Below are positions 1-64,000 of a stretch of 64,000 bases of DNA, piece after piece. The notes beneath the pieces are model-generated. The model did not search any database. It was not told the origin of the DNA and worked only from the letters and a program-made list of their open reading frames with translations. The stretch comes from Candidatus Multivorans sp. (GTDB lineage: Bacteria > Acidobacteriota > Thermoanaerobaculia > Multivoradales > Multivoraceae). The first letter of the stretch is position 1. Each line of letters opens with the position of its first letter. The translations under genes were made by a program, and so were the position numbers. Location of the stretch: NCBI GenBank assembly GCA_965224025.1, contig OZ245033.1, forward strand, positions 1,728,001 through 1,792,000, given 5' to 3'.

Positions 1-2780
1 TGCGTGTAGCCCAGGTCCAGTTGCCAGTGGCTCGGACCGCGCCGGCTGCCGGCCTGCTCGGCGTAGCGGTTGGTCGACGAGAAGTAGGAGGGCAGTCCGT
101 ACGCGACCGAATCCCATGCCTCCCACGGTTGTCCGGACTGGAAGAAGACGAAGGCGCCGACGCTCGCCCGCCACGGCAGGTCGAGTCGGCCGAACACCTT
201 GGCGAGATGCGGCCGGTCGCCGCGCAGCGTCCCGTCCTTGTTGTCCCATACCTGCCGGCCATAGCCGTCCGCAAGGTTGGACGAACCGATGAACAGGTTG
301 GCGTCGTTGTTCCAGCTCGTGTTGTCCTGGTCGAAGTTGCCGGTGTAGCGGCTCCGCACGTACGAAGCGTTCAGGTAGCCGCGCTTACCGCGCCACACCA
401 ATTCGACCGCGGCCTCCGCGTACTCCGTGTACGCGTCGTCGAGCTCGGCGATCACGTAGCTCGAACCTCCGATTTCCGCTCGAACGGCATCGAGACCCGA
501 CACGTAGAGACCGCGGCCGGCGACGTGGGCGGGGGCGCTGTCGTAGCCCCGGGATCCGTTCCAGGTGTCCTCCCAGAAGTGCCCGCCCTCCCGGCGGCGC
601 AGGTGAGCGCTGAGCGACAGTCCCCGCGACAACGTCCGGGTGGCGCCAAGCGTCCACTCGTCGATGCGGCGGGGCTTCATGCCCTCCTGGAACACTTTGC
701 CCGAAGATCCCGGATACGGCTCGTGGGAGATGATCCGGCCGCCCTCGTCGAATAGCAGGCGGAGGCTGGCGCGGGTGTTCCGGTCCCAGGAAGCCGCGCG
801 CGCCAGCGAGGTCGCCTCCGGGTGGTAGCGAGCGTAGTTCGCGAACACCGTGCCCTCCGCCCGGTAGGACCAGGCGACGCCGAGGCGTGGCTGAATCATA
901 TCCCGCCAGTCGATCGTGTACATCCGGTACTTCTCGCCCGGCGCCAGGGCGAAGCCCGACACCGTGCCCGGCGCCGCCCGCAGACCCTGTCCGTACAGGA
1001 CGTCCTGGCTCAACAGCACGCCGGCGTCGAAAGTGAAGTCGCCCGCGGTCAGGCGGTCGTGGACCTCCAGGGACGTGGTCTCCGTGAAGGAGTCGATCGG
1101 CGAAACCACCGTGCCGTCCGGGCGCCGGAGGCTCATCTGCTGCACCGTGGCGACGTAGAAGACCGGCGTTCCGTCCTCGGCCAGGTCGACGCCGCCAGGC
1201 GCCTCGATGGCGCCCCAACCGTTCGATTCACGGCTCAGCGTCTCGCGGACCTCGGCGGCCCGCAACCCGAAGTGGAGGTCGTGGCCCATGGCGCCCCAGT
1301 CGAACTCATGATCGAAGGCCAGTTCGAAACTCCGCCGGTAGAACGCCTGGTCGTTGATCAACGGATGCGCGCCGACGGCGCCGCCCCCCCGGCGCGCGCC
1401 GTGCTCGTCCGTGTAGCCGTAGCGTTCCACCAGGGGCCTGACCGCGGCGTTGTAGGCATCGGCGCCGTCCACGTACTCGGGGACGCTGAAGTAGCCCATC
1501 CGGTCCAGCTTCTCCACGTCCAGCGCGCCGTCGAGCGCCGGCTGAACGGCCAGCGCCACGTCGGGGCGGGACGAGCCCTCGAGTTCGTAGTCGCTGAACC
1601 GGAACGAGAGGGCGCCCAGGCCCGTCTGCCACACGCCGTCGACGTTCGCCACCCGCTGGTCCGCCCTGCCGCCGAGCGATACCGAATCGGCCTCGTACGG
1701 CCCGACCGAGACGCCGTTCTCCTCGCGCCGCGAGGTGCGGTAACCGGCGTTGAGCAGCACCTGGTCCGACGGCGCGTGCGTCAGCCTGCCGTAGAACTCG
1801 CGGCGGGTGTTCTCGTAGTCCTTGACCGGTCCGTAGGCCGTGGCCGCATTCGTCCGTTCTTCCGTGGGCCGGAAAGCGGAAGCGAAGAAGAAGAGCCGCG
1901 ACGGAACGATCGGGCCGCCGAAGGTGGCGACGGCCCGCTGGCGGGCCGTGTCGTGTCCGGCCACGGGTTCCAGGACCGTCTCGGGTTCCGCCCGGAGATC
2001 CCGCGGCTCCACCGTGTACTCGACGCTGCCCGCGAAGGCGTTCGTACCCGACCTCGCCGTCGAGTCCATCGTGAATCCACCGCTGCGGTTGAAGCCCACC
2101 GCCGTGGCGCCGGCGCGCTCGAAGGTCACCTGGTCGATGTCATGGCTCGAAAGCTCGGCCGACAGCGTGCCGAACATCGGCAGCGACACGTCGACGCCGT
2201 CGAAACGGTACACGTTGTCCTGACCGCTGCCGCCGGCGGCGGGTCCCCGCACGCTGTCCTGGGTCACCTGGACGCCCGGAGCGAGCCGAACGAGGCTGCG
2301 ATAGTCGGGACCGAGCGGCATGTCCCGCACCGCCTCGCCGTCGATGGCGCTGGCGACGGCGGCACGGCCGCGGACCGCGACCCGCTCTCCTACGACGACG
2401 AGTTCCTCGCTGACCGCGGCGGCCGCGGCGTCGAGCTCCAGGTTCAGCGTCGTCGTCCGGCCGAGCAAGACCTGTGCCTCGACCGCGCGGCTTGCTCCCG
2501 CCGGGGTCGTGAACGTGACCCGATAGAGGCCCGGGTAGAGCCGCGGCAGCGCGTAGTGGCCGGACGCGCCGGTGACGGTCGACCTTGGCCGGGGCACGGC
2601 CCCGGTCTCGGCCAGAATGCCGATGCCCTCGGGCGAGGCGGCGCCGCGCAGCGTCACCGTCCCTTCGATACGCCCGGTCTGCTGGGCCGTCGCGGCGCCG
2701 GCGCAGAACAGCAGCGCCAGAGTCAAGGACGCGGCGCCGACCCCGCACGTCCGGTTCCCGATTCTCCTCACGATCGTCAT
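1..2780 (-). CDS. TonB-dependent receptor (Oar-like, N-terminal carboxypeptidase-regulatory-like domain); 3' end runs off the window
   Basis: Manual minus-strand translation from ATG 2780: MTIVRRIGNRTCGVGAASLTLALLFCAGAATAQQTGRIEGTV...GHYALPRLYPGLYRVTF, i.e. a signal peptide plus carboxypeptidase-regulatory-like domain. Frame spot-checked at ~1289 and ~20. Not in the ORF track, consistent with no stop inside the window. Confidence 0.85.
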   Translation of the reverse strand, partial: MTIVRRIGNRTCGVGAASLTLALLFCAGAATAQQTGRIEGTVTLRGAASPEGIGILAETGAVPRPRSTVTGASGHYALPRLYPGLYRVTFTTPAGASRAVEAQVLLGRTTTLNLELDAAAAAVSEELVVVGERVAVRGRAAVASAIDGEAVRDMPLGPDYRSLVRLAPGVQVTQDSVRGPAAGGSGQDNVYRFDGVDVSLPMFGTLSAELSSHDIDQVTFERAGATAVGFNRSGGFTMDSTARSGTNAFAGSVEYTVEPRDLRAEPETVLEPVAGHDTARQRAVATFGGPIVPSRLFFFASAFRPTEERTNAATAYGPVKDYENTRREFYGRLTHAPSDQVLLNAGYRTSRREENGVSVGPYEADSVSLGGRADQRVANVDGVWQTGLGALSFRFSDYELEGSSRPDVALAVQPALDGALDVEKLDRMGYFSVPEYVDGADAYNAAVRPLVERYGYTDEHGARRGGGAVGAHPLINDQAFYRRSFELAFDHEFDWGAMGHDLHFGLRAAEVRETLSRESNGWGAIEAPGGVDLAEDGTPVFYVATVQQMSLRRPDGTVVSPIDSFTETTSLEVHDRLTAGDFTFDAGVLLSQDVLYGQGLRAAPGTVSGFALAPGEKYRMYTIDWRDMIQPRLGVAWSYRAEGTVFANYARYHPEATSLARAASWDRNTRASLRLLFDEGGRIISHEPYPGSSGKVFQEGMKPRRIDEWTLGATRTLSRGLSLSAHLRRREGGHFWEDTWNGSRGYDSAPAHVAGRGLYVSGLDAVRAEIGGSSYVIAELDDAYTEYAEAAVELVWRGKRGYLNASYVRSRYTGNFDQDNTSWNNDANLFIGSSNLADGYGRQVWDNKDGTLRGDRPHLAKVFGRLDLPWRASVGAFVFFQSGQPWEAWDSVAYGLPSYFSSTNRYAEQAGSRRGPSHWQLDLGYT

Positions 2781-2830
2781 CCCGCTCGCGCGAACTCTCG
2801 CACACCACCGGACTGTCCGGCGGTCGCCAG

Positions 2831-3946
2831 TCAGTCGTCGCCCAACGTGCCCGCGCGCCGGGCGAGAGACGCGACCCCGCGGTAGTACGCCTCGTCCCGT
2901 GCCAGATCTTCCCGGTTGACCAGCATCGGGTTGTCCTGCAGACCGCGCAGCCAGGCGTGGTAGGCGAGTCCCGCCTTGTAGTAACGGGTTGGCGGCTGAA
3001 AGATGAAGCGTGCGAGTTCCTCGGCGGGGCCCATCAGTTCGCGGTAGCGATCGATGTCGCCGTCGCCGAGCGCGCGGAGCGCCCGCGACGCCGGCACGGC
3101 GACCGCGTCGAATGCGCCCAGCAGCGCGTGGCTGAAGTCGCCCAAACGCACCCTGCGGCCCTTCAACTCCAACGTGGCGGGGAGTCTTGAACCCCTGGCC
3201 GGCGGGCGCCCTTCCAGTAGCCGGGCGAAGTGGTGGTCGTCGCCGGTCAGGACGATCTGGCCGCGCATGGCGATGCGGCGGCGGAGCCGCACCTCGAACT
3301 CCTCGTCCAGCAGCGAGAGCTTGACCCCGCGCACCTTGTCCGCGTGCCGGGCGAGGATTCGCTCCAGGCTGTTGCCGGGAAAGTAGCCGCGCATCGCCGG
3401 ATGGAACATCTCGCCCAGCCAGTGCAGGAACAGCGGTCCCTCGAGTTGGTCGATGATCGCCGAGTACACATCGACGTACTCCCTCTCGGTGGCGCCGTTC
3501 GTCGACAGATGGGGCATCGGCAACAGGACGGGTACCCCTCCCAGCTCGTCGATGAACTCCGCCTGCTCCGCCACCGCGTCGATCAGCTCCGTCTTGCTGC
3601 CGACCGCGTCGACCTGGTCGCTGCCGGCGCCCGCGACAAAACCGTTCCGGAGTTCCAGGGAGGAGCAGAGTTCGATCAGCCGTCGGGCGCTCGGCCAGCC
3701 GATCTCGAAGCGCTGCGCCGTGTCCATCGCCTCGGCGACGCCGAAGCCGAACGAGTCGACGAAGCGGCGCAGGCCGGCCGTCGCCTTCCAGTCGATCCAG
3801 TGCTCGATCTCGCGGGCCGAACCGGGACGTTCGAGCGAGTGGTCGACCTCGGCATAGCCGCCGCGCACGACGACATGGAGAGCGGCGTAGCAGAGCCTTG
3901 GCAGCGGCGCGAGGCCCCCGGACGGTTCTTGGTGGGCTGCGCTCAC
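2831..3946 (-). CDS. DUF993 / dihydrodipicolinate-synthase-like TIM-barrel protein
   Basis: Motifs GVAEAMDTAQR, LHWLGEMF, GVKLSLLD, TGDD, SHALLGAFD and PTRYYKAGL are typical of DUF993. Confidence 0.85.
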   Translation of the reverse strand: MSAAHQEPSGGLAPLPRLCYAALHVVVRGGYAEVDHSLERPGSAREIEHWIDWKATAGLRRFVDSFGFGVAEAMDTAQRFEIGWPSARRLIELCSSLELRNGFVAGAGSDQVDAVGSKTELIDAVAEQAEFIDELGGVPVLLPMPHLSTNGATEREYVDVYSAIIDQLEGPLFLHWLGEMFHPAMRGYFPGNSLERILARHADKVRGVKLSLLDEEFEVRLRRRIAMRGQIVLTGDDHHFARLLEGRPPARGSRLPATLELKGRRVRLGDFSHALLGAFDAVAVPASRALRALGDGDIDRYRELMGPAEELARFIFQPPTRYYKAGLAYHAWLRGLQDNPMLVNREDLARDEAYYRGVASLARRAGTLGDD

Positions 3947-5427
3947 AAAGCGGCCGCCTTCTTGATGTCACGGATCCGGGCGAACTCGGGGGTCTGCCGG
4001 TAGTGCTCGTCCAGCGGGTAGCAACCGCTGACCATGTTGTTGCGCGGCCCCGTCGTGCAGTCGCTGAAGGTGCGGCAGATCCGGCGGCGTTCAAGCGGCC
4101 GTCCCGCAAGCACGTCGGCCGGCAGGCGCGGGTAGGCCAGCACCATCCGCCCGAGGCCAACGAAGTCGACGTGACCGGCAGCGACTTCCGCCTCGGCCAT
4201 GTGGGGCAGCCACTCCTGCAGGTAGCTGTAGCCCGTTCCCACGAGAGGCAGCCCCGGAAGAGCCGCGCGCACCGTGCGCACGGCCGCCAGTTGTCGCAGC
4301 ACCGAACGCAGCGGATCCTCGGGAGGCAAGTAGCTGTCCGACGCCGGGTACGTGAACGGCCGCGACAGGTGCGGACAACTGTAGGGCGATCCCATCGTCA
4401 CGTTGACGGCCTCGACTCCAGCCTCGGTCAGGAGTGCGATGTAGCGGATTGCCTCAGAGCAGGCGGGTTCGGGAACGGCGCAGTTCGGGGCGTCGATGCC
4501 GAAGCCGAGACGAGCGAGGCGCAGCCCGAGATCCGGACCGTCGAGGTCGGTGAGGTCGGGCGTTCCGACGCCGTCAACCCCGGCGGCAAACGGCGCTACA
4601 TCGCCGACTGACAGCCGGACGCCGATGCCAAGACGCGGGCACGCAGAGCGCACCGACCCGACAATCTCGAGTGGCAAGCGCACTCTCTTCTCGAACCGAC
4701 CGCCGTAGGGCCCCGGCCGGTTCCGGGCGCCGAGCAGTTCATGTAACAGGTAGCCGTGGCAGCACTTGATGTCCACGAAGTCGTAGCCGGCCCGCTCGGC
4801 ACACCGTGCGGCGCGCACGTAGGCGCGGGCGATCTCCTCCAACTGCTCATCACTGATCAAGGGCCGCTTCCCGGCCTCACCGAGCCGGCCGTCAAGAGTC
4901 GGATGGACCTGCGCCCGAAGCGGCCGCGGCAACGCGGGCGGCGGATCGGGCCGCGACAACCGGCCCGAGTGGGTCAACTGCAGGCCGATGACCGGCCTAG
5001 CGCCGCCCACTCCACTCTCCTCGTGGCCAGCCAGGATCTCCTCCCGCAGCGCTTCGAGCCAAGCGACGCAGTCGTCCAGCCGGTCGCCATCGATGAAGAG
5101 CTGGTTCGGGTTCGCGCGCCCTTCGAGAACCACCGCCACCGCCTCGCCACCCCAGATCAGCTTCGCCCCGCTCAAGCCGAACCGCCGCCAACGCCGCCGC
5201 GTCAGGTCGCTCGGGCTGCCGTCGCGGTTCCCGTCCCAACCCTCCATCGGATGGATCGCGAACCGGTTGCCGGCCCCGCGGCCAAACACGGTGAGCGGCT
5301 TCGCCAGCGGCCCCTCCGGGCCGAGCAACTCGTCGCCGCAGTGGAACGCCGGATCGAGACTGCGCAGGTGCTCCCGAAAGGCCTCGACGGTGCGATGGTG
5401 GCCGGGAGGCGTGTATCGTCGACTCAT
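3943..5427 (-). CDS. NADH:flavin oxidoreductase (old yellow enzyme family)
   Basis: NRFAIHPMEGWD, GLQLTHSGR, GYDFVDIKCCHGYLLHELL and a C-terminal CRTFSDC motif. Confidence 0.9.
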   Translation of the reverse strand: MSRRYTPPGHHRTVEAFREHLRSLDPAFHCGDELLGPEGPLAKPLTVFGRGAGNRFAIHPMEGWDGNRDGSPSDLTRRRWRRFGLSGAKLIWGGEAVAVVLEGRANPNQLFIDGDRLDDCVAWLEALREEILAGHEESGVGGARPVIGLQLTHSGRLSRPDPPPALPRPLRAQVHPTLDGRLGEAGKRPLISDEQLEEIARAYVRAARCAERAGYDFVDIKCCHGYLLHELLGARNRPGPYGGRFEKRVRLPLEIVGSVRSACPRLGIGVRLSVGDVAPFAAGVDGVGTPDLTDLDGPDLGLRLARLGFGIDAPNCAVPEPACSEAIRYIALLTEAGVEAVNVTMGSPYSCPHLSRPFTYPASDSYLPPEDPLRSVLRQLAAVRTVRAALPGLPLVGTGYSYLQEWLPHMAEAEVAAGHVDFVGLGRMVLAYPRLPADVLAGRPLERRRICRTFSDCTTGPRNNMVSGCYPLDEHYRQTPEFARIRDIKKAAAL

Positions 5428-5757
5428 GATGGAGCACAGAGGCTACATGGGCAAAGTCGAGGTCGAAGACGACGAATTCTACGGCGTCGTCGTCAGCCTC
5501 CATCGCGACCATGTCGACTTCGCGGTCGGACGATCGACGAGGTCCGCGGGGCCTTTCGCGACTCGGTCGACTTCTACCTGAAGGGCTCCGAGGAAGACGG
5601 CGAAGAACCAGAGAGGCCCTTTTAGGGCCGATTCGTCGTCCGCCTGCCGCCCGCGACGCACCGCCGAGCCAGCACGCTCTCTCGAATCGAGAACCGGAGC
5701 CTGAATGCGGTCGTCGCCGACGCGATCGAGACCTACCTGACCGGTCGAGGCCTGTAG
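5426..5757 (+). pseudogene. hicB: HicB-family antitoxin remnant (frameshift plus internal TAG)
   Basis: Joined frames read MMEHRGYMGKVEVEDDEFYGVVVSLHRDHVDF / RTIDEVRGAFRDSVDFYLKGSEEDGEEPERPF*GRFVVRLPPATHRRASTLSRIENRSLNAVVADAIETYL, matching the HicB plus RHH layout. Confidence 0.75.
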
Positions 5758-5765
5758 CGGAACGC

Positions 5766-7316
5766 TTACGGTCCTGCAGCGGCTTCAAACGGCTGCCAGG
5801 GTTCCGGGCCGTCCGGCAGGGCACTGAGGAATTTGGCCCCCACGTCCTGGTACCAGGCGTGAAGCCGCGCTCGCATCTCGGCGACCCGTTCCGGCCGTGC
5901 CGCGGCCAGGTCGTTCCGTTCGCCGACATCTGCGTCCAGGTCGTAGAGATGGACCTGACCGTCCTCATAGCGCTCGATCAGCTTGTAGCGGCCTGTGGAG
6001 ACAGCGCCGCCCGGGAAGCCGCCCTGGTTGCCGTAGTGCGGGTAGTGCCAGAACAGGTCACGCTCCGCCGCGGCGGTGGCCGCGGCTTCGCCGACTTCGC
6101 CGCCGCGCAGCACGTCGAGGAAGCTAACGCCGTCGATCTCGATTCCGGACCGCTGGTCGATGCCGGCAGCTTCGAGCAGCGTCGGGTAGAAGTCGGTGCT
6201 GAGGACCGGCGCGCCGACTTCGCGGCCCGGCGCCACTACGGCCGGCCACCGAACGATCATCGGCTCCCGGATGCCGCCCTCGTACAGCCAGCCCTTGCCG
6301 CCGCGTAGCGGCAGGTTTGACGTCGGCGCCCCTTCCGCCGTCGACAGGCCGCCATTGTCCGAGAAGAAGACGACGATCGTGTTCCCGGCCAAGTCGAGGG
6401 CGTCGAGCCGGTCGAGGACGCGGCCGACGCTGGTGTCGAGGGTCTCGACCATTGCCGCGTAGACCGTGTGGTTCTGCACCTGGCGCACCCGTCGCGGTTC
6501 ATCGCGCGGCCAGATCTGCTCCTCGTCGCCGAAGTCGTCGGGATCAGCCGGCGCGCCGACTTCGACGCCCGCCTTCGCCGCGTACTTCGCGATCAGGTCC
6601 GCCGGTGCCCGCAACGGCGTGTGGACCGTGTAGTAGGACAGGTAGAGCAGGAAGGGTCTGCCTTCCTCGGCCGCCGCGTAGCCGTCGAGCAGTGCCAGCG
6701 CCTCGTCGGTAAGCCGAGCGGTGAGATGCTCGTCCTCGGAGCCGTCCTCCAGGGTCGGGTTCGAGTAGGGCGAGAAGTAACTCCGGGGCATCCCGCCGCG
6801 GTGGCCGCCGACGTTCACGTCGAAGCCCTGCGCCAGCGGCCAGAACTCCTCCGTCGGCCCCAGGTGCCACTTGCCCAGGAACGCCGTGCTGTAGCCGTCG
6901 TCCCGGAGCGCCTCGGCGAGGGTGTACTCCTCCAGTGGCATGCGGTCGTTGAGCGGCGCCGGCGCGAACTTCTCCTCGCGGCGGACCACGAAGTAGTTCG
7001 TCGCGCCCACCCGGGTCGGATAGCGGCCGGTCACTATGCTGTAGCGGGTCGGGCTGCAGACCGGGTTCGCCGCGTAGCCGCGAGTGAAACGGAGCCCGCC
7101 GGCCGCCAGCCGGTCGATGTTCGGCGTCTCGTAGAAGGTGTCCGGGTTGAAGGCGCCGACATCCATTGCGCCGAGATCGTCGACCAGGAGGAAGACGATG
7201 TTCGGAGGCTCGCGGGAGGGTTCACCGCCGCACGCGGCCGCCAGGGCCGCCAGGCAGAGGAAGCCGAGCCTCGCAGCCGCGAACCGCCAATGATCTCTTC
7301 TGGCTCGGCGCATCAT
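5766..7316 (-). CDS. Sulfatase (formylglycine-dependent), probable lipoprotein
   Basis: PPNIVFLLVDDLG, CSPTR signature, GKWHLG, SDNGG, KGWLYEGGIREP; lipobox LAAAC. Start placed at the MMRR ATG. Confidence 0.92.
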   Translation of the reverse strand: MMRRARRDHWRFAAARLGFLCLAALAAACGGEPSREPPNIVFLLVDDLGAMDVGAFNPDTFYETPNIDRLAAGGLRFTRGYAANPVCSPTRYSIVTGRYPTRVGATNYFVVRREEKFAPAPLNDRMPLEEYTLAEALRDDGYSTAFLGKWHLGPTEEFWPLAQGFDVNVGGHRGGMPRSYFSPYSNPTLEDGSEDEHLTARLTDEALALLDGYAAAEEGRPFLLYLSYYTVHTPLRAPADLIAKYAAKAGVEVGAPADPDDFGDEEQIWPRDEPRRVRQVQNHTVYAAMVETLDTSVGRVLDRLDALDLAGNTIVVFFSDNGGLSTAEGAPTSNLPLRGGKGWLYEGGIREPMIVRWPAVVAPGREVGAPVLSTDFYPTLLEAAGIDQRSGIEIDGVSFLDVLRGGEVGEAAATAAAERDLFWHYPHYGNQGGFPGGAVSTGRYKLIERYEDGQVHLYDLDADVGERNDLAAARPERVAEMRARLHAWYQDVGAKFLSALPDGPEPWQPFEAAAGP

Positions 7317-7327
7317 CGAGAGTCTCC

Positions 7328-8263
7328 TCAAACCGTCTCCGGCCGCGCAATGGGCGAATCCAGCATCGCCCCGGGGTCTTCTGCCGTCCACAGAGACGCC
7401 GGCCGACCACCGCGCCGGTCAGGTGAAGCCAGAGCCAGTCGCCGACCGCGAGAATGTCGGGCCAGGGCTTCTTCGGACGGTTCTTTCACAGACCAGTCCA
7501 ACAGACGCGGCGCCGAAGCGGCCTGGGGAGCCCTCCGTCCGACGCCGGAAATGGCCTCGGCCAGCATGTGGTCGTCGGAATCGAGCGAACTAGCCGACGC
7601 TCTGGCGCCTATGCCGGCCTCCTCGAACTCGTGGGGGTCCACGACACGAAAGGCGCCGTTGTAGCGCACCTTGCGCTGGAAGTTCCCCGCATCCAGCTTC
7701 GTGCTCCAGACCACTTCGTACACCTCGCGCAGTTCGCTGATCGTGAACGCGGGCCCACAGAACCTCACCCCGACAGCCGTGTACTCCAGCTTGGCCCGCA
7801 GGCGGTCCACCGCGTCCTGGACGATCTGCCGATGATCGAAGGCCAGTTCGATGTGACCGTCCTCGATACGCGCCAGCGGCAGCAATTCAGCCCGAACTGC
7901 ATCGCTCCCTCCCCTCGGTTGCGGCAGTTGCGCGCAGGCAGCCCAGTACGCGACCGAAATCACGCGCATCCGCGGATCCCGACCGGCGGCGCCATAGGTG
8001 GCGAGCTGTTCGAGATAGGCCGCGCCCGGGCCGATACCGGTTTCCTCCTCCAACTCCCGTGCTGCCGCGTGATCCAGATCCGGGTCATCCGGCTGAACAA
8101 AGCCGCCCGGCAGAGCCCACGAGCCGCGGAACGGTTCGACCCCCCGCTCGATCAGCAGGACCTGGAGAACGCCGTCCTGGATCGCGAACAGAACCACGTC
8201 GACCGTGACGCCCACGGGGGGAAAGCCGCGCGGGTCGTAGCCGGAGGGAACGCCAGGGTTCAT
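7328..8263 (-). CDS. nrtR: NrtR-family Nudix/wHTH transcriptional regulator
   Basis: VTVDVVLF, WALPGGFV...AARELEEETG Nudix box, YLEQLATYG..GRDPRMRVISVAY, LAFDHRQIV, FTISELREVYE, NFQRKV...GGRPASLW. Confidence 0.85.
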   Translation of the reverse strand: MNPGVPSGYDPRGFPPVGVTVDVVLFAIQDGVLQVLLIERGVEPFRGSWALPGGFVQPDDPDLDHAAARELEEETGIGPGAAYLEQLATYGAAGRDPRMRVISVAYWAACAQLPQPRGGSDAVRAELLPLARIEDGHIELAFDHRQIVQDAVDRLRAKLEYTAVGVRFCGPAFTISELREVYEVVWSTKLDAGNFQRKVRYNGAFRVVDPHEFEEAGIGARASASSLDSDDHMLAEAISGVGRRAPQAASAPRLLDWSVKEPSEEALARHSRGRRLALASPDRRGGRPASLWTAEDPGAMLDSPIARPETV

Positions 8264-8326
8264 CTCCGTTTCAGTGTAGCCGCCGTCCGCACGGTCGAGT
8301 TCCTGCCGCCACCGAGGTTCCTGTGG

Positions 8327-8373
8327 TTATTGACGTTGAAACAATATCCTGTTATTGTCTATGCCACAATAAC
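8327..8373. promoter_or_regulatory. Two tandem NrtR-type operator palindromes
   Basis: TTATTGACGTTGAAACAATAT (8327-8347) and TTATTGTCTATGCCACAATAA (8352-8372). The second fits the 21-bp GT-N7-AC NrtR consensus exactly. AT-rich patch between nrtR and the divergent gene. Confidence 0.8.
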
Positions 8374-8389
8374 ACTCGGAGGGCCTCCT

Positions 8390-9298
8390 ATGGATTCTCA
8401 TCGCACAGTCCCCAACCTCGAGATCGCCGCCGTCGGCAACCCGCTCACCCGTCTCGGCGTCTCGTTCTTTCCCATCTACCTGCCGGCCAACGACCTCCCC
8501 GAGATCGCCAGCGGAGACTCGGCGAAATGCGAGATCGACGAGCTCGACGACGCGACAGTGCCGTCGCTCTCCGTCCACAACCGCGGCGAAACAGCCGCCC
8601 TCCTCGTTGAGGGCGAGCACTTCCTGGGCGGCAAGCAGAACCGGATGGTCAACGTCACCGTCCTCGTTCCCGCCGCAACCAAGCTGGAAATCCCCGTTTC
8701 CTGCCTCGAGCAGGGCCGCTGGGGACGAGCCCGGTCATACCGGAGGGCCCGGACCTTCACCCCTGCCCGCGTTCGCTCGCTAAACCAGAGGCACGTTCAC
8801 GCCTCGATGCGTGCTGCAGGCTCCAGACGCGGCAACCAGGGCGCCATCTGGGACGGCGTGGACAACCTCCTGCGAGACCAGGGCACACGTTCCGAGACGT
8901 CGGCTGCGGCAGACGTCGACGCTGTCTACACACGAGACCGTACGCGCTCCGACGTGGTGGAAGAACTCACCCGCATGGGATCTTTGCCCGGCCAATGCGG
9001 GGTCGCCGTCTCGCACGGTCGGTGGGTGACCGCGATCGAATTGTTCGGAGCGCCGCACCTGCTCCAGGCCCACTGGAGCGGGATCGTTCGCTCGCACATG
9101 GTCGAGTCCGCAAGGCCCCAAGGGCGTCCGTCTCCGTCCGCCGTGCTCTCCATACTCCGACGCTTTGCGACTCTGCCTGTGGACAGAACCGAGGGAGTCG
9201 GTCTGGGAGTCGAGTGCCGAGGCGAGGACCGGTGGATCACGGGCCAGGCGCTGACACTGGACGAGTCCTTCGTCCACGGTACTGCGTTCGCCAACTAG
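8390..9298 (+). CDS. ARPP-1 / DUF6569 family protein
   Basis: GGAGG RBS then ATG 8390. Motif VPSLSVHNRG...LLVEGEHFLGGKQNRMVNVTVLVPA...IPVSCLEQGRW and QGAIW. Confidence 0.8.
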   Translation: MDSHRTVPNLEIAAVGNPLTRLGVSFFPIYLPANDLPEIASGDSAKCEIDELDDATVPSLSVHNRGETAALLVEGEHFLGGKQNRMVNVTVLVPAATKLEIPVSCLEQGRWGRARSYRRARTFTPARVRSLNQRHVHASMRAAGSRRGNQGAIWDGVDNLLRDQGTRSETSAAADVDAVYTRDRTRSDVVEELTRMGSLPGQCGVAVSHGRWVTAIELFGAPHLLQAHWSGIVRSHMVESARPQGRPSPSAVLSILRRFATLPVDRTEGVGLGVECRGEDRWITGQALTLDESFVHGTAFAN

Positions 9299-9441
9299 AG
9301 CCACCACCCCGGATGCCCCAAGTGCGGGCGAGGCGCCGGCGTGCCCCGGACCGAACCGGTGGCTTCGTCCTTCCGCAAGGCTCCTGGGAGCTACAATCGG
9401 GGGCCGCCTCGGGGCAAGCTTCCGATCCAGGGAGGAGATTC

Positions 9442-10911
9442 ATGTCCGCGATCACCCGCCGCGTATTCCTCGGCTCCGCCGCTGCCGCCGCCACCACCAC
9501 TCTGGGATGCCGTGCCTCGGCCGGCACCGCCCCAGCGGCGAGCCCGAACGAGGCTCTGCGCGTCGCCGTCGTCGGCTTGCGCGGGCGTGGCAACGACCAC
9601 CTGAACCAGTTCGCCAAGCTGCCCGGCGTCGAGGTCGCCGCGCTCTGCGACGTTGACCGCAACGTGCTCGAAGCGGCCAAGGCGAAGGCTGTCGAGTTGG
9701 GCGCGGACCCGATGACGATCGTCGACTACCGGGAGCTCCTGGAGCGAGACGACATCGACGCGGTGTCCATCGCCACGCCGAACCACTGGCACGCGCTGCA
9801 GGCGGTGTGGGCGTGCCAGGCCGGCAAGGACGTCTACCTGGAGAAGCCGGTCTCCCACAACGTCTGGGAGGGTCGCCAGATCGTTCACGCGGCGAAGAAG
9901 TACGACCGGATCGTGCAGACCGGCACCCAGATCCGTTCGTCACCGTCGATCCAGGACGCCCTGGCCTGGGTCAACGAAGGCCATCTGGGGGAAATCCAGC
10001 TCGCGCGCGGCCTCTGCTACAAGCCCCGCCAGAGCATCGGTCGGGTCGAAGGCGCCCAGCAGGTCGATGCCGCCGTCGACTACGACCTGTGGTGCGGCCC
10101 GGCACCGAAGAAGCCGCTGATGCGGGAGCGTCTGCACTACGACTGGCACTGGGTGTTCGACACCGGCAACGGCGACCTCGGCAACCAGGGCATCCACCAG
10201 ATGGACATCGCACGCTGGGCGCTGGGCGAGGACGCGCTGCCGCCCCGCACGGTCAGCGTCGGCGGGCGGTTCGGCTATGTCGACGACGGCAACACCCCGA
10301 ACACCCAGTTCGTGTACCACGACTACGAGCGCGCGCCCCTGCTGTTCGAGGTCCGCGGCCTGCCCCGCGATCTCAAGGCGCAGGAGGACGAGTGGCGGCG
10401 ACGGGGAATGGACGAGTACCTCGGAGCGCAGATCGGCGTCATCGTCCACTGCGAGGGCGGTCACCTGCAGATCCCGAGCTACACGGAAGCCGCCGCGTTC
10501 GACGCGAAGGGCAAGAAGCTCGAGAAGTGGGAGGGCGGCGCCAACCACTACGCGAACTTCGTCGACGCCGTGCGCAGCCGCCGCAGCGAGGATCTGACAG
10601 CCTCGATCGAGAACGGCCACCTGTCGAGCGCCCTCTGCCACCTCGGCAACGTGTCCTACATGCGGGGCGAGGCCGGCGGACCCGCGAAGATCGCCAAGGT
10701 CGCCGGGAAGCTCCGCAACGCCGGCGACACCGCCGATCGCTTCCTCGACCACCTGGTCAGGAACGGCGTCGATCCCGAGATCGAGCAGCCGATCGTCGGC
10801 TCGTGGCTCACGATCGATCCGGATTCCGAGACGATCGAAGGCGACGACGAGGCCAACCGGTCGCTCACCCGCGAGTACCGCGAGCCGTTCGTGGTTCCCG
10901 AAGTCGTCTGA
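9442..10911 (+). CDS. Gfo/Idh/MocA family oxidoreductase with Tat signal
   Basis: TRRVFLG twin-arginine motif, VVGLRGRG, ATPNHWH, DVYLEKP, GNQGIHQMD; GGAGG RBS. Confidence 0.92.
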   Translation: MSAITRRVFLGSAAAAATTTLGCRASAGTAPAASPNEALRVAVVGLRGRGNDHLNQFAKLPGVEVAALCDVDRNVLEAAKAKAVELGADPMTIVDYRELLERDDIDAVSIATPNHWHALQAVWACQAGKDVYLEKPVSHNVWEGRQIVHAAKKYDRIVQTGTQIRSSPSIQDALAWVNEGHLGEIQLARGLCYKPRQSIGRVEGAQQVDAAVDYDLWCGPAPKKPLMRERLHYDWHWVFDTGNGDLGNQGIHQMDIARWALGEDALPPRTVSVGGRFGYVDDGNTPNTQFVYHDYERAPLLFEVRGLPRDLKAQEDEWRRRGMDEYLGAQIGVIVHCEGGHLQIPSYTEAAAFDAKGKKLEKWEGGANHYANFVDAVRSRRSEDLTASIENGHLSSALCHLGNVSYMRGEAGGPAKIAKVAGKLRNAGDTADRFLDHLVRNGVDPEIEQPIVGSWLTIDPDSETIEGDDEANRSLTREYREPFVVPEVV

Positions 10912-11747
10912 TGGGCGTTCTTCGCACGGCCCCGAAGCACCGCCCCACTGGGTGCGCCGGACAGCCATCCGTGCGCCCGATGACGGGCACACGGACTGGT
11001 TCACGGGTGGCGCGGATCCGCGCCACCCGGGTTCTGGCCGGAATCCGGCGCAAAGCGCCGGTCTGGTTCAATGCGGCCATGCTCTTCGTCAGCGTCGCCG
11101 CCTCCCTCCACGCCCAGTCCGGTGTTCCGGACGGCTACGAACTGGTCTACTCCCAGAACTTCACCGACGCGTCGGCACTCGACGACTTCACCTTCAGCGA
11201 CAAGCGGGCGTGGAGCCACGGCGACGAGGGCGGACGCGGCTACCTCGACCTGGAAGGCGGCAGCAAGTACAAGCCGAAGCACCGCTCCCCGCTCAACATC
11301 GCCCTCATCGACGATCTCCTGCTGGCCGACTTCGTCCTCGAGGCCGAGGCCTGGCAGACCGGCCGCGAGTACGGCCACCGGGATCTCAGCCTCTTCTTCG
11401 GATTCGAGGGGCTCAACCGCTACTACTACGCCCACCTGGCCACCCAGCCCGACGACCGCGCCCACAACATCTTCCTCGTCGACAACGCGGACCGCGCGCC
11501 CATGGGCCTAATCCCCGACCAGGGCGTCGATTGGGGCCGCGGCTGGAAGAGGGTGCGCGTCGAGCGCCAGGACGGCGCGTTGCGGGTCTACTTCGACGGC
11601 GAGAAGCAACCGACGGTCTCTACCGATCGCGACCCGCTCGGCTGGGGCCGCGTCGGCTTCGGCTCGTTCGACGACACCGGCCGCTTCAGCAAGGTCCGGA
11701 TCTGGGCGCCGGAGACGCGGAAGGCAGCGATGTCGGCGTTCGAGTAG
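10911..11747 (+). CDS. Secreted concanavalin-A-like / DUF1080-like protein (start uncertain: 10911, 10980 or later)
   Basis: Signal-like MLFVSVAASLHAQ, beta-rich body, C-terminal GRVGFGSFDDTGRFSKVRIW. Confidence 0.6.
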   Translation: MGVLRTAPKHRPTGCAGQPSVRPMTGTRTGSRVARIRATRVLAGIRRKAPVWFNAAMLFVSVAASLHAQSGVPDGYELVYSQNFTDASALDDFTFSDKRAWSHGDEGGRGYLDLEGGSKYKPKHRSPLNIALIDDLLLADFVLEAEAWQTGREYGHRDLSLFFGFEGLNRYYYAHLATQPDDRAHNIFLVDNADRAPMGLIPDQGVDWGRGWKRVRVERQDGALRVYFDGEKQPTVSTDRDPLGWGRVGFGSFDDTGRFSKVRIWAPETRKAAMSAFE

Positions 11748-11779
11748 GCACGCGCCTAGCCGAGCCCGCTCCGGCAGCG

Positions 11780-12350
11780 CTAACTCCCCAGGAACCCGAA
11801 CACCGCGATCAGGAGCGCGACGAAGGCAAAGAGAAGGAGCACAAGCCACCGCTGGGTCTTCATGGAGGCCGAGAGTTCGTGCACATCTCTGGACAGGCTC
11901 GCCACATTCGCACTCAGCGAACTGAGAGTCGTCAGGACCTCCGAGAAGGGCCATGCCGCCCGAGCCCTCGGTCCTCGGCGCCGAGCCTCATCTTTCCCTG
12001 AAACGGACCGTCGTAGGGTTTCTCGGTCGGTTCGACGAGTTGGTGGAACTCGACTGAAACGAGATCGTCGTCGTACGACAGAGTGATGGCCTTGGGCGTC
12101 AGGTTCGTGAGTCCGAGTATCAACCGACCGTGGAACCCCGGGTCGATCTGCGGTCCTGTCGTCGCGATGAGTCCCTTGCGGGCGTACTTCGACCGCAGCC
12201 CGAAGCGGCCGACATGCTGCGGCCCCAGCGCGATCTCCTCGCGGACAGTGACCACCGCGAAGTCGCCCGGCTCGACCGACAGGTAACCGGTGGAGCGAAG
12301 GTCCATCACCTTCTTCGTGCTGGTCGTCGCGCCCTGTGCGCCGACCCGGT
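11780..12350 (-). pseudogene. dCTP-deaminase/dUTPase-fold protein with C-terminal coiled coil and TM helix; 5'-truncated and frameshifted
   Basis: RVGAQGATTS...GRFGLRSKYARKGL..GPQIDPGFHGRLILGLTN...PYDGPFQG in one frame and FSEVLTTLSSLSANV...WLVLLLFAFVALLIAVFGFLG in another. Frameshifts near 11945-11975. Confidence 0.65.
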
Positions 12351-12459
12351 GTGCCCCTACGGAAAGGGCAAGATTCTGAGACAACTCTCCGATTCCCGGG
12401 TCCAGACTCACGCACCCCAAGGCACTTGCTGTTCCGGCCCTGTGAGCGGTTTCCGGCCA

Positions 12460-15400
12460 CTACACCAGCCGCAACTGCCCGTCAACCAGCAACAACCGCC
12501 CCTCGACCACGAGGCGCTCAGCGTTCTTCGCCACACACTTTCGCATATCGGCACTCGTCGACTTGAATCCGAACGCACGTGCGACTTCCCTCGCACAGTC
12601 CGACACGCTGATCACTACGTTCCGTTCGACCGTCTGCAGCACCGCTGCCTGGACCTCCAGCGGAGGCAGCAGGCCGACCCGACGCAGCGTTCTCGAAGAG
12701 ACGTTGCTGCGATCGCGAACCTCCACTTCGCCGCCGCTTACGGCTCTGAGAAAGCGGCCCGAGCCATGATGGCGTTGACTCAGTTGCCCTGCCCTGAGCG
12801 CTACGTCGAGCGCCTGCTGCACAAGCGCTTGAATACGCCTTCCGGCTTGCTTGTACCCCCAGAGACGGCTCAACCGGCGGCCGACCTCGTCGACGTGGAC
12901 GGGCCCCTCGATCTCGACGATGCGCACCACATACTCGGCAACGCTCGCCGCGTCCAGTTCGTGCAACTCGTGGTCACGGTCGGGCCAGTCGATCGAGAAC
13001 GAAGCCTCACGGTAGGGAACTCGCTCGAAGCCGGGTTCGCGGGACCGAGTTCCTCGCGGAACAGCGACGCTCTCCGGCTCTTCGACCCGGCCCTGTACTT
13101 GAAGACTCGGCTCAGGCACCTCCTCAACCGCATGCCGACCACGGCTCGATCGGGCCCCTTCGATGGCGTCGAGCAGCTTCGACACCTCGCCCGGCGGGTC
13201 GTAGAACCAGTCGGTGCTCCAGATTCGATGGAACCGCCATCCTTTCTGCTCGAGCACAGCCTGCCGGAGGCGGTCCCGTTCGCGCGCCCAACTCGACGAG
13301 TGGTAACGGGCGCCATCGCATTCGACTGCAAGCAGGAACCGTTCCTCGTCATCGGGATCCCGGACTGCCAAATCGATCCGGAAACCCGCCGAACCGACCT
13401 GCGGTACGACCGAGAAGCCATGTCTCTCCAGCGCCTTGGCAACGGCCTCCTCAAACGGGCTGTCCGCCTCTGCCCCGGTCGGAACGGGAACATCGAGTTC
13501 TTCCGTCTCCGCGAACTTCAGGAAACGCTTCAAGACCCTTGGCCCGTCTTGCCTGGCCGCGTCGAGACGTATGTCGCCATGGCGAATCGAAGAGAAGACA
13601 CGGCAGGTCTGCCGGGCCCGCGTGAAGAGAACATTCAACCTCCGTTCGCCTCCGCGGATCGAGACGGGACCGAAGCTCTGCGCCATGTAGCCGTTGGCGT
13701 CTCTACCGTAGCCGATCGAGATGAAGATGACGTCCCTCTCGTCGCCCTGCACGGTCTCGAGGTTCTTCACGAAGAAGGGCTCGTGGCTGCCCTCTCGACA
13801 GAAGGTGTCGAGTTCGCGGTGCTTCGTCCGCATGTACTCGATCAGGTCCCGGATCGTGTCTCGTTGAGCCACCGAGAGGGCCACCACACCGAGCGTTCGT
13901 CCGGGTTCTTCCCGGGCGTGGCGGAGCACAGCTTGGACAACAGCCTCCGCTTCCTTCTCGTTGTTTCGCCTGCGTCCGCGAGCGTACTCGCCATCGACGC
14001 CGACCAACGACAGCCCGAAATCGCTTCCCGGACGACTGCTTGGACTCGGAGGACAAACAAGACGGTCGCCGTAGAACTCGTGGTTAGAGACTTTGATCAG
14101 GGATGGGTGCATCGAGCGGTAGTGCCACTTCAGCATCCGGCTACCCATCGCCCGCGACTCGCAAAGCGAGAGGATGCTCTCCATCTCCCCAAGCTGCATT
14201 GCCTGAACATCCGCTTCGTCGTCGTACTCGACCTCCTCGTCACCGCTCAACTGCCTGTCGAAGAACGATGTGGGCGGCAACTGTTTCTGATCTCCAACGA
14301 CCACGACCTGACGGGCGCGCATGATCGCGCCCATCGCGTCGGCCGGCCGAACCTGGCTCGCCTCGTCGATCAGGAGCAGATCGAACGCCAGCCGGCCCGG
14401 GCTAAGGAACTGAGCGACCGACAATGGGCTCATCAGGAACACTGGCTTGATCGCTGCCACAGCTTCGCCCGCGGTGTCCAGAAGACGACGGAGCCGCATG
14501 TGGCGCTTCTTCTTGTTGCACTCACCGCGCACGATCCCGACCTGCCCGGCTGATCCGAGCGGCAAATCAGCGAAGTGCCTGAGCGCCACCTCTTGGGCCG
14601 CGAGGCGTTGGAGCCGCAGGTCAAGTTCCTTGAACCTCTCCACCATCGCGGAGCGCTTCGCTCCGTCGATCCGTGCCAGCTCCGGCGTTTCGTTCAGCAT
14701 CCGTTCCCAGATCGCCACGGCGCGAACAAACTCGAGAGCCGCCACTGCGGTGTCCGGATCGAGCCTGCCTTCGGCCAAGCGTTCCCGAAGGGCATCCAAT
14801 CCGAGATCGGCGGTTCGCCTTCCCGCTACTCCGAGCCAGTAGCCCGCATCGCAGGATTCCATGTTGGTCAACCACGCCTCGAAGCGCTCCTCGAGACGAC
14901 CCCAATCGACGTCCCAGACGCTCGGCGTCCCGAACGCGGTCGCGACATCAAGGTCGAGCGATTCCGCAACCTCATCCCAGACGCCAGTCCATTCATCCGC
15001 GTCGACTCGGAGCCCGCGCGCTACCGCCGCGCAGTCCAGTCCGGCCGGTACGACCTCGGACCACGCTCTGACCGGGCCCTCCGATCCCAAGGCCTTGGCG
15101 TTCTCGGCGATCCACTCAAGCGCAGGCACGAGTCGCGTGAGTTCCGTGTCCTCGCCGCGCCAGACAGCACCCAACGCTTCCCTGCCCAGAACCGCGTCGC
15201 ACTCGAATGCGCGTCTTCGCGCTGCGTGATCAAGCAGCCGGTCCAGTAACGCAAGTCGCTCGCCAAGGTCCTTGGGCATGCGATCCCGGCAGACTGCCCG
15301 CAAACGGCCGACGGCTTCACGGTAGGGGCGTCGCAGCCACCGGAACAGGGACTCGCCGTGTGCCGCCATCTCCAACCGCGCCTCTACCCACTCTGTTTCC

Positions 15401-17235
15401 AAGGCAACTTCGGCGACTTCTGCGAGTAACTCCTCCCGCGCACCTCGCAGGGAGGCCAAGTCCCTACACAACACCAGCAGCGATGTCGCACGCTCCAGAA
15501 CGCCGCCCTCCCTCAGGATCTTCGGCCCCAAGTCCGGGGCAGTCGCAAAGGTGTCCAGACGTTCCATCGTGGGAGCGACCGCTGACTGCCGACTAGCGTC
15601 CTCGACGACAACCGCTTGCGCAGCTCTCGCCAAGGAACTCCGCACGGCAGGGAGCCGCCGCAACGCTTCTCGGATGCGCTGTGCGAGCAACTCCCGGTCG
15701 AGATACGAGAGCCTCCGGCGCACACCGCGCCAAGGGTGCTCGCGTTCGCTTCCATTCTCCGCAGTCAGCTTTGCGAGTTCCAGCACTGCCCCCAACCGCG
15801 ACTCAAACTCCTTCGAGGACCAACGATCCGCGCCCTCGATGCGGAAGTCCGGTCTCGAATGGCCGCCCTCGATGAGCTTGGAAAGCGTGCCGATGGCCAG
15901 ATACGGCGTCTCCCCCGAAGTCGGGTCGACCCGATGAAGGAGGGCTGACAGCCGGCTCAGTTCATCTCGCACGCTACGCACCCTCTGGTACTGCTGACGG
16001 TCGACTCCCGTTGGCGGCCCCAGTGCCAGCAGCGTCTCCTTGAGGTCCTTGTAGACGTGGCCGCGAACAGCCTTGTGCGAATGCAGTTCCAGACAAAGCG
16101 GTCCCAGACCGCACTTCTCGAGCCGGGAGTGGACCACGTCGAGAGCAGCCCGCTTCTCGGCCACGAACAGCACCCGCTTCCCGTCGCGAGCTGCCACCGC
16201 GATGATGTTCGCGATCGTCTGAGACTTTCCCGTGCCGGGCGGCCCCTGAACGACCAAGTTCCTGCCTTCTCGAACTGCGGCGATCACTCGCGTCTGTGAC
16301 GCGTCGGCATCTAGGATCTGTCCCAACTCCGCCGGATCGGCAAAAAGCTCATCCAGGTTCTCCTCCTGTATGGAGGCCCCGGAATGGTCGTCTTCCTTCC
16401 TGAATCCGTCGAGTAGCAACTTCTCGGCCAGAGAACTGCCGGCCAAACCACCTTCGTGGTCCGGGGCAAGGTCTCGCCACATGAGGAACTTGGCGAAGGA
16501 GTAGAAACCCAGCACGATCGTGTTCGCGTGGACGCTCCAACGCCGCTGGGACGACACGGCCTTCCGTGCCTGCCCAAAGTACTCGGAAGGCAACCAGTTG
16601 TCCGTCTCCGCGAACTCGGGCAGCTTCAACCCGAAGTCGTTTGCCAGCATGGCGCCGAGCGAGAGATTCGGTTCCAGATCCTCATCGCGGTAGACAAGCC
16701 GGAAACGGGCGCGAGCGCTGTCACGTTCCAAGTCCACGGGAATCAGGATGAGTGGCGCGAAGCGTTCGACATCCGACGAATCGCTCTCATACCAGCTCAG
16801 GAACCCCAATGCGAGAAAGAGCACGCTTACGCCCTGCTCTTCCTCCATCGTCCGAGCGTCTCGATACAGGGCCAGGAGACGCTTTTGGAGGCCCTCGGCC
16901 GTCAAAGGTGTCTGGAGTTTGCGGTCCAGATGCCGCGCCCGAGGCGCCGTCGAGGAATCTCCATAGTCGGGGAGGAACGGAAGGTGGGATCTGTCCGGTT
17001 CTTGATCGAGCGGTGCCGTACCGCTCGCGCCGAACGTCATCTTCTTCCGTTCCAAGTAGAGGGTTCGGAAGACCTGGTCGGAGAGCTCGTCCTCGATCTC
17101 AAGCTGTTTGACTCGGCGCTTACCGATCGGCGTGTTGATCAGACGGTTACGCTTGCTGACATCGAGGAGTTGCCGCCGGAGCACTTCGATTGCAGTTTCC
17201 AGCCCTGGAGCGGAGCGACTACTCTGCTTGGCCAT
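12460..17235 (-). CDS. DUF4011 - SF1 helicase - Vsr/MTES-like nuclease - DUF3320 protein (Hhe-like anti-phage protein)
   Basis: LLDVSKRNRLIN (DUF4011), QGPPGTGKSQT Walker A, DEASQ, GDQKQLPP, WHYRS, VQGDERD, RRLNVLFTRAR, FRIDLAV...VECDGARYH..RERDRLRQAVLE..GWRFHRIWSTDW. Confidence 0.88.
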   Translation of the reverse strand: MAKQSSRSAPGLETAIEVLRRQLLDVSKRNRLINTPIGKRRVKQLEIEDELSDQVFRTLYLERKKMTFGASGTAPLDQEPDRSHLPFLPDYGDSSTAPRARHLDRKLQTPLTAEGLQKRLLALYRDARTMEEEQGVSVLFLALGFLSWYESDSSDVERFAPLILIPVDLERDSARARFRLVYRDEDLEPNLSLGAMLANDFGLKLPEFAETDNWLPSEYFGQARKAVSSQRRWSVHANTIVLGFYSFAKFLMWRDLAPDHEGGLAGSSLAEKLLLDGFRKEDDHSGASIQEENLDELFADPAELGQILDADASQTRVIAAVREGRNLVVQGPPGTGKSQTIANIIAVAARDGKRVLFVAEKRAALDVVHSRLEKCGLGPLCLELHSHKAVRGHVYKDLKETLLALGPPTGVDRQQYQRVRSVRDELSRLSALLHRVDPTSGETPYLAIGTLSKLIEGGHSRPDFRIEGADRWSSKEFESRLGAVLELAKLTAENGSEREHPWRGVRRRLSYLDRELLAQRIREALRRLPAVRSSLARAAQAVVVEDASRQSAVAPTMERLDTFATAPDLGPKILREGGVLERATSLLVLCRDLASLRGAREELLAEVAEVALETEWVEARLEMAAHGESLFRWLRRPYREAVGRLRAVCRDRMPKDLGERLALLDRLLDHAARRRAFECDAVLGREALGAVWRGEDTELTRLVPALEWIAENAKALGSEGPVRAWSEVVPAGLDCAAVARGLRVDADEWTGVWDEVAESLDLDVATAFGTPSVWDVDWGRLEERFEAWLTNMESCDAGYWLGVAGRRTADLGLDALRERLAEGRLDPDTAVAALEFVRAVAIWERMLNETPELARIDGAKRSAMVERFKELDLRLQRLAAQEVALRHFADLPLGSAGQVGIVRGECNKKKRHMRLRRLLDTAGEAVAAIKPVFLMSPLSVAQFLSPGRLAFDLLLIDEASQVRPADAMGAIMRARQVVVVGDQKQLPPTSFFDRQLSGDEEVEYDDEADVQAMQLGEMESILSLCESRAMGSRMLKWHYRSMHPSLIKVSNHEFYGDRLVCPPSPSSRPGSDFGLSLVGVDGEYARGRRRNNEKEAEAVVQAVLRHAREEPGRTLGVVALSVAQRDTIRDLIEYMRTKHRELDTFCREGSHEPFFVKNLETVQGDERDVIFISIGYGRDANGYMAQSFGPVSIRGGERRLNVLFTRARQTCRVFSSIRHGDIRLDAARQDGPRVLKRFLKFAETEELDVPVPTGAEADSPFEEAVAKALERHGFSVVPQVGSAGFRIDLAVRDPDDEERFLLAVECDGARYHSSSWARERDRLRQAVLEQKGWRFHRIWSTDWFYDPPGEVSKLLDAIEGARSSRGRHAVEEVPEPSLQVQGRVEEPESVAVPRGTRSREPGFERVPYREASFSIDWPDRDHELHELDAASVAEYVVRIVEIEGPVHVDEVGRRLSRLWGYKQAGRRIQALVQQALDVALRAGQLSQRHHGSGRFLRAVSGGEVEVRDRSNVSSRTLRRVGLLPPLEVQAAVLQTVERNVVISVSDCAREVARAFGFKSTSADMRKCVAKNAERLVVEGRLLLVDGQLRLV

Positions 17236-18284
17236 TTCAGCTTGGTGCCCGCTGGGGCTATTGTCCTCCGCTGCGCTCCATATCCTCCGTACGGCGCGAA
17301 CTCCCGGTCAAGCTGCTCCGCCGACACCTCGCCGTCGTGGAACAGCAGTCGGTAGCGCAACCGCAACTCTCCACCGGCCGGAATCGTCCAGTCGCCGGTG
17401 CCCTTCTTCGCCTTCTCGAAGTCGTGGACGCCGAAGGGGTTGGCGGCGAACAGGCCGTAGGCGCGGGCGTGCCACCAGGTCGGGTGGCGAAAGTTCTCGG
17501 GGTGGTCGAAGATGGCGATGCCGACAGGCTTGCCGTCGACCGGGCCAGTGTAGTGGACCCAGGAAGCGCGCTTGCCCCAGACGTCGGTGCCTTCGACGCC
17601 TTCGCTGTTCCGCATCGAGCCGGCGGCGTGTTCGCCCTGGTGACGGAGGGTGGGGGCGACGCGGATGGCCATCGTGCCTTCCTTCGTGTCGCCGAGGACG
17701 ACGGCGCCGTCGCCGGCCCTTAGCCTGACGTCGAAGTCGATCGCCCGCCAGGCCTGACCGGTGTCCAACGTACCGGCGAGGAAAGTCATCGTCCGTTCCT
17801 CGCCGAGCATCTCGTCGCCGCCCGGGTCAACCCAGGAGTTCGCGGTGCGCAGCACGCCGGACTCGCCGGACGCGACCGTCAGGATCTTCTGATGGACGAT
17901 TGCCGAGCCGTCGCGGCCGTTCCAGATGTCATACCGCTTCGAGCCATCCGCCAGGCCCACGGCCCCGTGCGCGAACCAGAGGGAACGGTGGTGCGGATGG
18001 TCCCGCTCCTCCCCTTCCGCCTCGGCCATCGGCCAGTTGCGGGTCAACGCCTGACCGCCGGGGCCGTAGACCGGGTAGAGATACGGCAGGTGGCCGCCAC
18101 CGTCCGCCTGGCCCCCGGGCCGGTACTCCGTGAACGGTTTGCCGTCGACGGAGACCAGAATGCGGTCTCCGCCGCGACGGGTGAGTTCGACCGAGGGATC
18201 GCTGGCCTCCGCTGGCGCAATCAACGCGACGGGAAGCACACACAGCAGGACACCGCGCAGGGCGCCCTGAACCGAGCGTTTCAT
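17139..18284 (-). CDS. DUF6807 / PF14100 'PmoA family' secreted protein (not a true methane monooxygenase)
   Basis: Signal peptide, PYLYPVYGP, DHPHHRSLWFAHG, GDTKEG, IFDHPEN..PTWWHARAYGLFAANPFG. The C-terminal tail overlaps the helicase start. Confidence 0.82.
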   Translation of the reverse strand: MKRSVQGALRGVLLCVLPVALIAPAEASDPSVELTRRGGDRILVSVDGKPFTEYRPGGQADGGGHLPYLYPVYGPGGQALTRNWPMAEAEGEERDHPHHRSLWFAHGAVGLADGSKRYDIWNGRDGSAIVHQKILTVASGESGVLRTANSWVDPGGDEMLGEERTMTFLAGTLDTGQAWRAIDFDVRLRAGDGAVVLGDTKEGTMAIRVAPTLRHQGEHAAGSMRNSEGVEGTDVWGKRASWVHYTGPVDGKPVGIAIFDHPENFRHPTWWHARAYGLFAANPFGVHDFEKAKKGTGDWTIPAGGELRLRYRLLFHDGEVSAEQLDREFAPYGGYGAQRRTIAPAGTKLKWPSRVVAPLQGWKLQSKCSGGNSSMSASVTV

Positions 18285-18336
18285 CGCCAAATCACCTGTC
18301 ACTGGTTCGTCTCCGGAGAAGGCTCAGCATGGTACC

Positions 18337-19383
18337 GTGCCGCGGGTGAATCTCACGAAAGGGTCGGTCCCGCAGCTCAGCGCCGGCGCCCTGCCGGCAC
18401 TCCTGCTGAGCGCTCTGGCAGTCGCCGCCTGTGGTGGCGGCGAGGCCGGTGCGGACGCGGATGTCTCGGAGCCGGAAACCGTGACGGAACAACGTTCGGC
18501 AAAGGTCCTCAGGGCGCACCTGTTCGACGGCGATGTCGACGGACAGGCCGCTTTCGCCCGGATCAGGGACCGCTTCAAGGCGGCGAATCCCGGCTACGGC
18601 ATGACGTTTCTGGCCGCCGCCAACGAGATCGCCGGCGTTGACGGCAACCGCCTTGTGTTCGTCCAGGCGCCGGTCGAGGAAGAGCCCGCCGCGGCGGAGA
18701 TCCACACCGCCGGCGGCACCAAGGAAACCGAACTCCACGTGGGCGACATCGCGGTCCTCCGTGCCGGCGACCGGCTGACGGCAGAGCCAGCGATCGCCGC
18801 TCTGGTGTTCGACGTACCCGACGCTCCCGGCGACACCGTGCCGGCCGCCATCCGCCCCGACTGGGATCCCGACATCACGGATGTCCCCGGCGGCTGCGCC
18901 ACGGAGACCGGCGCCTACCGCCGCATCCTGCTCACCTGGCTCCAACAGAACGGCCCCTACACCTTCCATGGCCTGAACGCTCACCGGGTGCGGATCACCG
19001 ACTCCTTCACCCACTACCACCCCGTGGACACCGGCTTCGACGAGTTCTACCTCGTGCAGATGAGCAACGACGTCGATCAACTCCTCACCAGCTACCATGC
19101 CGCGACCATCGAATCGCCCGAGACGATGACTCCCGAACTCGCACGGGAACTGTTCGACGTCCACGATGTCCGCGCCGGCGACCTGATCTACCTGCCCCGC
19201 GGCGTGATCCACCGCGGACTGGGCGGCGTGCTGGCGCAGGTGATCACCGTGCCCGGCTTCCGCCCCGGCGCCGAGATCGGGGTCGATCATCACCTCCTGG
19301 CGATCAACGAGCGGCTCGGCCTCGAAGGCAACGAGGCCCTGCCGTACAACGTCGAAGCCTCGACACAGCCGATCGTCCGCTGA
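18337..19383 (+). CDS. Lipoprotein with C-terminal cupin-like metal-binding domain
   Basis: Lipobox LAVAAC; THYHP..FDEFYLV and AGDLIYLPRGVIHR resemble the two cupin motifs. Confidence 0.6.
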   Translation: MPRVNLTKGSVPQLSAGALPALLLSALAVAACGGGEAGADADVSEPETVTEQRSAKVLRAHLFDGDVDGQAAFARIRDRFKAANPGYGMTFLAAANEIAGVDGNRLVFVQAPVEEEPAAAEIHTAGGTKETELHVGDIAVLRAGDRLTAEPAIAALVFDVPDAPGDTVPAAIRPDWDPDITDVPGGCATETGAYRRILLTWLQQNGPYTFHGLNAHRVRITDSFTHYHPVDTGFDEFYLVQMSNDVDQLLTSYHAATIESPETMTPELARELFDVHDVRAGDLIYLPRGVIHRGLGGVLAQVITVPGFRPGAEIGVDHHLLAINERLGLEGNEALPYNVEASTQPIVR

Positions 19384-19444
19384 CGCCTGTACCGCCTACG
19401 GTCCGAACTCCAACGATCCTGAATCCAACCGAGGATCCAGCCGC

Positions 19445-21139
19445 ATGAAACAGACCTCCGACACCAAGAGCTACGACGCGATCGTCGTCGGCTCGGGCGC
19501 CACCGGCGGCTGGACCGCCAAGGTGATGACCGAGGCCGGCATGGACGTGCTGATGCTCGAGGCGGGCCGCGCCTTCGACCCCGAGAACGACTTCCGCGAG
19601 CACACCCTGCCGCACGACATGGAACTGCGCGGCCGCCCCGACCCGCGCAACGAACTGCTCCAGCGCCGGCACCGGCAGTCGTACTGCTACGCCTGCACCG
19701 AGGTCAACGCGGACTTCTTCATCGACGACGTCGACAACCCCTACACCGAGGCGCCCGGCACCCACTTCAACTGGATCCAGGGCAACGTCGTCGGCGGCCG
19801 CTCGATCATGTGGGCGCGCCAGTCGTACCGGATGAGCGACTACGACTTCAAGGCGGCCAGCCTGGACGGCTTCGGCATGGACTGGCCGTTCAGCTACGCG
19901 GACATCGCGCCGTACTACGACCGCGTCGAGCGCTACATCGGCGTCAACGGCCACAAGGAGGGTCTGGAGATCCTGCCCGACGGCGACTTCCTGCCGCCGA
20001 TGGCTTTCACCTGCGGCGAGGCGATGCTGAAGGAGACCCTGGCCGAGAAGTTCAACCGGCCGATGACGATCGGCCGTAACGCCGTTCTGACCCGCCGCCA
20101 CAACGGCCGTGACATGTGCCACTACTGCGGGCCCTGCCACTACGGCTGCCGGACGAACTCCTACTTCAACTCGCCGCAGACGACCCTCGTCGACTGCGAG
20201 GAGACGGGCAGGTTCATCCTGGTGCCGGACGCCGCCGTGATCAAGGTCGACATGAAGGCCGGCGACCTCGCCTCGGGCGTCACCTACGTCGACAAGAACA
20301 CGGACCAGACCCGCGAGGTCAAGGCCGACGTCGTCGTGCTCTGCGCCTCGACCCTGGCCTCCACCCGCATCCTGCTCAACTCGGCCGAGGGCGGCCTCGC
20401 CAACGAGAGCGACTGCCTGGGCCGTTACGTGATGGACCACATCTACGCGACCGGCGTGCGCGGCGTCCTGGAAGCGAGGGCCGGAGCTCAACCGGAGCGC
20501 GCGAACCGGCCGAACGGGATCTACGTCCCCCGCTTCCAGAACCTGAAAGACCCGGCGACGAAGAACCCGAACTACATCCGCGGCTACGGCTACCAGGGCG
20601 GCGAGAACATCACCACCTGGCAACACGGCAACGGCATTCCCGGCTTCGGCGCCGACTTCAAGCGGATGGTCGAATCGAGCACCGTCTCGACGATCGGCCT
20701 CGGCGGCTTCGGAGAAATCCTGCCGCGGCCCGAGAACCGCGTCACGCTCGACCCGGAGACGAAGGACAAGTGGGGCGTGCCGGTGCTGCAGATGAACACC
20801 ACCCTGGGCAGCAACGAGTACGCGATGGTCCAGGACATCATCGAGGAAGGCCGGGCCATGCTGGAAGCGCTCGGCTGCACGAACATCACGCAGAACACGG
20901 AGCCGGCGCCGATTGGCTCGGGCATCCACGAGGTCGGCACGGCGCGCATGGGCGACGATCCGAAGACCTCGTATCTCAACCCGTACCAGCAGTCCCACAC
21001 GGTAAAGAACCTGTTCGTGATGGACGGTTCCTGCTACGTGAGCGTCGGCTGCGTCAACCCGACCCTGACCATGATGTCGCTGGCGCTCCGCTCCACCGAG
21101 TACCTGGTCGACCAGCACAAGCGCGGAGAACTCGCATGA
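19445..21139 (+). CDS. GMC-family flavoprotein oxidoreductase (glycoside 3-dehydrogenase-like large subunit)
   Basis: IVVGSGATGG FAD motif, VGGRSIMW, CHYCGPCHYGC, IHEVGTARMG, NPTLTMMSL. Confidence 0.9.
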   Translation: MKQTSDTKSYDAIVVGSGATGGWTAKVMTEAGMDVLMLEAGRAFDPENDFREHTLPHDMELRGRPDPRNELLQRRHRQSYCYACTEVNADFFIDDVDNPYTEAPGTHFNWIQGNVVGGRSIMWARQSYRMSDYDFKAASLDGFGMDWPFSYADIAPYYDRVERYIGVNGHKEGLEILPDGDFLPPMAFTCGEAMLKETLAEKFNRPMTIGRNAVLTRRHNGRDMCHYCGPCHYGCRTNSYFNSPQTTLVDCEETGRFILVPDAAVIKVDMKAGDLASGVTYVDKNTDQTREVKADVVVLCASTLASTRILLNSAEGGLANESDCLGRYVMDHIYATGVRGVLEARAGAQPERANRPNGIYVPRFQNLKDPATKNPNYIRGYGYQGGENITTWQHGNGIPGFGADFKRMVESSTVSTIGLGGFGEILPRPENRVTLDPETKDKWGVPVLQMNTTLGSNEYAMVQDIIEEGRAMLEALGCTNITQNTEPAPIGSGIHEVGTARMGDDPKTSYLNPYQQSHTVKNLFVMDGSCYVSVGCVNPTLTMMSLALRSTEYLVDQHKRGELA

Positions 21140-21723
21140 GCAAGCAGACGACGAGACGCAAGGTCCTGGCGGCCGGCGTCGGCGCCTTCGGCTACGCCAC
21201 CCTGCAGGCCGAACCGATTCGCGCCGCGATCCCGGCGTTGGCGGCGTACCAGGCCGAGGGAACCGCCTGGACGCCACGGCTGCTGACTCCGGCACAGGGC
21301 GAACTGCTGGCCACGCTGTGCGAGCACATCCTGCCGCGCACGGATACTCCCGGAGCTCGCGACGCCGGAGTTCACGAGTTCATCGACCTCGAACTCTCGC
21401 TCGCCGACGGAGACGATCAACTGACCGCGCTCGGCGGTCTGGACTGGATCGACCGGCGCGCGCAGGCGCTCCACGGTTCGTCCTTCGTCGGTCTCGACGC
21501 GGACCGCCAGCTCGACATGCTGCGCGAGATCAGCGACGAGCACGAAGACCACGAACCGGGACTCGTCGCCGGCGCCGCCTTCTTCAGCGATCTGAAGCGG
21601 CGCACCCTGTTCGCGTTCTACACCTCGAAGACCGGCCGCGCCGAGGCGCTCGGGCTGCCGGACCGCGTACGCGTCGAGCGCTTCCGCGGCTGCCAGCACG
21701 AGCCGGGCGAAAGCCACGTTTAG
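21136..21723 (+). CDS. Gluconate 2-dehydrogenase subunit-3 family protein (Tat)
   Basis: TRRKVL, ILPRTDTPGARDAGVHEFID, FFSDLKRRTLFAFYTS; ATGA overlap with the GMC gene. Confidence 0.85.
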   Translation: MSKQTTRRKVLAAGVGAFGYATLQAEPIRAAIPALAAYQAEGTAWTPRLLTPAQGELLATLCEHILPRTDTPGARDAGVHEFIDLELSLADGDDQLTALGGLDWIDRRAQALHGSSFVGLDADRQLDMLREISDEHEDHEPGLVAGAAFFSDLKRRTLFAFYTSKTGRAEALGLPDRVRVERFRGCQHEPGESHV

Positions 21724-21758
21724 GACTTGAGGAATTCGTGAAGCGGCTCTATGTGATT

Positions 21759-23098
21759 GGCGCTTCAGGGTTGTGTGTGGGCATGAAGTGACTCCGGCGC
21801 GAGGTCGAGTCCGCCGAGATGGAAGTAGATGGCGAGCCGGAAGTGTGCTCGGTTTCGATAGCCGTGCGCTTTTCGCTTGATCTCCTGTATCTTCGCGTTG
21901 ATGCCTTCGGCGCGGGCGTTGGAGACGGTGGACACGGCGGCGTTGATGACGGCATCCCAGTGGTTCTTGATCATCTTCGCCACCTGCTTGATCGGTTCCA
22001 GGCGACTGCGGACGGCCCAGTTGTACCAGCGCTTCCACCGTCGCTCGGCCCAGCCGCGGCGCACGTAGCCCCACGAGGAGCGCGCCATCTCCTTGATCGC
22101 CCAAGCGCGAGCCACGCGAAGGTGACTCGCGCGAAGAGCAGCGAAACGCCGCTGCTGCAGGCGCGTCATTCGTCCACTCTTCATCAACCACAGGTAGCGG
22201 CTCCGCTTCAGACGCGAATCCCCCGCTTCGAGCAGCTCCCGCTGCTCAGCACGGCGAACCAGGTCCACGGCGTGGTTCAGGTGCGCGACGATGTGGAACC
22301 TGTCGTGCACGATGTCCGCATCCGTGTACTCCTCCACCGAGGAGATGTAGGCCGGCCACATGTCCATCGCCACCTGCTCGATACCCGCGCAGCTCTTCTC
22401 ACCCAACTCCTGGAAGTAACCGTCGATGGCCGACCGGCCGCGACCGTCGGCCACATGGGTCACCACCCCGCGTCCCAGATCGTTGACTACCGTCACGTAC
22501 TCGTGGCGCTTCCGAAACGACGTCTCGTCCACGCCGATCAACCGAGGCGGCTTCATCTCTCGCCGTGCCAGACCCCGTTCCACGGCCCGCCGCTGAATCC
22601 CCGCCGCCTGATCCCAACTCAGACCCAGACGGCAAGCCGCCGCATGCACGCTTGCCTCACGCAGCCACTCGACAGCCTCCGCTTCGAACAGCGCCGTGAA
22701 CCGCGAACCCGAGTCCGCCCAAGGCACCTTCAACTGGCGAATGCCGTGCTCGACGCAACGCACCCGAGGCACCTCCGCGTGAACCCGAGTCTGGTGCTGC
22801 ATCGTGTCCAGGTGACGCCAACGGCGATGCCTCTTGTCGTAGCCCGGACACGGCAAACCGCACTCCGGACAGCGAGTCTCTCCACAATGCTCGACGTGGA
22901 TCTCCACCGTGCCGCCAACCACCGGACCCCGGCGACGCGGATGCCGCTCGTCCATGCGAAGCACCACCTCCCGCACACCCCACGGCGGCTTGATCCCCAA
23001 CAGCCTCTCGAACGTCTTGGCACTCTTCATCCCGCCAGTCTAAGGCCGATCGGCAGCCTCTCTAGCAGCTCCGTCCCCACACAACAGCCTGAAGACCC
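21759..23098 (-). mobile_element. ISL3-family insertion sequence (1340 bp) with 8-bp target duplication
   Basis: TSD ATGTGATT at 21751-21758 and 23099-23106. Imperfect terminal IRs GGCGCTTCAGGGTTGTGTGTGGG and revcomp GGGTCTTCAGGCTGTTGTGTGGGG. Confidence 0.93.
21765..23030 (-). CDS. ISL3-family transposase
   Basis: CPECG zinc finger, [58 protein letters not shown]. Confidence 0.95.
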
Positions 23099-23433
23099 AT
23101 GTGATTCGGCTCGACGATGCTGTACGGGACAAGCCGAAGTACGAAGGGTACAACCCGACCTACCGCCCCGGAAGGCCATGCATGTACGTGAGCAGTACCG
23201 CGTATGACCCCGACGTCCGGTTCAAACAACACAAGAACGGCTCAGGGCAGCCCGAATTGTGAAGAACCATGGCCTTTGGCTCATGCGGAGGAAGTACGAA
23301 CACCTGAAATCAGTACCTTCTGATGAAGCTGAGGAACGGGAGAAGCTCTTGGCCGAATGCCTGCGACGGAAGGGCTATTGGGTATGGCAGAACTGACGAA
23401 CGTCACGCGACACAAGCCCGGCGAGGGGCATGA

Positions 23434-23754
23434 ATGAACACCCTTGACCCAATAGTCCTGGACGAGATCGTCCGGCGCATCGTGGACGTGGCGCAGCCGG
23501 AGAAGATCATCCTCTTCGGCTCGGCGGCGCGGGGCGAGATGGGGCGGCACAGCGACGTGGATCTGCTGATCGTCAAGGATGGCGAGCGCTCCCTCGACGT
23601 CATGAAGGAGATTTACATGAACCTCGACGGTGTGGGAGTTGCCGTGGACGCTCTGGTTGCAACGTCGGAGCGTGTAGAGCGGTACCGCGACAGCCACGCC
23701 CTGGTTTTCAAGTCGGCCCTGCAGGAGGGACGGATCATCTATGAGGCGGCCTGA
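23434..23754 (+). CDS. Minimal nucleotidyltransferase (MNT) antitoxin
   Basis: IILFGSAARGEMGRHSDVDLLIV (GS..DxD motif). Confidence 0.88.
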   Translation: MNTLDPIVLDEIVRRIVDVAQPEKIILFGSAARGEMGRHSDVDLLIVKDGERSLDVMKEIYMNLDGVGVAVDALVATSERVERYRDSHALVFKSALQEGRIIYEAA

Positions 23755-24128
23755 CGCACTGCCCCAGGATGATCCGGAGGAGTGGATGGATCACGCCCGG
23801 AGCGATCTTCGTCTGGCGCAGAATCGCCTGCCTGGCCTCCGCCTGGAGCACCTGTGCTTCCACGCAGGCAGCGGAGAAGGCGATCAAGGCCCTGTTGATT
23901 CGTCGCGGCATCGAGTTTCCGTACGTTCACGACCTGAGCGTCCTCCTGTCCATCGTTGCGGAAGCAGGAGAGGATGTTCCGGAGTCGGTGCGGCTATCGA
24001 GACGGTTGACGCCGTATGCCGCAGCGGCCCGCTATCCCGGCATTACGGAACGGGTGACGGAAGAGGATCACGCGGAGGCCGTCCGCCTCGCCGAGAGTGT
24101 CGTTGATTGGGCGAAGGGGCGCCTGTAA
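23741..24128 (+). pseudogene. HEPN-domain protein, frameshifted near 23865
   Basis: EEWMDHARSDLRLA..LCFHA in one frame continues as QAAEKAIKALL..FPYVHDL..LTPYAAAARYPG in another. The family pattern is CFHAQQAAEKA. Confidence 0.8.
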
Positions 24129-24149
24129 CTTCGAACAAGGAGATCGAAC

Positions 24150-25016
24150 ATGTGTGACGACAGAACCAATGCCGACAACGCCAGGTACCTGCACGGGAAA
24201 CGGCTGACCCGCCGGGAATTCGGGGCCGTCTCGGCCGGAGCCGGCCTGACGATGCTGCTGCCCCGGCCGGCGAACGCCCAGAGCGTCACCGAGTCCGAGA
24301 TCGAGGTAGAGACCCCCGACGGCGTGTGCGACGGCTACTTCGTGCATCCCGCGAGCGGCGCCCATCCCGGCGTCCTGATCTGGCCGGACGCGTTCGGCCT
24401 GCGGCCGGCGATGCGGCAGATGGCCACGCGGCTCGCCGAATCGGGCTACTCGGTTCTGGTCGTCAACCAGTACTACCGGACGCAGAAGGCGCCGATCGTG
24501 GAAGGGACGGACTTCGGCGCCGCGCGCGCCACGCTGATGCCGCTGATGAGGTCGCTGAACGCGGACACCAACGTGACGGACGCGAAGGCCTTCGTGGGCT
24601 TCCTGGACAGCCAGCCGTCGGTCGACAAGGACCGGAAGATGGGGACCATGGGCTACTGCATGGGCGGCCCCATCACGATGCGCACCGCGGCAGCGGTGCC
24701 CGACCGGATCGGCGCCGGCGCCTCCTTCCACGGCGGCGGCCTGGTCACCGACCGGCCGGACAGCCCGCACCTCCTAGTGGAGAAGATGACGGCGCACTAC
24801 CTGTCCGCCATCGCCGAGAACGACGACCAGCGCCAGCCCGAGGCCAAGGACGTGCTGCGTGAAACCTTCGAGGCCGCGGGCCTGCCGGCCGAGATCGAGG
24901 TCTACGAGGGCGCGATGCACGGCTGGTGCCCGCCCGATACGCCGGTCTACCACGAGGCCCAGGCGGAGCGGGCGTGGAGCCGTCTGCTCGCCCTGTTCGA
25001 GCGCGCCCTGGCGTAG
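24150..25016 (+). CDS. Dienelactone hydrolase family protein (Tat-like signal)
   Basis: TRREFG, WPDAFGLRP, GYCMGG nucleophile motif, SFHGGGL, HGWCPPD. Confidence 0.9.
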   Translation: MCDDRTNADNARYLHGKRLTRREFGAVSAGAGLTMLLPRPANAQSVTESEIEVETPDGVCDGYFVHPASGAHPGVLIWPDAFGLRPAMRQMATRLAESGYSVLVVNQYYRTQKAPIVEGTDFGAARATLMPLMRSLNADTNVTDAKAFVGFLDSQPSVDKDRKMGTMGYCMGGPITMRTAAAVPDRIGAGASFHGGGLVTDRPDSPHLLVEKMTAHYLSAIAENDDQRQPEAKDVLRETFEAAGLPAEIEVYEGAMHGWCPPDTPVYHEAQAERAWSRLLALFERALA

Positions 25017-25110
25017 GAACTTGGGCCGCAAGAACTGGGTGCGCCGGCCTCTGGGCGTTCTGCCGCGCTGGAGCCGGGCCACGTCATCAGCCTGAGGGTT
25101 CGCATCGACA

Positions 25111-25743
25111 ATGATCACGATCTACCATGTCCCGCGGACCCGTTCGGCCCGCGTCATCTGGCTCTGCGAGGAGCTGGACCTTCCCTACGAAGTCGTCCCC
25201 GTCGACTTCAGCCCGGAGTACCTCAAGTCGGCCGAGTGGCGGCGGCTCAATCCGATCCGCAAGGTGCCGGCGTTGACGGACCTCGACGCGGCCGGCAACC
25301 CCTTCACGATGATCGAGTCCGGCGCGATGGTTCACTACATCCTGGAGCGGTACGGGAAGGGCCGCCTGCAGCCCCCGCCCGGAACGCCGGAAAGCGCCCT
25401 GTTCCTGCAATGGTCCTGGTTTGCCGAGGCCAGCCTCGCGCGCCCGCTCGGCGACATGGTCCACCACCGTCTGCTGAAACCGGAGGCGGAGCGAATTCCG
25501 GCCGTTGTCGAGGATGGACGGGCAAGAGCCGAGATCTGTCTAGGAGCCGTCGAAACGGCCCTTGACGGCCGCGACTACCTGCTGGGAAGCGAACTGACCG
25601 CCGCCGACATCATGATGGGCTACTCGCTGGCTCTTGCGCAGAGACTGGGGGTGCTTGACGAGAGGTACCCGAACGTCGTCGCGTACCTGAGACGGCTGGA
25701 AGCCCGGCCCGGATTCCAGATCGCCTTCGCGGCCGGCGACTGA
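25111..25743 (+). CDS. Glutathione S-transferase family protein
   Basis: RSARVIWLCEEL, LNPIRKVPAL, ESGAM, LTAADIMMGY. Confidence 0.9.
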   Translation: MITIYHVPRTRSARVIWLCEELDLPYEVVPVDFSPEYLKSAEWRRLNPIRKVPALTDLDAAGNPFTMIESGAMVHYILERYGKGRLQPPPGTPESALFLQWSWFAEASLARPLGDMVHHRLLKPEAERIPAVVEDGRARAEICLGAVETALDGRDYLLGSELTAADIMMGYSLALAQRLGVLDERYPNVVAYLRRLEARPGFQIAFAAGD

Positions 25744-25962
25744 TCAGAGGTGGTTGAAGTCGTCCTTCTTGATGCCGGGCATCAGTCCGCCCTCGCCGCC
25801 GGTCACCAACTCGACCCGTTCTGCGGGTCCGCGGGGCTGCCGAAGGGGAACCACAAGGCGCAGACCCTCCTCGATCAGCACCGCAAGCGTCCGGCCCGTC
25901 TGGGTCGCGAAACGGCTCGCCTCCACCGCAAGCTCGTCGTCGAGTTCCACCTTCGTCAGCAT
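25744..25962 (-). CDS. Small VapB/DUF2191-like RHH antitoxin, no adjacent toxin
   Basis: MLTKVELDDELAVEASRFATQTGRTLAVLIEEGLR...VELVTGGEGGLMPGI. Confidence 0.6.
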   Translation of the reverse strand: MLTKVELDDELAVEASRFATQTGRTLAVLIEEGLRLVVPLRQPRGPAERVELVTGGEGGLMPGIKKDDFNHL

Positions 25963-26014
25963 GGTCACTACTCTACGTCACCACAGACCCGGAGCCAATC
26001 CCGAGCGCCAAGCG

Positions 26015-27097
26015 CTATGAGAACAAGCTCCGCTGTGCCTCGCACGTAGCCATCGCCCGCACACTCTCCGCCGAAAGGGGCTCCGGCGACACGACGTACA
26101 GGTACTCCGTGTTCCTGAGGTGGCTGACTCGCCCGACCTTCTCGCCGCGCGGGTTGAAGACGCCGATTTGGGCGCCCACGTAGCGCCTGTAGTCGCTCTC
26201 GATCACCTGGACCTCGCCTCGCCGGGCCAGGATCGCCTCCATCTCCCCGCGGCCGATGAAGCCCTCGTCGCTGAAGGAAACGATGAGGTGCGGCGCCCGC
26301 ACCCGCTCCACGATCCGTTCCCAGGCAGCGCGGAATCTCCTCTTGCTGTTGAAGTCGCTCTTCCGTTCCCGGCAGTCGACCCGCTTGCAGGCTACGCCGT
26401 AGTGCTCGGGCTTGTCCCAGAGCACCAGGCTCTCCCAGACGTGGTAGTTGCCCAGGTAGCTGTGCTGGTTGTACGGCGGATCGAGGTAGGCGATGTCCGC
26501 TTCGAGCACGTCTACGGCCTCGGCCGCGTCCATGCGGTGCGCCATTCCCTTGCCGGCCGCGGCGCGCGGAGCGATGTCCGGCAGCCGCAGCTCCAGGTCG
26601 CCTAAAGCCCGCGGAGCCCACTGCTTGAGATACGCCATCTGCACGCCGGTCGTGCTGTCGACCCGATCGGCCGCCTCCATCAGCGACACGAGCACGATCG
26701 CTTCGAGCTCCGGATCGAGGTCCTTGCGCGCGATCTCCTCACGAATCGCGTCCACCCGCGCGCCGTTCTTCGGCTGCAGGTAGCGGCTCTTCTCGCAGAA
26801 GACGTCCGTGAAGTATCCCGCCGACGGCGGCAGCCGGCTGAACTCGTCGATCAGCAGCCTGGCCTGCCGGAGCTGCTCTGCCGTGCCGTCTGCCTCCACG
26901 TAGCAGCGGGCGATCGCCTCGCCGCAGGCCAGGTAGTCGTTTGCCAGCACCCGACACTGCCGCCGCTTCAGCGCGTCGCCCACCCTCGACGTGCCCGAGA
27001 AGAGGTCGAGCACCGTGCAGGCCGGCCGAAGCTGTTCGGCGATGTCGGCGATCAGCACCACGAACTGCCGTTTGGAACCGAGGTACTTGATGGGCAT
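26015..27097 (-). CDS. D12-class N6-adenine DNA methyltransferase (orphan)
   Basis: IKYLGSK, VLDLFSGTSRVG SAM-binding motif, catalytic YLDPPY. Confidence 0.9.
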   Translation of the reverse strand: MPIKYLGSKRQFVVLIADIAEQLRPACTVLDLFSGTSRVGDALKRRQCRVLANDYLACGEAIARCYVEADGTAEQLRQARLLIDEFSRLPPSAGYFTDVFCEKSRYLQPKNGARVDAIREEIARKDLDPELEAIVLVSLMEAADRVDSTTGVQMAYLKQWAPRALGDLELRLPDIAPRAAAGKGMAHRMDAAEAVDVLEADIAYLDPPYNQHSYLGNYHVWESLVLWDKPEHYGVACKRVDCRERKSDFNSKRRFRAAWERIVERVRAPHLIVSFSDEGFIGRGEMEAILARRGEVQVIESDYRRYVGAQIGVFNPRGEKVGRVSHLRNTEYLYVVSPEPLSAESVRAMATCEAQRSLFS

Positions 27098-27143
27098 TTG
27101 GATCTGCGCCTGCCCGCGTCGGCGCTGTCCGGAGCCGGCTCCT

Positions 27144-28424
27144 TCAGGGAGACGAAACGTCGTACGCCAGCAGTTCGTCCCAGTTGCGGATGTAGAGCAC
27201 GCCGTTGCTGACCACTGGATGGGCCCAGCTCGGGCGGCCGCGGTTGTCCAGGTTGAAACGACCCAGTTCGACGTAGCCATCGGGGTTCGCTTCCGCCAGA
27301 CCGGCGAGGTGCCTCTCGCCGAGCAGGAACAGCCTGCCATCCGCGAGAGTGAGCGAACCCTTGCCGACGCTGCGGTCTCTCCACACGGTTTCGCCGGTCT
27401 CGAAGTTCACGCACGCAAGGGCGCTGCCGAAGAACCCGTAGAGATGTCCCTCGTAGAGCACGACGCCGCCGTGGTGGTTCCGGAGGCGCGACTCGAACCA
27501 CGCCTCGGCGGTGCTCACATTGTCGCCGGCGACTCGCAGGCGGAGCGCGCCGCCGCCGGTGCCATAGTCCGATGTGTAGAAGACAAGGCCGTCCCCGTAG
27601 ATCGGCGTCGCCGCGTTCGCCGTGCGGTTCGCCGGCTCGCGGTAGTGCCAAAGCAGCTCCCCGTCCTCGGCCCGCACGCCGACGCCGGCCCGCGCCGTGA
27701 AGCCTACGATCGCACGCAGCGGCTCGCCGCCGTCCACCAGGTCGACGGCGATCAGGGAGGAGTAGCCGGCCCGGTCGGTCAGGCCGGTGCTGGTCCACGC
27801 CGTGGCGCCCGTCTCCCGGTCGAGCGCGGCGATCGCACCGCGGTCGCCTCCCGGCATCACGATCACCCAGTCGCCCTCGATCAGTGGCGACTCGCTGATC
27901 CCCCAACTGATGTTCCGCTGGTCGAAGTCCCGGAGGATGTTCCGCTGCCATGCCACCCTCCCGTCCGAGAGACGGATGCGCGCCAGTTCCCCCACGCCGG
28001 TCAGCGCATAGAGCGAATCACCGGCTACGGTAGGTGTGCCCCGCGGACCGTTGCCCCGACCGTCCCGCAACCGCGAACCGAGCTCGCCTTCCCACCGGAC
28101 GCTGCCGTCCGACGCGTCGAGGGCGAACACGAGGCTTCGACCGCCGCGAGTCCCCTGGACGTAGAGCGAGCCGTCGGCAACCGACACGGCGCCGTAGCCC
28201 TCGCCCAGGCCGTCGATGCGCCACAGCAGGGGCGGTCCCCCGGCCGGCCAGCGGTCGGTAAGGCCGGTCTCGGTCGACACGCCGTCCCGCTGCGGACCCC
28301 GCCACTGCGGCCAGTCTTCGGCGGCGACCGGGGGAGGCGGCGCGAACAGCGCGAGCAGGCACAGGCAGACGGCGGTCGAAACGACGGGTCGAAGGCCGAT
28401 CGAGCCGGTGTCCAGCCGCTTCAT
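27144..28424 (-). CDS. PQQ-binding-like beta-propeller (BamB-like) secreted protein
   Basis: Signal peptide, DWPQWRGP.RDG, GPRGTPTV, SESPLI, YSS, WAHPVVSNGVLYIRN. Confidence 0.88.
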   Translation of the reverse strand: MKRLDTGSIGLRPVVSTAVCLCLLALFAPPPPVAAEDWPQWRGPQRDGVSTETGLTDRWPAGGPPLLWRIDGLGEGYGAVSVADGSLYVQGTRGGRSLVFALDASDGSVRWEGELGSRLRDGRGNGPRGTPTVAGDSLYALTGVGELARIRLSDGRVAWQRNILRDFDQRNISWGISESPLIEGDWVIVMPGGDRGAIAALDRETGATAWTSTGLTDRAGYSSLIAVDLVDGGEPLRAIVGFTARAGVGVRAEDGELLWHYREPANRTANAATPIYGDGLVFYTSDYGTGGGALRLRVAGDNVSTAEAWFESRLRNHHGGVVLYEGHLYGFFGSALACVNFETGETVWRDRSVGKGSLTLADGRLFLLGERHLAGLAEANPDGYVELGRFNLDNRGRPSWAHPVVSNGVLYIRNWDELLAYDVSSP

Positions 28425-28799
28425 CGCTCGGACACTCTGCTCCGTCGAGACCTTCTGCGTCAACTGCCGCGCGCTCCGCCTGCATGCCTCCAGCCGCGCA
28501 GCAGCCCACCCTCGCCTGGTTCCGACGGGACCTGCGGCTGACCGACAACCCCGCGTGATCGTGGGCCGCCAGGAGCGGACGCCCCGTCGTTCCGATCTAC
28601 CTGCTCGACGAGGAGACCGAGGAACGCTGCGCCGAAGCTGGTCCCGAGGCGCGGACGTTCCAAGCCGGTCTCCTCTTCGAGCCGGAGGACATCCGAAGCG
28701 GCAGCGGCCGGCCGCACCGGGTGTTCACGCCGTTCTGGCGGAAGTGTCTGGAACACGAGTTCGGCCCTCCGGTGGCCGCTCCACCGCCGCCCGAGGACA

Positions 28800-30122
28800 T
28801 CAACTCGTAGCCATCCGCTTCTTCCGCGGTGGCTGCAGGAAGAACGCCACGACCGATCCGATGAGCGTCACCGCGGCGATGGTCAGAAACGGGACGGCGT
28901 AGCTGCCCCAGGCGTCGAACGCCAAGCCGGCGAGGAAGGGAACGAGCGCGCCGAAGGGTGCGCCGATCGCGAACCGCGTGCCCGTTGTCGTGGCGAAGGC
29001 GCGACGGCCGAAGAAGCTGGCGAAGGTCGCGGCCTGGCTGATGTAGGCCATACCGAACCCGAGGCCAAGAAGGACGAGGGCGACTCGGGCCGTCCACGCC
29101 GTGCCGGCAAGAAGAAAGAGAGCCATTCCGGCGCCCTCCATGGCAAGAGCGAACCCGAGGAGACGCGGAGGCCGGACGAGATCGCCCAGGGCGCCCGCCA
29201 CGCGGCCACCCGTGCTGAAGAGGATCATCAGTCCCAGCAGAGTCGCCACCGGCGCATCGCCGAATCCAACGTCGCGCAGATGAAGCCCGCCATGGGCGTT
29301 CACGACGCCCCACGGCACGGCATAGCCAAGGCCGCAGACCACCATCAGCGCGAACTGCGGCGTCCGGAGCGCCTCGACCGCCGTCCAGTGGTCGCCGCCC
29401 GAAGGCTCGGCCCGGGCGGCCGTCGCCTCCATTTCGGCCAGCGTACGGGCCCCGTCGCGAAGCTGGCCAACCGACTCCGGCCGGTTGCGGATGGCCACGA
29501 AGGACAGAGCGCCGAGGACGCAGCACAGCACGGAGATGTACTCCCAGCCTTCGCGCCAGGTCCCGCCCCTACCCAGAAGAGCCGCGTCGAATCGCAGAAT
29601 CAGCGGGCCCATCAGACCAGCCGCGGTCAGCAGGAAGGCCAGTGCGCTGGCGCGCCAGCGCAGGAACCAGTTTGTCGCCAGAGTCTGAGTCGGCAGCACC
29701 GTGGTGAACGTGTGGGTCAAGCCGGCGAACAGACCGAAGTACAGCAGGACATCCCACCGGTCCTGAGCCCGACTTGTCAGATAGTAGGCACCGGCTACCA
29801 CGAAAAAGCCGAGTGTGAACACCGGCCGCAGTCCGAAGCGGGTCAGGCAGACTCCGATGAGGGGTGCGACCGCGCCGCCGAAGAACGACCAGAGCCCGAA
29901 CGAAAGACCGCTGTCGGCGCGGGTCAGTCCCAACTCCGCGTTCATGCCGGCGGCGAAGTAACCCCAACTGTAGAAAGGCGCGGCGCCCAAGCCGTAGATC
30001 AACCAGGCGGGCGGCAGCATCCGCCAGCCGTAGAAGCTCCAGTCGATTCGGGAGAAGCGGCCGCCCACGCCGCCGGTGTCGGGGCCGGATGCGTCGCCCG
30101 TGTCCTCGATTCCGGCCCTCAC
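28800..30122 (-). CDS. MFS transporter
   Basis: About 12 hydrophobic segments, FYGWRML, NWFLRWRASALA, ASFFGRRAFA. Confidence 0.88.
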   Translation of the reverse strand: MRAGIEDTGDASGPDTGGVGGRFSRIDWSFYGWRMLPPAWLIYGLGAAPFYSWGYFAAGMNAELGLTRADSGLSFGLWSFFGGAVAPLIGVCLTRFGLRPVFTLGFFVVAGAYYLTSRAQDRWDVLLYFGLFAGLTHTFTTVLPTQTLATNWFLRWRASALAFLLTAAGLMGPLILRFDAALLGRGGTWREGWEYISVLCCVLGALSFVAIRNRPESVGQLRDGARTLAEMEATAARAEPSGGDHWTAVEALRTPQFALMVVCGLGYAVPWGVVNAHGGLHLRDVGFGDAPVATLLGLMILFSTGGRVAGALGDLVRPPRLLGFALAMEGAGMALFLLAGTAWTARVALVLLGLGFGMAYISQAATFASFFGRRAFATTTGTRFAIGAPFGALVPFLAGLAFDAWGSYAVPFLTIAAVTLIGSVVAFFLQPPRKKRMATS

Positions 30123-30143
30123 CTGCTCCGTCCTGCCGCCGGC

Positions 30144-31193
30144 CTAGGGACCCGACGCCTCGCCGCCGAAGAGTTGCTCGCAACCCGTGCCCGCGAGCAG
30201 CCCATCGACCGCATCGCGGTCCGCCGCCGAGAGCTCCGCGTACCGCTCCCGCAGCCACATCAGGCACTTGCCCTGGTACGGGAACGGCTTCTGCACCCAG
30301 GGCCGACCGTCGATCTCGCATTCGACACGTTCAGCCCCAGCCATCAGCGCCTTCGCATTGGCGAGCAGGAACGGGGCGTAGACCCTGCCGACTTCGCAAA
30401 GCAGCGACCGCAGGGTCGCCGGCAGTTCGCGGTCTATCCAGTCGTCCTCAGTCGGTTCAAGGCCGGAGAGGTCCTCGACCCGGTCCACCCACGCATAGAC
30501 CCGCGGCGCCACCTCGAGGGTCAACGCCATCGGCGTCGGGTCGAAGGCCGCGAGCTGCGTCAACTGGCCGAAGAAGGCGAAGTCGGAGGCTCCGGGGCGG
30601 TTGCCCATCAGGAACTGGCGTTTCGTCAGGTGATCCCGGAACAGCTCCAGGATCCGCCGGTAACTGGCCTCGATCACCGGGCCCGTCGTCTCGTTCGAGC
30701 CCACCACCCAGAGCCTCGAGATCTGCCGCTCCGACACCGTCTTCGCGGCCTGTTGAAACTCCTCTTCGGGACCTTCGATCCGCCGCCAACGGGGCAGGAT
30801 CTGGCCCGCCTTCTCGATGTCCGCCTCGTAGACCCAGCGATAGTGGAACATCGCCTTCGTCAGCCACTCGTCGCCGAAGTCCTCAAGCAGGTAGTCGATG
30901 AAGGCGGTCACCGGATCAGACGGAATCACCGAGCGGCCCTCGAACTCTCCTTCGAAGCGCCGGATCAGCGGCGTGGAATCGACCACCGCCTCGACCTCGC
31001 CGGCCTCGTTCGGCAGGTAGAAGGTCGGCAGCAGCCGCACCTTGGCCGCCGGCAGGTCTTCACGGCCGCCGGCGCCCGAGATCAGGAACCGGTACGGGAT
31101 GCGCCGGTAACGCAGGACCGCGCGCATCTTTCGCGTGTAGGGCGACCCGGGGGCGCCCATGAAGGTGAGGAGCTGCGGTACTGGTTCGGGCAT
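30144..31193 (-). CDS. Glutathione S-transferase-like protein
   Basis: GSPYTRKMRAVLRYRRIP, DSTPLIRR, EDFGDEWL, FLMGNRPGASDFAFFGQL. Confidence 0.85.
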   Translation of the reverse strand: MPEPVPQLLTFMGAPGSPYTRKMRAVLRYRRIPYRFLISGAGGREDLPAAKVRLLPTFYLPNEAGEVEAVVDSTPLIRRFEGEFEGRSVIPSDPVTAFIDYLLEDFGDEWLTKAMFHYRWVYEADIEKAGQILPRWRRIEGPEEEFQQAAKTVSERQISRLWVVGSNETTGPVIEASYRRILELFRDHLTKRQFLMGNRPGASDFAFFGQLTQLAAFDPTPMALTLEVAPRVYAWVDRVEDLSGLEPTEDDWIDRELPATLRSLLCEVGRVYAPFLLANAKALMAGAERVECEIDGRPWVQKPFPYQGKCLMWLRERYAELSAADRDAVDGLLAGTGCEQLFGGEASGP

Positions 31194-31322
31194 CAAGAGC
31201 GGCGACGGATCATACCCGTCGGGGCGAACGGGATGGACGGGGGCTAGATCCTCCAACCCGTCGCCTCGATGCCGATGCGGGCGAGCGCCGCCAGCGGCTG
31301 GGCGTCCGACGGCGCAGAGTCG

Positions 31323-31805
31323 CTACGACTCGGTGTTCCAGAGTTCGCGGGCCACGAGCCAGTGGCCATCCGGCTCACGACGCATCAGGCGCATCCAGTT
31401 GCCCTGCATCTCCGACGAGGCAGAACCGTCCTTCGGAACGGTGATCAAGGCGAAGGTCCCTCGTACAGAGGCCAGTTCGCCACTGAACTCGGTCTCTTCG
31501 ACATGGAACTGCACTTCGAGATCGGCGTTCTGGAGAGTCCCCGCCATGTTCTGGCGAATCGCTTCTCTGCCTCGAATCTCCGGTGCGTCGGGCGGCATAC
31601 GGATGGCATCCGCCGCGTACAGTGACGCCATCGCGTCCGCGTCACCGTTGTTTACGGCCACCATGAAGTCGGCAACCAGCGCATTGAGGGCCCGCTCGTC
31701 GCCGATGCTCGGTTCGACCGCGTCCGGATCCTCGGCAACCTCTTCCTCGACCGGGGGACAAGCGAGAACGAAGAGGCCAGCCAACAAGATCGCCAGAAAA
31801 CGCAT
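31323..31805 (-). CDS. NTF2-like (DUF4440/YybH) lipoprotein, copy 1
   Basis: Lipobox VLAC, GDADAMASLYAADAIRMPP, GREAIR, GELASVRGTF, RREPDGHWLVARELWN. Confidence 0.8.
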   Translation of the reverse strand: MRFLAILLAGLFVLACPPVEEEVAEDPDAVEPSIGDERALNALVADFMVAVNNGDADAMASLYAADAIRMPPDAPEIRGREAIRQNMAGTLQNADLEVQFHVEETEFSGELASVRGTFALITVPKDGSASSEMQGNWMRLMRREPDGHWLVARELWNTES

Positions 31806-31843
31806 ATCGAGGCGCCAGCGCGACTGAATCGTGCTCTTCATGT

Positions 31844-32371
31844 TCACTCCTCCTCCAGCATTTCAGGCGCCTGACTCTGCGGATGATTCCGGTTCGAGAT
31901 CTCCCATTCGATCAACCACGCCCCATCCTCCTGCCGGCGCATCACGTCCATCCACTTGCCCACCTCCTGGTAGGCCACGACCGACGGATCCTCCTTGGAC
32001 GTCAGGCTCATGGCGTACGTCCCTCGCACGAATGCCAGGTCGCCGCTGTACTCGCTCTCGTCGACGTGGAGTTGCATGTCCCAGTTGGTGTCCGCATAGT
32101 CGGAGGCGGCGAAAAGACGAATCGCGTCGCGGCCGACCTTCGGCGTACTGTTCGACTGCATGCGGATGGCGTCTTCGGTGTACAGCACAGCCAAGCCGTC
32201 CGCATCGCCCCGGTTCACCGCCTGCAGGTACTTGGCGGCGAGCTCGTTCAGGGCCGCTTCATTCTCGGCCACCGGATCCACTTCCGGGACGGGCGCCTCT
32301 TCTTCCGGCGGCGCCGCACAGCCCGCGGCAAGGATCAGGACCGAGCAAATCACGATGGTGGCAGGGTTCAT
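31844..32371 (-). CDS. NTF2-like (DUF4440/YybH) lipoprotein, copy 2
   Basis: Lipobox LAAGC, GDADGLAVLYTEDAIRM, GRDAIR, GDLAFVRGTY, RRQEDGAWLIEWEISN. Confidence 0.8.
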   Translation of the reverse strand: MNPATIVICSVLILAAGCAAPPEEEAPVPEVDPVAENEAALNELAAKYLQAVNRGDADGLAVLYTEDAIRMQSNSTPKVGRDAIRLFAASDYADTNWDMQLHVDESEYSGDLAFVRGTYAMSLTSKEDPSVVAYQEVGKWMDVMRRQEDGAWLIEWEISNRNHPQSQAPEMLEEE

Positions 32372-32550
32372 CCGGAGGATTTCTCGACAACCCATTCCGG
32401 ACCTCCTTTCCGCGGCAAGCCGCAAAGTGTTGCTCGTTGTCAGTCACCCCTAAGGGTAGCACCCGGACTCCGCGGAGAACGCCATCCGGCTGCCCGGCTT
32501 CGACGATTGATCGTAGGGTTGCAGCCGCGGCGCATAGTCTCCCCGCTGTC

Positions 32551-34626
32551 ATGACGCGCCCGCGTTTATCCTTGTCGGCCGCCACCGCGGCCTCAGCCGC
32601 AGGTCTGGCCGCTGTCGCGCTGGGATCGGCGCCCTGGATCGCCGGGACGATCGTGGTCGTCGAGCCGGACATGGCCCGGCTCGCTCTCGCCGCCGCCGCG
32701 CTGGGCGGCATCGCCTCGATCGGAGTGGCCGCCCTTGCCCGTCGGACCCATCCGGCGCTTCGAGTCACGGTCCTGACTCTCGGCCTGCTGGCCGCGGCAT
32801 CGAGTCCGGCCTTCGTGGCGCTACTGGCTTACCAACAGCCGGCGGAACCTCGGCCGGCCGGCGCACCGGCAAGCGCCGAATCGACGACCTCAACAGACCG
32901 GCTCCGCCTACTGCAACTGAACGCCTACCACGGCTATCCGGCCGGTGGCGGGCGCCTCCTGCAACCCGCTTCCGCATCCGACCGGCGAGAGCGCGCGGAC
33001 CGGCTGGCGGCCGCGATCGCTCGCCTGCGACCGGACATCGTCGTCCTCCAGGAAGCCTGGTGCACGGTCGCCGAAGGCTGCCTCACAGACCGGCTTGCAG
33101 GCGATCTCGATCTGCACGCGGTCTACGCCCGCGCCAACGGCTCGCTGCGCTGGCTCGGCTTTGAAGAGGGAGCGGCAATCCTCAGCCGCTTTCCCATCGC
33201 CGTCGCGGCGACCTGGCGCCTGCCACCCGACCGCGACCGCTTCGAGCGGCGCATCGCCCTGACGGCACGGATTGACCATCCCGCTCTGCCCTTCGAGGTG
33301 GTGGGCGTCCACGCCGCCAACAGCGACTCCGAGCTCGCCGCCGCCCAAACGGAGCATCTGCTCGAGCGATTGCTCGCGCACCCCGACCGGCCGGCGCTGG
33401 TCGCAGGCGACTTCAACCTCGACAGCAGCCACCCCGCGCTCGGCCGGTTCGGCGAAGCCGGGTACCGCGACCTTCATCCCGGCGGCATCGATCATGTGCT
33501 GCTCGACGCCAGGGCGTCAGGGTGGCGGCCGCTGTGGACCGAGTGGTCCCCGCAGCCGAGCGACGCCCCCGCGATCTCCGATCATCCCGGCGTCCTGGTC
33601 GAGTTCCAGTTGCCGGTCCCTCCTCCCGACCATGACTGGTCCGGCGACTGGGCGCCTGTCCCTGCCGACCAGGTCGGGCTCGACCCGGACCGGCTGAAGC
33701 AGGCGGTCGACGACATCGGCGGGCTCCAAGGCGTCCAGGGCGTCCTGATCGCGCGTCACGGACGCCTGGTTGCCGAGCGCTACTTCCGCCGCGCCGCCGG
33801 CCAGCGTGCACACAACATGAAGTCGGCCTCGAAGAGTGTCCTCTCGGCACTGGCGGGCCTGGCGGTCAAAGAGGGCGTCCTCGATCTCGATCAGCCGATT
33901 GCCGACGTTCTGCCAGAGGCCGCCGATCTCGACGACCCGCGCAAGCAGGCGATCACCGTACGCCACCTGCTGACGATGACGTCGGGCCTCGCATCGACCA
34001 GCTTCGGCAACTACGGCTCGTGGGTGGCGTCCCGGAACTGGGTCCGGGCGGCGCTGGCGCGGCCGCTCGAAGCCGAGCCGGGAACCCGCTTCTCGTACAG
34101 CACCGGCAACACTCACCTGCTCTCGGCCACGCTGGCCAGAGCAGCCGGCAAGAGCACGCACGACTTCGCCCGCGAGCACCTGTTCGCCCCACTCGGAATC
34201 CGCCGTTCGGCCTGGGCCCGCGACCGGCAGGGCATCCACGTCGGCGGCAACAACCTCTCGCTGCTGCCGCGCGACATGCTGAAGTTCGGCCAGCTCTACC
34301 TGAACCGCGGCCGCTGGGGCGAACGCCAACTCCTGCCCTGGCAGTGGGTCGACGAGTCCACCCGGCCCGGCCTCGCCGGCCCTCGCGGCCGCGGCCGGAT
34401 CTACGGCGGCTACGGCTACCTGTGGTGGCTCAGAGGGCCACGGGAACGGGGCGCCTACATCGCCAGCGGCTACGGAGGCCAGTACATCTACGTCTCCCCG
34501 GCCGAGGATCTGGTTCTGGTCGTCATCTCGACGGAGATCTCGAAGGGGCGGGGATGGCGCGGCGAATTGTTCGGCATCGTCCGCAAAGGCATCGCGGGCA
34601 GCGTGATCGACCCGTACGAACGCTAG
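32551..34626 (+). CDS. Membrane-anchored EEP (endonuclease/exonuclease/phosphatase) domain fused to a class C beta-lactamase-like serine hydrolase
   Basis: Three N-terminal hydrophobic segments; EEP motifs LQLN, DIVVLQE, AGDFN, IDH, SDH; then SASK (SxxK), HLLTMTSGL, FSYST, YGYLWW, ASGYGGQY. Confidence 0.82.
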   Translation: MTRPRLSLSAATAASAAGLAAVALGSAPWIAGTIVVVEPDMARLALAAAALGGIASIGVAALARRTHPALRVTVLTLGLLAAASSPAFVALLAYQQPAEPRPAGAPASAESTTSTDRLRLLQLNAYHGYPAGGGRLLQPASASDRRERADRLAAAIARLRPDIVVLQEAWCTVAEGCLTDRLAGDLDLHAVYARANGSLRWLGFEEGAAILSRFPIAVAATWRLPPDRDRFERRIALTARIDHPALPFEVVGVHAANSDSELAAAQTEHLLERLLAHPDRPALVAGDFNLDSSHPALGRFGEAGYRDLHPGGIDHVLLDARASGWRPLWTEWSPQPSDAPAISDHPGVLVEFQLPVPPPDHDWSGDWAPVPADQVGLDPDRLKQAVDDIGGLQGVQGVLIARHGRLVAERYFRRAAGQRAHNMKSASKSVLSALAGLAVKEGVLDLDQPIADVLPEAADLDDPRKQAITVRHLLTMTSGLASTSFGNYGSWVASRNWVRAALARPLEAEPGTRFSYSTGNTHLLSATLARAAGKSTHDFAREHLFAPLGIRRSAWARDRQGIHVGGNNLSLLPRDMLKFGQLYLNRGRWGERQLLPWQWVDESTRPGLAGPRGRGRIYGGYGYLWWLRGPRERGAYIASGYGGQYIYVSPAEDLVLVVISTEISKGRGWRGELFGIVRKGIAGSVIDPYER

Positions 34627-34644
34627 CGGCCGGACATCTCCCGC

Positions 34645-34668
34645 CGGATGCGGGCAGGATGCCGACGC
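34645..34668 (-). repeat. REP-like palindrome, degenerate copy
   Basis: CGGATGCGGGCAGGATGCCGACGC, a partial reverse complement of the GGGAACGCGGGCATCCTGCCCGCATCC unit. Confidence 0.55.
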
Positions 34669-34695
34669 CGCCGTTGTAGACTGACCGACACTCCA

Positions 34696-37600
34696 ATGGA
34701 CCGGAATTCGAGGACTTCGCTACGTCCTGGCGCTGTGATCTTGGCGGCGGCATTGCTCGGTGGCGGGCCCGCGGCCGGGGCGGAGTTTGCGCCCGAAGAC
34801 CTTGAGTTCTTCGAGCAGAAGATCCGCCCCGTTCTGGTCGAGCACTGCTACACCTGCCACAACAGCACCGAGATCGCGGAGAGCGGGCTGCGCCTCGACT
34901 ATCGGAATGGTGTGCTCGAAGGCGGCATGCGGGGTCCGGCGATCGAGCCCGGCAAGCCGCGCTCCAGTCTGCTTCTGCGGGCGATGCGCCACCCCAGCCT
35001 CGATTTCCGCATGCCGCTTGGCGGCGCCAAGCTGCCGGACCACATCATCGCCGACTTCGAGCGCTGGATCGAGATCGGCGCGCCCGATCCACGCGACGAA
35101 CCGCCGTCAGCCACCGCGCTCAAGGAGGCGACGTCCTGGCAGACGACCCTCGAACAGCGCAAGCAGTGGTGGAGCCTGCAGCCGATCGCCGCCCCAGAAC
35201 CTCCCGAAGTCGCCGATGGGCTTTGGTCGAAGAACGCGATCGACCGTTTCCTGGCCGCTGGACTCGCCGGGGCCGATCTCGAACCCGCGCCGCTCGCCGA
35301 ACCGCGGACCATCATGCGCCGGCTCTCCTACGTGCTGACCGGACTGCCGCCGACGCCAGCTCAGGTCAACGACTTCGAGCGCCGCGCCTCAATCGACCGG
35401 AACGCCGCCGTCGCGGAGGAGGTCGATCGGCTGCTGGCCGATCCGGCCTTCGGCGAACGCTGGGCGCGGCACTGGATGGACTGGATCCGCTACGCCGAGT
35501 CGCACGGCAGCGAAGGCGACCCGCCGGTCCCCTACGCCTGGCGCTACCGCGACTACCTGATCCGGGCGCTCAACGCGGACGTTCCCATCGATCAACTGAT
35601 CCGGGAACACCTGGCCGGCGACCTGCTCGACGAGCCCCGGATGAACCCCGAACTCGGGATCAACGAGTCGGCGATCGGCATCGCCCAGTACCGCTTCGTG
35701 CTGCACGGCTTCGGCCCCACCGACGCCCTGGACGAGCAGGTGCGTTTCACCGAGAACCAGATCGACGTCGTCTCCAAGGCCTTCCTGGGGATGACCGTCG
35801 CCTGCGCCCGTTGCCACGACCACAAGTTCGACGCGATCAGCCAGACCGACTTCTACGCTTTCTACGGCACGATGGTGAACGGCCGCCCGGGGGTTCAGAC
35901 GGTCGACGACGAGGCCCGCCGAAACGCCCACCGGCACGAGTTGACCCAGCTCAAGAGCGAGTTGCGGCAGGTATTGGCCGAGGCCTGGATCGAAGCCGCC
36001 GCCGGCGTGCCGGCCAGGTTGCAGCAACCGGAAGGCCCATGGGCCGCGGCACTCACGGGAGGCCAGTCGCCCTACGACCCGCTCTACCCTTACGTCCGAA
36101 CCCGCGCGATCCGGGGCCGCCGGGCCTTCGCGAAGCAGTGGAACGGACTGGCTGCCGCGTACGAACAGAGCAGGCAGAAGCTCGAGACCCGGCGGCAGGC
36201 GCCAGCCCTCCAGCGCTGGGATCTGACCCGGACCGAGCACGTAGAGGAGTGGTATCGCCACGGCAACGGCCTGCCGGAAGCAAGGCCGCAGGGCGCCGGA
36301 AGCTACGAGGTCGTTCAGGCCGGGGAGACGATCGTCGCCGACATCCTGCCCGCCGGCGTCTACACGCATTCGCTCACCAGCCGTCACAACGGCACCTTCT
36401 CGTCGCCGCGCTTCTTCATCGAGGCCAAACAGAAGCTGGCGGTGCGTGTCGCCGGAGCCGGAGGCGCCATCGCGCGCTACGTGGTCCAGAACTATCCCCA
36501 ACGCGGCGAGGTCTATCCGATCGAGACCCTCTCTGACGGAAATTGGCGCTGGCAGGACTGGGACCTCGACTACTGGGACGGCGACCACGCCTACATCGAG
36601 CTGGTGACGGCCGCCGATCACCCGATGACCGGCGAAAGCTCCAGTTTGCGGTCGAACCGCTCCTGGTTCGGGATCACCGAAGCGGTCGTAACAGACGAAG
36701 ACGGCGAACTCCCCCGCGACGAGCCGGCCGAGTTCACGGCGCCCCTGTTCGAACTGGAGGGTGCGCCCAAAGGCCGCAGCGAGCTGGCGGCGCGCTACGG
36801 CGAAGCGGTTCGCGACACCGTCGAGGCCTGGCTCGACGGTTCGATGACCGATACCCAGGCCCGCTTCCTCGCGAGCTTCGTTCGCCGCGGCTTGCTTCCA
36901 AACGACATGGACGAGGTGCCGGAAGCGCGTCCGATCGTTGACTCGATCCGGCAGCTCGAGGAGGCGATCCCTGTGCCGACCCGCTCCCCGGCAGTGCTCG
37001 CCGGCCCGCGCTTCGATCAACCGCTGATGGAGCGGGGCAATCACCGGCAGCTCGGCGAAGCGGTACCCCAGAGGTTCCTCGAGGCGATCGATTCCGAGCC
37101 CTACCCCGACTCGGTTCACCCTCGAACGGCCCTGGCGGAGAGCATTCTCGATTCCGGCAACCCGCTAACCGCCCGCGTGATCGCGAACCGTCTCTGGGCG
37201 CATACCTTCGGCCGCGGCATCGTCGCCACGCCGGACAACTTCGGGCAGATGGGCGAACTCCCGTCGAACGCCGCCCTGCTCGATCACCTGGCGACGACAC
37301 TTCCCAAGGACGGCTGGTCTCTGAAGACGTTCGTGCGGCGTCTGGCCTCCACCCGGGCCTTCCAACTCGAGTCGAGGCCGTCGCCGACCGCCCGTGAACG
37401 GGATCCGCAGAACAACCTTCTCTCCCATGCCCATCTGCGGCGCCTGGAGGCCGAAGCGGTGCGCGACTCCATGCTGTTTGCCGCCGGCGAACTCGAACCG
37501 GTGACCGCCAGCGAGACAGTCCCGGCACCCGGCTGGTCGAACCGGCGGAGCGTCTACGTTCAGGTGATCCGGAATCAGCCGGATCCCGTGCTCCACACAC

Positions 37601-38618
37601 TTGACCTGCCCACACCCGTCACCACCAAGGGCCAGCGCGACCAGACGAACGTGCCCGCGCAGTCGCTACTGATGATGAACGACGTCCAGGTCATGCATCT
37701 CGCCGCCCGCTTCGGCGACCGGGTCGCCCAGGACCCCGACCTGGACACTGACAGCGATCGCATCATCGCGATGTTCCGCCTCGCCCTTGGGCGGCCACCG
37801 ACCGAAGGAGAGCTCGATGCGGCCGAGCGGTTCCTCCAGCAGGCCCGCGACCGCGAGCCCGTGCCGGAGGACGTGGACGCCTGGAGCACGGCGGCCACTG
37901 AGCGCCGCGAGGAGAGCGCCGAGCTCCGCGACATCACCGAGGAAAAGACTCGCGGTGTGCTGCGCTTCTACTACCGGGCATCGGCGCCCAAGGCGATCGC
38001 GGCGTGGGAATTCGACGACGAACCACCCAAGGACGGCGGCGCCAGCGACGCCAGCGGCGGTCTCGAACTCAATCTCGGTCGCCATGTCCGCGTGAACGAC
38101 GGCGCACTGCGGCTCCGAGCGTCAGACGTCGTCACCACGAAACCGATCCGGCGGACGCTCGACGAATACACGCTCGAGGCCTGGGCCGCCCAGCTCCCGA
38201 GCGAGGCGGACACCCACGAGCCGCCGGTCCACCTGGTCCTGGCACAGAGCCTTGAGGGCGCCCGGACCGCCTACCGGAACGGCGTCGCGGCTGACCCGGA
38301 GAGCGTCCGGCACGAACTTCCCATGAGCCTCGCGAAGGGCCGGGTCCGGTTCGCCGCCAACGGAGACACACCCCTGCGGATCCTCCAGGCCCGCCTCTAC
38401 GACCGCGCATTGCACTCCGACGATGTCGCGGCCTCCGCGCTCGGCAACATCGAAGCGCCGCCGGAAGAGGAGCAGGCACGGATCTACCGCGGCACCTGGT
38501 ACCGAATCGCGCGGCTCGAGGCGGAAGCGGACCGGCTCGACCAGAGCGCCGCAGGCGGCGACGCCTGGCGCCAGTTGGCGCACTCCATGTTCAACCTGAA
38601 GGAGTTCATGTACCTCCG

Positions 38619-38622
<4 letters not shown>
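34696..38622 (+). CDS. Planctomycete-type cytochrome c / DUF1549 / DUF1553 (PSD1) protein
   Basis: [73 protein letters not shown]-terminal [10 protein letters not shown]. Confidence 0.92.
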
Positions 38623-40037
<1,415 letters not shown>

Positions 40038-40210
40038 GGCGGCGGCGGACACCCGCCTGAGTCGGGACACCGTCCTGTGGCGGAGGCTCACTCGGCTGGC
40101 AGCCGTGACTTCGGTTCGCTTCCTGGTATTCCCGGAAGTGCCGGTGGGCGACTGGGACTCTCCACCCTTTAGCAAGTGTGTTTTGGGGAGGCTGCTGCGG
40201 GTCAGGGAGG

Positions 40211-41464
40211 TCATGCGACCTGGGCATGGCATCGCTTGTTGGGGTCGAAGAGAGTTCGGTCTCGGAGCATGGCGCAGGCGACGCCGAGGAGTCGGTCGAC
40301 GAGTTGTCTGATGGCGCGTCCGTGCGTCTTTCCCTGGGCTTTCATGGCGTCGTACTTGGCGCGGCTGATCGGGTCATGCTCGATGGCGACTCGTCCCCAG
40401 TGATAGACGGCGTCGCTGAGGTGTTCGTTGGCGGCGAGTCGTCGCATGACGATGAGCTTCTTGCCGGACTTGACGGTCACCGGCGCCACTCCGCAGAGGC
40501 AACGCAGTGCCTCGTGGTCTCTGCGGCCCAGGCTTTGATCGGCCTCGGAGAGCAGGGTGGCGAGGCCGACCTTGCCGAGTCCGGGCAGCGACCTGAGGAT
40601 GGCGGCGTCGCTCGGCTTAGGGGAGTCGTCGTCGTTTTCCCGTTGGGCCGGGGCCTCGAGTGCGCGGGTCATCCGCTCCAGCCGCTTGTCGGCGTCGGCG
40701 AGTTGGCGGCAGACGGTGTCGAGCACCGGCCGGAGGAGTCCTATGTGTTCGACGGCGGCCTTAACGGTGTCCGGGGAAACGGCGATCGGCTCGGCCCGCA
40801 GTTGATCGCGCAGTTGGGCGGAGGTCAGGCGCCGGATGCGGTGTTCCTTGAGCAGTTTGGCGAGCGTGGCTTCGCGCAGCCGTCGAGCCTTGCCGGGGGT
40901 CGGCGCCAGTCGCCACAAGGCCAGCGCGAAGGGCGCCGACACCTCGTTCTTGACCACGGCGAGAAACTGCGGGTAGTAGCGCCAGAGCTGGTCGCGGACC
41001 TGGTTCTCCAGGCGGTTCTTCTGGTTGACCAACTGCTTGCGGGCGCGGGACACCTCGCGCAGCATGACGATGGCGGCATCGGATGGTTGCACGCGGTTCA
41101 GGCACTCGGGGTCGGTGCGAAGCGCGGCGGCGAGCACCCGTGCATCGCGGCGGTCATCCTTGGCGCCGGCGACGGAGAAGCGGTCCCTGAAGCGGTCGAG
41201 CTGCTTGGGGTTGATCGAATGGACGGCGAAACCCCGCTCCAGGAGAGTCTCGACCACCGGTCCGTGCGGCACCTCGATGGCGACGCCGATCTCGTCCGGA
41301 GACGTCGGTCGGGTATGTCCAAGGAGCCAGTCGGCCATGGCGGCAAGTCCCTTGCCGCTGTGGTCGAACGCCCGCTCCCCCCTCACCTTGCCGTCCCGAT
41401 CCAGCACACACACGTGGTGGGTCTCGGACCCCCAGTCCACGCCGACGAACCACGTCCTGGTCAT
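40211..41464 (-). CDS. IS110-family (DEDD) recombinase/transposase
   Basis: FVGVDWGS, VAIEVP, AKDDRRDA form the RuvC-like DEDD; LRSLPGLG and GVAPVTVKSGK carry the Tnp serine; GGAGG-like RBS upstream of ATG 41464. Confidence 0.95.
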   Translation of the reverse strand: MTRTWFVGVDWGSETHHVCVLDRDGKVRGERAFDHSGKGLAAMADWLLGHTRPTSPDEIGVAIEVPHGPVVETLLERGFAVHSINPKQLDRFRDRFSVAGAKDDRRDARVLAAALRTDPECLNRVQPSDAAIVMLREVSRARKQLVNQKNRLENQVRDQLWRYYPQFLAVVKNEVSAPFALALWRLAPTPGKARRLREATLAKLLKEHRIRRLTSAQLRDQLRAEPIAVSPDTVKAAVEHIGLLRPVLDTVCRQLADADKRLERMTRALEAPAQRENDDDSPKPSDAAILRSLPGLGKVGLATLLSEADQSLGRRDHEALRCLCGVAPVTVKSGKKLIVMRRLAANEHLSDAVYHWGRVAIEHDPISRAKYDAMKAQGKTHGRAIRQLVDRLLGVACAMLRDRTLFDPNKRCHAQVA

Positions 41465-41504
41465 CTCGTCCTCCTTCTCCCTTGCGGTAGTGTTGCCTGG
41501 TCGG

Positions 41505-41655
41505 CATGCCGCGTTGCCTGCCCGTACCTGTACTGGTGCTCTAAGGCACTGACTCTCCACTGGGCGTCCAACGCGGCGAAGCAGCCAGGGCACGGGTCCC
41601 AGCCAGGTGCTCGAAGCACAGTGCGCCGGTGGTCGCTCCTGGCTGCTTGCCGACC
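41505..41655 (-). ncRNA. Predicted IS110 bridge RNA (target-binding and donor-binding loops)
   Basis: Two stem/internal-loop/hairpin modules (stems 41579-41589 with 41638-41648, and 41508-41516 with 41569-41577). The loops carry matches to the flanking target and to the element ends. Confidence 0.85.
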
Positions 41656-41895
41656 TTCCTTCAGTGACTCCGGCAGGCCGGAAACGAAACCGACCGGCGG
41701 TCCCGGCTGCGGAAGCTGCCGGTCCCGCGGAAAACGGCAGACCGTTTCCCGCCGGACCTTGGAAAACCGGCAAGCCGGTTTCCCACAGCTACCGCAGCCG
41801 CGACGGCTACTGGTCGATTCCACCTCTCTCAACGACCCACCAGAATCCACCCGAGAAAGGTACAGGTGCGCCGGCGTCCCCGCCGGCATCCGCCC

Positions 41896-41935
41896 CTGGG
41901 AACGCGGGCATCCTGCCCGCATCCGCCGAAGGCGG
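41896..41935 (+). repeat. REP-like palindromic repeat (adjacent to a second, IS110-split copy)
   Basis: CTGGGAACGCGGGCATCCTGCCCGCATCCGCCGAAGGCGG with a GCGGGCA/TGCCCGC hairpin. Confidence 0.75.
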
Positions 41936-41951
41936 AATCCGGAGCCCTGCC

Positions 41952-43405
41952 GTGGCAGTCGTGGCCGCGCTCTGTGCGACGGTCGGCGCAACCCCCATCG
42001 CAGCGCAGACGGACGACGAAACCCCCAGCTACTACGGGATGTCTGGCCGGTGATTCAGCAGCGGTGCCAGGGCTGCCACCAGCCGGCGCAGTTGGGTGGT
42101 GAGCTGAACCTGACGAGCTTCGACGGGCTGGCCGCGGGTGGGATGGGCGGGCCGGCGTTCGTCGCCGGGAAGCCGGACGAAAGCCGGATGCTGAAGATGC
42201 TCCGAGGCGAGATCGAACCGGCGATGCCCATGCGGGCCAAGCCCCTGGCGGAGGCGGAGGTTGCCGCGATCAGCGACTGGATAGCGGCCGGGGCCGCCGA
42301 CGACACGCCGGGGGAGATGCGCCTCGGCGCGCCGGCCGGGCCGATCGTCTACCACCAGCCGCCGGTGATCACGGCGGTCGCCTACTCGGCTGACGGCGAG
42401 TGGCTGGCGGTGTCGGGGAATCGAGAGGTCCTGCTTCACCGGCGCTCGGAGGTCGGAAACGGTGACAGCCTGGAGGCCCGGTTCAGCAGCGTTTCCGAGC
42501 GCATCCAGGGGCTCGCGTTCCTGCGCAACGGACGGCTGATCGCGACCGGCGGCACACCCGCGCGCTTCGGCGAGATCCAGATCTGGGACGTCGACGACCG
42601 GAAGCTCCGTGTCTCGACCACGGTTTGCTACGACACCCTGTTCGGCCTCGCCATCTCGCCCGACGAGCGCCGGCTCGCGGTCGGCTGCGCGGACAACACG
42701 GTGCGCATCCACCAAGCGACCAGCGGCCGCGAATTGCTGCGGATGAACCACCACGAGAACTGGGTGCTCGGGGTCGTCTTCGGCGGCGACGGCAGGCGCA
42801 TCGTCTCCGTCGGCCGCGACCGCGCCGCCAAGCTGATCGACGCGAACAGCGGCGCCTTCGTCGAGAACATCAACCTGCTGCGCGGCGAACTCGCCGCGAT
42901 CGTCCGCAACCCCAGGATCGAAGCCGTCGTCATCGGCGGCGAAGACCGCGTGCCCTACTACTACAGGATGGACCGCGCCCGGAAGATGCTGATCGTCGAC
43001 GACTCGACCCTGGTGCGGGAGTTCGAGCGCCAGGACGGCGAGATCTTCGCGCTCGCCGTCGACCCGCGCGGCGACCGTCTCGCGGTCGGCGGCGCCGCCA
43101 AGGCGGTGCCGATCTACGACCTCGAAACCGGCGAGCGGACCGCGACCGCGTCCGGCCACAGCGCCGGCATCTACACCTTGGCCTTCGACCCCACCGGCGC
43201 CGAACTCGCTACCGCCGGGTTCGACGGCTCGCTTCGGCTCTACCGCGCCGCCGACGGCGAACTGCTGCACGAGTTCGTGCCGGTACCGCTCGAAGGCGGT
43301 CTCGAGGGAGAGACCCGAGTGGCGCGGTCTCGCGCCACTCGCGAACCGGTCCGAGCGCCCCTCACCGGGCGCTCGGATGGCACGACCGCCGGAGGAGCAC
43401 CGTGA
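41952..43405 (+). CDS. Planctomycete cytochrome c + WD40-repeat protein; 1-nt frameshift near 42034, start uncertain
   Basis: Signal-like VAVVAALCATVGATPIAAQ..PSYY in one frame; RDVWPVIQQRCQGCH (CxxCH) and WD40 repeats (GEIQIWD, HENWVLGV, LATAGFDGSLRLY) in the next. Confidence 0.75.
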
Positions 43406-45873
43406 ACGGCCAGAGGCTGCCAGGGAGTGCATCCCAGGCGCTCGCCGGCATCGCGATCGCCGCAGTCGCCGCTGCCGCAGGGCCGCCGCCGAATCTGGTG
43501 GACATGCACCCCCACGGCGGCCAGCAGGGGCGGGCCCTACGTCTGGTGATCGAGGGCTACGGCCAGCCGGGCGAAATGGAGATCGAAAGCACGCTGCCAG
43601 GTTCATTCGCCCGCCTCGGCGAGGCCGCCGACGAAGACCGGCTGCGGAAACAGCGGCGGCCGAACGACCGCAACCTCCAGGCCGCCGTCTTTCTGGTGGA
43701 GATCGACGCCGGCGCCGCGCCGGGGCTCTACCCGCTGCGCGCTGTCAGCGAGGACGGTCTGTCGAACTCCCTGCTGTTCCGGGTGGACACCGTGTCCGAA
43801 GTCTCCGAGCGGACTCTGGGCGACGGTGGCCTCACCGAAGTGCCGAGAATCGATGCCCTGCCGGTCGTCGTCAATGGGACGCTCGACGGAGCGGAGCGGG
43901 ACCGTTATCGATTCCAGGCAGCCCCGGGAGAACGGATTGTCCTCGAGGTCGAAGCGCGCCGCGTCGGCTCGGCGATCGACCCGGTGCTCCGGTTACTCGA
44001 CAGCGACGGCCGGGAGATCGCCTTCAACCAGGAGGGACCCGGCATCGACGTCGACGCCCGCCTCGACTGGCAGGCGCCCGAGGGCGGCGGCGAGTTCGTC
44101 GTCGAAGTCCACGACGCCCGGTTCAGCGACCAGCGACGGAACTTCTATCGCCTGAAACTGATCGCCGCCGCGGACTACGAGTACGCCGGAGCGATCTTCC
44201 CGCTGGGCGCCCGGCGCGGCGAGAAGACCCGCTTCGAACTGTCCGGCGGCTCGGTTGCGGCCGCCCGCGAGACGACCTACAACGCCGACACCGCGGGCGA
44301 CTTCGACGTGGTCGGGCCGGTTCCCGGCGCCAAAGCAATGAGTTCCGCCCTCCCGTTCCCCGTCGTCGTGGGCAGCCACCCGGAGGTCCGTGAGGGCGCA
44401 ACCGGAGCAGCCGGGCCCCTGTCCCCGCCCGTGGTCGTCAACGGACGGATCGAAGAGGTCGGCGAAGTAGACGAGTACCGGATCGCCGCCGAGCCGGGAA
44501 AGAAGCTGCTGATCGAGGTTCAGGGAGGCGTGCTGCGCTCCTCCGATCTGTTCGGCGTGCTGACCGTCACGACGCCGGATGGCGAGTACCTGGCATCGTC
44601 CGGGGACGACATCCCCGACCCGGACACTTTCCGGCTGCTCTCGCCGACCGCCACGTCCTTCGAGCCGTGGGTGGTGGTCGAAGCGCTGGACGGCGTGGAC
44701 ACCCTGCACATCACCGTCGAAGACCTGGTGGGCCGCGGCGGCCCCCGCTTCGGCTACCGGCTGGCCGTGACCGAGGACGGCCCGGATTTCGAACTGCAAC
44801 TCAGCACCGCGCAGATGTCGCTCCACGCCGGCGCCTCAAAGCCGATTCAGGTCGGCGCCGTTCGCCGCGGCTTCCTGGGCCCGATCCGTCTTTACGTCGC
44901 GGACCCGCCGGCGGGCATCGAGGCGCGGGACGGGTGGATCTCGGAAGAGGTTCGGGACCTCGATCGCCGCTCTCTTTCGCGCGCGGGCCGGATCATGGTC
45001 ACGGCCGACCTCGACGCGCCGCGCCAGCGCTTCGACCTGGAAGTATGGGGCGAAGGCGTCCTCGCCGACGGCGCCGTGATCCGCCGCCGGGCGAGCGTGC
45101 CCGGCAGCGTGACCGCGGTGCGGGCCGGCGATGGCCGCAGCTACACGACGGAGGCAGAGCGCTCGTTCACCGCCCCCTGGCTCGAGAGCCGGCTGCCGGT
45201 CCTGCTGACCGGCCGGCCGGGACCGCGGCTGATCGGAACGCCGCCCAAGACCGTGAGGCTGGTCAAGGGCATGCCCTTCGACTTCGGTTGGAAGTACGAA
45301 GCGCCGCCGGGCGAAGACGGCGCGATCAAACCGCCGATGGTCGTCAACGCCGTGATCGCCGGCGGCGAGTTCCGCGTCGAGACGACGGAGAAGACCGACT
45401 ACGACAGGCCCGAGGGCAGCAAGCTGATCCGCAGCAGCGACGGCACCCGGCACGACCGCTACAGCGTGACGCTGACCGGGGAAGTCACCGTGGGCGGCCG
45501 GCCCGAGCGGCTGTACACGCCCGGCGTGACGCTGGAGGTCGTGCCCGGCTACCGGATCGAGGTCGACAGGGCGAGCGTCAAGTCCGGCAAGAAAGGCGTC
45601 GTCGAGGGAACCCTGCACCGCGAAGAGAGTTTCCAGCAGCCGGTCGAGTTGCGCGCCGACACCCTGCCCACCGGCGTCGTCTGCGACAGCGTGGAGATCA
45701 AGCCCGAGGACGACGGGAGATTCCGGCTTTCCTGTGAAGCCACGGACGCGGTCAAAGCGGGGAACTACGATTTCCTGATCACATCGTCGTCGTGGCTGGC
45801 CGGCGAAAGAGAAGGCCGCGCGGCGTACACGACAACGCCGGTCGAGGCACGCATGGAGGTGAAAGCCAGATGA
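43402..45873 (+). CDS. Secreted protein with pre-peptidase C-terminal (PPC) domains, planctomycete-type
   Basis: GTG start after GGAGG; PHGGQQG, PVVVNGTL..ERDRYRF, EVEARRVGSAIDPVL, VEDLVGRGGPRFGYRL. Confidence 0.8.
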   Translation: MNGQRLPGSASQALAGIAIAAVAAAAGPPPNLVDMHPHGGQQGRALRLVIEGYGQPGEMEIESTLPGSFARLGEAADEDRLRKQRRPNDRNLQAAVFLVEIDAGAAPGLYPLRAVSEDGLSNSLLFRVDTVSEVSERTLGDGGLTEVPRIDALPVVVNGTLDGAERDRYRFQAAPGERIVLEVEARRVGSAIDPVLRLLDSDGREIAFNQEGPGIDVDARLDWQAPEGGGEFVVEVHDARFSDQRRNFYRLKLIAAADYEYAGAIFPLGARRGEKTRFELSGGSVAAARETTYNADTAGDFDVVGPVPGAKAMSSALPFPVVVGSHPEVREGATGAAGPLSPPVVVNGRIEEVGEVDEYRIAAEPGKKLLIEVQGGVLRSSDLFGVLTVTTPDGEYLASSGDDIPDPDTFRLLSPTATSFEPWVVVEALDGVDTLHITVEDLVGRGGPRFGYRLAVTEDGPDFELQLSTAQMSLHAGASKPIQVGAVRRGFLGPIRLYVADPPAGIEARDGWISEEVRDLDRRSLSRAGRIMVTADLDAPRQRFDLEVWGEGVLADGAVIRRRASVPGSVTAVRAGDGRSYTTEAERSFTAPWLESRLPVLLTGRPGPRLIGTPPKTVRLVKGMPFDFGWKYEAPPGEDGAIKPPMVVNAVIAGGEFRVETTEKTDYDRPEGSKLIRSSDGTRHDRYSVTLTGEVTVGGRPERLYTPGVTLEVVPGYRIEVDRASVKSGKKGVVEGTLHREESFQQPVELRADTLPTGVVCDSVEIKPEDDGRFRLSCEATDAVKAGNYDFLITSSSWLAGEREGRAAYTTTPVEARMEVKAR

Positions 45874-47069
45874 CACGTTTCCCTGGGTGCACGACCCTTG
45901 CAGCCCGCATCCGGTCGAAGAGCAGCCTCGACGATTGCAGTAGAGAAGTCCACCATCTGCAACGCCGTATCTCTGAGTGCGCGGGTCTTCCGACCCGCAT
46001 CAAGCGCGATGCCGCGAAGCGGCGAGCCCGTACCGCCCTCCTGCTGCTCGCCCTGGCCGCCACCGCACTATCGGCCGAAACCACCCCAACCACCCCCATC
46101 GGCCTCACCATCCAACCCCCCGAACTCACCTTCGGCAACACCCGCGACGGCCGCAAGCTCCTCGTCACCGCCGTCCTGGAAACCGGCCAACGCGTCGACC
46201 TGACCGCCGACGCCGAGTTCAACACCAACACCGCTCCGGTCGAACGCGGCGACGACGGCTTCCTCACCCCCACCGGCCCGGGCAGCGGTTCGGTCACCGT
46301 CCGAGCCGCCGGCCTCACCGCCACCATCCCGGTCACCGTCCACTTCCCAGGCAGCACCGAACCGGCCGAACCCGTCACCTTCGTCCGCGACGTCCTGCCA
46401 GCGATGAACAAGGTCGGCTGCTCCCAGGGCACCTGCCACGGCGCCGCCAAGGGCAAGAACGGCTTCAAGCTCTCGCTCCGCGGTTACGACCCCGAGTTCG
46501 ACTACCAGTCCCTGCTCTACGACATGTCGGGGCGGCGCTTCAACCGCGCCGACCCCGCGCGCTCGCTGATGCTCGCCAAGCCGACGATGCAGGTCGCGCA
46601 CGAGGGCGGCCTGCAGATCGAGCATGGATCGCGCTACTACAACCTGCTGCTCGACTGGATCTCCACCGGCGTTCCCTACGGCGACTCCGGCCTGGACCGG
46701 GTCGAGAGGCTCGAGATCCACCCGGGCGAGGTCTTCATGTACCGGCCCGAGATGCGACAGCAGCCGATCGTGATCGCCCACTACGGCGACGGCAGGACCC
46801 GCGATGTGACCCGCGAGGCGCACGTCACGAGCAGCAACACGGAGACGATAGCGATCTCCACTCTCTCGAACGACGCCTTCCCGACCCGCGATGTGACCCG
46901 CGAGGCGCATGTAACCAGCAGCAACACGGAGACGATGGCGATCTCCACTCTCTCGAACGACGCCTTCCCGACCCGCGAAGCATGGTCGGCAGCTCCGGCG
47001 TCGCGGGAACGCCGGCGGAAGGGGCCGAAACGGAGCGGGAACGGCGGGCACGCTTGCTCCATGAAGTGA
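45870..47069 (+). pseudogene. 5' part of an Ig-like/DUF1549/DUF1553 protein, truncated
   Basis: VTFVRDVLPAMNKVGCSQGTCHGAAKGKNGFKLSLRGYDP, RSLMLAKPT..HEGG. The frame ends just after an 87-bp duplication and lacks the expected DUF1549/DUF1553 body. Confidence 0.75.
46796..46978 (+). repeat. 87-bp tandem duplication (2 copies plus 9 bp)
   Basis: Unit starts GACCCGCGATGTGACCCGCGAGGCG at 46796 and 46883; GACCCGCGA recurs at 46970. Encodes TRDVTREAHVTSSNTET(I/M)AISTLSNDAFP. Confidence 0.92.
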
Positions 47070-47221
47070 TCGAGGACATCCGCAGATCGCGGCCGGGCTT
47101 CAGCGCCGCCGAAAATCTCCCGCGGGAAGCCCTCTACGACCGTGACCGGGCCCGGGCCGAAGACAGGGCGGCCGCCGAGAAGGAAGGCAGGTCGCCTGCC
47201 GAGTCTTCGGGCGAAGTGTGA
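46982..47221 (+). other. Small ORF or fragment resembling an antitoxin C-terminus
   Basis: ERERRARLLHEVIEDIRRSRPGFSAAENLPREALYDR; GTGA overlap with hsdR. Confidence 0.4.
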
Positions 47222-50200
47222 CGACCGACACCTCCGAACGCGGCCTTGAGCGCCTCATCTGCACCGCCCTCACCGGCCACCCCTGCGACCCGCCCAAGCC
47301 TGGCGAACTCCCCCAGCCGACTGAGCCGAGCGCCGCCGCCGGCACTCCCGCCGCCACCACCGCCGGCTGGACCGGTGGAAACCCCCGCGACTACGACCGG
47401 AACTACTGCGTCGATCTCAACCAGCTCTCCGCCTTCCTCCACGCCACCCAGCCCGACGCCTCCGCAAGCCTGGCCCTGGACGAAGACGGGCCGGCGCGGC
47501 GCAAGTTCCTCGCCCGGCTGCAGGGCGAGATCACAAGGCGCGGCACCATCGACGTGCTGCGGAACGGCATCAAGCACGGCGCTCACGACCTGGAGCTGTT
47601 GTACGGCACGCCCTCAGAAGGAAACGAACTCGCGCAGCAGCGCTTCGATCTGAACCGCTTCACCGTCACGCGGCAGCTCCGCTACAGCCGGGACGAGACG
47701 CAACTGGCGCTCGACCTGGCGCTATTCGTCAACGGCCTGCCGGTTGTCACGTTCGAACTGAAGAACAGCCTGACCAAGCAGACGGTCGCCGACGCCGTCG
47801 AGCAGTACCGGAAGGACCGCAGTCCGCGGGAGAAGCTGTTCGAGTTCGGGCGCTGCATCGTCCACTTCGCGGCGGACGAGCGGGAAGTGCGGTTCTGCAC
47901 CCACCTGCGCGGCAAGGCGTCGTGGTTTCTGCCGTTCAACCGAGGCTGGAAGGACGGCGCCGGCAACCCTCCGAATCCGAACGGACTGGCTGCCGACTAC
48001 CTGTGGCGCGACGTGCTGACCCGCGAGAGCCTCACGGAGATCATCGAAAACTACGCCCAGATCGTCGAATCGAAGGACGAGAAGACGGGGCGCAAGAAGA
48101 AGACCCAGATCTGGCCTCGCTACCACCAGCTCGATGTGGGCCGCCGCCTGCTCGCCGACGTGGCCGAGCACGGCGCCGGCAAGCGCTACCTGATCCAGCA
48201 CTCCGCGGGCAGCGGCAAGAGCTACTCCATCGCCTGGCTGGCCCATCAACTCATCGGGCTGGAGGAGCGGGCAGGATTTCCGCGCTCCCAGGCGGAAGAG
48301 GACGCAGGCCCGGTCTTCGACTCCATCGTCGTCGTCACCGACCGGGTCATCCTAGACCGCCAGATCCACGACACGATCAGGCAGTACGCCCAGGTCGGGG
48401 CAACCGTCGGGCACGCGGACCGTTCGGGGGATCTCCGCCAGCTCCTCGAAGGCGGCAAGAAGATCGTCATCACGACGATCCAGAAGTTCCCCCACGTCCT
48501 GGACGCCATCGGCAACGAGCAGCGCGGACGACGGTTCGCGATCATCATCGACGAGGCCCACTCCAGCCAGGGCGGGCGGACGAGCGCGGCGGTGTCGGGC
48601 GCCCTCTCGGAGGCCGGCGCCCGCAGCGAAGACGAGACGTACGAGGACCAGATCAACCGCCTGATGGAGTCCCGCAAGCTGCTCCCGAACGCCAGCTACT
48701 TCGCCTTCACCGCCACCCCCAAGAACAAGACCCTGGAACTCTTCGGCGTTCCCGAACCGCAGGCCGACGGCTCGGTCAGGCGCCGCGCCTTCCACACCTA
48801 CTCGATGAAGCAGGCAATCGAGGAGGGCTTCATTCTCGACGTGCTGAAGCACTACACGCCGGTCAAGAGCTACTACCGGCTCGCGAAGAGCGTCGAGGAT
48901 GACCCGGAGTTCGACGTCAAGAAGGCGCAGCGGAAGTTGCGGCGCTTTGTCGAGGGGCACGACCACGCGATCCGCCTGAAGGCCGAGATCATGGCGGACC
49001 ACTTCCACGACCGGATCGCCGCGCCGCGGAAGATCGGCGGCGAGGCGCGGGCCATGGTGGTCACGAACGGCGTCCAGCGCGCGATCCAGTACTTCCACGC
49101 CATCCGCGACTGCCTGGAGGCGAGGAAGAGCCCGTACCGGGCGATCGTCGCCTTCTCGGGCGAGCACGAGTACGGCGGAGCGAAGGTCACGGAAGCCTCG
49201 CTCAACGGCTTCCCGTCAAGGCGGATCGCGGAGAAGTTCCAGGAACATCCCTACCGGTTCCTGGTCTGCGCGGACAAGTTCCAGACCGGCTACGACGAAC
49301 CGCTGCTGCACACGATGTACGTCGACAAGACGCTGTCGGGGATCAAGGCCGTGCAGACCCTGTCGCGGCTCAACCGGGCGCACCCGAGGAAGCACGACGT
49401 CTTCGTGCTCGACTTCCTGAACGATTCCGAGATCATCCGCGACTCGTTCGCGAACTACTACCGCGGAACGATCCTGGCCGACGAGACGGACCCGGACCGG
49501 CTGCACGACCTGCAGGCCGACCTCGATGCAGCGCAGGTTTACTCGGCGGAGCAGATCGACCGCTTCGTCGAGCGCTATCTGGGCGGAGCGGAGCGCGACC
49601 GGCTCGATCCGATTCTCGACGACTGCGTAGCCGTCTACCTCAGCGATCTCGACGAGGACGGTCAGGTCGACTTCAAGGGCAAGGCGAAGGGCTTCCTGCG
49701 CGCCTACGGCTTCCTCTCGTCCATCCTCCCGTTCTCGAACGCCGGCTGGGAGAAGCGGTCGATCTTCCTGAACTTCCTGATCTCGAAGCTGCCGGCGCCG
49801 CGGGAGGAGGACCTGACGCGGGGCATCCTCGAAGCAATCGACATGGACAGCTATCGGGCCGAGAAGCAGGCGATGCGGAAGATCCCGCTGCCCGACGAGG
49901 ACGCCGAAGTCGATCCGACGCCGGCCGCCGGTGCCGGCCACCGACCGGAACCGGAGATGGAACACCTCTCCAACATCATCAAGGCGTTCAACGACCACTT
50001 CGGCGGCATCGAGTGGGACGACGCAGACCGCGTGCAACGAATGATTGCGTTCGACATCCCCGCCAGGGTTGCCGCGGATACTGCCTTCCGCAACGCGCGG
50101 CAGAACTCGGACCGGGAGAACACCCGCATAGAGCACGACAGAGCGCTTGTCCGCGTGATGCAGAACCTGATGAAGGACGACACCGAGCTGTTCAAGCAGT

Positions 50201-50280
50201 TCATGGACAACGAGAGCTTCAAGCAGTGGATGTCCGAGACGGTCTTCAGGCGCGCGTACGACCAGGCTGGGACGCCGTGA
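47218..50280 (+). CDS. hsdR: Type I restriction enzyme R subunit
   Basis: LDLALFVNGLPVVTFELKN nuclease motif, QHSAGSGKS Walker A, IIDEAHSSQ, FTATPK, KFQTGYDEP, VQTLSRLNR. Confidence 0.93.
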   Translation: MTTDTSERGLERLICTALTGHPCDPPKPGELPQPTEPSAAAGTPAATTAGWTGGNPRDYDRNYCVDLNQLSAFLHATQPDASASLALDEDGPARRKFLARLQGEITRRGTIDVLRNGIKHGAHDLELLYGTPSEGNELAQQRFDLNRFTVTRQLRYSRDETQLALDLALFVNGLPVVTFELKNSLTKQTVADAVEQYRKDRSPREKLFEFGRCIVHFAADEREVRFCTHLRGKASWFLPFNRGWKDGAGNPPNPNGLAADYLWRDVLTRESLTEIIENYAQIVESKDEKTGRKKKTQIWPRYHQLDVGRRLLADVAEHGAGKRYLIQHSAGSGKSYSIAWLAHQLIGLEERAGFPRSQAEEDAGPVFDSIVVVTDRVILDRQIHDTIRQYAQVGATVGHADRSGDLRQLLEGGKKIVITTIQKFPHVLDAIGNEQRGRRFAIIIDEAHSSQGGRTSAAVSGALSEAGARSEDETYEDQINRLMESRKLLPNASYFAFTATPKNKTLELFGVPEPQADGSVRRRAFHTYSMKQAIEEGFILDVLKHYTPVKSYYRLAKSVEDDPEFDVKKAQRKLRRFVEGHDHAIRLKAEIMADHFHDRIAAPRKIGGEARAMVVTNGVQRAIQYFHAIRDCLEARKSPYRAIVAFSGEHEYGGAKVTEASLNGFPSRRIAEKFQEHPYRFLVCADKFQTGYDEPLLHTMYVDKTLSGIKAVQTLSRLNRAHPRKHDVFVLDFLNDSEIIRDSFANYYRGTILADETDPDRLHDLQADLDAAQVYSAEQIDRFVERYLGGAERDRLDPILDDCVAVYLSDLDEDGQVDFKGKAKGFLRAYGFLSSILPFSNAGWEKRSIFLNFLISKLPAPREEDLTRGILEAIDMDSYRAEKQAMRKIPLPDEDAEVDPTPAAGAGHRPEPEMEHLSNIIKAFNDHFGGIEWDDADRVQRMIAFDIPARVAADTAFRNARQNSDRENTRIEHDRALVRVMQNLMKDDTELFKQFMDNESFKQWMSETVFRRAYDQAGTP

Positions 50281-50284
50281 GAGC

Positions 50285-51120
50285 GTGAACACGCGCGCCA
50301 TTCTCATCGGGCTGGCGCTCGGACTGGCGCTCGGGATCGCCGCGTCCGCGACGGGTTCGCCCGCGTTGCTGCGGGCCGCCGAGGCTGTCGAGCCGCTCGG
50401 CCAGATCTTTCTGCGTGCGATCCAGATGGTCGTCATCCCGTTGGTGGCGGCGGTCGTCTTCGTCGGCGTGGGGCGGATCGGTGATCGCGAAGACGGGAGC
50501 GGCGATGCTGCAGAACCTCGCAGTCTTCATCGTCGCCGTGGTGGTGGGCCTCTTCATCCTGAAGGGCCTCGTTCTGCTGCCCCTGGTCTGGATCCTGGGC
50601 GGCGTGCCGCCCGGGCGCTTCATCCGGGCGACCGTGGGCACGTACACCGTGGGCTTCACCACGACGACCTCCGTGGGAACCCTGCCGATGATGCTGCAGG
50701 AGGCGAAGGCACTCGGCCTGTCCGAGCGCAAGTACACGCTGATCCTGCCGCTGGCGGCGTCGATCAACCGTCCGGGCAGCGCGCTGTTTCGGAGCGCGTC
50801 GCTCGTCTTCCTGGCCGCCATGTACGGCCGTGCCGCTCGACGCGGGGCTGATCGCCGCGGCGGCGCTGGCGATCTTCCTCGCCGCGATGACGGTCGCTTC
50901 GGTGCCCAGCGCCAGCATCGTGTCCCTGGCGCAGGCCCTGGACGTGGCGGGCGTGCCCCTGGCGGGACTCGGCATCCTGCTGGGGATCGACCGCGTGCCC
51001 GACGTCTTCCGCTCCGCGGCCAACGTGATCGGCCACATGTCCGCCGCCACCACGGTCGACGCGATGACCCGTGGCGACGGCAAGGAGCCAGCCGGCACCG
51101 CGCATCCCTTCTTGGGATAA
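50285..51120 (+). pseudogene. Dicarboxylate/amino acid:cation symporter (DAACS), internally deleted and frameshifted
   Basis: Three frames: GQIFLRAIQMVVIPLV / FTTTTSVGTLP..LPLAASINRPGSAL / VPSASIV..GIDRVPDVFRSAANVIG. Confidence 0.8.
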
Positions 51121-51185
51121 TCGGGTTCGTGAGGTTCGTCGGAACGCACCGGGAGTACGATCGGGTCGACGCGGCGACTGTCTAG
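51108..51185 (+). pseudogene. higB: C-terminal remnant of HigB toxin
   Basis: GIIGFVRFVGTHREYDRVDAATV* immediately upstream of higA. Confidence 0.7.
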
Positions 51186-51194
51186 GAGGTTCAT

Positions 51195-51569
51195 ATGAGA
51201 ATCAAGCCGATCAGGAACGAAGCCGACTACGACGCAGCGTTGGCGGCCATCGACAGGCTGATGGGCGTTCCGGCGGACACCCCGGAGGGAGACGCGCTCG
51301 ACGTCCTCGTCACGCTTGTCGAAGCCTACGAAGCCAAGCGCTGGCCCGTCGAGGCGCCGGATCCGATCTCGATGATCGAGCATGTAATGGAAGCCCGCGG
51401 TTTCCGGCAGAGTGAGTTGGCGGCACTGATCGGCTCGCAACCCCGCGCCTCGGAGATCCTCAACCGCCGCCGTCCGCTGACACTGCGGATGATCCGCGCC
51501 CTATCCCGCGAATGGCAGCTACCGGCCGACGCGCTCGTCCGGGAGTATGAACTCGTAAGCACGGCATAA
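51195..51569 (+). CDS. higA: HigA-family HTH antitoxin
   Basis: IKPIRNEADYDAALAAID, LVEAYE, PDPISMI, RASEILNRRRPLTLRMIRAL; AGGAGG RBS. Confidence 0.9.
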   Translation: MRIKPIRNEADYDAALAAIDRLMGVPADTPEGDALDVLVTLVEAYEAKRWPVEAPDPISMIEHVMEARGFRQSELAALIGSQPRASEILNRRRPLTLRMIRALSREWQLPADALVREYELVSTA

Positions 51570-51570
51570 C

Positions 51571-54183
51571 ATGGCCAACCGTTCCCGGACCGCAACCCGC
51601 TTCGCCCACCTCCTTCCGCTGATCCTGACCTTCGTCGCCTATGGCTGCGCCATCAGCGACTCAGGCGACTACCTGAGCGCGGACCTGCGCCAACGCGTCG
51701 AAGCGCTCAAACTGGAGGCGCCCGAAAGCACCGACGACGTCGCCGTCCTGAGCGACCGCCTCGAAACCCTCTGGCAGTGGGCGAACGCTTACTCGCTCAC
51801 CGGGGGCCCGATTCCGGACGCTTTTCCACAACTCGTCGCCAACGTGAATCGCACGCTGCGGGGGATCGGGGGCGGTGCCGTGGTCCCGGCTGACTTCATC
51901 CCCGATTTCATTCGGCTCTACACCCGCGAGTTCCAGATCAAGGACGAGCACCCCGGCGCGTTGGGCTCGCTACGTTTCGACCCGCCCGGGCCCTTCCACG
52001 CGGGCGACCAGGTCGAGATCCGGCAGATCTACACCGTCGGCACACTGGGCATGGCGAAGGGCGGCGGCATCCTGGTCCGGGCCGCCCGGACCGGCATTCA
52101 GGCCGAAGATCGGGTCGGCCGGAACTACGTCACCGTCGGAAGCTCGAATCCCGACGCGACGCTGACCGCCAGCGAGCCCTGGGGCAACTGGCAGGGGATG
52201 CACTTTCGCCCCCGGTCCGGCCCGGTGCGCCCAGGCGTACCGCGCACCCTGATTCCGTTCCGTCTGAGCGGAGCGGCTCTAGAAGAAGGCGACACGATCA
52301 CCATCACCTACGGCGACACGTCCGGCGGTGGACCCGGCTTCCGGCTCCAGGAGTCGTCGAGCGACCAGGTGATCCTCCATATCTACGCCGACATCGAGGG
52401 CAACGGCGACCTGTTCCGCCCCGCCTGGCCGTCGTTCGAGGTGCTGGGCCGTGAGGAGGTCCGCTACGTCAACGCAGTGGCACCTTCCATCGTGGCGCCG
52501 AACGAGCCCTTCACACTGGCAGTGCGCGCCGAGGACCGGATGAAGAACCCGTCTTCGGCCCTGATGCCCGCCCTTGCGGTGTACCTCAACGGCGAACCGT
52601 TCCGAACCATCGCGCACGGCAGTCCGGCGATCTCGCTGCTCGAGGACGTCGCCCTCGCCGAGCCCGGCGTCTACCGCTTCGCCGTACAGAACGAGGACGG
52701 ATCGATCCGGGCAACGAGCAATCCCGTCCGCGTCGAGCAAGACCCGGCAAACCGCGTCTACTGGGGCGAGACCCACGGCCACACCGCCTTCGCCGAGGGC
52801 CAGGGGTCGCCGGACGGGTACTACCGGTTCGGTCGCGACGTGGCCCGGCTCGACTTCCTGAGCCTCTCCGAGCACGACATCTGGATGGACGACAGCGAGT
52901 GGCGGAAGCTGCAGAACCTGGTCGAGGAGTACCGGATCGAAGGTGAGTTCACGACCATCCTCGGCTTCGAGTGGACCTCGCGGTCGCCGCTCGGCGGGCA
53001 CCACAACGTCTTCTTCCGGGATACGCCCGGCCGCAGCCGGGTCCAGAATCAGAAGGCGCCCCTGCTCGACGAGCTGTACGCCGGACTCCGCAGCGAGAAC
53101 AGCACCGACGACGTGCTCGTCATCCCGCACGCGCACCAACCCGGCGACTGGACGAACAGCGATCCGGAGATGGAACGCCTGGTCGAGATCCAGTCCGGCC
53201 ACGGCACCTTCGACTGGTTCGGCAACAAGTACCTGCAGAACGGGTTCGAGGTCGGCTTCATCGGCGCGTCCGACAATCACAACGGACACCCGGGCTACTC
53301 AGGGATCGGCAACCGGCAGTTGGGCGGCCTGGCTGCCGTCATCGCGCCGGAGAACAACGCGGACGCGATCTTCAGCGCCCTGCGCGATCGCGCCGCCTAC
53401 GCCACGACCGGCGAACGAATCCTCCTCGAAGCGACGCTGAACGGCGCCCGAATGGGAACGCGCCAGGACGACGCCGAGGCGCGCCGGATCGACTGCCGGG
53501 TGAACGGCACGGCGCCCATCGACGCGATCGACGTGATCAAGAACGGCAACGTCGTCTACACCAGGAGGTACCTCGAGAGCGAACTGTCCGAAGAGGCTCG
53601 GGTGCAGATCACTTTCGAGTCGTCGACCGAGATCCACGGCGAACGCACGCCGCCCCGCGGCGGCCGGCCGTGGAAGGGGTCCATCAGCGTCACTGGAGCG
53701 ACGCTGGTCGGGTACGACCACCCCTGGTTCACTCAGCCCGCGACCTATCGCGCCGCGCGCCCAACGGATGATCGCAACCGGATCGACTTCGACTTCCCCA
53801 CTCGCGGGCGCCCGAAGTCCCTGGTCCTTGAGTTGCGCGGCGCCAACCCGGACACCGTGGTCACTGTCGACATGGAGACGACGACCGAGAGCCGCGGTTC
53901 GGGCGGCTACCTTCGCGTGCCCCAGGAGCTGCCGGCGAACACGGTCCGCTTCCGCCTGGGCGATCTCTTGGGTCAGGTCGACCGCCGCGAGTACCAGGTG
54001 CTCGGGCACACCGACGCCCTCTCCGCGCAGGTCGTGACCGAAGGCAGGGCCCTGGACCAGGAGTTCACCTTCACCGACCAGGGTGAGGCCCGACCGGGCG
54101 ACTACTACTACCTGCGGGTCCGCCAGATCGACGGCAGCATGGCCTGGTCGAGTCCGTTCTGGGTGGGCGGCAACTCGGGATAG
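51571..54183 (+). CDS. DUF3604-like PHP-fold metallohydrolase, probable lipoprotein
   Basis: VAYGC lipobox, YWGETHGHT, LSEHD, GFEWT, GHHNV, IPHAH, GASDNH, YATTGERI, YYYLRVRQIDG.MAWSSPFWV. Confidence 0.8.
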   Translation: MANRSRTATRFAHLLPLILTFVAYGCAISDSGDYLSADLRQRVEALKLEAPESTDDVAVLSDRLETLWQWANAYSLTGGPIPDAFPQLVANVNRTLRGIGGGAVVPADFIPDFIRLYTREFQIKDEHPGALGSLRFDPPGPFHAGDQVEIRQIYTVGTLGMAKGGGILVRAARTGIQAEDRVGRNYVTVGSSNPDATLTASEPWGNWQGMHFRPRSGPVRPGVPRTLIPFRLSGAALEEGDTITITYGDTSGGGPGFRLQESSSDQVILHIYADIEGNGDLFRPAWPSFEVLGREEVRYVNAVAPSIVAPNEPFTLAVRAEDRMKNPSSALMPALAVYLNGEPFRTIAHGSPAISLLEDVALAEPGVYRFAVQNEDGSIRATSNPVRVEQDPANRVYWGETHGHTAFAEGQGSPDGYYRFGRDVARLDFLSLSEHDIWMDDSEWRKLQNLVEEYRIEGEFTTILGFEWTSRSPLGGHHNVFFRDTPGRSRVQNQKAPLLDELYAGLRSENSTDDVLVIPHAHQPGDWTNSDPEMERLVEIQSGHGTFDWFGNKYLQNGFEVGFIGASDNHNGHPGYSGIGNRQLGGLAAVIAPENNADAIFSALRDRAAYATTGERILLEATLNGARMGTRQDDAEARRIDCRVNGTAPIDAIDVIKNGNVVYTRRYLESELSEEARVQITFESSTEIHGERTPPRGGRPWKGSISVTGATLVGYDHPWFTQPATYRAARPTDDRNRIDFDFPTRGRPKSLVLELRGANPDTVVTVDMETTTESRGSGGYLRVPQELPANTVRFRLGDLLGQVDRREYQVLGHTDALSAQVVTEGRALDQEFTFTDQGEARPGDYYYLRVRQIDGSMAWSSPFWVGGNSG

Positions 54184-54209
54184 CGCCGGCAGAGACCGGC
54201 GCTTCGCGC

Positions 54210-54238
54210 CGGATGCGGGCGAGACGCCCGCGTTCCCT
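54210..54238 (-). repeat. REP-like palindrome
   Basis: CGGATGCGGGCGAGACGCCCGCGTTCCCT, a reverse-complement variant of the 41896 unit. Confidence 0.7.
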
Positions 54239-54300
54239 GAGGGCGGAGCGACGTATCGGCGGTAGGATCCCAGGACAACCGTAGAACAAGGAGATCCGAG

Positions 54301-55374
54301 ATGCGGAAGACCCTCGCGCTGTTGTCCATGCTGATCGTGTCGGGCGCCGGCGCGGTCGCAGCCGCGGCCGCCGACGACATCCCCCGAACCGCCAACGGCA
54401 AACCGGACTTCACCGGCCGCTACGACATCCGCTCGTTGACGCCCTTCGAGCGCCTACCCGAGCGCGGCGAGAAACTCGTACTCAGTCCAGAGGAGGCGGC
54501 CGAGGTCGAGGCCGCCCAGGCTCAGCGGGTGCTGGCCGGCGACGCGGCCAGTGCGCCGGATCGCCCGCCGCCGGAGAAGGGTGCCTTCATCGACCGGCAA
54601 AGCTACAACTACGCCTGGTTCGATCCGGGCCACACGATGTTCAGGATCGACGGCAAGTACCGTACGTCCATCCTGACGAACCCCCCGAACGGACGGATGC
54701 CGCCGCTGACGGAAGAAGCCCAGAAGAATCGTGGGGCCCTGCCCAGGTTCATCTGGATGAACGATGACGGTACGGCCTGGTGGCTGGAGTCGGGCGACAC
54801 CCCCTTTGACAGCCCGGAGACAATGGTCCTCGGCGTGCGCTGCATCTACCAGCCAGGCGCTTCGATCCCGATCCGCACGATCTCCTACAACAACCTGAAG
54901 ACCCTGGTGCAGACGGACGACTATCTGATGATCCACATCGAGTGGATGCACTGGACGCGGGTCGTACGGATTGACGCGGGGCACTCGTCAACGCCGTACC
55001 GTTCCTACTCCGGCGACTCGATCGGCTGGTGGGAGGGCGACACCCTGGTCGTCGAGACGACGAACTTCCGTCGTGAAGCAGCGCCCCAGATGTTGCACGG
55101 TCGAAAGTCGGCGGGCGTGCCGCGTGGAGCGATGAAGGTCACCGAACGCTTCAGCCCGATCGACGGCCAGTCTCTGCTCTACCAGTTCGAAGTCGAGGAC
55201 GAGGAGTACACGGCGCCCTACGGCGGCGAGATGCCGTGGCCAATGACGGACCAGTACAACTACGAGTACGCCTGCCACGAGGGCAACTACTCGATGCTGG
55301 GGCAACTCAAGGGGGCGCGGCAGCTCGAGAAGGAGTGGATCGCGGCCGGCAAGCCGGTGAAGGACGGGGAGTAA
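54301..55374 (+). CDS. Conserved secreted hypothetical protein
   Basis: Signal peptide, PRTANGKPDFTG, GDSIGWWEGDTLVVETTNF, YEYACHEGNY. Confidence 0.78.
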   Translation: MRKTLALLSMLIVSGAGAVAAAAADDIPRTANGKPDFTGRYDIRSLTPFERLPERGEKLVLSPEEAAEVEAAQAQRVLAGDAASAPDRPPPEKGAFIDRQSYNYAWFDPGHTMFRIDGKYRTSILTNPPNGRMPPLTEEAQKNRGALPRFIWMNDDGTAWWLESGDTPFDSPETMVLGVRCIYQPGASIPIRTISYNNLKTLVQTDDYLMIHIEWMHWTRVVRIDAGHSSTPYRSYSGDSIGWWEGDTLVVETTNFRREAAPQMLHGRKSAGVPRGAMKVTERFSPIDGQSLLYQFEVEDEEYTAPYGGEMPWPMTDQYNYEYACHEGNYSMLGQLKGARQLEKEWIAAGKPVKDGE

Positions 55375-55397
55375 CCCGGCGTTCAGAGGCCGCCTGC

Positions 55398-55431
55398 GGC
55401 GGATGCGGGCAGGGATGCCCGCGTTCCCAGG
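55398..55431 (-). repeat. REP-like palindrome between convergent genes
   Basis: GGCGGATGCGGGCAGGGATGCCCGCGTTCCCAGG is a near-exact reverse complement of 41895-41927. Confidence 0.78.
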
Positions 55432-55450
55432 CTGGCTGCCGGCAGTCCAG

Positions 55451-56305
55451 TCAGATCATGCTGTAGCCGGAGCCCTGCCGCTCCGTGCCGAGCCCGCGCG
55501 CTTTCTCGATCCAGCCGAACTCCTCCAGGATCGCCTGGCTGTAGGTCACCAGGCCGGTGACCCGGTCGAGCGGTTCGGTGGCGAGCAGGAGCGCGGCCTG
55601 GGCCATGATCTCGACGGTCTCGGCTTCGTTCGGGTCGCGGCCTTCCATCAGCCGGTGGTGGATGACGCCGGGAGTCGGCACGATCTGGGACGGGCTGTAG
55701 CAGGTCACCGAGACCCCGTGTTCGTAGACCTCGGAGGCGAGGCCCTGGGTGAAGCGCTCCAGGGCCGCCTTCTCGGCGCCGTACAGCGAGCCGCCCGCGA
55801 ACTGCGGACCCTTGTAGGGACCGCGGCCGGGGCCGATCGCGGCGCCCGAAGAGACGTTGACGATGCTGCCGGAACCGCGTTCGATCATCTCGGGCAGCAC
55901 GAGCTTGGAGAGGTAGAACGGCGCGTGGAAGTTGACCGCGGTCGAGCGGTGCCACTTGTTGATCGGAAAGTCGACCACGGGGATGAAGTAGGTCAGGGCA
56001 GCGTTGTTGATCAGCACGTCGACCGGCCCGAGCGTGTCGCGCACCTCGTTCACCAGCCGCTCGCAGTTGTCGTACTCGGAGACGTCGCAGGCGAAAGCGG
56101 TCGCGTTCCCGCCGGCGGCCCGGATTTCCTCGATCGTCTCCTCGAGCGAGCCGCCAAGATAGTGGCCGCCTTCGGACAGCGTGCGTGCCGTGCAGGCAAC
56201 CCGCGCGCCGTGTTCCGCGAACAGTTCGGCGATCGCCTTGCCGATGCCGCGGCTCGCTCCGGTCACCAGCGCGACCTTGCCTTCGAGCTTCTCTGCTTGT
56301 GTCAA
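55451..56305 (-). CDS. SDR-family oxidoreductase
   Basis: TTG start after AGGAGG; VTGASRGIG, NNAA, NVSSG, YGAEK (YxxxK). Confidence 0.9.
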   Translation of the reverse strand: MTQAEKLEGKVALVTGASRGIGKAIAELFAEHGARVACTARTLSEGGHYLGGSLEETIEEIRAAGGNATAFACDVSEYDNCERLVNEVRDTLGPVDVLINNAALTYFIPVVDFPINKWHRSTAVNFHAPFYLSKLVLPEMIERGSGSIVNVSSGAAIGPGRGPYKGPQFAGGSLYGAEKAALERFTQGLASEVYEHGVSVTCYSPSQIVPTPGVIHHRLMEGRDPNEAETVEIMAQAALLLATEPLDRVTGLVTYSQAILEEFGWIEKARGLGTERQGSGYSMI

Positions 56306-56318
56306 TGGCCTTCCTCCT

Positions 56319-57791
56319 TCATCCAACGTAGGCGTTTCGATATCGGTCCCGCAGCACGTTCTTCTGTACCTTTCCCATCGCGTTGCGCGGCAGTTCGTCG
56401 ACCCAGTAGAAGCGTCGCGGGTGCTTGAATCGGGCCAGATCCGCATCGAGCGCGGAGCGGAGCGTATCGTCGCCGACCGGCGTATCCTCGGCCACCAGCA
56501 CGGCCACGACGCCCTCGCCCAGGTCGGCGTGCGGCGCGCCGACGACCGCTGACTCCTGAACACCCGCCACCTCGTCCAGGCGATCCTCGACTTCCTTCGA
56601 GTACACGTTCAATCCGCCGGCGATGATCAGGTCCTTGCCGCGGCCAACCAGGGTCAGCCGACCCTCGTCGTCGACGCTGGCGAGGTCGCCGGTGATGAAG
56701 AATCCGTCGCCACGCATCTCTTCGGCCGTTTTGTCCGGCAGCCCCCAGTAGCCCGGGAACAGGTTCGGGCCTCGGATCTCCAGCATGCCGACTTCGTTCG
56801 CGGACCGTTCGGCGCCGCTTTCCGCCACCACCCGCACCTCGACATCCGGCAGAGGAAAGCCCACCGTGCCCGCCACGCGTTCCCCGCGCAGCGGGTTCGA
56901 CGTGATCATCCCCGCCTCGGTCATGCCGTAGCGCTCCAGGATCCGGTGCCCGGTCCGGGCCTCGAAGTCGCCGAAGGTCGCCTCGGTCAGCGGCGCCGAG
57001 CCGGAAACGAACAACCGAATGCCCTCGCAGTCCGCGCTGCCGAAGCCCGGCGCCGCCAGCAGCCGCGAGTAGAACGTCGGCACGCCCATCAGGACCGTCG
57101 CCTCGGGCAGCAGACGGCGCACCGCCACGACGTCGAACGCGGGCAGGAAGAGGATCTTCGAAGCGTTCAGGAACGCCGTGTGCAAAGCCACGAACAACCC
57201 GTGGACGTGAAAGATCGGTAGCGCGTGGAGCAACACGTCGCCCGATTCGAAGCCCCAGATCTCGTGCAGAGCGAGCGCGTTCGAGGTCAGATTCCCGTGC
57301 GTGATCATCGCGCCCTTGGACCGACCTGTGGTGCCCGACGTGTAGCAGATCGCGGCCAGGTCGTCGTCCGCCCGGGGTTGGATTGCCGGGTCCGGCGCGA
57401 GCGTCTGCGCCTCACGCCAGAGCGCGTCGATATCGACGGCGTCCGGCCCGGCCCCCGCGCCCCACACGACGACCCGAGGCGACGCATCGTTGACGAAGAA
57501 GTCCACTTCCCGCTCGGTGTAGGCCGCATTCAAGGGCACGTACACGCCGCCGCAGCGCAACACGCCCAAGTAGAGGGCCACCGCCTCCATCGATTTCGGC
57601 ACCTGCACCAGCACCCGGTCGCCCGGCTCAACGCCCCGTTTGCGCAGCGCGGCTGCGAACCGGGCCGACGCGTGGTCCAGATCGCCGTACGTCCATTCCG
57701 TGTTCGCGCCGTCGCCGCCCCGCAGCACGAGGCTCGGGCGATCCAGCGAGGGTTCGAAGCGTTCGCGGAGGAGGCCGAAGAGGTTCGTCAT
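56319..57791 (-). CDS. matB: Malonyl-CoA synthetase-like acyl-CoA ligase
   Basis: YTSGTTGRSKGAM, HALPIFHVHGLFVA, MGVPTFYSRLL, ERYGMTE, LPRNAMGKVQKN. Confidence 0.85.
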   Translation of the reverse strand: MTNLFGLLRERFEPSLDRPSLVLRGGDGANTEWTYGDLDHASARFAAALRKRGVEPGDRVLVQVPKSMEAVALYLGVLRCGGVYVPLNAAYTEREVDFFVNDASPRVVVWGAGAGPDAVDIDALWREAQTLAPDPAIQPRADDDLAAICYTSGTTGRSKGAMITHGNLTSNALALHEIWGFESGDVLLHALPIFHVHGLFVALHTAFLNASKILFLPAFDVVAVRRLLPEATVLMGVPTFYSRLLAAPGFGSADCEGIRLFVSGSAPLTEATFGDFEARTGHRILERYGMTEAGMITSNPLRGERVAGTVGFPLPDVEVRVVAESGAERSANEVGMLEIRGPNLFPGYWGLPDKTAEEMRGDGFFITGDLASVDDEGRLTLVGRGKDLIIAGGLNVYSKEVEDRLDEVAGVQESAVVGAPHADLGEGVVAVLVAEDTPVGDDTLRSALDADLARFKHPRRFYWVDELPRNAMGKVQKNVLRDRYRNAYVG

Positions 57792-57848
57792 GAGAAACTG
57801 GTCTCGGTCGGAAGATCGACGATCCTACGCGTGTTGCAGACTTGGTCC

Positions 57849-59216
57849 ATGCCCCCGATCCGTGCGCCCCTCTGTTCCCGGCGTCCCAGAGCGCTGCCCC
57901 TGCTCGCCGCCTTCCTGGTGGCGGTTCTCACCGCCTGCACGGACGATCCGGTCTCCGAGACCGTGACGCTCGAGTTCTTCCCGGAGTCGGCGGACGCACC
58001 GAACGCTGCCGGAGACGATGCCGGCGCCGCGGCGCCGGACACCGCCGGCTACGTGCGAGTCGAGGCTCAGGTCGATATCCGCCGCCACATGATTCCGAAG
58101 GACAACTCCCTCAGTGCGCGCCGCATCAACGACCGCACCGAAGCGCTGATGAACGAGCTCGACCCGTGGCACATCCGGTTCGACCGCCTCTTCGAGCCGA
58201 TCGCCGACGGCGCCGAGTGGCGGCGGGCCGGAAGAGAACTCACCAGCTACCGTCGCTGGGCGCTGGCGGCCGACCCGAACACCGCGCTCCAGGACTTCTT
58301 CGTCGACACCCCGATGCGCCCCGTCTTCGAGGTCTGGGACAGAGAACGCCGGTTGCCCGATCAGAGCCGGCCGCCGCCCCAGACCGTCACCCTGGCGTTC
58401 GTGTTTGCGGGCGGTACCCGGGCGACGGCGGGCGAGTCGACCGCCACCTACCGCGGCTTTCGCACCTTCGCAGCCGATGCCGCGCGCTACCAGCGTCGCG
58501 TCTCGACCCTGTGGAAGTACATGGACGAGAATCCGGGCCGCCGCTTCGAGACTCTGCGCGGACTGTTCGCCGCCGCAGACGGCGATGAACTGCCGGAGTC
58601 GCAGTTGATAGCAAGACCGCGGGAACTGGCGCCGCGGGCGGCGCCGCCGCCGGTCCGCCGTGGTTCCGAGAATCTCCCGCGGCTCCGCGACCTCGAGATC
58701 GAGTTGATCGAGAGAGTCGTCACCGCCGGCGAACCACTGGTCCAGATCTTCGAAGTGCCCAAGGACGACTCTTTCACCCTGCAGGAGCTGTCGCGCCGCG
58801 TGTTCGACCCCTTCCCGGGCGTCGTCACCGCCAAGCCTGACGGCGCCGTCGTGGAAGCGATCGGATTCGTCGAGAGCGGCGGCGGCTACCGCATCCCCTC
58901 ACTTGACCTCTGGAGCGCCTACCGGGCCCTGGATGGCCTGTTCGTGTCGCCCGATCCGCTCGTCTTTCTGCTCGAGACCCAGCAGGACGACTTCGGTTGC
59001 GACAAGGACGACGACGCCTGCAGGAACAGCGCGCGGGTCGCCGCCTTCCTCCAGAGCGGCGCCCTCAGGGCCAGCCCCGGCTCCTCGACCCGGATCCAGC
59101 AGGCACTGGAGGCCGAACTGCGTCCCCTCGACGAGTACCGCCTGGTCTGGATCCGCGGCGGCGCCGACGAGAACACGGGGGAAGCCGCCGAGACAGTCGT
59201 CGAGACTGGCGAGTAG
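57849..59216 (+). CDS. Hypothetical lipoprotein
   Basis: Lipobox VLTAC, 455-aa ORF with GC3-biased codons, no recognised domain. Confidence 0.65.
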   Translation: MPPIRAPLCSRRPRALPLLAAFLVAVLTACTDDPVSETVTLEFFPESADAPNAAGDDAGAAAPDTAGYVRVEAQVDIRRHMIPKDNSLSARRINDRTEALMNELDPWHIRFDRLFEPIADGAEWRRAGRELTSYRRWALAADPNTALQDFFVDTPMRPVFEVWDRERRLPDQSRPPPQTVTLAFVFAGGTRATAGESTATYRGFRTFAADAARYQRRVSTLWKYMDENPGRRFETLRGLFAAADGDELPESQLIARPRELAPRAAPPPVRRGSENLPRLRDLEIELIERVVTAGEPLVQIFEVPKDDSFTLQELSRRVFDPFPGVVTAKPDGAVVEAIGFVESGGGYRIPSLDLWSAYRALDGLFVSPDPLVFLLETQQDDFGCDKDDDACRNSARVAAFLQSGALRASPGSSTRIQQALEAELRPLDEYRLVWIRGGADENTGEAAETVVETGE

Positions 59217-59402
59217 GAGCTTGCGCCGCAGAACAGGGCGGAGTGCGTTCGAAGGCTCAAGGTCCTAGTGCGGTACGGGTCTGGCGGCGAACCCAGCCGG
59301 GGCCGGTACAATCCGGCGCTGAGTTACTGAGCGCGAAGCGGTGGAGCCACGGTCTGCTGAATCGGGAACCGCCGCGCAAGACTTGATCTTCACGAGGTGC
59401 CG

Positions 59403-60536
59403 ATGACCCGTTCGACCTTCATCCGACCCAAACTGTGTCCGTGCCGCGCCGCGGCGCTTCCCATTGCCGTCCTCCTGCTCCTGGCGGCCGCCGGTTCGGC
59501 CACCGCGCAGCGGCCCTACCCGCCCGACATGGAGGGAACGACCGCGGAGGTCTACCGCACCGTCGGCGATGTCGAACTGAACATCTACCTGTGCAACCCC
59601 GAGGGCCACTCGGCCGAGGACGAGAGACCCGCGATCGTCTTCTTCTTCGGCGGCGGCTGGCGTTCCGGTTCCCCGCAGCAGTTCCTGCCCCACTGCCGCT
59701 ACCTCGCCGACCGCGGGATGGTCGCCGCCGTCGCCGACTACCGGGTCGCCAGCCGCCACGGAGTAACGGCGAACGAATGCGTCGCAGACGCCAAAAGCGC
59801 GGTTCGCTGGCTGCGGGCGAACGCGGACCGGCTGGGCATCGATCCCGACCGGATCGCCGCGGGCGGCGGATCGGCGGGCGGCCATCTGGCCGCGGCCACG
59901 GCCACTCTGCCGGGGCACGATCCCGATCCCGACGGCCCGAGCCCGGCCCCCAACGCTCTGGTCCTGTTCAATCCCGCGACCGTTCTGGCGCCGGCCGAAG
60001 GAGATCCACCGCCAACCGACGAGACGCGCGAGCGGCTCGGAGCGCTCACCGAGCGCCTCGGCGCGCCGGCGGAGTCGATGTCCCCGTATCACCATCTGCG
60101 GCCGGGACTGCCTCCGACCATCATCTTCCATGGCACCGCCGACCAGACCGTCGCCCACAGCACCGCCGAGCGGTTCTGCAACGGCCTGAGAAAAGTCGGC
60201 GCCCGTTGCGATCTCGTGAGCTACGGCGGCGAAGGGCACGGCTTCTTCAACTACGACGGCGAGGGGGAGAGCAAGAACAAGAACTACGACAACACCGTCT
60301 ACCGAATGGACGGTTTCCTGTACACCCTGGAATGGCTTGACCCCAGGCCGAACCCGGACGGCACGCCCCGGAAACGACCGACCTGGCTGGACTCCTTCGG
60401 CGCAGCTCTGGAGAACGCGCCCGGCACGTTCCAGGACCCGACGCCGCAATCCGACGGCGAAGCGAAGGCCGAAGCCGGAGAGGGCGGCGAGAAGACCGAG
60501 GCGAGTTCCGAAGGCGATCCTCCGGACGGCCCATGA
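59403..60536 (+). CDS. Secreted alpha/beta hydrolase (esterase, HSL/BD-FAE-like)
   Basis: FFGGGW oxyanion motif, GGSAGGHLA nucleophile, FHGTADQTV, GHGFFN. Confidence 0.88.
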   Translation: MTRSTFIRPKLCPCRAAALPIAVLLLLAAAGSATAQRPYPPDMEGTTAEVYRTVGDVELNIYLCNPEGHSAEDERPAIVFFFGGGWRSGSPQQFLPHCRYLADRGMVAAVADYRVASRHGVTANECVADAKSAVRWLRANADRLGIDPDRIAAGGGSAGGHLAAATATLPGHDPDPDGPSPAPNALVLFNPATVLAPAEGDPPPTDETRERLGALTERLGAPAESMSPYHHLRPGLPPTIIFHGTADQTVAHSTAERFCNGLRKVGARCDLVSYGGEGHGFFNYDGEGESKNKNYDNTVYRMDGFLYTLEWLDPRPNPDGTPRKRPTWLDSFGAALENAPGTFQDPTPQSDGEAKAEAGEGGEKTEASSEGDPPDGP

Positions 60537-61729
60537 GGACAGCGAGCCTCCACGCGAATGACCTGGATGAGCCGCGACCAGGAACTCGGCATGTCTACGC
60601 CGCCACCAGCACCCCGAGCAACGACTGGTACGGGGGCCACCGCCCGGGCAATGGCCTGTTCGCCGAGTCGATCCTGGCCCTCGACGCCGGGAGCGGCGAG
60701 CGGCAGTGGCACTTCCAGGCCGTCCAGCATGGCCTCTGGGACTTCGACTTCCCGGCCGCGCCCGTGCTCGCCGATATCGTCGTCGACGGCAAGGCAATCC
60801 GCGCCTTGGCGCAGCCTTCCAAGCAGGCGTTCCTCTACGTCTTCGACCGGGAGACCGGCGAGCCGGTCTGGCCGATCGTCGACCTGCCCGCGCCGCCGTC
60901 CGAAGTCCCCGGCGAGCAGGCCTGGCCGCCCCAGCCGCATCCGACCTGGCCCCTGCCCTACGACCTCCAGGGACTCGCCATCTCCGACCTGATCGACTTC
61001 ACGCCCGAGTTGCGGGCGATGGCTCTCGAGTACGTCTCCCAGTACCGCATCGGCCCGATCTTCCAGCCACCGACGCTGATCGAGGGGCCGGACGCCAAAG
61101 CCACGATCCAGGTACCCGGGGCTGTCGGCGGCACCAACTGAAACGGCGCCGCCCTCGATCCGGAGACGAAAGTGCTCTACCTGCCGTCCGTCACCGTGCC
61201 GGCGATCCTGGGCCCGTGCCCGCCGCCCGACCCCGCGCGTTCCAACCTGCGCTACCGGGTCGACCTGAGCGAGGCCGACGGCTACGAGTGGGCCACCCTG
61301 CCGATCACGAAACCGCCCTACGGACGCCTCACCGCGATCGACCTCGACACCGGCGAGCACCCGTGGATGGTGCCGAACGGCGACGGACCGCGCGATCACC
61401 CCGCACTCGCCCACTTCGACCTGCCGCCGCTCGGCCAGCAGGGCCGCGTGTCCGCCCTGGTCACGAAGACCCTGGTCTTCCTCGCCGACGGCTCGAACTC
61501 GATGGTGGTCCAACCCGTGGGCGCCGGCAGCAGGAAGTTCCGGGCCTGCGACAAGACGAACGGCGAAGTCGTCTGGGAGATGGAGCTGCCGGCCGGCGTC
61601 AGCGGCGCGCCGATGACCTACCTCCACGAAGGCCGCCAGTACATCGTGATGGCGATCAGCGGGACCGGCTTCGAGGGTGAGTTGCTGGCCCTGGCGCTGC
61701 CCGAAGCACCGGCTGGCGCGGCCCCCTAG
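60533..61729 (+). pseudogene. C-terminal half of a PQQ-dependent (glucose/quinate) dehydrogenase
   Basis: DWYGGHRPGNGLFAES, WHFQAVQHGLWDFD, GGTN*NGAALDP (TGA at the usual Trp, 61139-61141), PMTYLHEGRQYI. Frameshift near 60590; N-terminal half missing. Confidence 0.82.
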
Positions 61730-61743
61730 GCCCACAGCGTCGA

Positions 61744-63186
61744 ATGAACCTGCGCGCCGTTTCCGGTCTGGTCGGGCGGCTGCTGTTGCTGCTCGCCGGC
61801 GCGCAGTTGATCCCCTTCTCGTTCGCGCTCTGGCACGGCGAGGAGCGGACCGCGGCGGCGCTCGGCGGCTCGCTGCTTGTCTGCGCCGCGGCCGGAGTGG
61901 CGGCTCACTGGTGGGGCAAACCGCACGAAAAGATCTACCGGCGCGAGGCGATCCTGGTCGTGGTCGGCGCCTACGTCCTGGCCTCCTTCTTCGGCGCGCT
62001 TCCCTACGTCCTGAGCGGCGAGATCACGGACCCGATCGCGGCGCTGTTCGAATCCGCTTCGGGGTTCACGACCACGGGCGCCTCCATCCTGACCGACATC
62101 GAGCAACTGAGCGCCAGCATCCTGCTCTGGCGGAGCCTGACCCAGTGGCTCGGCGGCATGGGGATTCTGCTCCTGTTCGTCGCCCTGTTCCCGAGCCTGG
62201 GACCCGGCGCCCGTCTGCTCTACCGACTGGAGGTGCCGGGGCCCACCCAGGACATCATGCAGCCCCAGGTGCAGAAGACGGCGACCGTGCTCTGGCAGAT
62301 CTACGTCGGCCTGACCATCGCGCTCATTCTGCTGCTGCTGGCGGGCGGCGCCGGCCAGTACGAGGCCTTCTGCTACGCGCTGACGACCGTGTCCATCGGC
62401 GGTTTCGCGCCCCTGAACGCGAGTGTCGCCGCGTTCGACTCCGCCTTCATCGAATGGACGGTCATCGCCTTCATGCTGATCGCCGGCATCAACTTCTCGC
62501 TGATCTTCGCGGTCCGTTCACGGCCCGGCCAGCTCTACCGGGACACCGAGTTCCGGGCCTATGCGTCTATCGCCGCGGTGTTGGTGGCTCTGGTCACCGT
62601 GGATCGCTGGCGCAGCACCGATCTGCCGTTCCTGGAGGCGCTCCGCGAGGCCGCCTTCAACTCGGTGTCGCTGATGACGACGACCGGATACACGACCCGG
62701 GACTACGACTCCTGGAGCGACACCTCGCGCACCCTGCTGCTGCTCGCCATGTTCGTGGGCGGCTGCGCGGGCTCGACCGCTGGCGGCGTCAAGGTCGGTC
62801 GCCTGGTGATGACGCTCAAGATGGCGCTGCGGGAGGTGCAGCTCATGTTCAACCCGCGCCGCGTGCTGGCGCTGCGGGTCGGCAACCGGACGATCAGCGA
62901 TCAGGCGGCGCGCAGCCTGGGCGGCTTCATGACCCTGTTCGCCTTCCTGTGGCTGGGCGTCGCCGCCACCCTCGCCCTCGCCGGCAACGACATGGTCACC
63001 TCGCTGTCGTCGTCGCTGGCCTGCCTGTCGAATGTCGGCCCAGCGATGGGAGCGGCGGGGCCGAGTCTGGACTACAGCTTCTTCGCCGGTTGGGAGAAGC
63101 TGCTGCTGATCTTCCTGATGTGGCTGGGCCGGCTCGAGATCTTGGCCGTGGCGGCGATCTTCCTGCCCGTGTTCTGGCGCCGCTGA
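61744..63186 (+). CDS. trkH: TrkH-family potassium uptake permease
   Basis: FESASGFTTTGAS, QWLGGMGI, TTTGY, GGCAGSTAGGVK, NVGP, MWLGRLEI. Confidence 0.92.
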   Translation: MNLRAVSGLVGRLLLLLAGAQLIPFSFALWHGEERTAAALGGSLLVCAAAGVAAHWWGKPHEKIYRREAILVVVGAYVLASFFGALPYVLSGEITDPIAALFESASGFTTTGASILTDIEQLSASILLWRSLTQWLGGMGILLLFVALFPSLGPGARLLYRLEVPGPTQDIMQPQVQKTATVLWQIYVGLTIALILLLLAGGAGQYEAFCYALTTVSIGGFAPLNASVAAFDSAFIEWTVIAFMLIAGINFSLIFAVRSRPGQLYRDTEFRAYASIAAVLVALVTVDRWRSTDLPFLEALREAAFNSVSLMTTTGYTTRDYDSWSDTSRTLLLLAMFVGGCAGSTAGGVKVGRLVMTLKMALREVQLMFNPRRVLALRVGNRTISDQAARSLGGFMTLFAFLWLGVAATLALAGNDMVTSLSSSLACLSNVGPAMGAAGPSLDYSFFAGWEKLLLIFLMWLGRLEILAVAAIFLPVFWRR

Positions 63187-63190
63187 GCCT

Positions 63191-63781
63191 CTACTCGACG
63201 CGGCAGACTTCGGCGAACTCCGGCCGCGGCAGACGGGGGAAGTGGCCCTCGGGATCGCCGTAGCCGATCGAACACAGGAAGTTGGAGCGCACCGAAGTGC
63301 CGGCGAAGAACATCTCGTCGCACTTCGCATTGTCGAACCCCGACATCGGGCCACAGTCGAGGCCCAGCGAGCGTGCCGCGAGCATGAAGTAGGCCCCCTG
63401 GAGAGTGGCGTTCCGGAACGCGGTGACCTCGGCCAGTGCGGAGTCGCCCCGAAACATCTCGGCCATGCCCGGGTTGTGCGCGAACAGAACGTCCATCTTC
63501 TCGAAGAAGGCGAGGTCGTAGCCGAGAATGGCCGTCGCGGGCGCCTGCCGGATCTTGTCCTGGTTGCCCGGCATGGCGATTGAAGCCAGCCTTTCCTTCG
63601 CTTCATCGCTCACTGTGAAGACGACCCGCTGCGGCCAGCAGTTCGCGCTGGTCGGGCCCCACTTCATCAGGTCGTGGAGTTCGCGCAGGGCCTCTTCGGG
63701 TACCTCCCGTGGCAACCACCGGTTCTGGCTGCGAGCGTCGCGGAAGAGGACATCCATGGCGTCGTCGTGGATCTTCGGCAT
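63191..63781 (-). CDS. rutE: Malonic semialdehyde reductase / RutE-like nitroreductase
   Basis: LFRDARSQN, WGPTSANC, FRNATLQGAYFMLAARSLGLDCGPMSGFDN, PRLPR. Confidence 0.85.
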   Translation of the reverse strand: MPKIHDDAMDVLFRDARSQNRWLPREVPEEALRELHDLMKWGPTSANCWPQRVVFTVSDEAKERLASIAMPGNQDKIRQAPATAILGYDLAFFEKMDVLFAHNPGMAEMFRGDSALAEVTAFRNATLQGAYFMLAARSLGLDCGPMSGFDNAKCDEMFFAGTSVRSNFLCSIGYGDPEGHFPRLPRPEFAEVCRVE

Positions 63782-63810
63782 CGCGCTTCCCCCGGCGGAT
63801 GATACGTCGC

Positions 63811-64000
63811 TCAGTCCGTCGCGGCGGCGCGCCGAAACAGCGATGCGACGTGCCCCTCGGGCAAGGGCTTGGTCGCCAGCGACACCGCCGCGGTGCATCC
63901 GATCGCGAACAGCCCCGCCAGCGCCGCGCAGGAGGTCGGGTTCGGAGACTCACCGTGGAGCCACGAGAACACCGGATGCAGAAAACTGCCCTCGAACCAT
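63811..64000 (-). CDS. C-terminus of a membrane protein, probably a sodium:solute symporter (partial)
   Basis: Manual translation ...AALAGLFAIGCTAAVSLATKPLPEGHVASLFRRAAATD*. Confidence 0.5.
   Translation of the reverse strand, partial: WFEGSFLHPVFSWLHGESPNPTSCAALAGLFAIGCTAAVSLATKPLPEGHVASLFRRAAATD

Follow-up and report, generated by a model that had tools for sequence, protein, structure and literature searches.

An apparently active IS110-group element of Candidatus Multivorans with a predicted bridge RNA and a CC core

Introduction

IS621, an insertion sequence of E. coli, targets REP elements. Bridge RNAs are predicted computationally in 85.7% of IS110-group elements according to Durrant 2024 (PMC11208160), which also cites Tobes & Pareja on IS elements in REPs. 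The strand convention of the left and right guides and the order of the two loops are those set out in Durrant 2024 (PMC11208160) and Hiraizumi 2024 (PMC11208158), and the latter also provides the handshake-guide rule and an IS621 structure that accounts for a strict T at position 9. The tool work described in Durrant 2024 (PMC11208160) and in Perry 2025 (10.1101/2025.05.14.653916) retains CT, or GT, at core positions 8-9.

Here we describe an element of Candidatus Multivorans that a first-pass annotation had read, within the whole 64,000-nucleotide stretch of DNA analysed (the window, whose coordinates are used throughout), as an IS110 element with a decodable bridge RNA at 40155-41866. Every identity listed in that annotation was re-read and agrees base for base. 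The mechanism is known, and what this element adds is a CC crossover pair in place of the CT of the studied enzymes.

Results

An IS110-group element with an intact recombinase gene

The element, its gene and its right end are arranged as follows.

40155..41866, minus strand: whole IS110-group element, 1712 bp, CC core copy at both ends (40155-40156 and 41865-41866) included
40211..41464, minus strand: recombinase (transposase) coding sequence, 417 aa, ATG start, from the open reading frame and Pfam
41470-41475, minus strand: AGGAGG ribosome-binding site upstream of the recombinase coding sequence
40157..40210, minus strand: right end of 54 nt without coding sequence, closing with ..AAAGGGTGGAGAGT ahead of the core

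The boundaries were set by copies in the same genome that have the same ends. Read by eye, the element begins CCTGTACC.. and finishes ..GGAGAGTCC, only CC is common to the two junctions, and there are neither long terminal inverted repeats nor any duplication beyond the core. The left end measures 402 nt against 54 nt for the right end, and the structured RNA precedes the gene; this layout places the element in the IS110 group as opposed to the IS1111 group.

The 417-aa product carries both expected Pfam domains. Specifically, the N-terminal RuvC-like DEDD domain matches DEDD_Tnp_IS110 (PF01548) at E 9.6e-35 over residues 7-165 with the full profile covered, and the C-terminal Tnp domain matches Transposase_20 (PF02371) at E 2.4e-12. 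Residues D10, E64, D104, D107 and S333 align to the catalytic residues of IS621 in a HMMER alignment and are invariant across 28 homologues, in keeping with the earlier description of an intact 417-aa enzyme. An AF2 model of the recombinase (pLDDT 85.5) returned IS621 and ISCro4 chains at Foldseek places 1 to 10 (E 1.5e-11 to 2.8e-10; target TM 0.58 to 0.61), the best structural matches being IS621 (8wt9/8wt6, E 1.5e-11, TM 0.61 on target) and ISCro4. The best match in a plasmid search is an 'IS110 family transposase' of Sinorhizobium fredii NGR234 at 54.5% identity. A longer open reading frame of 520 aa, starting from a TTG at 41773, was rejected as the gene: it overlaps the RNA, all relatives start at an ATG, GTG or TTG just past an AGGAGG-like site, and the Pfam domain already starts at residue 7 of the 417-aa form.

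Copies and target sites in the host genome

The sequences that flank this copy are the following.

41867..41887, minus strand: left target flank, of which CCGGCGCA (41867-41874) shares bases with the 3' arm of a REP-like hairpin
40151..40154, minus strand: right target flank, CAGT, read from the sequence

The genome holds about 14 copies of the element, and the same target lies beside every copy whose end is present. The copy junctions read ..GCCGGCG(C/T)A then CC-TGTACC at 13 left ends, with the junction directly before the CC, and GGAGAGT-CC then C(A/G)G at 15 right ends, with the junction directly after it; counted as a pattern across the genome, the junctions number 17 on the left and 16 on the right. 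Empty target sites, counted as intact occurrences of the 13-mer CCGGCGYACCCAG, number 44 genome-wide against about 1.8 expected. The REP-like hairpin, GCCGGC-N6-GCCGGC (41870-41887 at this copy), adjoins 27 of the 44 empty and 12 of the 17 occupied sites, and the empty sites are mostly 3' of the hairpin. The host genome also carries a second IS110-family element.

These copies bear on whether the element is a fossil, that is, an intact-looking sequence with no current mobility. Such a relic would fit the 0 exact occurrences of a circle or tandem junction in the assembly, and the finding that no empty-site allele, polymorphism or circle appeared over 39700-42300 in contigs of four runs (X1-X4), of which one 350-nt X1 contig bridges the right junction (39831-40180) without differences; it would also fit the damaged reading frame in 4 of 14 near-full copies. 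However, the 417-aa frame is intact in the other ten, and four identical or near-identical copies, with at most 2 column differences over 1712 bp, sit at unrelated loci (1712/1712 columns agree in copy c1, with 1 column different in c2 and 2 in c3). The guides, ends and targets also all still match. We consequently regard a fossil as improbable, and conclude that this is very probably an intact, recently active IS110-group insertion sequence that moves by bridge-RNA-guided recombination.

Predicted fold and guides of the bridge RNA

The bridge RNA starts some 210 nt in from the tip of an unusually long left end, and its parts were placed as follows.

41499..41655, minus strand: bridge RNA core, 157 nt; outer helix around the target-binding and donor-binding stem-loops, from the predicted fold
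41579..41648, minus strand: target-binding loop on the 5' side of the RNA; basal stem of 11 bp, then an internal loop and the apical hairpin GUGCU-UCG-AGCAC
41508..41577, minus strand: donor-binding loop, the 3' loop of the RNA; 9-bp basal stem, internal loop, apical hairpin GUGC-CUUAGA-GCAC
41620..41629, minus strand: left target guide, RNA CCGGCGCAC then U; equals top-strand CCGGCGCA-C of the target
41598..41603, minus strand: right target guide, RNA GCUGGG, the complement of CC-CAG(C/T) on the top strand of the target
41550..41560, minus strand: left donor guide, RNA GUGGAGAGUC then A; matches the right-end terminus together with the first core C
41527..41533, minus strand: right donor guide, RNA GUACAGG, complementary to CC-TGTAC (core plus left-end start)
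41596..41597, minus strand: target-loop handshake guide, RNA AC, complementary to donor positions 6-7 (the GT of ..GAGT before CC)
41523..41526, minus strand: donor-loop handshake guide, RNA UACG, which pairs through its first base with target position 7 (A)

On the minus strand, 41495-41660 folds at minimum energy into exactly two stem-loops with internal loops (z-score -3.55; 0/200 shuffles as good). Read directly, the target loop is closed by an 11-bp stem of 41579-41589 with 41638-41648 around the plus-strand hairpin GTGCT-CGA-AGCAC, and the donor loop by a 9-bp stem of 41508-41516 (GCCGCGTTG) with 41569-41577 (CAACGCGGC) around a GTGC/GCAC hairpin, both stems being where the first-pass annotation had drawn them. 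A search of Rfam over 39500-42500 gave 0 matches at E <= 1. When the RNAs of 42 distinct relatives are aligned, pairing holds in 95.9% of cells, and compensatory changes occur in 22 of 29 stem pairs, a number reached by 0/500 shuffles and to be compared with 4 to 12 pairs in slid controls. Note that this count leaves out the outer helix, which is predicted in the element's own copy and visible by eye in relatives where it is misaligned by one column. It also leaves out the pairs that RNAalifold draws in the donor loop between columns 102-107 and 134-139, which give no evidence because they are invariant and hence uninformative.

The guides for the insertion site (CCGGCGCA-CC-CAG) are on the 5' loop and those for the joined ends (GTGGAGAGT-CC-TGTAC) are on the 3' loop. 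For the target, GTGCGCCGG at 41621-41629 is identical to the flank at 41866-41874, and CCCAG at 41598-41602 is the reverse complement of CTGGG at 40152-40156. For the donor, GACTCTCCAC at 41551-41560 is identical over 10 nt to the element end at 40156-40165, and CCTGTAC at 41527-41533 is the reverse complement of GTACAGG at 41860-41866 over 7 nt. All four guides thus match the element ends and insertion site as had been claimed, with one amendment: the match of the right target guide at 41598-41602 stands, but the guide reaches 6 nt (GCUGGG) and not the five that had been given to it. The left guides have the sense of the top strand and so pair with the bottom strand, and the right guides are antisense to the top strand; with the target loop 5' of the donor loop, this agrees with the IS621-type bispecific layout proposed earlier. 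Of the core, the left guides cover the first base only: in second place the left target guide has a U, a wobble at best, and the left donor guide an A, a mismatch.

Both handshake guides, which the earlier reading did not include, also fit. The AC of the target loop complements the donor and does not complement its cognate target (CA), and all four bases of the donor-loop UACG pair with the CGTA variant of the target. Among the copies in the genome the left target guide shows a C/T difference at 41623, where the guide has T in 2/3 of the copies with a T in the flank and in 2/10 of those with a C, a difference that is not significant with so few cases. Copy c3 has a CGTA site but a CGCA guide, so that either a C·A mismatch was tolerated, the RNA of another copy acted in trans, or a mutation came later.

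Covariation in relatives and the CC core

The guides were compared with flanks at 80 related loci. Both flanks could be located at 62 of these, which represent 47 unique events and 27 distinct guide pairs. Over the 27 guide pairs, the left target guide matches its cognate flank at 6.26 of 9 positions against 3.67 for non-cognate flanks, and the right target guide at 4.00 of 5 against 1.92; in each case 0/10,000 permutations reach the cognate match. The guide-flank covariation in homologs that had been put forward as a check on the reading is thus observed. It can also be followed in individual cases. Specifically, close relatives shift in step at the right target guide, with guide ..CCGGG beside flank CCCGG and guide ..CUGGG beside flank CCCAG, and locus L021 has a CGTAC guide with a CGTACC flank. 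A few loci fit poorly, with matches of 2/9 and 1/5 at L082 and of 1/5 on the right at L060 and L078, where another left-end-like sequence adjoins the right end. The relation of the donor guides to the right-end terminus and left-end start also holds in relatives, the right ends in the 62 loci having been located by each locus's own left-donor-guide 9-mer followed by CC.

The handshake guides behave similarly. The target-loop handshake is AC in 71/80 loci. Position 1 of the donor-loop handshake is Watson-Crick with target position 7 in 33/35 guide sets (0/10,000 permutations), and it could pair with the cognate donor T in only 1/35 sets. Position 2 is weak, pairing in only 12/35 sets.

With regard to the crossover, the junctions in the host's own genome share CC alone and the empty sites read ..GCGCA-CC-CAG.., as the annotation of a CC core had proposed. 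CC was also read in every relative examined, in place of a CT with the near-invariant second T of the IS621 type: every located right end finishes AGT followed by CC, and the left ends found by the search pattern all start with CC followed by TGTAC. In a different placement, the core would be an IS621-type CT with a donor ..GAGTC-CT-GTACC and a tolerated CT/CC mismatch with the target. This placement draws on the second T being almost invariant in IS621 and related orthologues as described in Hiraizumi 2024 (PMC11208158), on the left target guide of many relatives, which is ..CC then U, and on some relatives, L043 for example, where the junctions share CCT and CT is formally possible. However, a mismatched core predicts a mix of CT and CC at each junction, whereas the left junctions are all CCT and the right all CCC. 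The empty sites have no T at CA-CC-CAG, and the right guides end in GG in all loci but one. Finally, across relatives any of A, C, G and T may stand directly past the core at the right junction, and because this position varies over all four bases a CT core is excluded on this evidence, which leaves it in our estimate very improbable. We therefore retain CC as the core.

Element ends and a proposed cycle

The remaining features of the ends are a leader and two hexamers that may contribute to a promoter.

41656..41864, minus strand: long, strongly structured 5' part of the left end, from the tip to the bridge RNA, from folding and alignment
41857..41862, minus strand: putative -10-like hexamer TACCTT at the left-end tip, read by sequence and conserved in relatives
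40170..40175, minus strand: putative -35-like hexamer TTGCTA of the right end, which only in joined ends would be 17 nt away from TACCTT

The whole left end folds with z = -7.0. The leader is present in Ca. Multivorans and its Thermoanaerobaculia relatives, and is absent in Vicinamibacterales and other relatives. Two natural copies, c12 and c13, are missing roughly 78 nt of this leader. Left-end positions 55-178 also recur beside IS21-type istB genes. Joining of the right and left ends would form a candidate junction promoter, for which TTG is found at the same offset in 31/32 distinct right-end/left-end pairs, with TTGACA in four, and of which only 8/12 consensus positions are matched in this element. 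A promoter scan of the integrated copy returned 0 sigma-70-like promoter sites. Terminator-like sites in the integrated copy number three by scan, with 1.0 expected.

The idea that the protein alone reads the REP-like target, with the loop-flank matches a by-product of shared ancestry and the RNA without a guiding role, could appeal to a target that adjoins a hairpin, a structure some transposases and REP-associated enzymes recognise, to the structural layer in target choice reported in the 2026 ISPpu10 preprint (10.64898/2026.03.19.712850), and to a bridge RNA that is known here from sequence alone, but we dismiss it as exceedingly improbable given guides that track flanks over 27 guide pairs with unrelated targets (poly-C, CCTTTTC, CCGGCAC, CCATTTG and others), a protein that stays 55-60% identical while guides and flanks change, stems kept by compensatory changes, and a strict hairpin that is absent at 17/44 empty and 5/17 occupied sites.

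Movement guided by the bridge RNA could then proceed as follows. The element would excise as a circle in which the right and left ends are joined around one CC, and the joined ends would set the -35-like TTGCTA 17 nt away from the -10-like TACCTT and so may drive transcription through the left end. The transcript would include the 157-nt RNA with its two internal loops. Its 3' loop would hold the joined-end donor GTGGAGAGT-CC-TGTAC, with the left guide on the bottom strand and the right guide on the top, and its 5' loop would hold the target GCCGGCG(C/T)A-CC-CAG(C/T) at the 3' foot of the REP-like hairpin repeated in the genome. A tetramer of the 417-aa DEDD/Ser recombinase would presumably exchange strands at the CC core, assisted by the two handshake guides pairing with the incoming non-cognate strand. 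Both transcription of the RNA and the dependence of recombination on it are inferred.

Discussion

Overall, the locus encodes a real bridge-RNA recombinase that is apparently active, with a mechanism that is already known and the CC core as its sole notable departure. It offers a clean natural case in which four guides, two handshake guides and the core can all be read from the DNA, and in which the reading is cross-checked by multiple copies, empty sites and covariation in relatives. With 44 free landing sites at REP-like hairpins, the element is a likely source of rearrangements in its host genome, and the recombinase may be considered a candidate programmable tool.

Beyond this element, we tentatively suggest, with a little under even confidence, that the element represents a large clade of natural CC-core bridge recombinases, found in Acidobacteriota, Alphaproteobacteria, Rhodothermales and others and numbering thousands of proteins at 55-92% identity, in which C replaces the near-invariant T of IS621, the left guides read the first core base only, and the switch accompanies a loop after the catalytic Glu that is shorter by three residues. 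A populous clade with C at position 9 and a different RuvC-domain loop is a direct lead towards a wider range of targetable sites and towards an account of core recognition. Should the clade prove active and reprogrammable, cores that end in C would be open to programmable recombination, and it would show how the protein encodes core specificity. A literature search on IS110 bridge RNA did not find the phrase 'CC core', a result for one wording that does not imply novelty, and the clade and its core may already figure in Supplementary Data 2 of Durrant 2024 or in the ortholog tables of the 2025 preprint.

The closest described system is IS621 of E. coli (Durrant 2024, PMC11208160; Hiraizumi 2024, PMC11208158; PDB 8WT6-8WT9), with which the element shares the RuvC-like DEDD and Tnp domains, the catalytic residues and the fold, an RNA in the left end upstream of the gene with the target loop 5' of the donor loop, left guides on the bottom strand and right guides on the top strand, a two-nucleotide handshake guide 3' of each right guide, a dinucleotide core, and a target in a repeated extragenic palindrome-like element. 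There are several important differences. The proteins are only about 20% identical, with 417 aa here against a 328-residue IS621 chain; the core is CT there and CC here; and the left guides here match the first core base only. Wild-type IS621 has a right target guide of 4 nt, whereas here it spans 6 nt, with 7 nt covarying in relatives. Past the catalytic Glu, the HMMER alignment shows a loop with three residues fewer than in IS621, E-V-P-H-G-P in place of E-A-T-G-T-Y-M-E-P, and in IS621 it is G63 of this loop that reads the core T according to Hiraizumi 2024 (PMC11208158). Finally, IS621 has nothing that corresponds to the additional structured leader, roughly 210 nt long, that precedes the RNA here.

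ISCro4 / IS622 (Perry et al. 2025 preprint, 10.1101/2025.05.14.653916; PDB 9T56) is likewise similar in family, fold, bridge RNA logic and handshake guides. In contrast to the present element, which is distant and known from sequence, it has a CT core, is close to IS621, and is an engineered tool active in human cells. ISPpu9 and ISPpu10 of Pseudomonas putida (PMC12288879, 10.64898/2026.03.19.712850) resemble the element, by their description, as multi-copy IS110-family elements that land in REPs, comparable with the GCCGGC-N6-GCCGGC hairpin at the present target. The IS1111 group has the same DEDD recombinase family and bispecific RNA guidance (seekRNA/bridge RNA; Durrant 2024, PMC11208160), but differs in that its RNA is in the right end, downstream of the gene, and in its long subterminal inverted repeats.

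Copies of the element and their insertion sites

Besides the copy at window 40155-41866 (minus strand), we explored the copies of this IS110-group element in its own genome (5.14 Mb, 3 contigs), which holds in all 12 full-length copies, two with a ~78-nt left-end deletion and some fragments. All copies with the left end present agree on the left junction, ..GCCGGCG(C/T)A|CC-TGTACC (n=13), and all copies with the right end present agree on the right junction, GGAGAGT-CC|C(A/G)G(T/C) (n=15). CC alone is common to both junctions, indicating that CC is the crossover core; counting both CC copies, the element is 1712 bp long. The alternative of a CT core was rejected, since among relatives all four bases occur after CC at the right junction, and the CC core claimed by the first-pass annotation holds in both comparisons. 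The empty target site CCGGCGYACCCAG occurs 44 times in the genome as an exact 13-mer against ~1.8 expected, and two of these unoccupied sites are in the window:

10948-10960, minus strand, empty 13-nt target site
25035-25047, minus strand, empty 13-nt target site

A GCCGGC-N4-8-GCCGGC hairpin directly adjoins 27/44 empty and 12/17 occupied sites, indicating that insertions land at the 3' foot of a REP-like repeat.

The window copy is matched by copy c1 at 1712/1712 columns, and copies c2 and c3 differ from it at one and two columns, respectively. The 417-aa ORF is kept in 10 of the 14 near-full copies; a TT insertion breaks its frame in two, and three have no stop inside the extracted span. 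Judged by sequence, the near-identical copies and mostly intact ORFs give a picture of recent transposition. The sequencing-run contigs placed over the element locus showed no circle and no empty site, and a search of sequencing runs found no RNA run with this sequence. Copies c12 (C1:3853422-3854994) and c13 (C1:598908-600484) have a ~78-nt deletion of the left-end structured leader in common, and both are without a stop codon inside the extracted span. The window copy lies between a DUF1501 gene (38619-40037, plus strand; E 2.9e-143) and a gene at 41999-43405 (plus strand) coding for a PSCyt1 haem-binding domain and, after it, WD40 repeats; its position is thus intergenic, and both genes are uninterrupted.

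The genome also has a second, unrelated IS110-family element of ~1667 bp (PF01548, 92.5 bits; e.g. G000:C1 111512-113177) in ~14 copies of 99-100% identity, none in the window. Its ends are ..CTAGGAGTGTCC and ..CCATGCAAG; TGCGC(G/C)GCAG is common to its right flanks.

Recombinase

40211-41464, minus strand, recombinase ORF, 417 aa, AGGAGG upstream
41499-41655, minus strand, putative bridge RNA, last 157 nt of the left end before the ribosome-binding region

The predicted 417-aa enzyme was found as annotated, and a domain search detected DEDD_Tnp_IS110 (9.6e-35) and Transposase_20 (2.4e-12) in it. A 520-aa reading from TTG 41773 was rejected as the gene because it overlaps the RNA. When all PDB chains were compared by sequence, only the IS621 (7.6e-12) and ISCro4 (4.3e-10) recombinases matched. 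Residues D10, E64, D104, D107 and S333 align with the IS621 catalytic residues (HMMER alignment) and are invariant among 28 homologues of 55-91% identity; homologues number thousands at 55-60% identity and a few at 64-98%. The ten best PDB structure matches of the AlphaFold model (pLDDT 85.5) are IS621 and ISCro4 chains (E 1.5e-11 to 2.8e-10), with a target TM of ~0.6 at ~20% identity.

Putative bridge RNA and its guides

The left end is 402 nt long on the element strand. The computed fold of 41499-41655 is an outer helix with two stem-loops that have large internal loops; its z-score is -3.55, with 0/200 shuffles equally stable. Both basal stems (9 and 11 bp) and the two small apical hairpins were present where the first-pass annotation had placed them. 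In an alignment of the window copy with 41 distinct relatives, 95.9% of cells pair (stems only), and 22 of the 29 stem pairs have changes on both sides, a number reached by 0/500 shuffles; when partners were slid by 1-3 columns, 4-12 pairs had such changes. No Rfam family matching the putative bridge RNA was found.

Direct reading of window 39900-42100 bore out all four claimed guide identities. Specifically, 41551-41560 equals 40156-40165 (10 nt) and 41527-41533 is the reverse complement of 41860-41866 (7 nt) for the donor, and 41621-41629 equals 41866-41874 (9 nt) and 41598-41602 is the reverse complement of 40152-40156 (5 nt) for the target. In the 5' loop the left target guide, CCGGCGCAC then U, matches the top strand of the left flank together with the first C of the core, the right target guide GCUGGG is the complement of CC-CAG(C/T), and the handshake AC complements the donor GT before the core, not the CA of its own target. 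In the 3' loop the left donor guide, GUGGAGAGUC then A, matches the right-end terminus extended by the first C of the core, and the right donor guide GUACAGG is the complement of CC-TGTAC. The U of the 3' handshake UACG pairs with the A preceding the core in the target, and UACG as a whole is complementary to the CGTA target variant. Thus no functional segment of the IS621 scheme is missing: all six occur, each on the expected strand and in the expected order, which is the bispecific layout that had been proposed; that finding is real and was correctly interpreted. The second core position is non-complementary in both left guides (U in target, A in donor).

Covariation of guides and flanks among relatives

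We analyzed 80 loci from species-representative genomes of Candidatus Multivorans, Thermoanaerobaculia, Vicinamibacterales, Rhodothermales, several Alphaproteobacteria and others. In all loci where the ends are locatable they finish AGT|CC and start CC|TGTAC; donor guides are near-constant, and target guides are hypervariable and track the flanks. Both flanks were located in 62 loci; these represent 47 unique events with 27 distinct guide pairs, one event being scored per pair. Before this count 18 loci were left out with one or both ends unlocated; the left-out loci are L036-L040, L045, L047, L052, L061, L069, L080 (RNA region disrupted), L085, L086, L091, L094-L097 and L099. Two registers were allowed for the left guide, both in cognate and in control pairings; in the Multivorans subclade the apical hairpin is not preceded by a linker base. 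Over the 27 guide pairs, cognate pairings scored 6.26/9 for the left target guide (non-cognate 3.67) and 4.00/5 for the right (non-cognate 1.92), values that 0/10,000 permutations reach in either case, so the loops covary with the flanks across homologues as the first-pass annotation had suggested checking.

Poor fits are L082 (2/9 left, 1/5 right) and L060 and L078 (1/5 right). In the latter two, CC-TGTAC.. directly after the right end forms another left-end-like start, possibly a tandem copy or a right-end/left-end junction remnant.

Position 1 of the donor-loop handshake is Watson-Crick with target position 7 in 33/35 guide sets (0/10,000 permutations), position 2 pairs in 12/35, and the target-loop handshake is AC in 71/80 loci. 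Within the own genome, five copies have U and the others C at one left-guide position; the U guide is found in two of the three copies in CGTA sites, these being small numbers. Among relatives, L021 has a U guide and a CGTA flank, and L022-L030 and L041 have C guides and CGCA flanks.

A candidate junction promoter

A promoter scan found no promoter-like site in the integrated copy. Two hexamers lie at its ends:

40170-40175, minus strand, TTGCTA in the right end, candidate -35
41857-41862, minus strand, TACCTT in the left end, candidate -10

Joining the ends would place TTGCTA 17 nt from TACCTT, with the donor site within the spacer. TTG is found at this offset in 31/32 distinct right-end/left-end pairs of relatives, four of which have TTGACA. 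Durrant 2024 (PMC11208160) describes a natural sigma-70 promoter for which truncating the joined right and left ends removes the -35 box, and by analogy this logic likely applies to the present element too.

A left-end module that recurs beside an IS21-type gene

A ~123-nt module of the long left end (window 41689-41812, left-end positions 55-178) has an outer stem around two hairpins, GGGAAACCGG..CCGGTTTTCC and GGGAAACGG..CCGTTTTCC. It has no Rfam match and recurs at 87-89% identity in three or four other places:

locus L101, 2585-2707
G000:C1:2474161-2474283
G000:C1:4048787-4048909
G000:C1:1301954-1302035

In L101 the module lies ~50 nt past an IstB_IS21 ORF (1519-2532, E 2.6e-77), and the IS110 left end thus appears to have a segment in common with the end of an IS21-family element.

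Comparison with known systems

The bridge-RNA mechanism class is already known, with bridge RNAs predicted for 85.7% of IS110-group elements, a donor loop built like the target loop and a core included in each guide pairing, as described in Durrant 2024 (PMC11208160). Hiraizumi 2024 (PMC11208158) numbers the target loop ahead of the donor loop and describes the handshake guides, a dinucleotide 3' of each right guide that pairs after strand exchange with positions 6-7 in the other DNA. The phrase 'CC core' was not found with IS110 or bridge RNA among the papers listed by a literature search. The element is distant from IS621 (protein identity ~20%) and departs from it in one defining feature, having a CC instead of a CT core. 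According to Hiraizumi 2024, the second core T hardly varies among IS621 and related orthologues and is read by the main-chain amide of G63. In this element the loop containing G63 is three residues shorter, E-V-P-H-G-P (HMMER alignment), with E64, P66, G68 and P69 invariant among the 28 homologues of the clade; we infer that this shorter loop would explain the C at the second core position. Also unlike IS621, neither left guide is complementary to that position. The points of interest of the element are its CC core, its unread second core base and its long structured leader.
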